A stretch of DNA of 63,601 bases, the filler included, from Choristocarpus tenellus KU-1152 (lineage: Eukaryota > Protista > Phaeophyceae), in assembly GCA_964200185.2 (NCBI GenBank). It is 11 parts of 11 records of this genome, joined end to end, with 100 filler letters (N's around TTAATTAATTAA, not from the genome) between each part and the next. Parts side by side here need not be neighbours in the genome. Positions count along the whole stretch, not along the records: positions 3,155 to 10,505 come from CAXNAD020006290.1; 10 more parts are not named here. The stretch is one strand, 5' to 3'. Below are positions 1 through 63,601 of the stretch, in pieces. The translations under genes and the position numbers were made by a program. Positions within the stretch are counted from its first letter, which is position 1; every line of letters starts with the position of its first letter. The notes below the pieces were generated by a model. That model did no database searches and was not told the origin of the DNA. It saw nothing but the letters and a program-made list of their open reading frames with translations.

Positions 1-26
1 CCCCCCCCCCCCAGATACTTTGGGTC
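1..26. mobile_element. Terminus of MITE family B truncated by the contig end; similar contig-end pieces at 3155-3192, 10484-10505, 29622-29724, 33068-33086, 42160-42178, 42279-42298, 45069-45105, 45206-45342, 61057-61093
   Basis: C-run followed by AGATACTTTGGGTC, matching the TIR of the full copies at 3549-3723 and 47123-47299. Confidence 0.85.
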
Positions 27-123
27 ATTGCCCCTCTCCACACTTGAAATTTGGAGTAATAAGGAATAATCATTTCCTTGCAGCTTTTTTTTGGTCGATA
101 CAAGTAAAACAATGAAATGTACA

Positions 124-670
124 GATCCAAAGCGTTTCAGATGGTAGGGCTGTGCCAGTTCGGGGTCATAAATCCAATGTTGCGATTTGATGCAATTTTG
201 ACCATTGTGTTTGTTTGCAAGTGTCACTATCCTTGCTCCAGACACACATTTCATAGTCGTGTACCTTTTACCTACTCCGAAATGTTTCGGAGTATGTAAC
301 TGTGTTCACAGAAAGCCGAAAAAAGGGCATCAAAATCCCATGGGGAGCCAAGCCTGGAACGGATAAAGAGTGAAAGCATCATAGAGGGTACAAGTTTTGC
401 CCTGTTTGTCCATTTGGGACTTGGCTTCCCACAGGTTTTTTATTTATATTTTCCTACTCCCAAATGTTTCGAAGCAGATAAAATCTATACCTTACGAAAA
501 GGTGTGTTTGGGACAAGCATATTTACACTTCCCAACAGATACGATATAGCCAAGATTACATTAAAATTGCATAATTGGATTTTTTTGCCACCAAACGGAC
601 GCGGCTTTACCCTCTAAGACACTTTGACTCAAACAGGGGTAATATCCTACCCTCTGAAATGCTTTGGGTC
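124..670 (-). mobile_element. Old MITE family A copy interrupted by a younger family A copy
   Basis: Degenerate TIRs GATCCAAAGCGTTTC...AAATGCTTTGGGTC, TSD ACA (121-123 and 671-673), internal CCTACTCCGAAA..TTTCGGAGTA palindrome. Its sequence resumes in register after 633. Confidence 0.85.
368..630 (+). mobile_element. MITE family A, 263 bp, nested insertion
   Basis: TIR GAGTGAAAGCATCATAGAGGGTA...TACCCTCTAAGACACTTTGACTC; TSD AAA at 365-367 and 631-633. Confidence 0.95.
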
Positions 671-1573
671 ACACCATTTTGACCAGCAGCCCTAATTATA
701 GGGACTAGTGGTAGAATGATTCTGTTTAATTCATGTAGATTTTTCGAGGAGGAGGTACTTTGTCACTCATCCTTTTGAAGCTCTGTTGAACAGTCTTCTA
801 AAGCAGCGGGCTGCCTTGTACTTGGACGAGCTATACATCTCCAGACAATAAAACTCATCCTCCGGAGTAGATGCCTACTCCTCTTTCCTTTTTTTTATAC
901 TACTCTGGGCTATGACCCAGTAGGAAGGGGCTTCAAATACACGATATTTTTGCCGAGTTGCATTGATTAAGCTGAAGAATTCCTCTATATCAGCCAATGC
1001 TACACATTTATGGCAAAAGGGCTCATGACCTAGATTTTTCCCTTGCCTTACCAGTACCAGCAGACTCTTGCCAACCTTCCTGCACTGGTTCCCTTCTCTG
1101 ATCTAGTCTCAGACTACTTTCGCTGGAGGCGTCTGTCATGAAGTAGGTAGGCCATCTCCCAGCAAGCTCACTGGCACAATGTAAGTCTAATTGCTTGTGG
1201 TATGCATCAGTCCATGAGAAAGTTTAAAAGTCGAAGACTACTCAGTACCTGCAATAACTGCCGTGTTTTCGCACTTGATAGGCTACACGACAAACTCCAA
1301 TCTGTGTTTGTTTCTTAGACTACCTCCATTGCACTGTTTACACCAATGCTTCTCTGCAGGCGCAATGCCTTCCTTTGGGAAAGATCTTCGGTCTTAACTC
1401 TTTTTAACCATAAAGTGTCACAGAATTTGTAGGGTCTAGCACAATATATGGTGTAGCACAACAGTCGCTTGGGGCTATTGCTAAAATAGATAGTGATGAT
1501 ATCATTCATAGTGATTCAACAACAGCGACTCAATAAATAAATGATAGTTGACATAATATCAAAGGTTTTGATA

Positions 1574-1836
1574 GAGTCAAAGTGTCTTAGAGGGTAGAGT
1601 CGCGTCCGTTTGGTGGCAAAAAAATCCAATTATGCAATTTTAATGTAATCTTGGCTATATTGTATCTGTTGGGAAGTGTAAATATGCTTGTCCCAAACAC
1701 ACCTTTTCGTAAGGTATAAATTTTATCTGCTTCGAAACATTTGGGAGTAGGAAAATATAAATAAAAAACCTGTGGGAAGCCAAGTCCCAAATGGACAAAC
1801 AGGGCAAAACTTGTACCCTCTAAGATGCTTTCACTC
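1574..1836 (-). mobile_element. MITE family A, 263 bp
   Basis: Reverse complement of 368-630 with 5 substitutions by manual alignment; TSD ATA at 1571-1573 and 1837-1839. Confidence 0.95.
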
Positions 1837-2221
1837 ATACGAATATTTATTTCTTGTACTCATGCACTTGGTGACCTCTCCTACAATTTTCTTGACCCTC
1901 GATTCTTGTACTGCATCCATGTTAGGATATAAAATGAATATATCAAACCCAGATATGGGCTGACTTAATCTTTGCTCACCAAACCTTTCAGTTCTCAAGG
2001 CAAAAGAACGGCTGTTAACAATTTCGTTATAAAACGTTTCCAAACACCTTCAGAATTGAAGGTGCATAAGTTTAAGTCGTTTTCCATTTCGATTAGGTCT
2101 ATTCAAGGATTGGGAACTCTTGGGAAAAGGTTTTGAGCAGGGGCAAGATGCCACATTTCAGATGTGAATATTTTTTACAACAGGTCTTGGCTTTACCCTT
2201 TCCCATCACCACCGACCTAAC

Positions 2222-2411
2222 CTTGATTGCCTTTATCCTCCGTCTAGCCCTGTTCCTGACTATCCACTTGCCCACTAGATAGACGAGTCTTCTGAGCACG
2301 TCCCTGTGCTTAGCCCAATCATCACTCTTGCAGAGGTCCCAGTCTGGGGCATGATCGAAGCCGGTTCCCCCATATCCAGTGCCGGTGAGGAGTAATGAAG
2401 ACCTTGCATAC
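2222..2411 (-). CDS. Internal exon resembling cilia/flagella-associated protein 221 (CFAP221/PCDP1)
   Basis: Translation APDWDLCKSDDWAKHRDVLRRLVYLVGKWIVRNRARRRIKAIK resembles the recalled P.[FW]D....D.W..R...L.RF.....K.I.R.RA..RL motif. It ends at an AAG|GTTAG donor. The 5' boundary is approximate. Confidence 0.55.
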
Positions 2412-3054
2412 CTTGCAGTAGCAACATCGTTGACACAGACCAAAAAGTAGGGAGTGGGAAATTTTCAACGTAGAATTGTTTGAATACTCCTCCGAAGAAT
2501 TGGGTTAGTCGTATTTTGTTCCTGAACCGTTGAAAAACTCCATTCAAATCGTGCATGACGAAAGACTCCCCATGTTTCCAGCTGCATGTACATGCGAGTT
2601 TTCTTGCACGAGAAAATCTTTGTAAGGAACAGGGATGGTGGGACCTGCTCTGAAGTAAGAAATGCATGCTCGAAAAGGTCAAGAATCATGCTGAAAACAT
2701 TTCTGCTTTTGTGCATGTGCGAAGTTGTCGGAAAAATATTGGTACTCGCATAGCTTTTTTTTCTTTTCTTTCTGTAATTGAATATTCCACTGGATAGAAC
2801 TGGTGCTCTTGAGTGTGTGGCAGTTACTTGCCAAAAGAGGGGACTGCATTTGGAATGCAAGTTCAAGGAAGGCAAGCAGTTTGATGCAGTCGATGATTGT
2901 TATGTGTTTCAGTTTTCCATAACATTTAATTTCGTTGTACAATGACTCCGAAAACTGATGAGGGGGGGGGGGGGGGGGGGGGGGGGGGCGTCTTTTTTCT
3001 GAAACTAATGGTTTTTGATTCTGTTGAGGTTTTCACAAACCGTAGTAAAGTAAA

Positions 3055-3154
3055 NNNNNNNNNNNNNNNNNNNNNNNNNNNNNNNNNNNNNNNNNNNNTT
3101 AATTAATTAANNNNNNNNNNNNNNNNNNNNNNNNNNNNNNNNNNNNNNNNNNNN
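3055..3154. other. Artificial contig spacer N44-TTAATTAATTAA-N44; identical spacers at 10506-10605, 14862-14961, 29522-29621, 32968-33067, 42179-42278, 45106-45205, 50769-50868, 54532-54631, 60957-61056
   Basis: The same 100-nt block, with stop codons in all six frames, occurs 10 times. A separate 10-N scaffold gap lies at 4195-4204. Confidence 0.99.
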
Positions 3155-3548
3155 AATGGACAGCCGCCACCCCCTCCCAGATACTTTGAGCCAGAATAAC
3201 TCCAGAACACTGAAGAGACTCATGGCTTACTCTCTCGAGTTCACTCTGCTTTTTCGTGTACAACTTTAACACTTTGGGAAGACATATTCAGAGTGTTTAT
3301 ACATCCTCAACCTTTCTTCTCACAGTACAACAATCCTCTTCTCAAACACCATGTTTGACTCACCACAGTAGCAGTGATTCATGCTTCATTGCATTCAATC
3401 ATCCAACCCTCTCCTCAGAGCACGACATCTGATCTGTCACACTGGAATAAACTAGCTCTTCATTGCACTAGATCAACTATTCGAATAACAAGACAACAAG
3501 CCTCTTGTAGAACATTCACTTTGACCTACCGCATCGTCACCGACCCAT

Positions 3549-3723
3549 GGCTCAAAATGTCTGGGGGGGGGGGTTACACCAGGGTGTCTATTCGGGACAG
3601 TCCAGGAGAAGTGCACTTACATTATACATCCAATGCATGCAACCAAGTCACCCCAAAATATCGCAACATGGAAAAATGGGCCTCGAATGGACAGCCACCA
3701 CCGCCCCCCTGATACTCTGAGTC
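3549..3723 (+). mobile_element. MITE family B, 175 bp, with G/C-run subterminals
   Basis: TIR GGCTCAAAATGTCTG(n)...C(n)TGATACTCTGAGTC; TSD CAT at 3546-3548 and 3724-3726. Confidence 0.92.
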
Positions 3724-4173
3724 CATACTTCACCAGTGCACTAAATTTTTCAGTCAAAGGAAACAGCAAACATTATACCTAACGTAGGTGATCTTTCTTG
3801 ATTCAAACTGCAAATTTAACTGTTTGGGGATAATACCTGCGGCTTGGAGGGTGAGTAACACTCTCTCGATTCGGTTAATATCCTCTTCCCACATGGGAGA
3901 TGGCAACACCGTATCATCTAAATGTACAAGGAGGCCCAACAAGGAACCAGAACATAAAAACGTTGTTGACATGAACCTCTAGAACAACTAAATAGCATAA
4001 AAAGTAATTGAAGGGGTTTTCAAGTACCATCAAGGGTAACCAACACGGTTTGTCTACATTCTTCATCATCCCTCAAAAAAAATTGCAAATAAATTGATTG
4101 AATGTCCATACAACTCAATTATTTTGCACCCCCTAAATTATCGAGCCAATCGTCCATAGACGGCAAGAGTCAA

Positions 4174-4388
4174 GACTCAAAGTATCTGGGGGGGNNNNNN
4201 NNNNAGAGTGACGGCACAAACATTATAGGGGGGGGGGGGTCTACGCCAGGGTGTCCATTTGGCCCATTCCAGGAGAATTACACTTATATTATCCGTCCGA
4301 TACATGCAACCAAACCACCCAAAAATCACGACATGGAAAAATGGGCCCCGAATGGACAGCCACCACCCCCCCTAGATACTTTGAAATC
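4174..4388 (+). mobile_element. MITE family B spanning a 10-N gap, possibly the ends of two separate copies
   Basis: GACTCAAAGTATCTG7...CCCCCCTAGATACTTTGAAATC. The flanks CAA and GAG do not match, and part of the Gypsy RT expected between them is missing. Confidence 0.85.
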
Positions 4389-4518
4389 GAGATCCGCTTT
4401 GACTAAGAGCGTGACAGGTGGCAACCAGGGACTGGTGGACGGATGAACAATTCCTCGTTTTTCCATGTCTCCAACGCACTTGGAAATTGTATCTCAAAGT
4501 GGGCGGTTACTCTATATG

Positions 4519-4828
4519 CTTCCAAACGCTTTATACCATTTTTTTTGTCCAGTTTCTTCACAATACCCATATATATTCACCTTTGTTAATTCTATTGATC
4601 GCCATTTCAATTTTATCAATTAATTTACGGTAACGATTTCTAGTTCTAAGTTCAATTTTTGTTTCTCTTTCAATGCTAGCTAGCTCTGTCATTTATATCT
4701 GGTTAATTCCAGTTTTCTTCCTGTAAGTGATTCAAAGTTTCACGTGACTCTTCTAACAATTTTTTACGCCAGCTGTATATTTTTTGTTTAAATTATTCAA
4801 TTTGCATTGGGTTCATATAAATTTCAGT
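4519..4828 (-). pseudogene. dksA: Decayed fragment of bacterial RNA polymerase-binding factor DksA (alphaproteobacterial, Rickettsiales-like)
   Basis: Reconstructed TEIYMNPMQIE*FKQKIYSWRKKLLEESRETLNHLQEENWN*PDINDRAS/IERETKIELRTRNRYRKLIDKIEMAINRINKGEY/GYCEETGQK/GIKRLEA. It has the DxxDxA coiled-coil tip and the alpha-type GYCEETG..IG.KRLEA segment, with 2 stops and 3 frameshifts, and is AT-rich relative to its flanks. Confidence 0.9.
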
Positions 4829-7800
4829 TATGGAGTACGACTCGTTTTATGTACATCAGGTTCAAGTGGAAATTCAACAGTAGCTGAGGTAAATCCGCCT
4901 AACCCCTGCTCTAAAAGGGCGAACGTTTGCCTATGTTTGACGCAAACATTCAGTGATTTATTTATCTGTTTCATCTACAGTAACCAGATTATTTGACAAT
5001 GTGTGTACAAATTCCCTCATTAAGTTCTTCAAGTATATGGTATTCAAAGATCGGACGCACTTGTAGGTGTAGCTGCAATGACACTGACAAGCACATCCTC
5101 CTTGAACTCATCTATAGTGACTGGAGCAATAGTTACAATTTTGAACCTTGGAGGTATCTTAATTCCTTACTCGGTGGATTGGTAATCTGCACAACACAAG
5201 AACCATCACCTTGCCACACTGAGAGGATACGACCCATCATTAGGCAGAATCGAACACTTTGACGACCCAAGGTTTCCAGCGAGTAGTCAGACTTGACGTG
5301 AGTTTTGATAACAGCCTCCACTACTGAATCGTGAAGTGCTTTGGACTTAGCGACAACAACAGTGTCTAAGTGGGGAGGAACATATGACAATGAACAGTTG
5401 AGCCTGGGACTGGCGTGGTGGCATGGACCAATGCAACAGTGCGATATGGTGGGACAACAGAGTTTTATGGATAAACATGAAGTTGGGGCAGTTAGTTCAA
5501 CACACAATTGCAAAAAAAAACTCTCCTAACACTATAAAATAACACTCGCAGAAAATACCTCTGTCAAAGCAACTGCATGGACTTGGCCAACCTGCCGTTC
5601 TGGGATCTGAACTACACCATCTCCAACAAAGACTCCCCCACTTTTGAACATTTGGATGGTAGGGATTTTGCACAAGGGTCAGGAGCTTAGACCAACCCAA
5701 CAACAACTACGATGGCACTGCACAACTATAACAATAACAGAAGACGTGAAGGAATAGGATACGGAGTATCATTCTTTCGTTGATCTCTTACGGAGGTTTC
5801 ATTATTTTTTGTTGTAGTTTATTTGTTACAGCTATCATCATATATTATGGTACTATAATTACTGCTTAATGTCTGTACTTTTCTAGTCGCAAAGATGGTG
5901 TACTACATTAAGAGGAAACATTGAGATACAATCGGAACCTAATGGCTGCATCATGATTGATAGAAAATGGTGAAAAGTAGGGTGAACGAGAATCAAGATG
6001 TACTCTGTGTGCGCTAAAGATTGTTGTTGGATGATATTTTTGTCATAGAAGGGACAGTGGATGTAGGATTAGCATAGAGAGAATCACTGTATAAAATGAG
6101 GGTGACAACAGTGACGACTTGAGCGATCCTGGGTGAAACTAAAAATTGTTGTGCCAAACAAATTGGAGCGCTTCTTTGGAGCAAGAGCTACCAGAGTGAG
6201 CAAGAAAAGTTGGTGCATGTCAAGGATAGGAATAATCTCTTACCCACGATGCATGGGGGTAAGGCAGAGCAAAGGTGGTTCTTGGAGCAGCATTTGCAGA
6301 CTATAAAATAGTTATTGGGATAATTATGATATTAGGTGCGTGTTTGAGGATAAGAACTACTGCAAACCAAGACTGGCATGGAGCGATGTCGGCGAAGTAG
6401 GAAATTGTGAAAGGTTGGCTATTGCACAAATGGGTAGATGCAGTGCCAGTGGGTTAATGAGTTAGTTGTATGGACTTGGAGGAGGGAGAGGTAAGGTGGG
6501 AGACGAACCCGTGCCATGTGCATTGATGTTTATATCCTTCTTTGTAATGGAGCTGTCAACTTATCCAAGTCAGATTTGAGGAGGGAGAAGAGGAAGTAAG
6601 ACATGAAAGAAGATAAATTATAGTCCTGGCAATAATCTTGGAGATGGTGACTTGCACCATAAATTGAACAAGTGTCAACAAACACCAGTGATTTCCCTGG
6701 GACAGGAACTCAGATGTAAGAGCGAGAAAGGGTGGGAGGAGGGAAAGAAGACTGCTCTTCGATCAGGAAGCAAATTGAGTGGGAACGGGGTGATACATGC
6801 ACTCCATATTGTAAAACTAAGTTCTAAAACAACAGTATAGTCACCACTGTCTTTGTACAGAAACGAGTCACTAGCATCACGTGCTTGTGTAAAAACAACT
6901 TCACAAAAATCTACAGTGCCCAGACCAAGCCAAAGACTCGGTTTTCCGAACAGGCATATGCCCATGACATGCAGTGTCGCGTGTGGGGGACGTCAGAGAT
7001 TGCAACTTCTTTACATGAAATTAGAGTAGTAGTGAGCCAGGTTCTTGTTGCCTGAGCCTCTAGGAAAAGAACAATGCTCAGGTGTGGCATTCACTGTTAT
7101 AGAGGCGAAGCTATGTGTATGGATAGCAATAGCATCCATGAACTCCCTCGCTCAAACTCTTGTCGGGACCCACCTACCTGAAGTCCAAGCATGTTCTGGA
7201 TGCTAACCCATAGATACGTCTATTCTAACACCTAGTATTTACTCCAAGCATACACTAGAGTGCTTGGCACATATGTTGTGGCGGTTAGCATGACCTAACT
7301 GCTCTCCTAATAAGCTTAGAGGTGCATCCTCAGCATGCTATGAAACCTTTTAGGAAAGGAATTATGATGCTTCAAGGGTGTCAAAATTTATATGAATGAG
7401 GTGGACATCTCCCTCCATAGAATGAAAGAAAGGCACTGCAACAGTAGCTTCCTTTTTTGAAGCCCACAAATTTCTGTACTTAGTATTGCAAATGCTTGCC
7501 ACACATGTATAACCAGAGGCATCACATCCCCACAAAATATATATGCTCCCTATTATATAAATGGTTATCTTCAACGAGAAACTATTTTTTTTCTCTACAA
7601 TTGTTTCAAAGTAATTTTCTTGCACTCCAGACCTCCACAGGAAGGATATATGAATGTGTAATGTTGTAACATACTATGAAGCACCCTCTGCTTACAGATC
7701 CCCCTCCCTTCCTCTTACTTCATCAGTTCATTGCAATGTTAGTCTTGATTTGTCAATATTACCTTTTCTGCCCTGATTTAGCATTAGGTGGACCACCTGG

Positions 7801-8110
7801 AGTACGCTGACCAATTCATGGGTTAGCATTACCAGGACCAACTGAATCAACCTGACCCAGTTCACCTGGGTTAGTGTTGTCAGGTCCAAAAATAGGGGCT
7901 GTTGACCCTACATTATGGTTGGAGATAGTTTATTATGAAGCTAGTGATTAAGTTTGTATGGGGACCCAAGAATCCTAGGGTTGAAAATATAAAATTTAAT
8001 TTAAATTGTAAGAACATTCGAAGGGGTGACCCTCAATGCATCACAACATTTCAGACATCATGAAATAACTTAAGGTATACCCCTCAAAGCTTTGGACATT
8101 ACCTTAGACA

Positions 8111-9851
8111 CTATTTTCCCTCTTTTGTTCCTTCCCCAAGAGCGGGGTGAAGCTGTACGTCTTCCCATGCCTTCTCCATCACGGCAATTGTCACCTTCTG
8201 GATCCAAATGTCGAATTCGAATGCTAGCTCCAACACCCACTCCCTTAGCTGGTCGACAATGGGCAAAAAGTAGGCATCAGGGAGGAGACCTCGCACCAAC
8301 TGCTTGTCACTGATATGTTTGTACTTCTGCATGAGCTGAACTAGTGTCCTAGGCTTGGCCACTTTTGTTTGTGCTTTCCCTTGACTCTTCCCCTGCACCA
8401 AACCCGCTTTTTGTTTGGCCTTGCTCTGCCCATGCAATGTCACATCTTCTTTCTCCTCTCCCTGCCCATTCTGGACAGAGGTTTCGCTGTCGACCTTGTT
8501 TTGTGCAGAATCGCCTTGGTACTGATCCATTTTCCTCTCACTTTCTCCCTCCTCTTCTCCTACCACCCTATTACCTTCTTTTTCTTTCTGATCCTTGCCC
8601 TTGTCCTCCCCATCCACAGTGCTCTCTTCACCTCTCTCTATCTTCTCCTTGTCCATCCCACCTCCTTTGTCCTCTTCTTCAACTATCTCTCTTACAACAG
8701 CATCGATCCCCTCCTCTCCATCCTTGCCGTACTCTTCAGCTCTGTTATGGTTTCTGGGATCCCTGTCCTCATCCACGCCATTAACAGCCATCTGTCTGGC
8801 CTTGGCCAACTCGATTTCCTCCCTCACTGCATCAGAAATCGTTTCTTCATTTGGTGCAGTGAGTTCCGGCCGCAATATCCTAATGATGAGGTACACTAAC
8901 GTAGCAAGTACTTGACAATTGTGTGACATGATGGTCTGCTTAACCCCACGTGCAGATGAGAGCCCTGATTCCAAGGGATACAGCAAGACCCAAGGTATGA
9001 GCACCCTCACCATCAGATAATTAGTAAGCATCATCTCAACAAGAGATGTGTCATACCATTTACCACTCGCATCATGCCTGTATACAGACTGCAGCTTTCC
9101 AGGCAGTGTTGTCTTGCCCCACAGAATAATATCTCTGAGGCTCATGTCACCCACTGAATTGAGAGTGTGGGCAGGACTAGGACTGGTGCTCGTGGTCACA
9201 TCTTCAGCAACCCCTACTTTCTTGGTTTTGCTGTGTCCAATCCTCCCATGCAGCCAAGGAAGGAAGTGGTGCTCCAACCCACCATGGTGAGTGGGGGTAC
9301 AAAGTAACAATGCCTTTGCACCAGGTACCGTTGATTTATTGATCGCATAAAGTGTGGCATCCAATGACTCTGGTGGGTCTCTCTCAGGAGAGAGACAGCG
9401 TAGGCCACCAAGGGGGTCAAAGGATAAGACTTTCTTTTCTTGTTCAAAGAAAAAGCCTTCTGGAAAGTAATTTCCGTCAGTGGTGAGGTAGCTGAGGAAT
9501 GTCATAATATCTGGTGCTGGCATATCTCGTGTAATACTTTGCATGACACCCTTTACATGAACCTTAACACATAATAGTGCAGCATCATCAGCCTTGCTGT
9601 GGTATTCTGATGCCCCCACTGCCTTCCACATAGATCCAACAAGGCCACCCGCTCTTGAGCCTCCAAGAGAAGCATACACATCTCGGGATGCCTTCTTTCC
9701 AACTACCTTGGCAAGACGGAGGTTGAGCTTAGAGCTCTTTAAAACTGAGTTGCTGATAGGGAAGCGGGCCATCTTAAGGAGCCAGTTTTGGCAACGAGTA
9801 AAGTAGATCGCCAAGGTTACACTCCAGTCCAGAGTATCTTGCTCTTTGGAC
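8111..9851 (-). CDS. Large terminal exon of an uncharacterised protein (~580 aa, with an acidic/Gly-rich linker)
   Basis: The 567-aa ORF extends to a pyrimidine tract plus CAG acceptor at 9852-9854; stop at 8111-8113. No family recognised. Confidence 0.8.
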
Positions 9852-11899
9852 CTGAGTGCACAAGCAAAGAGGGGACATTATCTCAAGCAATAAAGGATTT
9901 ATTCCAAAGTATGAGTATCAGAAAGGTATGTCCCAAATATTTAAAGGAGTGACTGGAAACCCCCCTGGCACTGACCTGGCTACCACTGCCGCCTCAGGCA
10001 CAATAGAGTCCATTCCAGTTATTGAAAGAAAGTGAACTTCCTCTGGTTCTACTCCTTGTACTACTTCAGAATTACAGCAGAATGAAAGACCTAACACGAC
10101 ACAAACCAAGGTTGAAAGCTCGATGAATTGGAGCATGAGATGTGATAGTATAAGTCATGGTGGTAATATTTGTACCACTGTCATCTTTGCATATACAATA
10201 AACAAAGATAAAAAGGTCCATCAGCACAGTCAAGGTGAAGAGCCCAATACTCACAAAATACATACGCAATGTCAGGGACATAAGAATGCAAAACAAGGAA
10301 ATATCATATTTCTTCACTCTTATCCTTCTTAAAATACCCGTTCCACAGATACTGCTGCCCCCTAGGTACATTAGAAAAGACCTGCGGGATTTCAGGGTTA
10401 ATGGTCAATCTAGGGTTAGGTTTGGGGTTAGGTTTATAGTCAGGATCGGGGATAGTTTTCCCTTCTCAAGTGTACATGGGTTTGGGCAAACGTATCTGGG
10501 GGGGGNNNNNNNNNNNNNNNNNNNNNNNNNNNNNNNNNNNNNNNNNNNNTTAATTAATTAANNNNNNNNNNNNNNNNNNNNNNNNNNNNNNNNNNNNNNN
10601 NNNNNCTTTCCGCGCACCATTTTCGGTCAAACCCATCCTCAATAGTATGCTCCATCCTCAATTTTGGTGATCGGCTGTTTAATCCCTGAAAGGAAATGAT
10701 CTTGCCGTTGTGTCTGAGCCGAATCTCCTAACTGGTAACATTGTTTTGGTCACGATCTCTTTTCTGCATTCTTGTGCAACTCCTTCCTGTGTTCTTGACG
10801 GTCAAGTGAAGTGAAGTATGGTGCGCTGGCTGAATAAAATAGTCCAGGTATATCGAAGGCATGCCCAACTGATGCCCCACTACTTACGTCTTGAAAAGTA
10901 ACTAATAAGAACAAATTTCACGTGAGTTTCCCCGACCCACCCACACACTATATCCTCCACCGCCCCCCTCTCCCGGTTTCTATCTACCTGTGGAGAATTA
11001 TGTAGTCACAAGTGCTGTCATAGTGTCAAAAGAAGTATTATGTAGCTGAAGTACTGCGTAGTAGTACTAAGAGTGAGTGCATTGCCCTGGTGCGTGGATC
11101 TTACTACTACCATGTTCATCACGGGTTATTCATTGTTCACTGTGACTTTAAATGAAATCAACCACAGAAGAATACATTTGTAATCATCTAGCATAGATAG
11201 TTACAAAATCAGTAATTTGTTTCCATGTCCCACTTAATTCCACTAGGAGGATTGAAACCATACACCTAACTCAACTACATCGTACACTTGCATAACCCAA
11301 ACTCAACAACCCCCTGCACACTCCACGCACATGACGCCCTTCAATCATGGTGGTCTACTTGCACAAACTGTGCACACCCCTCAACCACAAATTCAAACAC
11401 CCCACTACACTCCGACCCTAATTTTTTTTACTACTCATTCTTCTACTACACGTATTATGAGCAAAATCATAATTCGTGTACGCATGGCTGTTACGGTATA
11501 CCTGCATGGTAATATCCGGATTAAAAGAGATGTGGTGAGGTTAGGATAACGATATTACTGAAAAGAGGTTGACATATGGTATATATATATAAATACTTTG
11601 GCACCCTCCATGATAAGTTCATATTTCTCTTTATAGAGATGTTTGTGCCAACTGAGATTTTGTGTTAAGCTGTGTCAGGGAGGGAGAAGACAAAGACCAA
11701 CATAATTTATTAGAACTTCTGATACAACGATATTGTTATTGTCATAGTCGGGTCCAAGATACTTCCTTCTTTTAGAATCTGCACTAGCTAGTTTGAAGTA
11801 TACAACAATGCAATGTCCCCTATGTATGATATTACTCCCCACGAACCAGTGTCCTTCATCCGATCCTCTTCAGCATCTTCTCCACAGCAGTGTTAAGTG

Positions 11900-12420
11900 C
11901 AGCACCTTAGGAGTTCACTTCTGACCCACTCATCTACAAGGACCTTGTTGTCATCAAGAGAATGGCCACTAACAACCAGGTCAGAGGAGGAGCACTTTGC
12001 TCATGTGGGGAATGCCCTGCACTTGTTATGATGCTGGCTTTTCTCCAAGACCCGAGGTTTGGCCAGGATGACAGTGCTTCTGTAGGTGGCCAGGTCATTC
12101 AGCCTAACTGTGTCTGCATTAAAGGCAGAGACTATGTGTCTTCGACCTCAAAATGCTCAGAGCTGAAGCACTCAAAGTTACGCAATATGGTTGTATGATG
12201 AGGACACTCTGCCTGGCTCATTATCTGAACCTCTGATCCCCATCACGACAAATTCTTCCTCCACTCCATAGGTTTCTGCAAACTGGAAGTCTGCCAAGGT
12301 GCTCTTAATTAAGACTTGTTTTGAGAGCATTGAAGCAATGGTGCGCAAGTGGAGACTCCTATTTGCTGGGTCAGTTGCACATGTGAGGAATAAGTGATAC
12401 TCTATACCTCAAACAAGACT
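11900..12420 (+). mobile_element. RTE-clade non-LTR retrotransposon relic (RT and C-terminus)
   Basis: Frameshifted motifs LMWGM..YDAG..RGLARM, LKMLRAEALKVTQYGCM..L..HY, HHDKFFLHSIGF, KTCFESIEAMVRKWRLLFAGSVA. Confidence 0.75.
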
Positions 12421-12774
12421 CTTGATTTTCCTACTGGAACCAGGCGACCTTACCGAAAAAGGTAGACCCATTAGTATTAGAAATAGGGAGGTTTGTAATT
12501 GTTAGTGGTTGACAAAATTCGTGATCTGACCGACATAGGTTCAACAAGACAATACATACATGGATAGTTTTATGGTAATTGCTGTGTTGCGTGGTATTCT
12601 ACACATGTATTGGATAATACCCACACTGACATTTTCCAGATGTGTAACGTATGCTTGGAAGTACTCCCTCTGTCCCATAGGTCTGGACTATTAAGTTGTA
12701 GCTCTTCGGGATGACCTCCGATTACAAAACGAACTTTTGCGTTAGATTCCTTAGAATATTATATATTGAAAAAC

Positions 12775-13260
12775 TATGTCTCACCTTTATTGGACACCGT
12801 CAACCCACCAATCCAGAACCGTCGTGGAAGCCGCTCGGTCTACTTCGACTGATCTAGTCAACCCGCCCTCCCCCTGCCTTTTTTCGGTCCCGGTGTGCTC
12901 TATCTCGATCTCGTTCCCCTCCAACGCCCTTAACATCTGATTGTATCTCTTAAACAGACTCTGCTACACCCTCTTGAGCCTATCTGCGTTGTACATGTGG
13001 AACGTGCTTGAAACCCCCTCTACAAATTCATCAACGGTGCCGTAGCGCTCCGCCCAAGCCCTGCTCTTCAGATATACAAAACTCTATAATCATTGATATT
13101 GAGATCCGGTTACTGCGCTGGCTGCATCACGAGCTTAATCTCCCACTCCTCCTCCATCTCTGCTGCGATCAGCTTTTCACGTATGCACATTGTGTGGTAG
13201 TCCATCTATGTAGGTATGACTGGCATTTGAATGCGTCAAGTTTTACGTGGCAGAAATATG
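12775..13260 (-). mobile_element. Tc1/mariner (plant-type DD39D) transposase C-terminal relic
   Basis: EWEIKLVMQPAQ.PDLNIND, LKSRAWAERYGTVDEFVEGV, RLKRV*QSLFKRYNQMLRALEGNEIEIEHTG, with stops and frameshifts. Confidence 0.85.
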
Positions 13261-13657
13261 TACACCGCGAACCATCGTTGGATGCCAATGTGGAAACTCT
13301 GTCGTCAGACCTAAGAGAGTCATAGAATTTCTAAAAACATAGGCCACTCGTCTGTTTTGTTCTTGATACGATACAGTATCACCAGTTCATACTGACTGTT
13401 GATTTGCACATTGGTACTGGTCGTTACTTCTACTTACATTATTACCACCTCCTCACACCATCATTGTTAGAACATAATGGTACATAGGAAGCATAGAACA
13501 GTCGCTACCTATCAAACATACACGGTTGTGTCGTATGGGTTACCACAAATTTTGATTCAAGTTTTAAAGTTTGATTTGATTTGCTCAAGAATTCTGGATT
13601 ATTTGTTTTATTTTTGCATTCCACCCATTCTCCTCCTCCTCATTATACCACCACTTG

Positions 13658-14035
13658 TGACCAACCAATGCGAACCAACCCCCTTCGCCACTGATTTACA
13701 GTTACCCCATCTGTTGACAAACCAGTGCAAACCCCTTTCTTCACTGATTTACAGTCACACCGCCCATGTGATGACTAACCAGCGTGAAACCCTTTTTGAC
13801 ACTGATTTCCAGTCACTGCCCACTGATGACCAACCAGCGTGAACCCCTTTCACCACTGATTTCCAGTCACTCCCCCCATCAGATGACCAACCAGTGCGAC
13901 CCCTTCGCCACTGATTTCCAGTCACCCCCCACATCCGATGACCAACCAGTGCGACCCGTTCGCCACTGATTTCCAGTCACCAACCCCATCTGATGACTAA
14001 CCAGTGCAAACCCCTTCGCCACTGATTACCAGTCA
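13658..14035 (+). repeat. Tandem array of 7 units, period 55-57 bp, each internally palindromic
   Basis: Units start at 13658, 13715, 13772, 13827, 13884, 13939, 13994. Consensus TGACYAACCAGTGCRAMCCCTTCGCCACTGATTTCCAGTCA plus a variable C-rich linker. Confidence 0.95.
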
Positions 14036-15208
14036 CCACCCCACCCTTCAAACCTACTCAACCCCACACCACTTACCACTCCATCACACCATTCAACACC
14101 ACTCCCCCCAAAAAAAACTTTCCACCACTTTCCACTTCCCCACACCATTCAAAACACCCCTCAACCCCCCCACACTTTTCACCACTTTCTACTCCCCCAC
14201 ACCACTCAACATCACTCCACAATCATCCTAGAACACCCCTTCATCGTCCACTTCAACACCGTGCCTTTGAACTAGAAGACATCTATCATGCCTGAACTTG
14301 ACCTCCCCCCCCCTACTACCCAACATCTCAGTCGGTCGTGAGTAATCGGCAGGGTGGATGGGTGGCAGAGATTACTCCGAGGTTGTCTTTTTCTAGCCTT
14401 GCTTATCCTGCATCCCGAGCCTAAGGTTTTCCTGACTTTCTGATCATTCCTTCCTACCTCGTGCTTCCTCCTACCACCCATTTCTTGCAGCTTCTCCCCT
14501 ACCTCTACTGCCTCCTAGCCACTCCGTACTTAACTCTTCATCAATCATTTTATATTTTCTTTTTTCCTAATCAACCCTCCCTTCCCTGTACACCAGTACT
14601 ACCAGAATTCCCCCACCCACAAAAGTCAGATTACTTCATGATCTTCCCCTTCCTTGTTTCTTTTTTCTTCTTTACATCAGAGTCTCCAGCTGTATATCAT
14701 ATGCTGGTTATTCTTTTTCGGGCTGGCATTGCCGTTACAGGCGAATAGCGTGAGTATATCTTTCCACGCTTTAACCGGCGCGAACAGTATACGCGCGTGG
14801 GGAACCCCAAAAGGGGGAACTCCGATTTGCCAAAAAGGTGCAGAATAAAATCTGTAACTCGNNNNNNNNNNNNNNNNNNNNNNNNNNNNNNNNNNNNNNN
14901 NNNNNTTAATTAATTAANNNNNNNNNNNNNNNNNNNNNNNNNNNNNNNNNNNNNNNNNNNNTGGCGGGAAGAGTGGGGGCGGGGGTTTTCTCCCCCCCTC
15001 CAGCCCCCCCCCCCCCCCCCCCCCCCCCTCAAACGAAATCGTCACCTCGCTATGTCCTACAGACCACAGCTGAGGTGATGACTGGTGACTCCGTTGGCCC
15101 TAATACGTGGATAACCTTGCGTTAATTGGTCCATGAATCTGGAATGACATAAAAAGAAAACAATGAATCACACAATAAGAGGATTCCCAATCACTCTCTG
15201 TCTCCCAG

Positions 15209-18200
15209 GCCCATGTTATCAGGAGACTGCTCCAAGACGACCAATCGCTACTGGAGGGAGTGACAAGGAATGGCGACACAGGTGACGTCCAAACCTCTCC
15301 TCGCTCCTGTTTCCCTTTAAGCCCTGTTCTTTATCGGTCCACTGCTCTACCCACCAACAATACCAGAATCTACCCATATCATGTCCCAAAAACACTCCTT
15401 GCCATCCTTCGTTTCTCCCTCTTAAAGCGCTGATGCTGGCATGCTTGTCCACCTCTGGGACAGGGGAGGGGGTAGCCCGGGTTGGGGCAGGGGCAGGCAA
15501 GGACAAGGGCAATGAAGCAGTAGCAGTTAGTGCAATCCTGGAATTTTTGCCGTGTGAAGATATCCTATCCCACCTTGGTCTGTGCAACAGACATGGTCAT
15601 ACTGCTCTTCATGCTGCAGCATATGCAAGGGCGCCAGGAGCAGTGAGGATATTGCTGGGGGCTACAGTTGGAGGTTCTACCACGGCAGCTATTGATAGGA
15701 CAGGATGCACTCCTTTGCAGGTTGCAATCACATTGGCTAAGGCAGAGAATGAGGCGAAAGCCAGGATTGAAACGGGTGGCAGGTATGCTAGTGGAGGCAA
15801 CTCTGAGAGCGAATCACAACCAGCCGGAGAATGTGTGAGGCTGCTGCAAGAAAGGTCGGGCATACACTCTACCACCTTAAATTGTAGCATTAACCCTGTT
15901 TACCATGCTTAGTTGAGTGTGTTTGCTTTGTTTACATTTTGACAATGACAAACTCTCCAATGCTTCTGACTGTGGACCAGGGTATTGTGGAGACCCCAAA
16001 TACGTAGTAGATTTTTGTCCTGGCCCAGGGCAGGGGTCTGCACTTTTGCCTGTGATAGGTGTGAAACCAAACTTGGGTTGCCTTAGAGATGTTGGGGGAT
16101 GTCAGGGTGATCTAGCCTTTTCCTTATGATGACACTCTCTGTCAGGTGGAAAGAGCTAGAGAGCGAAGCAATTGAGCAGGAGAGACAACTCCTGTCTGAA
16201 TGGAATCTACCTGAGAAGAAAGCCTCTGATGCTGACCCTAGTGCTGATGCCAGAGGAGGAAGCAGGAAAGGTAAATGTTTGGGTGGGTGATGGAAGATGT
16301 TTTCGAAGTTTGGGATAGTAAAAGACTTGCACATGAGAGTAGCAAGTTTATGTACTTGGTATGGAACCATTTTTGAATATGCCTCAGAGTTCATACAAGT
16401 TTCTACAGTATATCATGCCTCTTGCAGTAACATTGGTTTAGGGTAGAAAAGAGTGTCTTTAAACTTCTGCACTACTGGACCAAGGACCTTGAAGAGTGCA
16501 TTTTTTTGTAGAGGTAGTGGTATGCCTGACTCCTGGGAATCAATGTGCAGCTCTACCACCTCCTTGTTGATCTTGAAAATGCTGTTGTTTGAATGAATCC
16601 ATAGATGTTATGATGCACTACTCTCTTTTTCTAAATATTGGTTGGATAGAAATTCACAGGTTGATCTCCAAGTATCATAATGGGTGGTATTGTTCACCAG
16701 TGTTTTTATCGCTAAGCAAAGCAACTAGATTGTACAAGCCTTTCCTCTCACTTCTTGTGACCCTGAAACCTGTCACTGTGGCACATTTGTTATCTCAGTC
16801 AGGGGGGGACGAAGGAAGAGCAAAGCCAAGAAGAGGAAAGGAGGAATGTCACCCCCATGCACTGGTGAGGATGAGAGCAAGTCCTCAATGTTGCCCCTTG
16901 GGAAGAGCAAAGCTACTACACCAGAGCAAAGGGAAATTTCTCCACCTCCTGCTCCAATGCTGGAGCTGGGATCTCCAAGGGGTGAAGAGGATGGAGACTC
17001 TGACAGTGTTGTGACTAAGATCAACGTAGAGGGAGGGCGAGAAGATGGTGAGGTATCCTTCTTGAACTCAAATATATCTATTTCCGTCCCAGATGACCTT
17101 TCCCTTGCAACCCCAGCATTGGAGAAGAGCTGCGGATATGAGGGAGGGCTGGGAATAGTGCAAGAGGAGGTGGAGGGAAAGGGGGAAGGGAGGTTCCAAT
17201 TGGAGGGAAAGAGCAAAGTTGGCAGTGAGTCTGAGGGTCAGTGGTCTGTTGCTATGAGGGCAGCAGGAAAGAAGAAGACCAAGTCGACAAGAGAGGCATT
17301 GAAGGCGAGTAAAATCGAAAATATTGTTCAGGGTGTTTCAGGTAACCTTGGTGAATGCCTAGGACCAGAAATTGGATCACTCAAAGCAACAAGTATCTCA
17401 GCACCAGCAGTTTCTGAGCCTGTTGTGCAAGTCAATTCTGCAATTGAGGAATCTACGGTGGGTGAGGCCTTTGAAGCCTCTTCAACCTGGAGGGGTTGTT
17501 GTCACATAAACAAAACTAGACCTGGTGATAGTATCACGCATAAAATATCACCTCCAGAGCTTCCAATCAACATCATGTGTGCTGAAACAACAGGACAGTC
17601 AGATATCTTCAACACAAATAGAGGTGGTGCAAACGATGCAGGGCTCACTGTTGACATGTGCCCAGGCCCGGGGGTGTTAGAGGAGGCTTCCTCCATTGAA
17701 CCAGTTGTTGAGAAAACTGTGCCAGCAGCCTTGCCCCTGCCGACTCTGTCGGGGACTGAGCCACATGCTCAAGGGACGCCCACAACACTGAGGGATGTGG
17801 AAAGCCTGCAAGCTGCACTTGAGGTGCTGTCACAACAGGTATGTGAACCCACAGCAAAAGGAACGTGTTTGTGGGAATGATCAAGTGATATTTTGTGTTC
17901 CCGGCAAGGTGAATGGGTATCAAGTGAAACACTGTGCTTGTATTGTGTTGCCCTTGATCCTAGAGTTGCTTAGATAATATAGCATCCTTGTCCTTTGCGC
18001 TTTTAGAAGTGCTTGATTGACTTCAGTTGTGCACTTCACCTGTCTACAAATTGAATGCCCCATAGTAGTATATGTAAGCCCTTTCCCCTCCGCCCACCTG
18101 CACCATTTTCTTTTGCATTTACCTGTCAAAATTTGTTAAGGCTGCTGCAGTTGCCCTTAAGATTGAGCACCTTGTGTGGCCTCCAGAGATGCTGCAGAGG

Positions 18201-18955
18201 CTGAGCATGGGGCAACTTGACACGCTCAAGGCTACACTTCTTGACCAAGCAGTTCGTGTTGATGAGGCAAAGGTGATCTGTACTCATTTCCCCTCTCCCA
18301 GCCTAGGCTAGAATGACTTACATACGGCAGCCACTAATTACAAGGCACTCACTCTCTTTTGCACTACGTTCAATGAATATTCTGAGAAGCCTTTTTTGGT
18401 TGTATGTTTGTGCTTGAAATTAGGCAAGTGGTAGCAGAGCGCAACATTTTGTTCTCCATTCCTCTCCATTTGCTGCTGAACTTACCTTGTCCTTGTATTT
18501 AAATTATAGACTGCAATAACTGCTTAAGGTATATCTGTGATCTTAAAATCCACGGCTGTCTCCCATCAGTGTTCAGTTATTTGTCTCAAGCACCTGGCAC
18601 TAAAGCACATTCTCATACCCATCTTATACCTTGAAGCAAAGCACTATATTATGTGCTCCCAAGTATTATGTATTAGATTATAGTAGAGACTTGAGTCAAA
18701 TACCAGTGCACATTTCTTGTCGTATGTACACTAGTTACTGATAATGCATGCCTGCCTACTCTGAACTGAATTTCCTTTCTCACTATACTATTCTAGGCAC
18801 ATCTACATACATGAATGTGTGTGTAACTTTTTTCCCCTTGAATTCCTTGCCATCAGCTGGAACAGGCTCGAGAACAGGAGCGAAGCAAGAGTGAGGAAAA
18901 CAATATTCTCAAACAAGAGCTCATGACTGCTGCAGCAAATATTGGTCGTGCTTGA
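15209..18955 (+). CDS. Ankyrin-repeat protein, 5'-truncated; exons ~15209-15281, 15428-15854, 16146-16270, 16799-17838, 18141-18272, 18857-18955
   Basis: Spliced motifs NGDT/ALMLAC, HGHTALHAAA, TGCTPLQVA; GT-AG boundaries; long low-complexity exon; TGA stop at 18953-18955. Confidence 0.85.
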
Positions 18956-19585
18956 TGATGTCAATGTAAAAAATGATTTGCACTTCGAACCTTGAACTTG
19001 GAAAGTATGAGGAGGAAATACTGCTATAGATATTTCCATCAATGCTTCTAGATGAAAGAGGGGCCAGCTGATAAGCTAGAAACTAGGCTTATTTTGACTT
19101 TTAACCAGTTGTTGCATATGTGAGTGTCTGCACAAACAACGACAAATGCCCATTTGTACATATTAGTGGTAAGTTTCAAGATTCGGCACTGTAACCAGCA
19201 GAGAGTCTTTTTGTCTGATGGAGAGGGACCAATATTGTCAGCAAAGGCAGTGTGTGTGATGGTTGATCCACTGCCATACCTGTACAACAAGCCTGGCTGG
19301 ACACCTCAATCATGTGAGTTTTGTGTTACATTGGAAGTATTGCTCCAAACCATTCGAGGGTAAACTTGTTGCATGTCTTGAACGTATCACTTAGAGTACC
19401 CATAAGCACACAAAGGGTTGTGCTTCTGCTGTTAGATCTGTTGCACACAGAACTGCCCTTAAACCTTACTGTACATGTTGTCTACACAGTACTGTGACAC
19501 AAATTGAACATTGGTTGAATTGTAGGGGAAACTTGCGCGCTTGAACACGAGAAAGGTGATCCCCAACGTTCCGAGTTCAACAACT

Positions 19586-22500
19586 TCATGCCATTTGCAT
19601 CAGCCTTGCAATGTTCTGCCGCTGCAATCCAGACATTTCCTTGGCGAGCTCCAGCTCCTGCTTGAACATTGCTTCATCCTCAGGCAGATTCTCAAGATAT
19701 GCTGGAGCGTTCTCTATCAGCCACTCAAACTCTTCATTGCTTCTACGTATTGCAGTAATAGACTCCATCCTGCAACGAGAAATAAATAGTTGAAAAGCTT
19801 GCTTCAGGCGACTACCTGTTCAGTTGTCTTCAATTGTGTGACACGAGAAGCCCCAAAATGGTCAATCCCAGCAAAAGAGACAGCCAGCAAATAGAACCTT
19901 AACTGAGAAACTCCACAAGTTGGGGCTGCACTTGTGTATTCTCCGTAGCAGTTGCTTGGAGTTCTCACTGTGGTGCTGCTATCATACCAACATTGCAGAA
20001 TGACGGTACAAAAGGCAATAGTGTCCTGCCCCAAAGTGAAAGAAATGACTGTGATATTTTTCTACTGCATGTGTGAAGGTGATCAATCCAAATTTAGCAG
20101 AACCTGTGAAACCTGCAGCCCATGAAAATTTGGGGGGAGGTCAAACGATTCTTCTAACTCATATCAATGCTTATTGGAGTTCCAACAGGCCATACCAAGG
20201 ATTGGAGATTTTTTCCCCTCCAACCGTCCCATTGGTTGAGTACAGCTTTGTACAATTAATGTACAAGGTGCAACTGGTCTATCCTGTACATGCTTGCAAC
20301 TCCATATCCATAGTGCCTATAATGCTGAGCAAAATTCCTCGATGTGTGGAAAAGCACACCTGAGGTCCGTCTCAGCAAGATGATGAGAGAGGAACAGTAA
20401 ATTCTCACCTGTCCATGAACTGCAGTTTTCCCATCAACCTTGCCCGATGAAAACGTGCTCGAAGGTAGGGGCGCACCTCTGCATCTTCTACCTTGTGCTT
20501 TTCTTCCACTTGAGTTGCTGTTTGTTTGCCCCTCTTACCACCAGAAGCCTCATCAAGAAACATAGAAATATAGTGAGAGAAGAAGTCGATTGAGCTCTGA
20601 AGAAATTGAAGGGCGCGCACACAAAAGATAAGGAAAGGGTAAGGGTTAGGTGATATCGTCAGATGAAGTGCAAAGGTCGGATGGCAAGGTGGGATCTCAG
20701 ATAGAAGGGATAAGGTGGAAATTGAGATGATGGTTGGGGAGAGGTGAAGGTTCGACCAGTTCCTCCTTTGGGTATGGTGTGGGAATTGCTGATCCAAACG
20801 AAGAAGAATGAAACACCAGGCCATATATACATAGCACACATTTTTTGCACCTCCACACCTTCAAGATTCGTATTTATTCAATCCCAGACCTCAACAGACA
20901 CATGAGTAAAGCTGGTTGAAACATTCACAAGCTCTCTCTACCAAACACAATAAAAACTTTACCTTCAGGACTCTACTTCAAAGTACAATAGTTTTCATCA
21001 CGGATTTCTCCACTGTCTCTTGTTCCTCAAGGCTGTAAATAGATACAGATATATAGATGAAAAAAAGTCCTGCAGTGAGTCTCACTTCTGCTCAGGGAGA
21101 CAAAAGTGTTCTTGTCACCATCATGTCTTAGTAGTAACACAATTCACACTGTTTTGAACAAAACAAAGAACTACTTAGTAGTTCAACATGAGGTACTCCT
21201 ATCTTCTGTAAATTTAATTCAATGCAGTGTGCACTCGTTATTACAGAGTACAGACTGGAATGTAGCCGTTTTTTTTATACAGAAGTAAAGACCATAGACT
21301 TCCCCCCCAACATGTAACTGCACTTGGACAGCCCCCTCTCCTCCCGAAATGTCCATGAACTCGTGAAATATATTATGACAATCGCCTTCACTAATGATCC
21401 CTTGCCACCTGACCCCACAAACAGCCCGAGGATGCAGACTACAAACAAACCCAACAACACCATTATGCACTTTGTTGACTAATTTCTTACCCGAAGGAAC
21501 TCGTTCACCTTCCTCACATCTGCCATCTTGGTGCCCTTGCCTTTTTGGCCTGTGACAGCGGCCTCACTCACTTTTTCTTGCACCCTGCCATCCCAGACAC
21601 ATTGAAATGTCACGAGACTATGGATGTGAGTGAAGGGCAGACACATGGTCAGTCACAAGGACTCTGTGAAAGTGTTTGATATACTATATAGTGGAATAAT
21701 TAGGTGGTCACCTCGAGGCAATTATACTCTTGTTGAAATGTTACTTTTTAACTGCTCCTGAGATCTCCCTCGGGAGAGAGACAGCAACAACGGTTTATTT
21801 TGTTTTGGATATCAATAACACAACACTATAACCACACATACACGGTGATGGATGGAGCAGCTTGAGAGGCACAAAAGTGGGGAGGGGGGATACATCATGG
21901 AAGGACCACGCATGCTGTATTTTGGAACCAGTGCTCATGTGCTTTTCATTCACCATTCTGGGCATGTGAGAAGGATTGGAATTTCCCCCCCCCCCTTATT
22001 CCCATATACTCAATAAGTACAATTAGTACATGCTTCGACTACGGGAAGCTGCAGAGAGGTGGGGTCCTCATAGCAGTTACAGTTATCCACACAGGTTCAA
22101 TTCTTGCAACAGCTGCAACTCTCCTGGCATTAACTGTTGGGTAGTGAGTATACGGCAATCAATGACCCCATAGAACAATATCTACAGTGTTCATAGCGAG
22201 ATTCTGTATCGGGCTCAGCAATGTTCTGGTTCAAAAGGTATTGCATACAAAGGAATACCTGAGCCCTATCTTTACAAAATGACTCCCCATGAGCATTGCA
22301 TGAAAAAGAGGGAAACCTACTAACAAAAGGTGAAGGGTCGAACATGACCAAGTTGGAAAGGCAAGGCTACCTCAAGTCAGCAGGTTATATGCAGTCTAAT
22401 CTGGGAGGGAGTCTAGATAATCCATAATGACCTCAGCTCTGTAGATATTCAACCCTCATAGCCTGATAAAAGCAAAATCTTACCGTAATGTCTTGAGGTC

Positions 22501-25500
22501 TGCCAAGTCCTCATAGATCTTACCCAACTCAAATGATAGCTCTTTGTGGAGGTGTGTGTAAGCCTTGACCCCAAGGGCCTTGAGCAAAGGCTCCAGAGCC
22601 TGGGCTCTGCACAACACAGAGGGAGGAGTGTGGGAAAGGAGAAACAAACTGAGAGGTGTGGTTGAAGAGGTCGCTGTGCATCTACAAGTCTCAGCACAGA
22701 ATGGGGAGTGTTGGTCCCCTTCCACTTGGCAGCCTACCTTGAGTGAAGTCTAACAATTTTCCTACATCTAAGTTCCAGATTACTAAAAAGCAATAAAAAA
22801 GTAATACTGGAGGCAAGCCAAGGTCAACTAAAATAGGATTAGGACAAAAAGGTAGTGGACAGGGTACAAAAAGCAGCAGCCATACCTTGCCTTAACATAT
22901 TAGACTTGACATCTTATGGAGTCGAGAGGACACATTCGTCTTGCAATCCCTGTACTGCCCTCTAAATGTTTGTATCATTCTTTTTCTCAATATCTGTTGT
23001 CAAAAGCAGCGGGAGAACGCCCACCCTTCCTCCCCTCACCTCCCCCAGCTCCTTCTCCTTCACATCATAAAACACCACCTACCGAGTCCTTATAATCACT
23101 GCATGATCCATCACATTCCATTGCACTAAGCCAATAGGCTATTACTTTACCTTCGAACTTGCATGGCCTGCTTTCGCTTGATATCATCCTCAAAGGACGC
23201 CAGATATTGATATGCCCTGCTCATCCCTGTCACCAGGGAGACATGATCACTCACAAAGCCATCCATCACATAGTACTTAAGGGCTACGTCAGTGTGGATC
23301 TGTGGGAGGGGGGTCAAGACAGGAGGGGGGGGGGTTGGGCAAGGCAGAGAGGTAAGCATGTGGGAAACCCTTGGTGCATCAGCTTCACAGGCAGTCTATA
23401 TAGTGACATCTTCAGCTGTCCATCGTACTTACGTATGTAACATGAAGGGAGGTGCAACCACAGTGCATCAATGCATTACCTTGATCTTCTTGAACAACTC
23501 CCGAGCATCATCGAAACTACAAGACAGCTTTTGTGGGTCACTCAGAGGGAGCTCTCCACACTTGAGAGATGAGAAGCGCAGAACATCCTTGTCATTGTCA
23601 TTGTCCTCTGCTCCATTGTTCTCCACAATAGCATCAGGGCCGTCTGTACGCTGCATCCACTCATTATGCTTGGTCTACTACGTGGATTGGTGTCATTATG
23701 GGGACAACACAGCGTACATAGAGATGAGAGGGCAATGAGCAAGGTGTTGCATGGGGCCCAGAAGCTCAAGAGTTGGGAGGAAAGCTCCCTCAAGACCACA
23801 GCTGTAAAATGGCGCATGAAATCCCTGCACTTCTGCCTCAGTAATAGACCACCCTGTACTGATATTCTTCAACACTGAATGCAGTGTACACAGGTGTAAG
23901 ATGTCCTCCATCAAGCTCTTGTCGGCTCTCTCCAATATTGCTTGAGTGCTTGCACATGAACGACATAGGTGTGTCATGCTCCAAACACTCTCTTGCAATC
24001 TTTGGAGCAGACAACATGCAAACAATCGCAGTGAGAGAGGCCAGCAAGCAGAGCTCATAGCCCTCTGATTGCCTCCATACTACAAGACACTGATACAACT
24101 ATCAATCGATATCCTAAGTACAAAACATAGAATTAAAAGTGAAACTAAAAGCATTAACTGCAACATGCACTAATGATCAAAACTAGGCTCACCCTCCAGA
24201 ATACTCATACCACAAAGAGAGGTACTATCTGGGACACTGCTTTGGAGTACTACAGTAGTATCCCTCATTTTAATGTTTGGAGACATACACCTTTGGCAAG
24301 TAGTAGGATTAGTTTGAGGGGGGAAACATAAGCCAAGAGTATTCTGAAGAAAATAGGATGATAGAGACAAAGATCTCACCATGGACGGAAAGCCCTTTTC
24401 AAAATGTTCCAACACACAACTGTGCAAAATTTGTATCACATAGTACTCTCTTCACAACAACCAATTTCCATGGTGCTCCACAAGTGAGATATCACTCAAA
24501 TCCATGCAAAACATTATCATTTCTCCAAAAACGAATTTCACGATCAGTCAACTGAGGTGGGGGTGTGGTAGGAGGAAGGGACAGTGGCGGGTGAATGGCA
24601 AATCGGTTTACAACAAACATGGCTCCATATCACTAATGGAATTATAACATCCTGTTGAACCTGGGTTTCCCTCACAACCTCCCAAACCAATAGAAGAAAC
24701 ATGCCTCTCCTATCTCCCTCACCCTGTTCACTTCACTCTCTCTCCCCCTATCATTTCACTACCCAACCAGGTGTCAATCATACCTCCAAAATAAGAATGT
24801 ACAATTGTGCCATGTGCCTCTCCACATCTGACAGGCGTTCCTTCACCAATTCATCCCCCCTCCCTCCTTTCTCTTCCTCCGCAAGTCCCTCTTCCCCTCG
24901 CTCTTTCTCATCATACCCTTCTGATTTACACTCTCTGTCTCCTTCCTGATAAACACGCCTTCCTCGCACTTCTCTCAGCAGTACCGCCTGCAAGGTTGTG
25001 CATTGTACAAAGTTCATTGTACAAAGTGCATTGTACAAAGTTCATTGTACCTAGCGAAGGTCCTTGAGTGTGGTCCACAGGGAATTATGGTTTGGTGGCA
25101 GGCAAGGTCAGTTTATGGGGAACAGGAAAGGGGTAAATGGTTGCCCAAGCATGATCGATAGAAACAATTATTTCACATCGATGTACATTTTCCTAAATAG
25201 TGGGAAGTTTGGAGGTGCATTGTACTCCAGACCAATTATCTTGTAAGCATGTAAGTATGGCACGCATACATATCCACTATAGCCTTGGTCCTGTGTGAAC
25301 TCTCTGAACTTTCAAAGGGCAGAGAGGTACACCCTTAATACTTAGATCAGTTTTGCAATCCACTGGTAGTTTCTAAGTGGGATTAGGCAACCACCTCTCC
25401 CCCCTTCTACCTCCAGCGCACCAAGACAAAACTTGTCACAAAAGGTGTGAGATGATACCGCAATGAGGATGACACCCAACTCTTCAATTGTTGGTAGGAA

Positions 25501-28500
25501 TGAAAGCTTACATTTTTATCTCTACACAGAAAAATGGACTAAAGCGGCAATACATCTTATTTCTTAGGAACGGCCCTTACAAGTAGAATGCACTCTCTTT
25601 CTGAATACTCCTTTTCAAACAGATACAACCAAAAGTACAAAATGAGTCCACAACATTGTCTCAACATATCAAAGAGTCGTCCAATGCCACTTCCACAACA
25701 GAAAAAAATGCTCAACACACAAGACAGTGATGCTAGTCTTGGTCAAGAGCTAGATTGCAAAGGTTGACTTGACATGACAAAGTAGAGTGCACCCATCAAT
25801 CACACTTGAAAAAGAACAGGGGGAGGACTCACCTGACCAGCCATAAGGCTCTGACCCGCTGCCCTGAAGTTTGTGAGACGAGCGTAGTAGTTTGCTAGGA
25901 AACAGGCATTTCTACTCCACTCCAGGGGATCAAAGCAGAGGCTCTGGCCTACTCCATGGTGCTCTGCATCCAGCTGCCTCTGTGGAAGTGGACATGGTGT
26001 GATTACTCACTCAGCAGGAAGGATGCAAGGAAAGGCACAATGTTGACATAAACACAAAGCACACCCTTCAACCTGTTTAAAGGTAGCAGGACCAGCTGAT
26101 GTGATAATTATGGTGTAGTAGAAATCGACAGAGAAGGAGGGATGTGCTGGCACAGGGGGGGTCTGCCAGCAAACGAGGACATCAGCTGGACACAGCTAAC
26201 ATGGAAAGTGAATGCTGCAGTGGTTGCTTGGAGGACAATACTCCACACTTGTTGTGGTGTTGTACCTTCTATCTACTCCCACTGTTGAGCATAAAATTTC
26301 CAGTTCTTCCATTCACCTCTAGACTTTCACCAGGGACACAAATAAAGAAATAGTGGAGTCGGTGGTACGGTATGCCTGTGAAAAAATCTAATGATGGTAT
26401 GATAAATCAAAAGTATACCGTCAGCAGTATATCTGTGCATCAACGAAATAAAACCTATACCATCATACCGACCCATTGACCCCCCAATGTGCTATTGGCA
26501 GCAATCTCCGATTTGTCATCAACATCAGGGGGGTGCCAATAATTCAGCTGTACTTACTTCCCTGCCTCCCTCCCCCCGCCTCTCTCCTTCCATACCCCAT
26601 TTGGGAAGATGTGCACACACAACCATTGTAGGGGTCCTCACCTCAAGAGTTAGCGCACAGTACTTGGCTGACTGCTTCACCTCCCCTAAGCCTGAGTAAA
26701 CCTGGCAGGCGGTCGGTCTGATGTCACTTGCTGCACTCTCTATTGCATGCATGACCACTGCAGACACAAACAGACTGTGCCCAGGGTCAACAGGGTAATT
26801 TTTGTGCCGTTATCTTCACAAGGCTTGTAACCACTTTTCTTTTTCCCTTGACGACCAGGTGAACAGTGCTTGAATTAATGCAATTTTTTACACAGTACAA
26901 TTCCACTAAAAAACACACACACACACATTTGAAGTATATCACACCCTTTCCTCCAAGCAAATGGCGTTGAAGTGTCACAAGCCCTAATCTGGTGGTCATG
27001 TATACTACCACCCAGTTGAAAATGAATGCGGATCGTTCAGGGGGGGTGCATTGGAACCAGTTAAGTTTACTTTCCTAATCTGAATACCAATAACACCACC
27101 AGCAGTCAAGTATATAGTGAATGTTACACACTCATGAATCTATTGTCTTGATCACTTTAGGTTAGGGGGGTGGCATTCGGCAACTTACAAACACTGCAAG
27201 ACTTTCGAAAAATTACCTGTGCCAAGAAGTAGAAGGCGTGCGTCAGCAAACCCTCCATCTTCGCAGATTTTCCCCACCCATCAGCATTGCCTTCCTTCTT
27301 TGTGTCTCCTCCCTGTTGTTGGAAATCCTCCCCTTCTCTCAGACCCACTTCTTCACTTTTCCCATCTGCCAAAATTAACTGGCAAAAGGCAACTGAACTC
27401 AGGAGGAAAAGGAGCGATTTGCGCAAGCAGCTTCGATTTGACCACAGTACTCCCAGTTGAATCAGGGAGTCGGCAGCCTGAGAGAACGGATGTCATACAT
27501 TGGTCGCAAGGGGGGAAGATGAAGGAGAGGGTTCTTGGAAGACGAAACAGAGCGAAAGTATCTTAGAGGGTACGAGTTTCGCCCTGTTTGTCCATTTGAG
27601 GCTTGACTTTCCTTGGGGTTTTCATGATATTTTCCTACTCCAAAATATTTCGGAGTAGGTAAAATGTATACGTTATGAAAAGGTGGGTCTGGAACAAGGA
27701 TATTGACACTTCCTAATAAACACGATGGTCAAAATTACATCAAAATCGCAACATTGGATTTTGGACCCCAAATGGACACGGCTCTACCCTCTAAGATACT
27801 TTGCCTCAACAGGGAATCAGCACAAGTGTGTGAGATGGGGAATAATCAACAAGACCTTCAAAAAATATTGGCAGTATGCATCTGGCTGTTCCTTGCGTTT
27901 TGTTGGAACCGCAAAGCAGTCCATGAATTTCATAGTAATAACCTAATTTTGATCCTTTATGACTTTCCAGAATTGACATCCCCACACACTGCATCCACTT
28001 CCTTCATAATCCTCACCTCGAACGGATAAGCTTGAGTCACGGGCGTTGATCTGATGATTCCTCCAGGCGCCTCTGTGGGGATGGGGAGATGTAGTCCATC
28101 AACAACATCACTTGTCTCGTCGCCAGCCTTTTCCTCCACCACCGCCCTAACTCCTGGGAAGAAGACCTCCTGCTCTAGCGACGAGCAGTGAGGTATTGTT
28201 CCTAGGTTATTCAGTGCTTAAATAGTGCAAGTGCAGACAAGGAAATCAGGGAGTTGATAGGGGCAAATAGTAATGCCAGAATCCAGTCGCACCCTCCACC
28301 ACTACGCACTCCCCAGATTGCAACATACCTCACTATACGTTATTCTCTCCAAACAGCAAAATAATTGACAATGTCTGAAGTCGAAGATTCCGTCAATACC
28401 TGGAACGACAGAGTGCATTGACTTGCAAAAATTTCAACTTTCGAATTTGGGGAGACAGTTGGGTAGATGGCATGCCAAATTACATACCAGGCAAGCATCA

Positions 28501-29207
28501 AGGCTGCTCTCTGCAGCAGCGTTTTCCTCCACAGCCAGGGAGATAACACCAAGGCGATAGTCTATCAATGCCACCTGCATACCCAGTCATTATCCAAAGG
28601 CAGTCACCACATCGTGTCACAAAATGGAGGGGTGCAGGGCCTAAGGTAAGCTCTTCTGCTTGCCAAAAATGCACTCTTCGTCGCGTCAACTTCAACCAAG
28701 TTATCATTAATCTAACAAAATAGCATGGGTCTTTAGACATGCATTGTCGAAGATAAAGTTGAGGTTCAACTAAACTCTACTGCAACAACTCTTCCTCAAA
28801 CCAACGAACTGAAAGTTCTTCGGCAAAACGTCACCCCGACACCAAGGACCCATCTTCTCAAAGGATACCGAGGCCTTCACTATAAATAGTTGGTTGTCAA
28901 TACAAAATCCACATGGCGAGTGCCTCAGAATTGACTGCTCAATCGTTCCGCCTTATATGTTTCAAGTAACAAGACTTCAAGTGGTAAACCTCTCACATCG
29001 CACCTCGTTGGCACATAGGGTCAAAGCAACCTTGGCCTTTAAGAGCTCGTCACGTGCTTTGTACTTGGATCGGAAGGGTTCCTCGTTCGGATCTCCCGCA
29101 CTGTTGCACAGTTTATCCGCTATTGCAAAGGTTCGGCCAAGATCGCTCTCTGGACCCAAGGCGGGTGCTAGGCACCCACCTGAAATCTCCCTGTCAAATT
29201 CGGACAT
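19586..29207 (-). CDS. KIFBP: KIF-binding protein (KIF1BP/KBP family), ~13 exons, apparently complete
   Basis: Exon translations DPNEEPFRSKYKARDELL (29004-29207), LIDYRLGVISL, LGVLWSNR..THAFYFLAQ, VYSGLGEVKQSAKYCALTLE/RQL..FDPLEWSRNA, SFDDARELF, YYVMDGFVSDHV..YQYLASFEDDIKRKQAMQVRR, ELSFELGKIYEDLADLK, YLRARFHRARLMGK, ELELAKEM. These follow the KBP motif order with GT-AG junctions. Confidence 0.9.
27550..27807 (+). mobile_element. MITE family A in a KIFBP intron
   Basis: AAAGTATCTTAGAGGGTA...TACCCTCTAAGATACTTT TIRs; AAC on both flanks with one extra base on the left. Confidence 0.95.
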
Positions 29208-31395
29208 ACAAATCCTAGTGTGTTGGAGGATCAGATATGTGTGGGCTTGATGTAAGTGTGGGATACTTTCAATACAGTACCTACCCCGATTTTATACCGA
29301 CTATTATGTACCAAACCCATTTTGTACCGTTTTTTCGACATACAAAAAAAAATAGGCTTTTGTACCGGAATTCTCGTATTCGGGCGACTTGGTACAAACT
29401 CCCAGAGATATTCACGCGAGATTGGCGCGCGCGTAAAAATTTATCACGAAAAGTGCCTTTCTTCCTGAGTCATGACCACACAGCAGTACAGTACGTTGCA
29501 GGTAGGGGAATAAAGTGGAAGNNNNNNNNNNNNNNNNNNNNNNNNNNNNNNNNNNNNNNNNNNNNTTAATTAATTAANNNNNNNNNNNNNNNNNNNNNNN
29601 NNNNNNNNNNNNNNNNNNNNNTTTGGTTCCATAAGTAGGATGGATAATGAAAGTGCACTTTTCCTGGTTTTGGTCCAAATGGACACTCTGGTGTAGATCC
29701 CCCCCCCCCCAGATACTTTGGGTCTCATTTTCGTGCGTCACCTTTTGCCATTGAGGTCAGAGCAAATAATGTGGTGTGGGTCAGACGCACAACCAGCTCA
29801 GGGTATCCCCGACATGAACGGTGGATTCAAACTAGCAAAGCCCAAGATTGTGTTTTCTGTTCTGACTGGCCACAACCAATCACAGTGAAGGTTGAACCAC
29901 ATGCCACTCACTCTGACTCTGTCAATAAGCACCTACATGCCTCAGTCTCATATATCATCTTTCACTTCCTTTCTGAACCTCATCTTCAGTGGTTCTCATC
30001 ACCCCCCATCACACAGAACCAGGCCCCTTTAATAGTGGTATTCACGCTGATCTGTGTTGGGGCGTTACCAGAGATGTAGGATCACGCCAATAATGGCGGA
30101 TAAGAAGGAAGTGCAACCAACTCAAAAGATTGCTGACCCTGGTCAGGAAACCGAGACAACTTCGAGAAATAAAGCACCATCAGAGAAGCATAAGGTTGAG
30201 AGGAAGGATAATCCAATATCCCGAAATGTGGAGACCCTGAGTCCCGTCAAAACGGCTAGTCACACCCTTAGCAGTTCGCTTCGATACGATGGCTGTGTCC
30301 AATGCCTGGGCGACGGCTTCAACGTAACCCGGGCCAGACCCTCTATCAAGCGTCGGTCGAAGGTGACGAGCACAAGGAGGACCGGAAGTTCGATATCCAT
30401 GGCAACTTCCTCCGTTCAACTCAAGTTGTCGCATATGTCCAACACGGTTTTGGAGTTGGAGAGTGTGGAGATCAGCCTCACTGTTTCGACCCTGTAAAGG
30501 ATAAACCAGCAAGACAAGATGAGTATGTTGTCCCACCCTATTCTGATCACATTCCCTGGGACTGTGTACTTGATCCCTTGATCATGATACATATTTCTCA
30601 CAATTGCTTACCCCCATGAGTTCTGGAGGACAGGATTTTTCCTATTCCCCTGTTCCCAAATTTCAAAAATGGGTTAGACCTTTCCCTCACGCGTATCTAC
30701 AACAACCACAAAGTGCATTCGATTGGTCAACTTTTATCGGCGATCAAAGAACGTACTACCCTCTCAGAAATCTCTATTATTTCTCCCATGAACCCCTGCA
30801 GGATAACATAGAACCACAGGAAGAGAGAGTGAGAAATGAGGGTATTTAGGGATGCCCTGCTGATTCTGTTTCTCCAGAATAACTAAGGATAAGGCACAAA
30901 TGTGGTACGATATTGAAGGTCTTGTTGCTAGGTTGGAAAATACTGAAGAAACTACAAAACTAGGCCCCCTTAACGCTAGTATTAATTGTGACATGAGGAT
31001 ACCCCTCACCCTAACCAATTCATATATACGCATAATTGATTTGGGTCCTGTGTATTGCCACACGTCCTTCTACTTGTTCATAAAAATATTGAACATGTGT
31101 ATTTGGAGATGGGTTGTAGGGTTGATACTTTGATCTTCCGCTAAGGTGTAGCCTTAGCTGAGTGGATCGTCGGGGGGAATTCTGTGACTTATTGGTGGAC
31201 GTTCAAATCGATCAGTTTGGGTGTTGTCTAGGGTATCGTCGGTGGCAACGTAGATGGTGGGCATCACTCCATTTCATCAAAGTTGATTCAAGTTGACTGC
31301 TTATTGGGAATTTGTCCAGCTGCTCACGAAATAATCCATCTCAAGGGCAAACATGCTGGGTATTCTAATGAAAAAATCGTGAAGGAATCCAATTC

Positions 31396-31668
31396 AAAAC
31401 TCCGTTTTGAAATCGGAGGTCATCCCGAAGAGTTACACATGCGCAAAAGAACAGACATATGGGACAGAGAGAGTATTAACGTTCCAAAACACAAACGATG
31501 AGTAGCCTATGTTTCAACACGGTCAGACCTTCCTATACTCTTCAAATATAACTCATCTTACATAAAATGTTCCGAGGAACCCAACGAAAAAATCCGTTTT
31601 GAAATCGGAGGTCATTCCGAAGAGGTACATGCATAAAGGAACAGACTTATGGAACAGAAGGAGTATAT
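31396..31668 (+). repeat. Imperfect ~80-bp direct repeat pair (31396-31478 and 31589-31668)
   Basis: TCCGTTTTGAAATCGGAGGTCATYCCGAAGAG...AACAGAC.TATGG occurs twice. Confidence 0.85.
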
Positions 31669-31800
31669 ATATTGCCTCTAACATCAACCCGAACAATAAA
31701 AAAGAAAAAAGCAATCTACACATACATCAAATTATTATTATTATGTAACACGTGAAGAGTCTCTCCAAGAAGAGTTCATACACATGTGACTCGAAAAATG

Positions 31801-31862
31801 GGTTAGGGCTAGAGCCAGGGCTAAGGCCAGGGCTAAGGCCAGGGCTAGGGTTAGAGTTAGGC
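31801..31862 (+). repeat. Interstitial telomere-like (TTAGGG variant) tract; others near 10410-10435, 47431-47460, 48765-48810, 58053-58068, 60235-60280
   Basis: GGGTTAGGGCTAGAGCCAGGGCTAAGGCCAGGG...GGGTTAGAGTTAGG. Confidence 0.75.
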
Positions 31863-31887
31863 TCAAAAATACATCTACTAAATACTA

Positions 31888-32967
31888 CAGTATCCGCGCT
31901 AAATGGAGCACAAAGATGTCGTGGCCAATCGTTGGGTGTGAAAAAGTGATCTGGCCAATCATTGAGCGCTACCGGGTGATCATTGGGTTAACTGTGACAT
32001 ACGGATGAACTTGGTCCGAGAAAAAAATGGGTAGTGCATGTGAGAATAAATTGGTATGTCAACACAAAATATACATACACTGAGGAAACAAAACGCTAAA
32101 CGAAGAATTTGTGTTTGTGTCTTGGCATATTTTTAATGCAGTTGTCCCAACTTCATGTTGGTAAAGATAATATACATTTTTATCATATGCTGGACGCCGA
32201 CCACGAGGTATTCCATCAGTACGATTATTCTCAAATGCGCAAGAATTTGATGCATTGAAACACAGAACAAAATGGTACACTAACAAGTCAAACCATCTCA
32301 CTCTCTAGCGTAGCACAATGCTTGTGATATTATATATATATATACTTGAGAAAAGAAATGAAGGTAGACTTCACTCTGAAAAGCATTGAACCTGTTATAA
32401 TTTTGTTGCCCACCTTACATACACATATACACATATGTATGTAATATATTTGCAGGAGGAGACATAAGCGTGGTGTGTGCGCCCTCCATGGTGAACACGG
32501 TCCATGTGGTTGAAACCTGGTTTTACATGATGACTGATGGGGAAAGGGTTAGGGTATTCCCGCATGAGGATGATAGCGACCTTCCATGGTCCCCTACTGT
32601 GCAGCACAAGAGTCATATCCCTCAAACCATGATCATTGCAGCCAACGCTCGCCCAGATTCGGCTCACAGCTTTGATGGAAAGCTTGGTGTTTGGCTTGTG
32701 TGTGCGCCAAAAACGGCAGACAAGACAAGCAAGAACCATAAAAAGGGGGATGTGTATGAGCAGGACTGTACTTTAGACCATTTGTAGTACAGAAAGTGGT
32801 ACATGGGGGAGTTACTGCCAGCAATCAAGACCAAGATGCCTTGGTTGCAGGGGAAGCGCGTTGTCGTTCAGCAAGATGGTGCCACCCCCCACACGGGCAA
32901 GGGCAACTGAGAAATCTTGTCAGGGACAGGGAAGACTGAGGGGTAGTCGATTAGGCTTGTGACGCAG
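31888..32967 (+). mobile_element. Tc1/mariner (DD39D-type) element, left part, with pseudogenised transposase at 32457-32967
   Basis: Probable TA|CAGTATCCGCGCTAAATGGAGCAC left end. Translation TVHVVETWFY, QHKSHIPQTMIIAANARPD...FDGKLGVW, LLPAIKTKMPWLQGKRVVVQQDGATPHTGKGN, with in-frame stops; cut by the contig end. Confidence 0.9.
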
Positions 32968-33134
32968 NNNNNNNNNNNNNNNNNNNNNNNNNNNNNNNNN
33001 NNNNNNNNNNNTTAATTAATTAANNNNNNNNNNNNNNNNNNNNNNNNNNNNNNNNNNNNNNNNNNNNCCCCCCAGATACTTTGAGCTTGGAACGCCTTGC
33101 CCTGCTCTCCAACTGTGTTTCCCCTTCCCCACAG

Positions 33135-36100
33135 ATCGAGACCTCACAAAGACAGATCGAAGAGCGAGCGGCATCAACCATACAGGTTTGCTCTTTCTAC
33201 TCCATTTCGATGACTTTCCGAGTTTTGTCGATGCCTAAATCATGTCCAACAAGATAGTAATGTGCCCACCAACAATTATCCTGTCATTGAATTTTCCTTC
33301 CCCTGCTTTGTGTTGGCTTCAGGAGTATTGGACCAGGTATAAAAACAGAAGGTCAAAGAAAGCAGCTGGGTTTTCTTCCGCTGTTCATGCAGCTGCCTTC
33401 TCCATTCAAATGAAGTTTCTTCACCACAAGAAGACTGTGAGATTTACACCATAATTGGGCGTTTTCCAAAACCCCTTCTTGTTGGATTGTAATAAAGATG
33501 GAGAGCGTAGATAGGTAAATGCTGTAGTTGATCAGAGAATTAATAGCAAGACATGTGCCTTTGTTTCCCTTGAACCTAATTCTTGCGGATCAGGCTTGTG
33601 TCGTGCTTGAACCAGGTTGTAGCTTGTGAGGCAGCAAGTACACACAAGAAAACAATAGAATGCATTCAAGGCAACAGCAATAATAGGTAGGTTTTACTTT
33701 ATTTTTTTTCCTGATGGTGGGAAAGAACTTAGACGCATTTTAAAAGTCTTAGGAAACAGAGGAGTTAAACCATTTCTTCCACCTCCTGGTAGCAGTGGTC
33801 AACTTCACCGCAACAACACCCAGTGCCAGCAATTGAACGTGCAAAGGGAAGTTGTATGAAAAAACCTATCGCCAATCCAAACCTTCAAGACCAGGTAACC
33901 TTTTTCGAGAAGGGCACCACAAATGGGAAGGGGAAGGGACATGAGAAAGCGAAAGAGCACCTGTTTTAAGCAACAAACCTGGAGACTTTTCACATGGTTG
34001 TCGAGGACCCCAAAAGATATTATGTTTTTTTATAACTCATGTTTTCACTCTGATTTGGATAGATGCCGTGGACTATACATTGGAATATGTCGTGGTCAAA
34101 GTGAGAAGATGAGTTATGGAAAACATATTTCTTTTGGGGTCCCCGATAATCTGTTAAAGAGTGAACAGGTTTGTTGCAATGTATTCAATAGCTCTGCATT
34201 TGCTCAAGTCCCTTCCCCTTGCTGTTATTAGTGCCCTTCTTGGAGAAAAGAGGTGAACTTGATCTGAAAAGTCTGGATCAGTGACAGGTCAGGGATCATA
34301 CCGTTTCCGATTGTACCTTCCTTTCCAGTTGGTGTTGGATGATGTTGAAACGAAGTTGACCATTACTTCTTCCTTCCCCACTGTAGGTGTCTTTCAAATT
34401 GTTTATCAAATTTATCAAATTTATCAAATTTATCAAATTTATCAAATTTATCAAATTGTTTTATCATAATTTGATCACACCGCACCTAGAGGTCTAACTG
34501 GTCATCAAAGGATCAATGACCTTGATATAATTGAGAGTGTTCATCTTTTAACACAGGCATCTCTTGTTCCCCCCACTGGTACTGTGTATAGTAACCCTAA
34601 CCCCATAGCTGCTCTATTAATCTAGAATGCTCTAGACAAGCTATGCAATGACTCCACATCCTTCACCTTTGACATATGGAACTGACGGTCAAGGAGCTGC
34701 AGTCTGGAATGGTAGCTTGTTTTAGGCTCTAGGTAATCAGTATGCTAACTCCAAGCTGTGATTTTCAGCTCCCCATACTCACTGAATACTTGCCTTGGGC
34801 CGATGATATTCCTACCTACCTCGAAAGATGTCATGGTGGAGGGCAAGGCAACTCAAGAAAGAGACCAAGGCTTGCACCGAGATTCAAAGAGTGTACTGGG
34901 GATACAGGTCAGATGATGGGCTGTGAACTCCTCATATAAAATCTTTTCATCACAATTTTAATGTAATATGGATAAATACAGATGAAGGATGTTGGTAGTG
35001 CACAACCACAACACAACATACAAATACAGGGGGGTAGGGCAATTATACTTGGAATTGCTCAATGCGTATATGCTATTGAAGAACACACATTTCTCAATCA
35101 CTACTTTTGCTTCTGAAATTTCAATTCAGAGCTCGGTAAAAACAAGCGTGGTTTAGGTCATATCTAGGGATTATGCCATCTCACCAACTCTGTGGAATAT
35201 GCTGTGACTACTTCATGAGTCCCTGAATTATGTGTGCAGGATTCCAAGGCATCAAAATGAAGAAAACTAAAGTATCATATTTTTATAATTGCTGCTGATC
35301 TGAACCCCTAAAGAGTCTTGACCTGATGGCACCCATGAGCTTACATGTCCATTCCAAAGCTAATACATGGAGTACTTAGGTCAGCCGCCCACAACACCAA
35401 GGCCGAAAAGAAATAATGCCGATCGTGACTCTTTTGCAGGGCAAGGAAGGAAGCCAGTGCAATGAGAAGGGAGCTGGCAGCCCTGCAAGCCAAGGCCAGA
35501 TATGCAATTCCAATTCAGTCGCTCTTTCGAGGCTACATGACCCGAAGGGATGACCAGATTGTTAAGGTGACAGACAGATACAGAGGAATAGCTGGATATC
35601 ACCTCACAGCCAAAACATGGTAACCAATGGCTCCGCAGACTTTCGAATTGCAACGAGTTATAGCCTCCAAGTCCGTATCCTTCATACTTACAGTATGGCT
35701 CGAAATCAGCTGTAAGTTGTGAAGGTGACATAGCTCTGTGATCCTCCTTGTTCCTGACACTGCTATATACCCAGTCTCTCTGCCCCTTTTTGAGATGTCT
35801 AAGCATTCGGTCTCTTACATTTCTTATGAAGCCCTATTTCAATTGCTAACAGTAGAAGACTACAGTAGTATCATACATGGTCAGTGGAGGATACAGGGCA
35901 AAAGTACCCATGGTCTTAATGTGGCATACTGACCCCCAATTGATGAGAATACTTCTCTCCAATCAATGCCCTTTCCAACCTTGACTTTCGAGTAGTCCAT
36001 TGTCTGCGCTCCTCTTGCCTCTATTATGATTTGCCTGCACTCACATCTGTCTTGCAACTGTCTGTCTTAAACGGGAAACTGTGGGGTTCTGAACACTTAA

Positions 36101-39100
36101 ACCTTCGAAAGGTTGCCATTGTGGAGCTCCATGAAGACAGAGAGCAGGTATGAAGTCTAGTTTGATTGCACATCACTTGTGCCAGCTGTCCTCCCCACTT
36201 ATACAACCCCACCTATTGCTCTATTGTGCCTGGCTTCTTTGTTTCATTTACGCATCGCCCATTTTTCTATTGTTACACTGTTTCAGAAAAATAGGTTATA
36301 GCATGATTATTATTATTGTTCACCTGATCAGTGAGAATGGTGATCCACTATCAAACTTCACTAGTTTGATACCCAATAGTAATTGCTTTTGTGCACCACC
36401 GCTCTCCAGAATATCTGATGGAGAATTTGTAGATTATTTCATTCTCCAGAAACACATCCAGACCAAAGTAAGCAGCCAGCAACACAATGTCAATTTTTCT
36501 TGCAGCCACATTGTGCTTTGGAGAGCACCGCAGTAGCAGATATTTTGTTTGTAACATTCCACCCCAGAGCAAGAAGGGCTTCATCCAGACAAAGCTGCAT
36601 GTGAGGTGTTGACCCGAAAGCAATTTCGAACATGTCTCAACTTGAATCTGGTCCAGGAGCTTCGCCATGCAGCATCAGTACGCATTCAAGCGGTGGTTCG
36701 CACTTGCTTTGCACAGAAGAGATGCCGTGCCTGGGGGGAGGTGAAACGTCAGAGGACCAGGGACATGGACATTGCTCGCAGGCGACTGCAGGTGCCACAA
36801 AAAGAACACGGTTGCAGTAGAAAATGTACACCCTACATCGACCTGCTGAGATGATGTGTTGTCATTCATTCTTTTCAACACCTGTGCACCCTGGCTCTTC
36901 AAGAGATTCCATATGGTGATGAACGGTCTCAAGGCAAGGGCGTCAATCCCTTGGACCAAAGTAAAGTCTATCCATGAGCCTGCAGTTCTTTGTTTCTGTG
37001 ACTCACATTTATTATGCAGGAGACTCATTCATATGCTTGCCTATGTAAAACTTTCCCCGAGCAAAGTGCATCGGCTCCAGACAGAGCTCTAGAGCACTTG
37101 GTGACTAATCGAAATGCTCCTGCTGCTGAGCAATACATATTCTCCCGCCCTAGTGTTGCTCAGTCTGACAGGCTGATGGAGGCATGTTGACCTTGTGCTC
37201 AAAGGAAAGATAGATCATGCCATGCTTGATAGAACCGCGAACATTTTGATGTAATTTCGGCTATCGTGTTTGTTAGGGAGTGTCAATATCCTTGTTCCGA
37301 CCACACCTTTTCAGAACATTCTCATTCTACCTACTCTGAAACATTTCGGAGTAGGAAAATGTCATAAGAAGCCTGTGGGAATCCAAGCCCCAAACGGACA
37401 AAACAGGGTAAAACTCATGCCCTCTAAGACAATTTCACTCTCTTCAATGACGTTAGACCAAAAACACAAAAAGGGCCATAAATTTACCTGTAACGCCATA
37501 ATGTAGCTGGCTGCAGCCCGGCCTGTGACCCAGACATAGTGGATGGCCATGGACTCAGTTATGTTTGAACTTGGTTGTATAGGTCCGGCCGGTGGCCCTG
37601 GTGATGTTGAGTAGTGATGGCCATGGATTCAATCATGTTGGAACATACTTGTACCCGACTGTCCAACAGTCCAGGTCATTTCAAAGTAGCACCAGCCATG
37701 GGCCTGGCCATGTTAGAACATATTATCTATGACTGGCTAATTATTGTACTATTGACACTTGGGTGGTCGTGTCATGCCCATGATTCCCCCTTCATTCCCC
37801 ATTCATTCCCCTTTCACTCTACTTGTATCTTGTATCTTGTATCCTATACTTCTACTGTAAAGACATTATTTGATCAGTACTAAATACAAAATATATCATG
37901 CAGCAGTAGGTTGCTTTCTATTTCAATATATCTATATAGTTATTATAATATTTTCTGGTTGTTATTTACTACTTCCGACTACTAAACAATTAATACCGGT
38001 ACATTATCAAATGAAAAAATAGAAAATATTAAATAATTTCCATACATACGTGCCCCTTGGCATTCTCATTGCACATGTCCATGGATAGATTCTTTGACTT
38101 CGAACCAAGAAAGTCTAGAGATGGTTAGAAAGCGTGCTATCTACATGTACATAAAATTTGACCTTTGACACTTTGCACACATTTTTTCATTATGTGCAAG
38201 GAGTTGGACTAGTACAAACACGTAGTGGACCAGGTCCAGACATATCAGAAAAAAGCTAGATTGGTCAGCAGGCATGGTCCGGACATGTGAGATCGCACAT
38301 AGACCATTACTATACCCAGTTGGAATGATGTAGACAAGTTTGAGAATGTTAGACCCTGTCCTGCCGATGGACTCAGTACAATACCCAGTCAACACGGTCA
38401 ACATGTTAGCAAATGCTAGGCCCAGTCCGGCAGGCAGGCATGGACTGGTTCAATACTTAGTGGATCAAAGTATCTGGGGGGGGGGGGGTGCCGGCGTCCG
38501 TTTTTGACCAGTGGACATGGAACGGCACATGTCAGATAGTTGTGGGACCAGTCCAGCTGGACAGGACCATTCAGATCTGCTGGCACAGTGAAACTTCCTG
38601 ATATTCATCATCCATACTCCTCAATCTTGCTAAGGGGGGTTGAAATATCATCCCATTAAGCAGGGAGATGATACGATAATCCTCACACAATTTTGCCTCA
38701 GGTCCCTTAGAATATGGGATACACAGCACCTCAAGGTGACACACGCCTATGTTGCAAAATAAACATATCACTGCTGTTTTGTCATCTCTGCATACTCTGG
38801 AGTAGTTTGCACAGTTAATGCTACTGCTGCTGATGCTGTGTACTTGATATTGTACTGTTGAGTACATAATCCTATTGGGTGAAAGTATCTTAGAGAGTAC
38901 AAGTTTTTCCCTGTTTGTCCATTTGGGGCTTGGCTTCCCATGGGGGTTTTTATGACATTTTCCTACTCCAAAATATTTCGGAGTAGGTAAAATGTGTATG
39001 TTATGAAAGGTGTGTCCAGAACAAGGATGTTGACACTTCCTAACAAACACGATAGTCAAAATTACATCAAAATGGCAACATTGCATCGTGGCCCCCAAAT

Positions 39101-41161
39101 GGACGCGGCTCTACCCTCTACGATACTTTGGCTCATTCCTCATTGACAACACTGTCATCTTGATATACCTTGCAGTGTGCCTCACGTGCATTCCTAGCTC
39201 GAATGTGGCTTGCTAAGCTGAAGATGGAAGAAGAGGTACGGAAGGAGATCATGCAAAGGTCAGCCGTCACAATACAGGTGTGCAGCCCCTTCTACATCAG
39301 GACTGGTTCGGTAGAGATGATTGCAAACCGAGAAGGTCCTGAGGGACCTGTTTGTCTCATTGGGTTTGTCAACGGAGAGAGACATTTGTTAGGTCATTAT
39401 CGAACAGTCCACATGATAGTGTGGTGTTATTGAGCGTTTCTTGCACGTGGATGGTTGTGTTAGACCTAGGGATATAATATCATGACCTCTGGATTAAGGT
39501 CGAAATTGGAGTGGTAGGTGTGAATGCCAAAAGGAGAATTTTGATCAATGGGATAGCCTTAGATGTCACAGTTGAGTCAAACGGAGGAAATTGCTCCACA
39601 GTAATCCTAACCCTTTTGATCAAATGTTGCTAAGAAATTTAGTAGGGAGAAAAAATTACGATCTTTGACATTTTTCTATGGGTGCGATATTCCGTCCCTT
39701 TGACCGTATAGGCCTTTTGGAGGGGCTGCATAGGCCACTACACTGGACGCATGGTGAAGAAGGAGATCGAGAGGATAAAGCGAGCCAGGCACCGAGCTGG
39801 TGAGGACATAAGCACTATGCACGAATTCGTGTTCTTATGTGTTGTATAGTGGCTGCAAGGTAAACCTTTTGACCTGTATAGCAAGCAAGGCCAAGAAGGT
39901 GTCCGGAGGATCTATCCACCCGCTGCAAAATTGAAGGTCACATGCAATATTCTGATGCTCTTCGCACTCTCATGGCAAGACCCTTACCTTGGAAAATTAG
40001 ACACTGGGCTAGACATAAAATGGAGTGCTTGCAAATATAATCAATCCCTAACCAACCCTGGCCCCAACCAGCCATCAAGATCCAAGCAGCTTTCCGTGGA
40101 TACTGTGGACGGAATGTTTGGAGGTACCTACATCGAGTCTGGAAGAAGAACAGCAGAGCAGCAAGAAGAATACAGAAGGTAGGCGGGCAGACAGGCAAGC
40201 CCAGGAGAGTTGCTCAAGCAAGACTTTCTGCATTTGCCAGTTGAACAATTGAATGAAAAAATTCAATGCACCAATCTTATTCTGGTTGGAAATTTCCCGC
40301 TAGTGATGGCAAGTACGATGTAAGCTGCAGATAACAATATATATATATATATATATCCCTTTTTTGTAAATCAATTGTTTCCCTTTGCATATTAGATGTT
40401 GGTAATGTGTAGTCACCTGTATAGAGAACGGTCACTCTTCTCTCCCGTACACTATGCAGCATATTTTGGCAAAGAAAGCTTGCTTCCTTCTCTTGGAGGA
40501 CACCATACAAATGGACATGTATACCACCATACTTTCATGCACCTTGTACTTGAAGTACTAACACAAAGTGTAGTGCAACTTCAACTAGAGGTACCAGAGC
40601 ATGCCTTGGTTCACACTATTCCACTGTATGATACAGTCAGTTGCACATGGTTGTGGAGATCGTTCCTATTCTACAAAAGGTGCATTAATAGTGAAGGGTG
40701 CTGTCCATTGTAGCTTGTCATTGCCCAGAATTGGAGCTGACCGACTGACAGGACTGTTCAGTTTGAGGTGCAGCAAAGCAGGTACCCTAGGTCAGCTGGT
40801 CAGGAACCATGGAGTGACATACATGGACATTTGGCCTGAGTACAACAGAGCTTACCTGCCAACTATCCCAAATAAATATTGAATAAATTGCTCTTCCGAC
40901 AGAGTTTCCAAATGGTCATCTGAAAATGTGTGTATGTATGTGTGTGTTCCTTTGGATGAATCATTGGTGTATGCTATGACGTTCTTTTCAATCTTCACTC
41001 TGATCTCAATAGGTTTTCCGTGGTAGCCGTGTAATGGATTGGCATGACATCCGTATGAACAAGTTCGCACAACACATCTTCATGCGACAAGAACTGGAAT
41101 ACCAAGAGAGATTAGACCATGGACGTGGGCGCTACAGGCAACTCGTGTATGAAGCACACAG
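33135..41161 (+). CDS. Multi-exon IQ-motif (calmodulin-binding) protein, partial at both ends
   Basis: GT-AG exons encode ERAASTIQ/EYWTRYK (33135-33185, 33322-), AASVRIQAVVRTCFAQKR (~36568-36791), CASRAFLAR..SAVTIQ/AFWRG (39176-39277, 39712-39799), VFRGSRVMDWHDIRMN (41013-41161). The full exon chain is unresolved. Confidence 0.7.
34402..34455 (+). repeat. Perfect minisatellite (TTTATCAAA)6
   Basis: Read directly from the sequence. Confidence 0.97.
37241..37440 (-). mobile_element. MITE family A, truncated at one end
   Basis: Internal CCTACTCTGAAACATTTCGGAGTAGG palindrome and ...CCCTCTAAGACAATTTCACTC end. Confidence 0.9.
38462..38511 (+). mobile_element. Family C terminus (CAAAGTATCT-G(n)-GGCGTCCGTTTT); also at 48446-48500 and 63532-63601, with a degenerate relative at 2944-3000
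   Basis: Same terminal motif as families A and B, with a different subterminal sequence shared by these copies. No partner TIR found within the contigs. Confidence 0.75.
38877..39134 (+). mobile_element. MITE family A in an intron of the IQ gene
   Basis: TIRs as above; TSD ATT at 38874-38876 and 39135-39137. Confidence 0.95.
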
Positions 41162-42299
41162 GTATGAATAGACAAAAAGTATTCTCTACGGCTGTGAACA
41201 TCAGTCACTCTGGTACAAGCGACTGTTACTTGTTGGGGGATCATTTCTGCTCTAATAAAGTTAAGGCTAGAGTTGGGGATAAGCAGAGTGCCAAACTTGA
41301 AAGATGTACTGGAGCGAGGTCTACTAACTCATTGATGATCAATCTCCCAGTCAATCGGCAGTGGTATCCAGCACATGCTATCCACAAAAAATCAATTCTA
41401 CAAATTTACGACAGAAGAAGATGTCACGGTACTGATCAGCATGACTTGCTTGAAATTGAATGATGAACTTGCCACTTTGCTATGGAATATAGACACAATG
41501 TATTCTAGTTTCTTGAAGTGAAATGGAAGCAATTAGGTAAATGTCAGTAAGAAACTGTTCACCCAACTGTGAATTCTAGGGACCTGTGACACCTGCAGAG
41601 CATTGCACTGTACTGAGCTAAACAAGAGGTAGCCCGGGTTGCATTTTATGGATTCAAACAAGTGCAAAAGATTCGACTTTTGTACAAATGCGTGTAGGGA
41701 CTTTCATGAATTCTGTCGTACAATGTTTAATCAGTAGAGTAATCAACGCTCTCAAGTCAGACTTAGGATTTCATCTGTAGAAATTAGGGCGAATTGAAAA
41801 AAATGAAAGAACGTGACTTAGAATGAAAAACGACCAAAAACTGGGAGCCTCTCGTTTGCTCTGACTCACTGTTGAATTATAGCTGTGATGTTTGAACTTT
41901 CAGTCATGCTGGAGTGATATCAGCATTGCCTTTCACGGATTACCTTTCAAGGGGAAATCTGATGGATGAACACACCAGCAACTTCAGAATTTATATCGAT
42001 TGCTGGATTAAGTTTAGGGTAATTAACCCTTTGAGAAAAAACATGAGGTACATTTCCTTGTGAAATTCCGTCTCAGTTTGCCAGATTATTCAATATCTCT
42101 CGAATAGCAGAGTTGAGCATTAGCAGGAAAATAAAGCAGTCCTAAACTTCGAATGGAGGACAAAGTATATGGGGGGAGNNNNNNNNNNNNNNNNNNNNNN
42201 NNNNNNNNNNNNNNNNNNNNNNTTAATTAATTAANNNNNNNNNNNNNNNNNNNNNNNNNNNNNNNNNNNNNNNNNNNNCCCCCCAGGTACTTTGGGTCT

Positions 42300-43000
42300 T
42301 TTAACATGCCTGTGTAGGGGTGCCCAGCAGAACCAGTTCCCGCTTCTTGTGTTGGTCAGAGCCGGACTAAAATGACAAGGCTTAGAAGCTGTGCTTGTCC
42401 ATTGGTATCCTACCAAGTAGTGAACAGATCTTCTTCAATTGTTTGCCACATAAATAGGCTAAAGAATACTTCAAAATAAGGAACATGGGCAGTAAAAGCC
42501 CACACCATATCTTTGAACATTTTTCTTGGGATCCAACCTAGTTGTTGAAAATCCTTCAACAGGTAATCACTTGGACAGGCAAACTGATGATGTAATTGAG
42601 CAATCAAAGTTTCATTCACATCTTTCCAACTATTCTTGGGGCTTCAACCCTGTGGTGGGCTGACCTACAACGGTTCCCCACTCCAAGTTTCCACACTGTA
42701 ACACAATGCATTAAACTCAATTTGTTCATTCAGTAACATCAACAGTATTGAAAATTTTCCAAACCCCTATCACCAGTGAGTGGGTGGAGACTTTGTTACA
42801 CCTAGAATGTGCTGCACAAAGTCATGTTATCGTTGGCACAACTAATCGTTCATTTCAAGCACTTCGAAGCAGATGAATCAGGCCCTTAGTTGTTGGAAAA
42901 ACTCCAGATACACACACTACCTTCAACTCCAAACATGGGACATACTGTACAATCAAGTTAGTTGTATATTGTAATGACAAATGGAAAAAGGAATATGATA
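42300..43000 (-). mobile_element. Heavily decayed Gypsy-like RT/RNase H linker relic
   Basis: Weak motifs FQQLG..RKMFKD..TA...SLFMW..EED.F and FPTTKGL. Confidence 0.35.
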
Positions 43001-44583
43001 CATAAAAAATGTGTGTTGTAGGTTCCACGTATGATGGCATCGTATTACCAGAAGACTGGAAAATGAACAAAAACGTAAATACTAAAACAACTGAAAATTC
43101 AGTGAATTCGAAATCACTAAGTTTTCCTGTATCATTAACAACAGTAGAGCACAGCCTAGGACTCACCTTCTCGATCTAAAATTTGATATGGGCGGAAGTC
43201 TGTGTGCCAAAAAAAAACACAGTTGGGATGCTGAGGTGCTCCCCGCCTGAAAGTTTCCCCAATACCAAAGTGGCAATAGCAGTACAGTTGCTCATCATTG
43301 TCTACAGTGAAAGATTCAGTCAGTTGGAAGCTACAGAGCGACCCTCCATAACCCCTCCTCCAAGGAGTTGTCGCGCTGTGTGTTCAACTTATCGAATGCA
43401 TTGAGACCCTCTCTAGGGAAGTTCCCAGAACCGAGGTGACTGTAGCAGTGGAGTATTTATCATTGGCTACAGTGGAAGTAAGGACCCAGTCAGTTGCAAC
43501 CTACAAAACATCCCTCCCTGCTCTTGGTTGCTGGACGAAAGTCTTACCATTGATTCGATTAGATGTGAGCGGTTGTAGGCATTGCAAGATGCTATGCACA
43601 GCACATTTCCTGACATTTAGTGGGTACTATCTTCTTGTCCACCTGCTGTACAAAGATTTTCCAAGTGGATAGTGAATTGTCAACATATATTTATTTGCCT
43701 TCCTAGCTCATTCATAACCATACAGGAAACAACGTATACAGCATCGGCAAAACAAAAAAAACACGAGAGTTATTTTTTTGAAGAAAGACAGTCAGTTCGA
43801 TTTCTGCCCCGAAGGAGGAGCACATGTATGGGTGAGGGGGGGCGGGTTATACCCTACCTAGATATCGATGTATATCTGTTGACCTTGGAAAAATCAACCA
43901 AAAATAACTTGGGCTACTCTGGAATACTAAGGGCCATTATTATTGGCAATATTTTTGCTGTTGTCTCCTTTGTACCATTTTGTAACATTTTATTCCCAAA
44001 ATAGTCAAATAATTCGACATTTCATCCTTAACAATGTGCCATTTGGTAATGAGGCAGCAAATTTCCGTCGATGAGAACGGACCTAACGATGGATCTTTTC
44101 CTTTTTTGCATCGCTCTACACTCCCACTATATGTGCCCAACAATTAGATGCATACATTATGTACATCTATCGTTGCACAAGGAGTGGAGGCTGCTGCTGT
44201 GGTTGTCACACTCTCCCAGAGTACTTAGCATTGCATAGGCAGGAAATGCATACAATAACAATCAAAATCACTTGCTGAATGGTGGCTTTTGTCTACCAGA
44301 AGGTAGAACATTGATGATACTATGTGCAATCACTCAATAGAGCCCACAATTTCTCTGTTGTTATCACGCATGATGTATTGCTGGTGGTTTCACCACCATT
44401 ATTAGAGGAACCTACCTTTGTAACCTTATCTAAATCCATGTCAAAACGAAGTGAGGACACTTACGCACCTTTGCATCATGCTTGTCATTATGCACGAGTT
44501 GCTTCTGGGGACAAGAGAAAGAGGTGGAGTGGACCCTTCCATGGCACTCTGACTAAAATAAAATAATTGCAAGTTTAGCCAAG

Positions 44584-44841
44584 GAGTCAAGTATCTTAGA
44601 GGGTATGGCCGCTTCTGTTTGGGGTCAAAATCCAATGTTGTGAGTATGATGTAATTTTGGCTATCATGTTTGTTAGGAAGAGTCAATATCCTTGTTCTGG
44701 ACGCACCTTTTCATAACGTGTACATTTCACCTGCTCCGAAACATTTCGAAGTAGCAAAATGTAATTAAGAAAGCAGTGGGAAGCCAAGCCCCAAACGGAC
44801 AAACAGGGCAAAACTCGTACCCTCTCAAGATACGTTTACTC
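44584..44841 (-). mobile_element. MITE family A
   Basis: TIRs as above; TSD AAG at 44581-44583 and 44842-44844. Confidence 0.95.
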
Positions 44842-45349
44842 AAGGTCGCAGTGTTCGCACAAAATGATCCCCCTTATTGCTATCAAAGAAATAGTAACGC
44901 CTGATTGAGCAACTTGATGCCCTGCAAGAAAAGATACACAACACCAGCCATGTCTGGAATAATATATATATATATATATCCTCGCTCTCACAGGGACATC
45001 ATCGGGCAATAACCAAGATAAAAATCAACACGAATGCTACGAATGTGAACGATCACAGTAAGAAACGAGGTCAGAGTATCTTGGGTGGGGGGGTGGTTTG
45101 TGAGGNNNNNNNNNNNNNNNNNNNNNNNNNNNNNNNNNNNNNNNNNNNNTTAATTAATTAANNNNNNNNNNNNNNNNNNNNNNNNNNNNNNNNNNNNNNN
45201 NNNNNTGTCCATTTGGGTCAAAATCAGGAAAGGTGCATTTACATTATCCATCCAATGTATGCAACCAAATCACCCAAAAATTGCGACATGAAAAATTAAC
45301 CCCAAATGGACAGCCGCCACCCCCCCCCAGATACTTGGAGTCCAATAAT

Positions 45350-47120
45350 ATCCTTAACATAAGTATAAGGAGCTCAATCGACAGGTCCAGTTCCACGCTG
45401 AGGTTGAAATTCTGTTTCGACTAAAGGGAAGTAAGTATGTGCAAGTATCCAATTCGGGTAGATTCACTGAAACACTGAATGATACTTAGCACATACTTCG
45501 AGTATATCGAAGATCTGGGAAACTCGTGTTGAAATAAAAAAGTGTCAGCAAAAGACGACTTAACCGCAGTACTTAATTCTGGTCAAGCAATTGGATAAAG
45601 GGATGGTGTGTTGACACAGCACTAATATGAGCAACATTTAGTAATGAAATGTCAACAGGAAAAATGTTTCCTGGTACTACTGTACTTGTGTTAACCTTAA
45701 CACTATCCCTGGAAGGGTTAGCAAGTTGAACGGCCCCTGAACAATAACCAGCAATCTAGTGCTAAGTGTGTGGGGACTGCAATATGCGTCCACGAATCCA
45801 AAATATTTATCATCACAACATTTGATCTTGGGTTCGAGGAAGCAAATGTAGCAAAAGCAGTTGAAATCGAGCTAACAGCGGACATTAAGGTCTCTGACAC
45901 AGGAGGAATGTAATGTGTTCATTGAGCGATAAAGAGTATGTGTTGCTGAAGTATTAATTGCGACTGCCGTGGTCGATTCTGGATTACCCTGATAAAATGA
46001 TTACCCTGGTAAAAGGACGACACACGATATGTACCAGATAACTTAACAATACTGCTAATAAAGAAATAATTGAAAGCGCCAACAATAACCGACTCCAAAT
46101 GCATACACCACGCTATTGTCTTCGAGAGAACATTGTCGGAGCCTAAGTCTGGAAAAACTGGAGCTTCGACGGGGTGAGTAACATTACCTCGTGAGAGTAA
46201 ATCGCACAAATCTATGACCTTGTGGTGGGGAGATAACTGCAGAACGTGGGTCAAAGCACCTGCACGAATGGACTACTCAATCCGGGGATTGCACAAAATA
46301 GGATGTGTGTGTAAAATTTCGTTGAAAATACGTATGATGTTACTAGCCATGTCAAGAGCAATTTGTACATTCGTTAAGGACGACCCCTTGCGCACAAAAT
46401 TCGCTTTGAATTACACGTTAGTTGCACAGGCTGCTGAGGATAATGAGATAAGAAGCTAGCGTACGAGGCTCATTGCACTATGTTGAAAATGTTCCGTAAC
46501 TGTCACTCATCCGTTGAAATTCGACGTTGCCTACTCTTACCCCAGCGAGAAAGAAAAAAAATGTGGGACAAGCTCAAAAGAAATACTGTAACCACTCAAA
46601 ATCGTAGCCTCTTTTCCTTTGGTTCTTGGAAACGACCTCGTTGCCACCTGTTACTATAATTTCTTGTTGTGTTGCAGTAGTTTCAAAAGGTTTCAAGTGC
46701 TTCTCCAAACAAACCAATAGCAAGTTTTAAGACGTATTTCAGAGGATCAGAACCTGTAGAAGCACGACCTACCTCTAACACAAGACATGTTTGAACTCCA
46801 CGAAATATAGGAGTAAAGATGTACGGTTTCATCCGTGTTCTGCGTGATACGTGTCCACTAACGACCATACCCTGCTTCTGCATTAGCAGGGGAAACGATC
46901 GAACAAAAACTGCCTTTAAGTCATGCCAGGAACATGGCAGAATAATAGGGAGGGAGGGGATCGTTAGACCCTGCTGCCGTTTGAATAGCAATCATATCGC
47001 ATAATAGTGAATGCCACTCAATATCTCCCCGCAGAGCTTGCTGATAAGCAATCTCGCCTGCTGTCCTAAAGTTGGGGAAAGACTTGAAGGCATGATTTAG
47101 AGAGTCATTATTGTCCAAAA
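45350..47120 (-). pseudogene. Decayed coding relic, possibly a tyrosine recombinase (Crypton-like)
   Basis: Chain of short same-strand ORFs. Segment IIRIFNEIL...IE*SIRAGALTHVLQ...LLSRGN resembles the HS.R.G......RG box of tyrosine recombinases. Confidence 0.3.
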
Positions 47121-47122
47121 GT

Positions 47123-47299
47123 GACCCAAAGTATCTGGAGGGGGGGGTGTACACCAGGGTGTCCTTATTGGGACAAAATCAGGAAATGTGCATTTTCATT
47201 ATTCATCCGACGTATGCAACCACAAATCACACAAAAATGGCGACATGAAAAAATTGAACCCAAATGGACAGCCGCCACCCCCCCCAGATACTTTGAACC
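47123..47299 (+). mobile_element. MITE family B, complete
   Basis: GACCCAAAGTATCTGGAG(n)...C(n)AGATACTTTGAACC; flanks AGT and TGT (2 of 3 match). Confidence 0.92.
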
Positions 47300-47378
47300 T
47301 GTGGGCAATTTCAATTTTACCGTGACTTGAAGTTGTCAAGCATACCTCGAAAACTGTGCACAAGGGAGTCCTGCTGTC

Positions 47379-47688
47379 TTTGGGAACCCCACTGTCATAC
47401 TTTTTTCATTTTTTCACAACATTTTTGAAACCTAACCCTATCTCTAACCCTAAGCCTAGCTTGTGTCTTAATATATCCCTAACCAGCCAAGGAAGCATTC
47501 TAGAAGAGGTGTGTTGGACGAGTATGGTGTGCACTGGGGAATCACAACCTCTCAAGGATCCACCGCTTTTCATTTTCACACTCCTTTTGGAGAATCTAAC
47601 TCTAACCCTAATCGTAACGTCTGTGTGAAAAACAGCTCTAAGGTTTGTTTGAAGAAGTGAAAAAAGTATGACAGAGGGGGTTCCCCAA
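47379..47688. mobile_element. ~310-bp MITE-like element of a different family, ~40-bp TIRs, internal CCTAAC motifs
   Basis: TTGGGAACCCCACTGTCATACTTTTTTCA versus TGAAAAAAGTATGACAGAGGGGGTTCCCCAA; TSD unclear. Confidence 0.8.
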
Positions 47689-50021
47689 GTATATGTCAGA
47701 AATCATCTGAAGATTAGGAGGTGCCTCTCCTGTGTAGACATCCTCGGTCGAACTTGGAACTAGTTCGCACTTGTGAGAGACGACTCAAGTAACGACTAAC
47801 CTGTTGGTTTCGCCTGGTCTGAAAAGATAAAGTCTGTCCAATTGCTCCAAGAGGAACCTGTTGTTTTTTGTGCAATTAACCTTTTGGAGTTATTGCGATT
47901 TGATCAGTAGTGAAGACAAGAAGGTGTGGGAGCTTCACACAATTCCCATTGCTGAATATGTTTTTACATGGTTGAAAAGAAGAGAGACGTTGTGGAGTGT
48001 CTTCTTATTGCCTTTATATTATTAATTGTGCCTCAGATATAAATCAACAGTCTTGTTAGGGGATTCTAATTACAATACCGATCCCCATACATAATCCAGA
48101 TGTACCATCTCATTAGTTACATCTCAATCCAATGCCACAATCTCACATACACAAAATAGAGTATATCTTACGATTTATTATTTTGTACAGTTTTGTTTGA
48201 GTTGAAAAGATAAAGCCTGTCCAATTGCCTCAGCAAGAAGTTTCCCACCCTCTTCAGTAGGACACTGGAATACCCATCGCAATACAAACTGCATAATTAA
48301 TGCCAACATTGGTGAAGAAAGGAACGAAAGAGGGGATATTTTCAACAAGAGCTCCATCATCACTTGCCTTGAAATCATGCTCGGCATCTTTGTGCACGGG
48401 GTCGATCATACACCGTGCGTGTATCTCGAGGAAAGATACACCAGTGGGCCAAAGTATCTGGGCGGGTGGGTCGGGCGTCCGTTTTGTGCCTTTTTTTCAA
48501 AAATAATATTTTTGGATGATTTGCTTGCATGTGTCGGATTTTCAATGTTTTCAAAAAGGGTTGGTGGTTATGGCCTGTTGCTGTTGTGTTGTCGAGAACA
48601 GCGCTAAAAATACTCCATACTCTTATATTGGGTTTGTTTTTTGTCCAAAGTTGGGTTTATGGTTTTAACAACACTAAAAATCATAATGTGTCTATTTTGG
48701 GTTAGCTTGTGTTCAGACTTGGGTGCTGATGAACAACACAAAATGTATATATACTATGTATTCTGGGTTAGGGTTACGGTTAGGGGTTAGGCTTGGGTTA
48801 CGTTAGGGTTTGACAATAATACACTATGTATTGTTTTGGGATATTTTTGTGTCAAGGCTTGTGTTTTCATGAACAACGCTAAAAATGCATCATGTTTTCA
48901 TTTAAGGTTATTTTTGTGTTGATATTATTTTTTTTTATCATTAGGCTTAGGCTTAGGCTAGCATGATGAAGGTCGAGCGTGTCACAGGGACATTAGACAG
49001 TAGGGTTCGCGTTGGTCGGTGGTTTGTGTCATGGTTTGTATATGAGTCTAGGACAAGGGTTTGGGTAAGGGTTAGAGGAAGTTAGGCTGGGGGGGTGCGA
49101 CCCATGCCCTTCTCTAAAGTTAATGTAAAGTGTGAGATGTTTGTGCGATGCAGAGGTTGCTTTTTACATATTCCAAATTGACAGTAGTAGTGAAGCGATG
49201 AACGAATGACTTGCACTGTGTATAAAATGAAGGCTTGCAATGTGATTGCACTTTGTGTAATGGTTTTAGAACAAAAGATGATATACAGTGTAAGTAGAGT
49301 TTGATTTAAGGTTTAGGAATTGCGCTTAGGATTGGGGTAGAAATCGTCCCATGTCCACTTTGTGGTGTAAAGAGTGGACTTGGTGAGAAGACATGTTCAC
49401 GTATTATCCACTAGTGGTCATGGTAACAAGATCGGTGTATGTATGCGCTGTGATTGCTGTGTGACCTTAGGGGTAGGATAGTGAATCCGATATTTAGCTG
49501 GAACCCTGGGTTTATGACATGGTTAGAGGCAGTTGCCAGTTACGTTCGAAGAAGAGCTTGTACAAATAGAGTTGTGGATGAGTTGAAGTATGGTGTTAGG
49601 TTTGGTGAATGCAGTAAGGTTGGTATGGTGAGTGTTGGTTTACGAAATTGAGAATAATAAGTGGCTGTTGATAAGGGAAGGTGTCGAAGGCATGCATTGT
49701 CAACGTGCTTGGAAACTTGTCTGAATGGAACAAAAATAGTGGATTATAAATGTAATATTTTGGCAGTGCTTGCATTGGCTTTGATACACCTTACTTTAGT
49801 CAGACAATAACCTCAAGTATCGTATCTCATGTGAACTGACAAATCTGACTGCTCCACAAGAAAAACATAAAGATCCAACACCACTGTGAAAAAGAATAAG
49901 CCGTCAGATCCAAACCACATAAACACACATGAATTGGAGACCATCTGAAAAACCTTTAGGCCCTAACTGAACAAAACTAAAACTATCCATACTACAAGCT
50001 CAATCAGAAACGATGAAGAAT

Positions 50022-50640
50022 ATACTTCAACTCATGGGCATGTTGGTATCGGCATTCATCGCCCTTCCCCCACCAGTCTACGAGTTTGGGGTAGGCTGCA
50101 GTCAGTCGGTGCCACAAGTTAAGCATAGTGGAATATATTTGACGTTCCATTTTTCTGCCTTAGCGAGGCTTTGAAAAATGTCCCTCTTAGCACGAAGGGC
50201 TTCGAAATCCTCCACACGCAGAGTCCTCTTCAATTTCCTGGCACTACCACCCAGCGTATTGAGGATTCCCTTATGTACGTAGTAATTGTCTCCCTGTACA
50301 ATATTCTTGGCCTCTCTGCCGGCCCTCATTTGTCCAAACCCGTGATCGTGTATGACCTACCCAAGGATCTGTTTTGTAGCAGGAGTGCAAAATTGCACAA
50401 CTTGGAGAGATTATTGACCAGGAGTTGGAGTCAAACCAGGTCATGATTATTGCCCAGGACAGTGTACGCAATAACATTGCCTCCACACTGGGTTTGTAGG
50501 TTAGCAACCGCGTTTTCATGGTCCACGTGTGTGTTGTCACTGAGCTCTTATAGGTCATGAATGGCCTGGACGTTCCCGAATGGTGTGGACCATGATGATG
50601 TTCGATTAGACTCTTCCAACTCTATCGGACAGTTACGGTA
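50022..50640 (-). pseudogene. Frameshifted copy of an unnamed protein family (paralog at 61261-63210)
   Basis: QILG*VIHDHGFGQMRAGREAKNIVQGDNYYVHKGILNTLGGSARKLKRTLRVEDFEALRAKRDIFQSLAKAEKWNVKY/STMLNLWHRLTAAYPKLVDWWGKGDECRYQHAHELK. Confidence 0.75.
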
Positions 50641-51384
50641 AAATATGTATGGAGTAACAGAACAATCAATTAGTGGTTTAGTTATCAGAACCTTTTACTA
50701 GTGATTAGTTGGAGGAGAATCTTTCTCATATAAAAGGAAATATTTATGATTTTATGGGGACTTGCATGNNNNNNNNNNNNNNNNNNNNNNNNNNNNNNNN
50801 NNNNNNNNNNNNTTAATTAATTAANNNNNNNNNNNNNNNNNNNNNNNNNNNNNNNNNNNNNNNNNNNNTTTTATTTTTTACAAATTGAATGCCCCTTTTT
50901 GTCCTTGTATTTCTTTGTTTTGCGGTGGGGGGGGGGGGCGTTGTCATGAGGGTCCTTGCAACCGTTGTTGTGTTTTGCTGTAATTACTTCAAGTGCTTGC
51001 TCAGGAGGTTTAAATTTTCCTCCAGGCTTGACCCCTCCTCCCCCTTTGTAGGTAGGTCTCTTCCTTGCCGATTTCTAATTGTCGCTGCAATTTTTTTGTC
51101 TGTCACGTAGGAAAGGTTGTGCACAAGAGAAACGAGCAGTTTATCCACTCTGGCTGTTGATTCATTGGAATGCAATGCCTCTTCTAAGGAGAGGTGCTGC
51201 TTCTTCCGGTTGTTTTATCTCCCCCACTCTCAAAAATGTTTTTTCTTACTATTATAGTTTTTATTTCTTGATGTGTAATCAAATTGTCATCTCATCAAAA
51301 CATTCTTTTAAAAAAATGCTACTTCGTTTCAGTATTTCTTTTTTTTTTTTTTTTGTTATTTTTCAATGTATTGATATACTTTAG

Positions 51385-51669
51385 GTGAGCTGGACTGGGG
51401 GTGATGATGGCGATGCAACCGGGGCTTCGGGGACAGGGGGAGTGACACCAGAGGAAGTGGTCTTACCGCAACAGACCGATAGCTGGATGCGTGCTGCGGT
51501 GGAACAGGAGTTGATGAGAGAGCAGCTGGAACAGATGAGGGCTATGTCAGCCCAGCAACAACAGTTTGGTGCTATGGGCGTGGTTGGAGGGAGTATGGGT
51601 GTGATGGGGATTGGGGCAGGGGGGGTGGCTTTGGATCCTCTGGGGCAGTCAACCCTACTCAATGCACAG
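51385..51669 (+). CDS. Internal exon of an unknown protein (Gly/Met/Gln-rich); possible upstream exon at 51111-51192
   Basis: T-rich tract plus TAG acceptor, open frame VSWTGGDDG...LLNAQ, CAG|GT donor, GC-rich relative to its flanks. Confidence 0.65.
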
Positions 51670-52049
51670 GTGCAGTCTTGTTCGGTGCTCTGTGCGATTG
51701 ATTGGCTTGGTCTTTTATTTTGTTTGGAGTATGTTTGAGATATTATCATTTTGAAAAATATTGGTGATACCAGATGTTGAATTAGTTTTTGCTCTCATGC
51801 AGTGAGGAGGAGTGTATCGATATATTTTCCAGGTGTGAACTGCAACCAGATGAAACCCTGTTACTAATAGTGGTGTTTGCATATCATCCATTATTCATTG
51901 GACCTTCTTGTACTTCCTCACCAGTGTGCCTCCGTGTATGTACTTGAATGCATGAAACTTCCCCCCCCCCTCCCCCCCCCTCATTGATGTTTGTTTTATC
52001 CCTTGGTACTGACTTTGCAGGCTTTGTCCTTTCAGCCACCACCTTCTGC

Positions 52050-53300
52050 CCCTGCCCAGTCAGTAATGGGACCAGGGGGCTATTATGTCCCTCAAGGCGT
52101 GCAACACCCACCACCGGCTAATGGGAGAAGCTACAGCTAACCATGACATGTACTGTGGTGATCTTGTCCCTAGGGGAGGGAAAGAACACACTCCGGAAGG
52201 AACCATAGGTGACCTTGTGTGGAAGGGAGTCTTGGCATTGCTATGGTGGAGCATACCGTCTTCCCAGGGTTGGTTTTGGCGACATATGATTGCCACCAAT
52301 TGTACAACAGTTAGTGGTCGAAATGGTTATGATGTTGAGTTATGGTGTGACTGCTGCCTGTTATTTCATGATGAGATCTGAGGTTTCTGGGTGCTGGGTG
52401 TCTTGCCTCATTTTTTTCATGGTCAGCGACATTCCATATCAAGCATTGTGTTGGGGGGGCTGGGGAAGAGGCTAAAGGCCAGGGCTTGATGCTCCAAATG
52501 AGAAGAGAATCCCTGCGACTGTCAAATGAAGTATAGTGCTTCGACCCCCTGCCCCCTTGCGTGGGTGATTCAAGGTCCTTGAAGCCCTTGCCCATTATCC
52601 TTGGCAACTGAGAGGGGACTACTCTGGGGATTGGAGTATAACCCCTGGATTGTGGTTTGCTTGGTATGGAAAGAGATTGTGCTCTATGCCTGTTGACATG
52701 CCACCAGAGTTCAATAGGCCTCTGTCTGCTGCAGTCAACTTGGTGATGTTCTGTGCCAGGTGGTAGCTGTGTTGCAGCAGCTTAACGGTCTTTTTCATCC
52801 TGGGCATAGAGGTGTGATATGTTGCCTTGGCAGTGTGGGGGTGTAGATGTCGTGCGCACGGAGGGTTATGGAATTGTGCATGGGACAGGGTTTGACAGGG
52901 TCCTATGGCACGGAAGGAAGGTTTCATTGATGGGATGGATTGACTTGAGAAATTTGTTGCCACGAAGAGAAATGGGTTAGGTTTACTTCGGGCAAGCCAG
53001 AATAATAATGAGCTGAATGAGGCAGGGACAAGCGTGCATTTTTTGTATGGCGCTACATTAGAGTGAGAGCAATGTGTTGTCTTCTTGTGTGTTTCTCAAC
53101 ATGCAAAGTAGGAGGACAGTCCTTGCCTCTGGCTGTAGCTAAGGAACAGGAAGGTAGATGGACGGACAGGTCTGGTCTAAGGCATGACAACATGGTCAGG
53201 GTTGTACTGCTGGATTGTGATTCGCTGGCAAGACCATTCATCAAGGAAGATATTTCTTTGTGGGTATGGGGCTGGGGGTGGGGCTGGGGCTGCTTAGCTA
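52050..53300 (-). mobile_element. Decayed non-LTR retrotransposon 3' part (RNase H-like and C-terminal Cys/His motif)
   Basis: Weak frameshifted motifs RHLHPHT.K (RNase H H..xH-like) and GVCS....KITTVHVMVSC (C..C....T..H....C-like); strong C/A strand bias. Confidence 0.4.
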
Positions 53301-54631
53301 GGAGGGGAAGAAGAGAAGTAATGGGTGGAGGATGAGAGAGATATTCTGATGTTGTTGTAGTGTCTTTGTTCACGCTACTGTTGTGGTGTTTGTAGTGTGT
53401 TGGCAGGGGATGGTACTGAGGTTTTGACATACAAGTAAGGAGTGCGTAGGAGGAAGGAGTGAAGGGGATAAGTTGTCTATAGTGACGGTGAGTGGTGTGT
53501 TGAGGTGAAAGTGAGTTGGTCTGCCACTGATACGATAGCAAGATGAGTAGGGTAAGGTCAAAGCAGCATATGGGAAGGAATATACGGATCTCTGACGTTT
53601 GGTGCACTGTGATGAATGATTCAACTGAAGAATATACAGTGCAGTCAGCATCATGTCACCCCGCCCGTGATTCATAGTACTAGTAGTTAGTGGGGGGATT
53701 GGGTGATTGTGGACTTCCTCTGGAAGAAAAGGTGCTTGTAGTGGAAGGGCTGGCGTATATGATGCAGTTATAGTAGTAGTGGTAGTTTATGTACTGTTTG
53801 AGGCCACTCCTGGTCTCTTCTTTGTTCCAACAAGTCAGTCAGTCGTACACATTTTTTGGTTTCTTGTTACTCTTTTTCAGGGCAACTTGTTCTGTTTATC
53901 CATGTATATGCACAGGGGTGTGGTTGGTGCCAGTGATGGTGATGGTGATGAGCAATTGTGTTCCCAAAGTATGTGGTTCTTTCTGCAGTTGTTTATTTGC
54001 AATACACAGTTTTGAAACTGCCATACACGGCAATGTGTGGTATATGAGACTGGGTCTATCAGGGTGGTGTAGAAGGAGACAGAATCAGTAGAACAGTAAT
54101 CAAATCAGTCACCACTGATTTGTTTGAGAATATTGATTGGTATTGATTGTGTTTTTTGTCTGTTTTGTGGGGTGAACAGTATATATACTGTTACTGTTGT
54201 TGGCAACCATGAAACCTTCATACTATGTGAAGAAATATTTGAATGATGTACACGAATGGATGCCTCCTTTGCTATGTGTTCTTATGATCAGAGATGTCAG
54301 GTGGCAGAACAGCAGTCAATGTTCACAACAGCTGGATAGGCAGATACGATTTTGTTGTTTAGCCTCAACTGTTAGGAATGCCTTCCCATGTATGTGGAAA
54401 CTCCTATTCATCGTATGCTGCATCCACAAATGATGCCGTCCACTTCACCAATCCGCAGACCACCACCAAACAGGGATTTCTCAAAATTGAGGATGGTGCA
54501 GGACTATGAGGATGGTTGTTTTGCGAAAACGNNNNNNNNNNNNNNNNNNNNNNNNNNNNNNNNNNNNNNNNNNNNTTAATTAATTAANNNNNNNNNNNNN
54601 NNNNNNNNNNNNNNNNNNNNNNNNNNNNNNN

Positions 54632-57600
54632 TCTCCCTCCTCCCCCCCTCGCTTCTCAGTATCCCCACCCAACTCCAATCCTTCTTCACCACCCCTTGAC
54701 CAATGAGCGCCGACCAAAATCTGCCTTCCTCTCTGGCTGTCCCCCTGAGGCAGCACCTTCGGCAGTGCTTCAAACTTGCATCCCGTCCCTGGACCTGGAC
54801 CTGTACTTGGACCTGTACTTGGACCTGGACCTGTACTTGAACCTTCCCCAAGCGCCACCTCTCTTCGGCGCAGACCATGTGCAATGACTGCCAAGACCTC
54901 ATGGAGAGTCTCTGAACTCAAGGGAACTCGTTGGAGCAAGGACTCCCCGTTCTTGCTCTCCTCTTTAATTTCCTGCTGCTCCCTTTCACAGCCGTCGCCC
55001 CCACCTTCCCCCCCAACACTTGGGCAGCCATCACAAGGGGTACTCTCCTCGATGCACGAGGAATCTCGAACAACGTCAAGGCTTAGGCCTGCTTCCATCA
55101 GGATGGAGATGACTGCCTCATGGTCCCGCCTTCGAAGGTGTCGCTCATGGTCTAACGCCTTCCTGGTTAGTCTCAGGCACAATTGCGTGCATAAATTAGC
55201 AACAAGAGGAGAGCATTATCAGAGACATCGTTCCCACAACACCACAGGGCAGCACACTCACATAAACATGGGAGGGCGTTACTCTCCCACAAATGGGTTT
55301 ATGCTAAATTGAATTTGGTACTGGTAAGTGGCAGCGTTCTGGAGGCCAGACACAGACAGGCTGGAGGCGTGGGGTGACAAAGAGAAGTGGTAAGGCAAGC
55401 CATTATGATAATAAACTGGGGTCCGTCCCCTTCTCATAGTACCAAAACAAATCGCCTACTATCAGGAGTACATTATCATAGACATGGATTATCCTGCAAA
55501 AGATACCCTCCCTTTTCACCTCATAGACTTACAACAAGACTACATTACACCAAGTAGAGTCTATCCTCTCCATATTCTACAGTCTTTCCCCAGGCCACCA
55601 ACGCCATCCCAACCCCTCCCAAACTCACAAAGACTGACACCAAATTTTGCGCATACCTCAGAACAGCTGCAGCTGCTAATGGTCCCCCCCCCCCAGCCCC
55701 ACCCCTTCCCCCCCTTGCACTGTGTCCAGTGCTGATTAACGACCGGGTTGTTGGGGGCGAAGCAGGACTCGGAGGGTCACCCCTTGGAGTGAGCCCCCCT
55801 CTCCCAAGTTCATCACCACTGTCACTGCCAGCACAACCACCAGCACCGCCCCCACGGTCACCAGCACAATCGGTAACGCCTTCCATGCCAGCAAAAGAAT
55901 TCTTGAATAACCCACCGGAACTACTACTGAGTCCATTAGAGCTTCCCAGCAGGTCCTCATTGGGATCAGAGGTTTCTGCCGTGGGAGGCGATTGTCCAGA
56001 GGTAGAAGAGGATATCCACCTTTTCCTCTCCCCCCTCCACTCTGCCCCACCAACCACCGTAGCTGCCTCTGCAAACTCATTGTCTCTTCCTTGCCTTCGC
56101 CGCTCATCCTGCCCCCCCCCCCAGCCCTGGCCCCGGCCCTTGCCCCGGCCCTGGTTCTCGCTGTCCTGATTGCGGTCACACTCATGGTGGCGATCGCGAT
56201 GGCTGCCCTGGAACTCCTGCAACATGCCTCCTCCTTTCAGATCGGTGATCTGTTTGAGGAGGGATGTGTTCTGCAGCGACAAGTCCATGCTCATACCCCG
56301 AAGCTCCTCCAGCTATGATTGCAAGCACAGAAAGAGGGAGATTGGGGGGGTTATGAAAAGGAAAATGCCTCGATACAGTTCGTATTGAGACATACAACCA
56401 GGATACTACCTATAGGGGCAGGGCAAAGTTCAACCCTAACCCTTGAATAACAACTGAACGGTGTGATGTTGTGGTGAGGAAGGCGCATCCTCTAACTTGT
56501 TTGTTCCCCTGCCACTCATCAAAGCTAGCCCTAGCCGGATCACACCACGTGCATGATCCAATTCTTCTGCTCTTACAACCTCTGACAACCTCACTCCTCG
56601 CCATGGCATGCAGACAGACTACAGTAGTGTAACCGATTTGATAAACTTTTTTTACAACTAGAAGACCCTGCATGCAGGCGGCAAAACACCTCAACCCACT
56701 TCAAATGGAGCCCCTTTTTTAACTCCATTACTAGACCACTTGAGACTGAAGTCTCAGTCTAAGCTGCAAACGCCATACTCAACGCAGACAACATCACCCC
56801 CAACCAAAGATCACCGCCTTCCAGCACTCTTTACCATCCGGAAAAGACACAAACCTAAACACAACCTCCTTAGAACATTCTTAACTACAACATTACAATC
56901 CTTATTTTGACCTACAGCTACCGCAGCATATACCCACACACCAGCACCAAACACACGCCTACCCACACTTAAAGCAAAACTTCCCTAATACTCAAATTGA
57001 AACCCTCCCAAGCCCCCACTCCCACCCCCACCTCCTCCCCCAAGCACACACAACAAAACCGAACAAATAGGGCAAGCAACCTAAGGTACTACACCTCGTC
57101 ACCTCTGTAAGCACATCCTCAAACCCATCCTTGCTCGTCCATTCTTCCCAAGCCTCAGAAACACAGGCCCGTTCTGCTTCACCATCCACTTCAGTTCCCT
57201 CCCCCCTCACTGCCCGTTTGAGAAGGAGACGCCATCGATCCTCTTGCCTTTGCCACTGCTCCTGCACCAGACGCCGGTCCTTCAACACACATTTTGCAAT
57301 AAAAATCACCCACAGACAAGGTAAGACCAGCGGACCAGGCACAAACATTGCGCTCTATTCGCGTCCATGATTGGATTAAACACCGATACAACCGTTGTTT
57401 CGAGCGTGTGAAAGGGGTAGGGTTGCCGAGGGTGACTGCATGTATGCATGTGCATGCAAGTGCAGTGTTACATTAAAAAAAAAAAATAGGGTTTCAGTTT
57501 AGATGGCGTTATGGAATGACGTGAGAAAAAAAGAAGTTGGCAGCACGTACGCAATTTCTTGTGCTATTATTATTATTATTACTATTCACTCTTTTATTTA

Positions 57601-58162
57601 TTCATGTCAAAACAACCCACATACCCTTCTGCCTACTGCCTACTGCCTACTGCCTTTTTTCAAACCAATGGAAAGCGGAAAGTATATGACTCAGTCAGCG
57701 CCCCTCCCCCCGCCCCCCAACCTCCTCCCCCTCCCAAAAAAAATAAAAATGTTCCCATTCAAAACCTTTGCCGCATACTTACCCACCAGATAAGGCATTA
57801 TTGTGTGTGCCTGTCTCTGCACTGTTATACAACCATACAAACCTGCCAATGCTTGTTATCAGTATGCCGTGTGTGTGTGTGTTTGTGTGACAACAATCAC
57901 AAGAATAATAAAAAGACAAAAATGAATGGTGGGCCCAGGCACCGCTTGCCCAGATAGAGGCCCTAGAGCGCCCCAGAGCACACAATGTCTGTGGCGCAAA
58001 CATCGGGAGGCATCCTTTTCTGGAGGAAGGGTGGCCCTGACCATTTCCTTAAGGTTAGGGTTAGGGGGGCAAAAATATTCAGTGAAAACAGACTCCTCAA
58101 AGAGGCGTGTTCGGAGAATGAACAACCTGACGCTTGAAAATCACCCCCAACAAATTGTTCAC

Positions 58163-58210
<48 letters not shown>

Positions 58211-58330
58211 CCAAACTCTTGCGCACACTTTGTAAAATACCTACGCTTATCAACAATAATACAATACAATACTACAGTTTCACAATGCGTCCATCGACGT
58301 CGTACCGAGATATCAAGCAAAAAAATAAGA

Positions 58331-58369
<39 letters not shown>

Positions 58370-60621
58370 CCAAGACTGTACAAATAAAAAAAACATTGCT
58401 GATCAGTTTTACTTCATCACTTATCCATCTACATCATAATATCACATATCTGTTTATCTTTAGTACTGCACAGTATGCGTAGCTTCATTGCATTATAAAT
58501 CCATCTACATCATTCACCAAGCAAGAAGCATCGAGCACAATCTGGATTTCACCACCAACACACAAAACAAGCGTCACAGTGCATCACAACAAGACAAGAC
58601 CTTACACGAGGCAGCAACACATGGAGGGAGCAAGAGGAAGAACTGTTTCCTTTAAAAAAAAAGAAGGAAATCTACACTAGGGGCACACGTTAAGAAGGAA
58701 AAAACTACCTAAACTGCGGAGTGAAAGTATCTTAGAGGGTACGAGTTTTTCTCTGTTTGCCCGTTTGGGGCTTGGCTTCCCACGGGTTTTTAATGAGATG
58801 TCACCTACTCCAAAATGTTTAGGAGCAGGTAATATGTATACGTTATGAAAAGATGTCCGGAACAAGGATATTGACATCTCCTAACAAACACGATAGCCAA
58901 AATTACACCAAAATTATATCAAAATTGCAACATTGGATTTTGGTCCCCAAATGGACGCGGCTCTACCCTCTAAGATACTTTGACTCTGCATGATTTTTTT
59001 TTAAAGTGTCTAGAAGGTATGTTATCAAAAACTGTACCTAATATCGTCAACAATATCCATATAATGAACTTTGCAGGTACGATGTTAACATACATCTATA
59101 ATACATGTTGTTACCTACCTCTGTGCAATTTCGGCATATTTTTATTATATTTTTCTAATGGGCATTCTAAATTCGACAATCTGGCCCCCGTTGGTGACCC
59201 CTTGCAATAAAAAAGGTCGACTCTCCAACCTCCCTTGGTCAATTAAAACACAGAGCCGAAGGTTCTATCAACTTTCAAAACCCTCTCAACTCACAAAAGG
59301 ACCATGGTAGTAGTAACAGTGGTAGTAGTAGTAGTAGTAGTAGTAGTGATAGTAGTAGTAGTAGTAGTAGTAGCAGGAGTAGTAATAGTAATGTAAGAAA
59401 AAAAAATGAAGTAGACTTATTTTTGTCTTGAATTGTTTTCCATCAATCTTTCCAACTTTCTCAAGGCCCCAAAAAGGATAATCTGAATGCTGTAAGACTA
59501 TATTGGAATAAAATGTCGTATAGCGAGATGTAATAATAATAATAATAATAATATTTTAAAAAAGATCATGGTAAAATAGAACCATTAGAAACAAGGCCCC
59601 TCTCAACTTGGGACCAATCCTAACACACCAACACACCAACACACCAACACACCAACACACCAACAAACAGGTGGGTGCTGTCGCAATCTCACCAGAGGCG
59701 AAAAAAATACTCTCAATTGCTTTTTTTTTTGCAGCTACTCTGTTGTGTGAGTCAATACCCTCGCAGTCGGGATGAGTGGTTTCACTTCATGACAGCCGAT
59801 AGTCACCCCCTCAAGATTGTCAATTTCCAAAACAATTACATATTAAACAAGGAGACCATACTATATTGCTAACGCAAGAGTGTAGCTTAAGGAACATGAA
59901 TACAGACGACAGACACTCAAGTGCAGCGTGACAACATTCCACAATTTGACTACACACTACCGGTCATAAATATGGGGAGGCGTTCGCGATTCTGACCAAG
60001 ACATGCGATTGGTCCGCTTCCCGCCGGTGCAACGATAACAGAGGGATCGAAACCTTCCTAGAGAAGTCGTGGACCCCCCCAAAAAACATGTCGACGTACC
60101 CAATCTCCAATCTCCAACTTACTCCGGTACTGCCTTGATGCAATCATTTCCCACAGGCATTCGAAGGACAAACTTTGTATATACTGTACCCTTAATTGAC
60201 AATCAGTACCCTTAATTGACCTTTGCAAATTGCAGGGTTAGGGTTAGGGTTACCAACAGCGTGTATGATAGGGTTAGGGCTTCTCCAAACTGTTGCCGAG
60301 TACGCCCCAATACTCCTCCATTTCACATGCGTTCTCATTTCCTAACACACCCTTGCCCTTAACCCCATCCCTAACCCCAATCCAAACCCTATCTCACACA
60401 CCAACCTCAAAACAGCAAACGCCTTATCATACCTCTGATCGTGCCCTCTCTAGGTCATCCTTCGCTCGAAGCACTGCTGCCAGCCTATGAACCAGCTCTG
60501 CCTCCCTCTCCCCCGAGGATCCAAGCTGGGCCTCCCCACCCTGGGCCCTTTTGGAGGCCGCCTCCAACTTGAAGCCTAGTGCAGCGATCTCCTCACGAAG
60601 AGATACATTTTCCAGTTTAGT
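54632..60621 (-). CDS. Partial multi-exon coiled-coil/low-complexity protein; exons ~60433-60621, ~57095-57290, ~55600-56312, ~54632-55174
   Basis: Same-strand GC-rich frames TKLENVSLREEIAALGFKLE..., VQEQWQRQEDRWRLLLKRAV, LEELRGMSMDLSLQNTSLLKQITDLK, LTRKALDHERHLRRRDHEAV, with plausible splice sites. Confidence 0.7.
58165..58366. repeat. (CT)n microsatellite at 58165-58205 facing (GA)n at 58328-58366
   Basis: Read directly from the sequence. Further simple repeats: (GTA)n 59307-59390, (TAA)n ~59531-59552, (AACACACC)5 ~59621-59661. Confidence 0.97.
58719..58986 (+). mobile_element. MITE family A with a 10-bp internal duplication
   Basis: TIRs as above; CAAAATTACAC/CAAAATTATAT duplication; TGC on both flanks with one extra base on the left. 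Confidence 0.95.
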
Positions 60622-61260
60622 CTGAACGGATGATGTCCACCACGAGAGCATGGGAAGAGGAATACAGGGGGGGTGTTTCAGGTAGGGTAGGTTGTGGAGT
60701 GAGGGAAGGGAGGCATGAAGGCGATGCTCAGTAGGAGATTAATTGGAGAAGGTTCTTTGGGACAGGAGCAGCAGGGTTATGTGAGACACATTGGAAAGGG
60801 CTATGGTTAGATAAGGGTTGAGCGCAGAGAGTACAGGTGAAATGGGTTAGGGTAAGACAGTGACAGTGGAAAAGATGTAGGTGGGAGGGGGGGGGGGGGG
60901 GGGGAAAAGGGAACACCATAACGTTGGGGAAACAGATAAAAGGCACAAAAAAAAAANNNNNNNNNNNNNNNNNNNNNNNNNNNNNNNNNNNNNNNNNNNN
61001 TTAATTAATTAANNNNNNNNNNNNNNNNNNNNNNNNNNNNNNNNNNNNNNNNNNNNGTGTAGACCCCCCCCCCCCTCCCAGATACTTTGGGTCTCTGACT
61101 GATAGCAATGTATCTGATACCACTGTCTAAATGCATAACCCATCGAATGGAAAGTGCATGAACATGGTAGTCGGACACCAAGGCAAGGTACACTGATTTA
61201 TGCATTAGTGTACCTGTAACTCGATCCGTACTTCAACCAAAAACTGAAACGACTGAACCC

Positions 61261-63210
61261 CTATTTCAATTGATGGACAGACTCGAAATAGTATTCGTCA
61301 CCCTTTTCCCACCACTCTGCAAGCTTAGGGTATGCCTCGACAAGAAGGTGCCATAGATTTAGGCGTATAGAGTACCTGCTCTTCCAAGGTTCGGGCTACA
61401 CGAGGTTCGAGAAGATGGCCTTCCTCGCCTGGAGTGCTTCCACATGCTCGGGACGTAACGTGCTGCCTGGCTTCCCTCCACGATCGCCGAGTTTAACCTG
61501 TATGGGCTCGTGGACGTAGCATTCATCCCCGAAAACAAGAGAAACGACCCCTTTACTGGCCTTGATGATCCTGAACCAATGGTCGTATATGACTTGGGTG
61601 AGGATTTGAGTCTGCATTCGATACTGCGAAGAAGAAAGGTTCGTTGCCGATCGTAGGGGCTTGGTAACGCACGCCTCCTTGAAGGCTTCGGTGATCCCCG
61701 CATTGGATGCATTGCCGGAGTCGGCCATGTCCTGTGTGACGCAATCGTCATCACCATGTGATGACCTTTCGTCCTCATCGTCGAAACCTCGAGGTAGATG
61801 AACACGGATTTACCGCGTATCTGCTCTTTTTGGTAGAAGCGAAGACTTCTACAAAGAAACCAGGTTCTAAAGCGCTGCCATCAGGACCTCGAGGCTGTTT
61901 GAAGGGTCTCATCCGTCCACCACCTTCTCTCACCCTCTTGTTCCTATTTATCGTCCTTTTCCTCTTTCCTTTACCCTTCTCGGAAGGCTTTTCCCTCGGT
62001 CTTGGGCTAGGATCGGCATGGGCGTGGTTCTTACTTTGCCTCACAGTATCATTGTAGGTGTTCCCTGGCACCTTGGACTCATCGCCAGAACCCCCTGTGA
62101 CAATGTACAGTGTGAAACTGTCCAATGTCGGTAAGATCTGTGAGGGTCTAGGTTGTGTGTTTGGTGTTCGGAACGATGTTTGATGTTAACGTATGGCGAT
62201 GTTGTACAATGATGTAATTGCTTACCTGTGTGTTCGTCGCTGGTGTTCAGGGTAACACCCTCAGAGTATTTGACGATGTCCAGGTATTTTGTACCCTCCT
62301 CCACATCCTCCCTCAACACGAGACCCCTTTTCACCTGTGGATTTTATGGGGTTACAATAATGTGCGCGATCAGGGCTTTTATTGTGATGTGACTTGCTAC
62401 GAACTCAAATACGGTGGACAGATTAGATTAACCTCACACTCCGTTGAGTACCTCCTCGCTGAGGATGTATGTTTTCTTTGGAGGACCCTCTTGTGAAGAC
62501 CCTGCTGAGGAGTCATCGGCGTAGGGGTCTATCCGAGCTCGTCTTTCCTCTTGAGGTTGTTCATGACCTGTACGGCGACCTCCAGGACAGCCCTCTTGAT
62601 GAGGACATTCTTTGTGTGCATACGTCTTAAGTATGCCAATTGGATCTTCCATGGCTGCGATGCCCAACCCTCCTCGGCCTGGGCAGCAGAGGCAGGGTCT
62701 GGATCGCCGTCCCCTGGACTGTTCTTCTTCCCCTTTCCTCTTGTCCTCTTCTTATTTCCTTTGTCCAGGTCGGTTGGGGGCTGTTTGTTCCGGACGCCCC
62801 TTAGAGTGTGGGAGAACTGTCATGGAGAAGCGCATGGGTAGTGGAATGGTATGTCACATGCATGACATGGGTGTCTGTCTCGCAAGGAACAAACTAGACA
62901 GTAAACATTGCGGCTGTTGCAGGGTCAGCAGTGGGGTATATGTATATACATCCATACGTTGCTTGAATCGTCACGGTCAAAGATTGACCTACCCATTCCT
63001 CTGGAAATGTCTCCGTCCCAACAACATATGTCAATTAGAGCATGTCAGTAGGCAATTTTTTGGCTGCCTGCTCTGAGAAGATGTGCGCAGCCACCTCGAC
63101 AATGTCGCGCCAGCGATGGCCTTGGGGGGTCTCCCCTCTGAGGATGACTAGTCCGGCTCCAGCGAGGACATCAGTGCACATTCTTGCGAAAATCTGCTCC
63201 TTGATCTCGT
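61261..63210 (-). pseudogene. Probably spliced, pseudogenised gene of an unnamed family (paralog at 50022-50640)
   Basis: C-terminus QTQILTQVIYDHWFRIIKASKGVVSLVFGDECYVHEPIQVKLGDRGGKPGSTLRPEHVEALQARKAIFSNLV*PEPWKSRYSIRLNLWHLLVEAYPKLAEWWEKGDEYYFESVHQLK*. Upstream are basic low-complexity segments and an exon-like block (~62993-63217) with an in-frame stop. Confidence 0.75.
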
Positions 63211-63601
63211 CTGTGAGCTACATGTACATCAAATGTGCGATGATGTGTCGTTAGGAGATCGGTAAAGAACAAGCTTTGAGGATGTGAAGGATTTAGGGTT
63301 AACAGTGAATCGATCAGAGAAGGGTTACCAGGGGATGCGTGTAGCACAGCAGAACCCTATAGACTTAAGGTTCTTTGGAAACTGATGGCCTTCACCGTTC
63401 GATATAACACATCAAGTTCCTTCATTACTGTCTGCCCTATGTCAAGTGTGGTGTCGTGTGGAGACAACTTAGTTGGGAATGTTTAACCCACCTTCAACCT
63501 GTAGGTGTGTGTGAACTCCCTGCTGTTCTTGGGGTCAAAGTATCTTGGGGGGGGGGTGTCGGCGCCCGTTTTTCACCCTTTTTTCTAGTTTTATATTTTT
63601 T

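Follow-up and report, generated by a model that had tools for sequence, protein, structure and literature searches.

A decayed dksA fragment of Rickettsiaceae affinity within a retroelement of the brown alga Choristocarpus tenellus

Megaira-group Rickettsiaceae are obligate intracellular bacteria, and NUMT- and NUPT-type insertions arise when end joining seals extrachromosomal DNA into double-strand breaks. In Volvox carteri strain EVE, the nuclear genome carries about 9 kb of rickettsial (Megaira-related) DNA; the strain is bacterium-free, and the insert was taken to mark an earlier association (Kawafune et al. 2015, PMC4324946). Wolbachia inserts in arthropods and nematodes ('nuwts') are mostly non-functional, often large or numerous, and involve many genes (review PMC5541319). 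Megaira-group bacteria occur with brown algae today, as evidenced by MegNdeciBESST, a Megaira-related genome from the Nemacystus decipiens sequencing project (Davison et al. 2023, PMC10132079), which was the sole other link between the Megaira group and a brown alga found in the literature searched.

The locus described here lies in record CAXNAD020006290.1 of the Choristocarpus tenellus KU-1152 assembly GCA_964200185.2, which supplies positions 3,155-10,505 of the window, the 63,601-nt stretch of DNA that was analysed; all coordinates are window positions. It holds part of the bacterial gene dksA, which encodes an RNA polymerase secondary-channel factor. Like the Volvox EVE insert, it appears to be Rickettsiaceae endosymbiont DNA fixed in an algal nucleus, and like the nuwts it is a neutrally decaying nuclear fossil of an intracellular Rickettsiales bacterium. 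The Volvox insert, in a green alga, is a single 9-kb block in which four gene-like sequences are recognised, whereas the brown alga Choristocarpus has three short pieces, all of the same gene, and one of the three lies within a retrotransposon. Compared with the nuwts, both the bacterial family and the host kingdom differ, and dksA alone was found here. MegNdeciBESST is a living bacterial genome in sequencing reads, in contrast to this host-integrated DNA. The anatomy of the insertion is that of NUMTs and NUPTs (blunt, 0-2 nt of microhomology, no target-site duplication, no target loss), but the source is a bacterial symbiont gene instead of an organelle, and only the junction anatomy points to the mechanism.

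The dksA pseudogene fragment

The initial annotation placed an AT-rich, ORF-free segment encoding DksA on the minus strand at 4515-4832. GC content is 0.31 in 200-nt windows across 4555-4854, compared with about 0.43-0.50 over most of the contig, including the adjoining 4155-4554, and no listed ORF crosses 4517-4830. The segment and its minus-strand DksA reading were exact as given, but its ends were not, and we place the insert at 4517-4830. The features of the fragment are as follows:

4517-4830, minus strand: dksA pseudogene fragment, 314 nt (Pfam and NCBIfam matches, DNA alignment to Megaira G373 and to G274)
4793-4795, minus strand: nonsense codon TAA where relatives have TAT (Tyr) (translation and alignment to Megaira dksA)
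4703-4705, minus strand: nonsense codon TAA where relatives have GAA (Glu) (translation and alignment to Megaira dksA)
4682-4699, minus strand: DxxDxA coiled-coil tip motif, readable as D-I-N-D-R-A and equivalent to DLNDRA of Rickettsiaceae DksA (translation and alignment)
4675-4684, minus strand: +4 frameshift, tandem duplication of TAGC (GCTAGCTAGC) (alignment gaps)
4569-4575, minus strand: +4 frameshift, (AT)n expansion between GEY and GYC (alignment gaps)
4539-4546, minus strand: +1 frameshift in an A8 run (a second fossil, on contig C8266, retains in-frame CAAAAAATAGG)

The fragment corresponds to about nt 45-345 (codons about 15-115) of a 432-nt Rickettsiaceae dksA and is truncated at both ends. 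Matches to the two other dksA fossils of this genome, on contigs C2395 and C8266, both end at 4517. The minus strand reads in four pieces: EIYMNPMQIE*FKQKIYSWRKKLLEESRETLNHLQEENWN*PDINDRAS (asterisks denote stop codons), then IERETKIELRTRNRYRKLIDKIEMAINRINKGEY, then GYCEETGQK and GIKRLEA. These include the N-terminal coiled-coil domain of DksA, matched by Pfam DksA_N (PF21157) in two co-linear pieces (profile 38-71, E = 4e-10; profile 5-33, E = 4e-6), and the NCBIfam dksA model (TIGR02420) matches with E = 4.4e-11. A complete C-terminal globular, zinc-finger-type region (PF01258, zf-dskA_traR) is absent: GYCEETGQK-GIKRLEA is all that remains of it, and the fragment stops ahead of the ARPxATLCI part that the C2395 and C8266 fossils still show. 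DksA of the donor family itself has two Cys, not four, in this region (CEET and CIEA). An intact reading frame over the TIGR02420 cut-off of 115.5 bits is also absent, the best six-frame score of the window copy being 41 bits.

Alignment to Megaira dksA revealed a total of two stop codons and three frameshifts (+4, +4 and +1); each of the lesions claimed from the initial reading of the DNA, the TAGC duplication, the AT expansion and the A8 run among them, was recovered. Given the truncation at both ends, the frame mismatch with the surrounding pol sequence, the stops and the frameshifts, the fragment does nothing now. The segment at 4517-4830 is thus a dksA pseudogene fragment and not a gene; it is non-functional, decays neutrally and is without functional consequence for the alga.

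Retroelement flanks, junctions and host linkage

The sequences on either side of the insert, together with the other features of the contig used below, are as follows:

4831-5462, minus strand: upstream flank, decayed gag-pol remains ending in the pre-RT motif ..EFPLEPDVHKTSRTP (tblastx, co-linear with C276 160-1008)
4392-4516, minus strand: downstream flank YRV..DTISKCVGDMEKRGIVHPSTSPWLPPVTLLVKAD, N-terminal edge of a reverse transcriptase (co-linear with C276 1021-1133 and C2911 1557-1631)
4228-4384, no strand assigned: SINE-like interspersed repeat of about 150 nt, inserted in the reverse transcriptase (repeat families D1-D3; spacing relative to C276)
3781-4178, minus strand: remainder of the decayed reverse transcriptase (co-linear with C276 1194-1601)
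8111-9814, minus strand: 567-aa ORF of a brown-alga-specific family, 3.3 kb from the insert

A Pfam search with eight translated flank pieces and two paralogue pieces returned no family at E up to 1, and the two best flank pieces had no more than chance hits among PDB sequences. The window copy is too decayed for its reverse transcriptase (RT) and RNase H domains to be recognised, and since its flank pieces match no Pfam family, the identity of the retroelement rests on its paralogues. The upstream flank has DNA matches to contigs C276, C8658 and C2911. The downstream-flank motif recurs at no fewer than 1463 candidate places in the genome (>=1463), and on at least 25 contigs RT_RNaseH_2 (PF17919) follows the 34-aa motif of 4392-4493 on the same strand, 0.7-0.8 kb downstream. 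On two contigs the 34-aa motif and PF17919 fall in equally long frames of one strand (767 aa on C3492, 447 aa on C20132). This RT-RNase H order in the paralogues supports an assignment of the flanks to Ty3/Gypsy-like pol. Both flanks had been called Gypsy pol at the outset; retroelement pol holds by co-linearity with the paralogues, and the name Gypsy is retained only in the sense of that domain order.

The 7.3-kb contig showed no pair of LTRs. A 10-N scaffold gap at 4195-4204, 310 nt from the insert, interrupts the decayed RT. The SINE-like repeat beside it is absent from the paralogue C276; further copies lie at 3563-3707 and, in part, at 3155-3214, and the summed depth of the repeat is about 1e5, compared with 21 for unique sequence.

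Paralogues that lack the insert provide its empty sites, which are paralogous and not orthologous. The two flanks are contiguous in C276, and their spacing in C2911 is exactly 314 nt shorter. A composite empty site aligns across the junction without a gap. Both junctions are blunt, with a 2-nt 'CA' repeat at each as the sole ambiguity, and no element sequence was lost or duplicated. The insert shares the orientation of pol, is out of frame with it, and interrupts the pre-RT motif between its Pro codon and its Tyr codon.

In each of two samples, X1 and X2, a contig assembled independently from the raw runs contains the insert; X1 may be the source sample of the genome assembly. The X1 contig (6167 nt, depth 20.9) covers 4355-7200 with 0 differences and bridges both junctions. 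The X2 contig covers 4513-5122, also with 0 differences, and bridges the 4830/4831 junction; the 4517/4516 junction is bridged in X1 alone, the X2 contig reaching 4 nt past it. The bridging of the junctions, which the initial annotation had named as a check, is thereby provided by X1 on both sides and by X2 on one. Unique neighbouring contigs have depths of 11-24, comparable with 20.9 for the X1 contig, on a coarse scale taken from contigs only.

The 567-aa ORF has 24 homologues (E = 5e-120 to 6.5e-62), of which the named ones belong to Ectocarpus spp., Scytosiphon and Hapterophycus. As these homologues occur in brown algae only, the contig is host nuclear DNA. The ORF has no convincing Pfam match; a RasGAP-like reading came from a weak protein-atlas feature lead and was not relied on. 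Elsewhere in the genome there are at least 63 LHC matches, and the single ORF compared is of the fucoxanthin type, its nearest counterparts being those of brown algae.

The assembly contains no intact dksA or dnaA gene such as the genome of a live symbiont would carry. Searches of the genome found no VirB4 (PF03135) and no intact DnaA gene (PF00308), the latter search giving two partial matches. A decayed DnaA-like fragment lies at 3500-3736 of contig C3827.

The flanks are eukaryotic, as had been claimed, consisting of a retroelement with at least 1463 candidate places and a SINE-like repeat, with the brown-alga-specific ORF on the same contig. With that gene on the contig and the insert present at host depth in contigs of two samples, contamination or chimerism, against which the decay and the flanks had already been held, is very unlikely.

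Donor affinity and two further dksA fossils

The fragment is identical at 75/97 amino acids (77%) to DksA of two genomes, G133 and G373, whereas 77 non-Rickettsiales loci, the top matches of a GTDB-wide scan, reach 65% at best. At the DNA level, identity to Rickettsiaceae genomes is 73-75% (best BLASTN E = 1.7e-42 over 303/314 nt). The DksA of G133 is identical throughout to the UniRef entry for 'Candidatus Megaera polyxenophila', and the closest named relative is 'Candidatus Megaera/Megaira polyxenophila'; the GTDB family of G133 also holds a Rickettsia endosymbiont (G001) and Tisiphia (G224). Over a 44-aa piece, two genomes of the Megaira genus reach 79% (G407) and 76% (G406), versus about 54% for the sequences placed with G001 in the tree. 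Among the distant matches, long DksA-domain proteins were considered as possibly eukaryotic and set aside, the named ones being bacterial MAG proteins.

The DksA of Megaira polyxenophila (WP_282486736.1 / BBB57097.1, 144 aa), to which the 77% identity over 97 alignable residues applies, shares with the fossil the wording YMNPMQ, RETLNHL, EE.WNEPD.NDRAS, RYRKLIDKIE and GYCEETG..IGIKRLEA. Unlike it, the fossil is missing the start (codons 1 to about 14) and the end (about 116-144) of the gene and carries the 2 stops and 3 frameshifts.

A careful maximum-likelihood tree placed the fossils with G274 and Megaira, inside a Rickettsiales-type DksA clade (support 98/99*) and outside a clade (100/99*) that contains G001, the only Rickettsia genome named. 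Placement beside Megaira and G274 is weakly supported (88/26), the DksA alignment being short (about 100 aa). The best-scoring Rickettsiaceae genomes (G448, G407, G447 and G406) were left out of this tree. These comparisons support a donor among the Rickettsiaceae, to the level of the Megaira group. They bear out the Rickettsiaceae origin first suggested by the wording of the protein, and 'Ca. Megaira', then offered as an example, proved to be the closest named relative. Protein and DNA comparison likewise gave significant matches that were best in Rickettsiaceae and not in other lineages.

Two more dksA-only fossils were identified, on contigs C2395 and C8266. The three fossils measure about 100-360 nt each and have different borders and no shared flanks. 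The C2395 fossil is a single frame of about 100 codons that runs to the 3′ end of dksA with no frameshift (best six-frame score 62.8 bits). It shares with the window fossil a base absent from nine aligned bacterial dksA genes at 8 columns, for example behind the IEMAI wording, where 3.0 would be expected (P = 0.003). The three fossils formed one group in a quick tree (SH-aLRT 76); in the careful tree they are not one clade, and the C2395 branch is very long. Comparison of the 17-kb Megaira loci of G133 and G373 with the three host contigs (tblastx, blastn) detected nothing besides dksA, and a search of the whole 164 Mb genome with the 17-kb Megaira locus detected dksA and a conserved tRNA-Asn (contig C1) only. 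The term 'dksA only' refers to this locus and to the VirB4 and DnaA searches of the genome.

The changes shared by the fossils and absent from the nine bacterial dksA genes suggest one transfer, then copying in the nucleus. From the sequence comparison, all three fossils most likely go back to one fragment that was transferred once and afterwards copied in the nucleus, and with three dksA-only fossils present, the window copy may itself have been made from an insert that already lay in the nucleus. The initial annotation had proposed a nuclear insertion from an intracellular symbiont; the nuclear location and the Rickettsiaceae source stand, while direct capture at this site has become uncertain.

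Origin of the insert

We consider it probable that the insert is a neutral dksA fossil of Megaira-group Rickettsiaceae, placed bluntly in a resident retrotransposon and derived from a single transfer with copying in the nucleus. DNA of such a bacterium would have reached the brown-alga nucleus, and a blunt 'filler' piece would have been pasted into a break within a Ty3/Gypsy-like copy that was already resident, most probably by end-joining repair of a double-strand break, as the junction anatomy suggests. We infer a single dksA transfer, after which nuclear copying would have given rise to the window, C2395 and C8266 fossils.

If each fossil had instead been captured separately and directly from symbiont DNA over a long association, the different borders, the lack of shared flanks and the non-monophyly in the careful tree would follow. 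Three random strikes on a 0.43-kb gene of a 1.3-2 Mb genome would, however, mean that other fragments number in the thousands, but in 164 Mb the 17-kb surroundings of Megaira dksA have no other match and VirB4 has none. Moreover, the fossils have bases in common that none of the nine aligned bacterial genes carries, and we regard independent captures as unlikely.

It is improbable that either dksA from a Megaira-like endosymbiont was once used by an ancestor of the brown alga or a reverse transcriptase copied a symbiont-derived transcript into pol. On the first of these, the fossils would be relics of a once-functional nuclear dksA, perhaps acting on a bacterial-type organellar RNA polymerase, that multiplied and then died. 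The finding of dksA alone, three times, is consistent with this, as is the C2395 fossil, open in one frame for about 100 codons to the 3′ end. No intact copy was found, however, and there was no sign of a promoter, intron or signal peptide; the window copy has lost both ends of the gene and is not in frame with the sequence around it, and 57 matches in 1.84 billion proteins include no eukaryotic DksA family. We judge a formerly functional gene quite unlikely.

Capture by the retroelement itself would involve a template switch of the reverse transcriptase onto a co-packaged dksA RNA, for example the transcript of an earlier nuclear dksA copy, and back, before the element copy integrated. Such a course would fit the position of the insert within pol and in its orientation, the 'CA' repeat at both junctions and the existence of several dksA-only copies. 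It is decidedly unlikely: no other copy of the element family has the insert, the other two fossils lack flanking sequence of this element, and, with no element sequence lost or duplicated, the return switch must land on the very next nucleotide.

To our knowledge, no mitochondrial or plastid genome encodes DksA. Transfer through a vector, whether a giant virus or phage with a Rickettsiaceae-like dksA or a NUMT or NUPT, in place of a resident symbiont, has a parallel in a metagenome contig (L145) in which a plastid psbF end adjoins a Megaira-type dksA fragment, and such mosaics thus occur. With 99% identity to living Megaira, the dksA part of L145 is no relative of the old fossils. A scan of 2.9 million viral contigs with a DksA alignment found no relative and no viral or organellar sequence adjoins any of the three fossils, so that a vector is highly improbable. 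An artefact, in which an assembly chimera or bacterial contamination was joined to host sequence, is the least credible account: the assembly is fragmented (27,310 contigs) and has a 10-N gap 310 nt off at 4195-4204, but the insert is decayed, unlike a live contaminant, recurs at flank depth with 0 differences in independent contigs of two samples, matches its empty sites to the exact nucleotide, and has no intact bacterial dksA or dnaA beside it in the assembly.

The locus is a small, genuine footprint of past symbiont-to-host DNA transfer, and a single transfer followed by nuclear copying is the account that we prefer. Nuclear transfer from Megaira to an alga has precedent (PMC4324946), and the phenomenon is known from Volvox and from Wolbachia hosts. 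This is an unusually clean case of foreign DNA entry, with nucleotide-exact borders, an intact target and paralogous empty sites for comparison, and the three dksA-only copies pose a small question of how fragments spread inside the genome. As the donor would have been an obligate intracellular bacterium, the fixation of this decayed fragment in the nucleus is molecular evidence that this brown-alga lineage, or an ancestor of it, may itself once have housed such a bacterium.

The dksA fossil and its insertion site

The contig that carries the fossil (C6290; contig base 1 is window position 3155) comes from a 164-Mb assembly of 27,310 contigs. At about 4500-4850 its GC content falls to 0.31; most of the contig has 0.43-0.50. 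The minus strand here reads EIYMNPMQIE*FKQKIYSWRKKLLEESRETLNHLQEENWN*PDINDRAS, IERETKIELRTRNRYRKLIDKIEMAINRINKGEY, GYCEETGQK and GIKRLEA, spread over three reading frames, which is the text given in the initial annotation, borne out in all details. Two uninterrupted pieces were searched separately. For the 44-aa piece (4558-4692) the matches are Pfam DksA_N (E 4e-10, profile 38-71) and NCBIfam dksA TIGR02420 (E 4.4e-11); for the 29-aa piece (4706-4792) the match is DksA_N (E 4e-6, profile 5-33). Because the two pieces are co-linear with the profile, the likeness to DksA is not due to chance. The frameshifts total +9, which puts the first and last pieces in the same frame.

Lesions and readable tip of the fossil (lesions from alignment to Rickettsiaceae dksA, tip from translation)
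4795-4793, minus strand: nonsense codon, TAT>TAA
4705-4703, minus strand: nonsense codon, GAA>TAA
4699-4682, minus strand: DxxDxA tip, still readable as DINDRA
4684-4675, minus strand: +4 frameshift, TAGC duplication
4575-4569, minus strand: +4 frameshift, AT expansion
4546-4539, minus strand: +1 frameshift, A8 run

On the minus strand the upstream flank (..EFPLEPDVHKTSRTP) ends at 4831 and the downstream flank restarts with YRV..DTISKCVGDMEKRGIVHPSTSPWLPPVTLLVKAD; both are fully co-linear with diverged paralogues from the same genome (tblastx). In C276 (locus L009), a paralogue without the insert, base 1008 is the homologue of window 4830 and base 1021 that of 4504. In a second such paralogue, C2911 (L012), the homologues of 4940 and 4466 lie 160 nt apart versus 474 in the window, a difference of exactly 314 nt. 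A composite of 4900-4831 and 4516-4440 aligns to C276 without a gap at the joint (..CGTACTCCA/TATAGAGTA.. against ..CGTGCTCCATATCAAGTG..). Paralogue spacing and the gapless composite thus delimit the insert, by sequence comparison, as 4517-4830 (314 nt), the sole ambiguity being a 2-nt CA at both junctions.

Decay has gone too far in the window's own flank pieces for Pfam or PDB sequence search to identify them. For the opening 34 residues of the downstream flank, the host genome offers at least 1463 candidate places; at least 25 contigs have a strong RT_RNaseH_2 match (PF17919) 0.7-0.8 kb downstream of this motif on the same strand. Judged by the RT-RNase H order in these other copies, the flank family is clearly Ty3/Gypsy-like.

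Example copies with motif and RT_RNaseH_2
C3492, 4125-4226 and 3099-3398, same strand: motif and RT_RNaseH_2 in a 767-aa frame
C20132, 1769-1870 and 2561-2860, same strand: motif and RT_RNaseH_2 in a 447-aa frame

The element copy holding the fossil later received another insertion as well: a SINE-like repeat of ~150 nt (4228-4384), which C276 lacks. The repeat starts with a G run and recurs at 3563-3707, and also at 3155-3214 and in locus L149 of host contig C8266 (4471-4607 and 63-153). Its summed contig depth is ~1e5, versus 21 for unique DNA in organism A; judging by depth, it has thousands of copies. The repeat was found too in organism B of the same study.

The insertion is blunt: neither target-site duplication nor target loss accompanies it, and microhomology, if any, is 2 nt long. 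We infer from this anatomy that a double-strand break in the element was closed by end-joining repair, which would have captured the dksA piece as 'filler' DNA; such repair gives insertions of this kind. Filler capture by end joining is known for organelle DNA insertions. The main alternative, template switching by the element's reverse transcriptase, agrees with the insert having the same orientation as pol, but the return switch would have to fall on the very next base, and the insert is present in no other element copy. The insert is out of frame with pol.

Two further fossils and a probable common source

A six-frame TIGR02420 search and a DNA search of the host genome found two further fossils.

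Further dksA fossils in the host genome
C2395, 2604-2903 in the searches, about 2598-2963 in all (L004 1495-1860): about nt 81-436 of the gene; one frame, 2 stops, both conserved Cys lost
C8266, 3764-3862 in the searches, about 3783-3893 by L007 1520-1630: about nt 302-409 of the gene; C-terminal third only

DNA matches of the window fossil to both of these end at window 4517. The three fossils differ in their borders, the flanks of the C2395 and C8266 copies are unrelated, and no flank sequence apart from the SINE-like repeat is shared among the fossils. No bacterial sequence beyond dksA is detectable beside any of them, and a 17-kb Megaira locus compared with the whole host genome matches only in dksA and a conserved tRNA-Asn. 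It is therefore implausible that a 0.43-kb gene was captured at random three separate times from a genome of 1.3-2 Mb. Further, there are places where the fossils match one another and differ from every aligned bacterium (e.g. IEMAI.RI, RTRN, ETGQKIGIK). The window and C2395 copies share 8 columns with a base found in 0/9 aligned bacteria (3.0 expected, P 0.003), 5 of the 8 with the same base. A single transferred fragment is most likely the common source of all three, from a donor lineage most likely not among the genes compared; one fragment would have entered the nucleus, and pieces of it would then have been copied to new nuclear places. Bases absent from all aligned relatives make up 6% of the window copy (17/288 comparable bases) versus 17% of the C2395 copy, so that the copies have decayed to different degrees. 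All three fossils are old.

Affinity of the donor

When the 44-aa piece was compared exhaustively by phmmer with 1.84 billion representative proteins, P0001 stood well above the other matches, at 72% identity (others mostly 50-60%, highest 65%). An alignment-based scan of one genome per GTDB species returned 80 named loci with a Rickettsia endosymbiont on top, the remainder mostly Rhizobiales and other Alphaproteobacteria. In the GTDB order of that top genome, dksA was found in 147/161 sampled genomes, and the fossil DNA matches 193/401 genomes, best G343 (73% over 303 nt, E 1.7e-42), G274 (72%) and G373 (75% over 214 nt). Read through with X at every break, the fossil is identical at 75/97 residues (77%) to DksA of the Megaira-type genomes G133 and G373 and at 74% to those of G274, G343 and G242, while the top identity among 77 non-Rickettsiales loci is 65%; the link to Rickettsiaceae made in the initial annotation was right. 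The DksA filed for 'Candidatus Megaera polyxenophila' (WP_282486736.1, BBB57097.1) and the G133 protein are one and the same sequence.

The GTDB family of G133 (130 species) includes G001, G224 ('Candidatus Tisiphia'), G274 and G343 and is thus Rickettsiaceae. Its best scores on the 44-aa piece belong to G448, G407, G447 and G406. Within the GTDB genus of G133 (8 species) identities are 79% (G407), 76% (G406) and 69% (G133). Elsewhere in the family, those rows that fall with G001 in the tree attain about 54%. In a careful maximum-likelihood tree (64 rows, 46 of them Rickettsiales; LG+C20), the window and C8266 fossils pair (93/89), the pair adjoins G274 (87/72), and the pair and G274 group with Megaira, weakly supported (88/26). 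This group lies within a 98/99* clade of all 46 Rickettsiales rows and outside a 100/99* clade with the sole named Rickettsia genome, G001. These comparisons thus point to a Rickettsiaceae bacterium of the Megaira group, broadly taken, as donor.

The top-scoring Rickettsiaceae DksA for the 44-aa piece (G448:C1:723404-723526) lies on the long first contig of a 1.3-Mb genome. A very AT-rich metagenome contig (L145; ENA ERZ27292627, k141_348869, 866 nt) carries a dksA that lacks its 5' part, is intact apart from that, and shows 99% identity to living Megaira (G133, G373). The start of this dksA and the 3' end of a plastid-type psbF overlap, with no psbE upstream; the contig may be a genuine mosaic or a product of chimeric assembly.

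Linkage to the host genome and meaning of the fossil

Window 4206-7200 was compared with Logan contigs, which are independent assemblies of public runs. In X1, a run from one sample of the host, a single 6167-nt contig reproduces 4355-7200 with 0 differences at depth 20.9, and other contigs run from unique sequence into repeat (depth 11-24). Run X2 comes from another sample of that organism; in it a 619-nt contig reproduces 4513-5122 with 0 differences at depth 6.7 (adjoining contigs 7.9); it crosses the 4830/4831 junction and starts only 4 nt past the other. X1 is possibly the assembly's own sample, in which case the 4517/4516 junction is bridged from one source only. A 10-N scaffold gap (4195-4204) lies within the contig, 310 nt from the fossil, and the independent X1 contig begins at 4355.

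Contig C6290 also carries an ORF of a family seen in brown algae only.

8111-9814, minus strand: 567-aa ORF, 3.3 kb from the fossil

Its 24 homologues (E 5e-120 to 6.5e-62) are, where named, all from brown algae (Ectocarpus spp., Scytosiphon, Hapterophycus; 40-51% identity). The ORF has a long Glu/Lys/Gly-rich stretch, and neither it nor its homologues have a Pfam domain. Searched for the chlorophyll-binding family PF00504, the host genome gives 63 matches. One complete ORF among them, of fucoxanthin chlorophyll a/c type, has its best named matches in Discosporangium mesarthrocarpum (96%), Saccharina (91%), Ectocarpus (90%) and Sphacelaria (89%), which identifies the host as a brown alga. No intact dksA, intact dnaA or VirB4 was found in the host assembly, so that no bacterial genome is concealed in it. 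With the insert in independent X1 and X2 contigs and the brown-alga-only ORF on its contig, an assembly chimera or contaminant is a very unlikely source of the fossil.

X3, a run from a different organism in the same study, has two 151-nt contigs identical to window 5678-5828 and 5861-6011 (depth 3) and nothing else of the window's unique part; close kinship, a conserved element or library carry-over could each explain these. Partial Bac_DnaA matches (PF00308) occur at G000:C3827:3500-3736 (plus strand, profile 78-161, E 2e-8, 2 internal stops) and G000:C3482:7118-7267 (minus strand). The first may be a further fossil of bacterial origin, or it may represent exons from an AAA+ gene of the host (ORC/CDC6, for example).

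Wolbachia provides well-known cases of Rickettsiales endosymbionts that left nuclear fossils (PMC5541319). Megaira-group bacteria are found with many algae and ciliates, and read data for Nemacystus decipiens, a brown alga, yielded one such genome, MegNdeciBESST (PMC10132079). None of the literature searched describes Rickettsiaceae DNA in the nuclear genome of a brown alga, though this does not prove that such a report is absent. The empty sites, the independent contigs and the Megaira-group affinity support the proposal that the locus is a nuclear fossil of a Rickettsiales dksA. A period in which the transferred gene was functional is unlikely, with nothing in its support, and the fossil is without present function. 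Its worth is as a historical marker of symbiosis, and the locus is a clean example of insertion.
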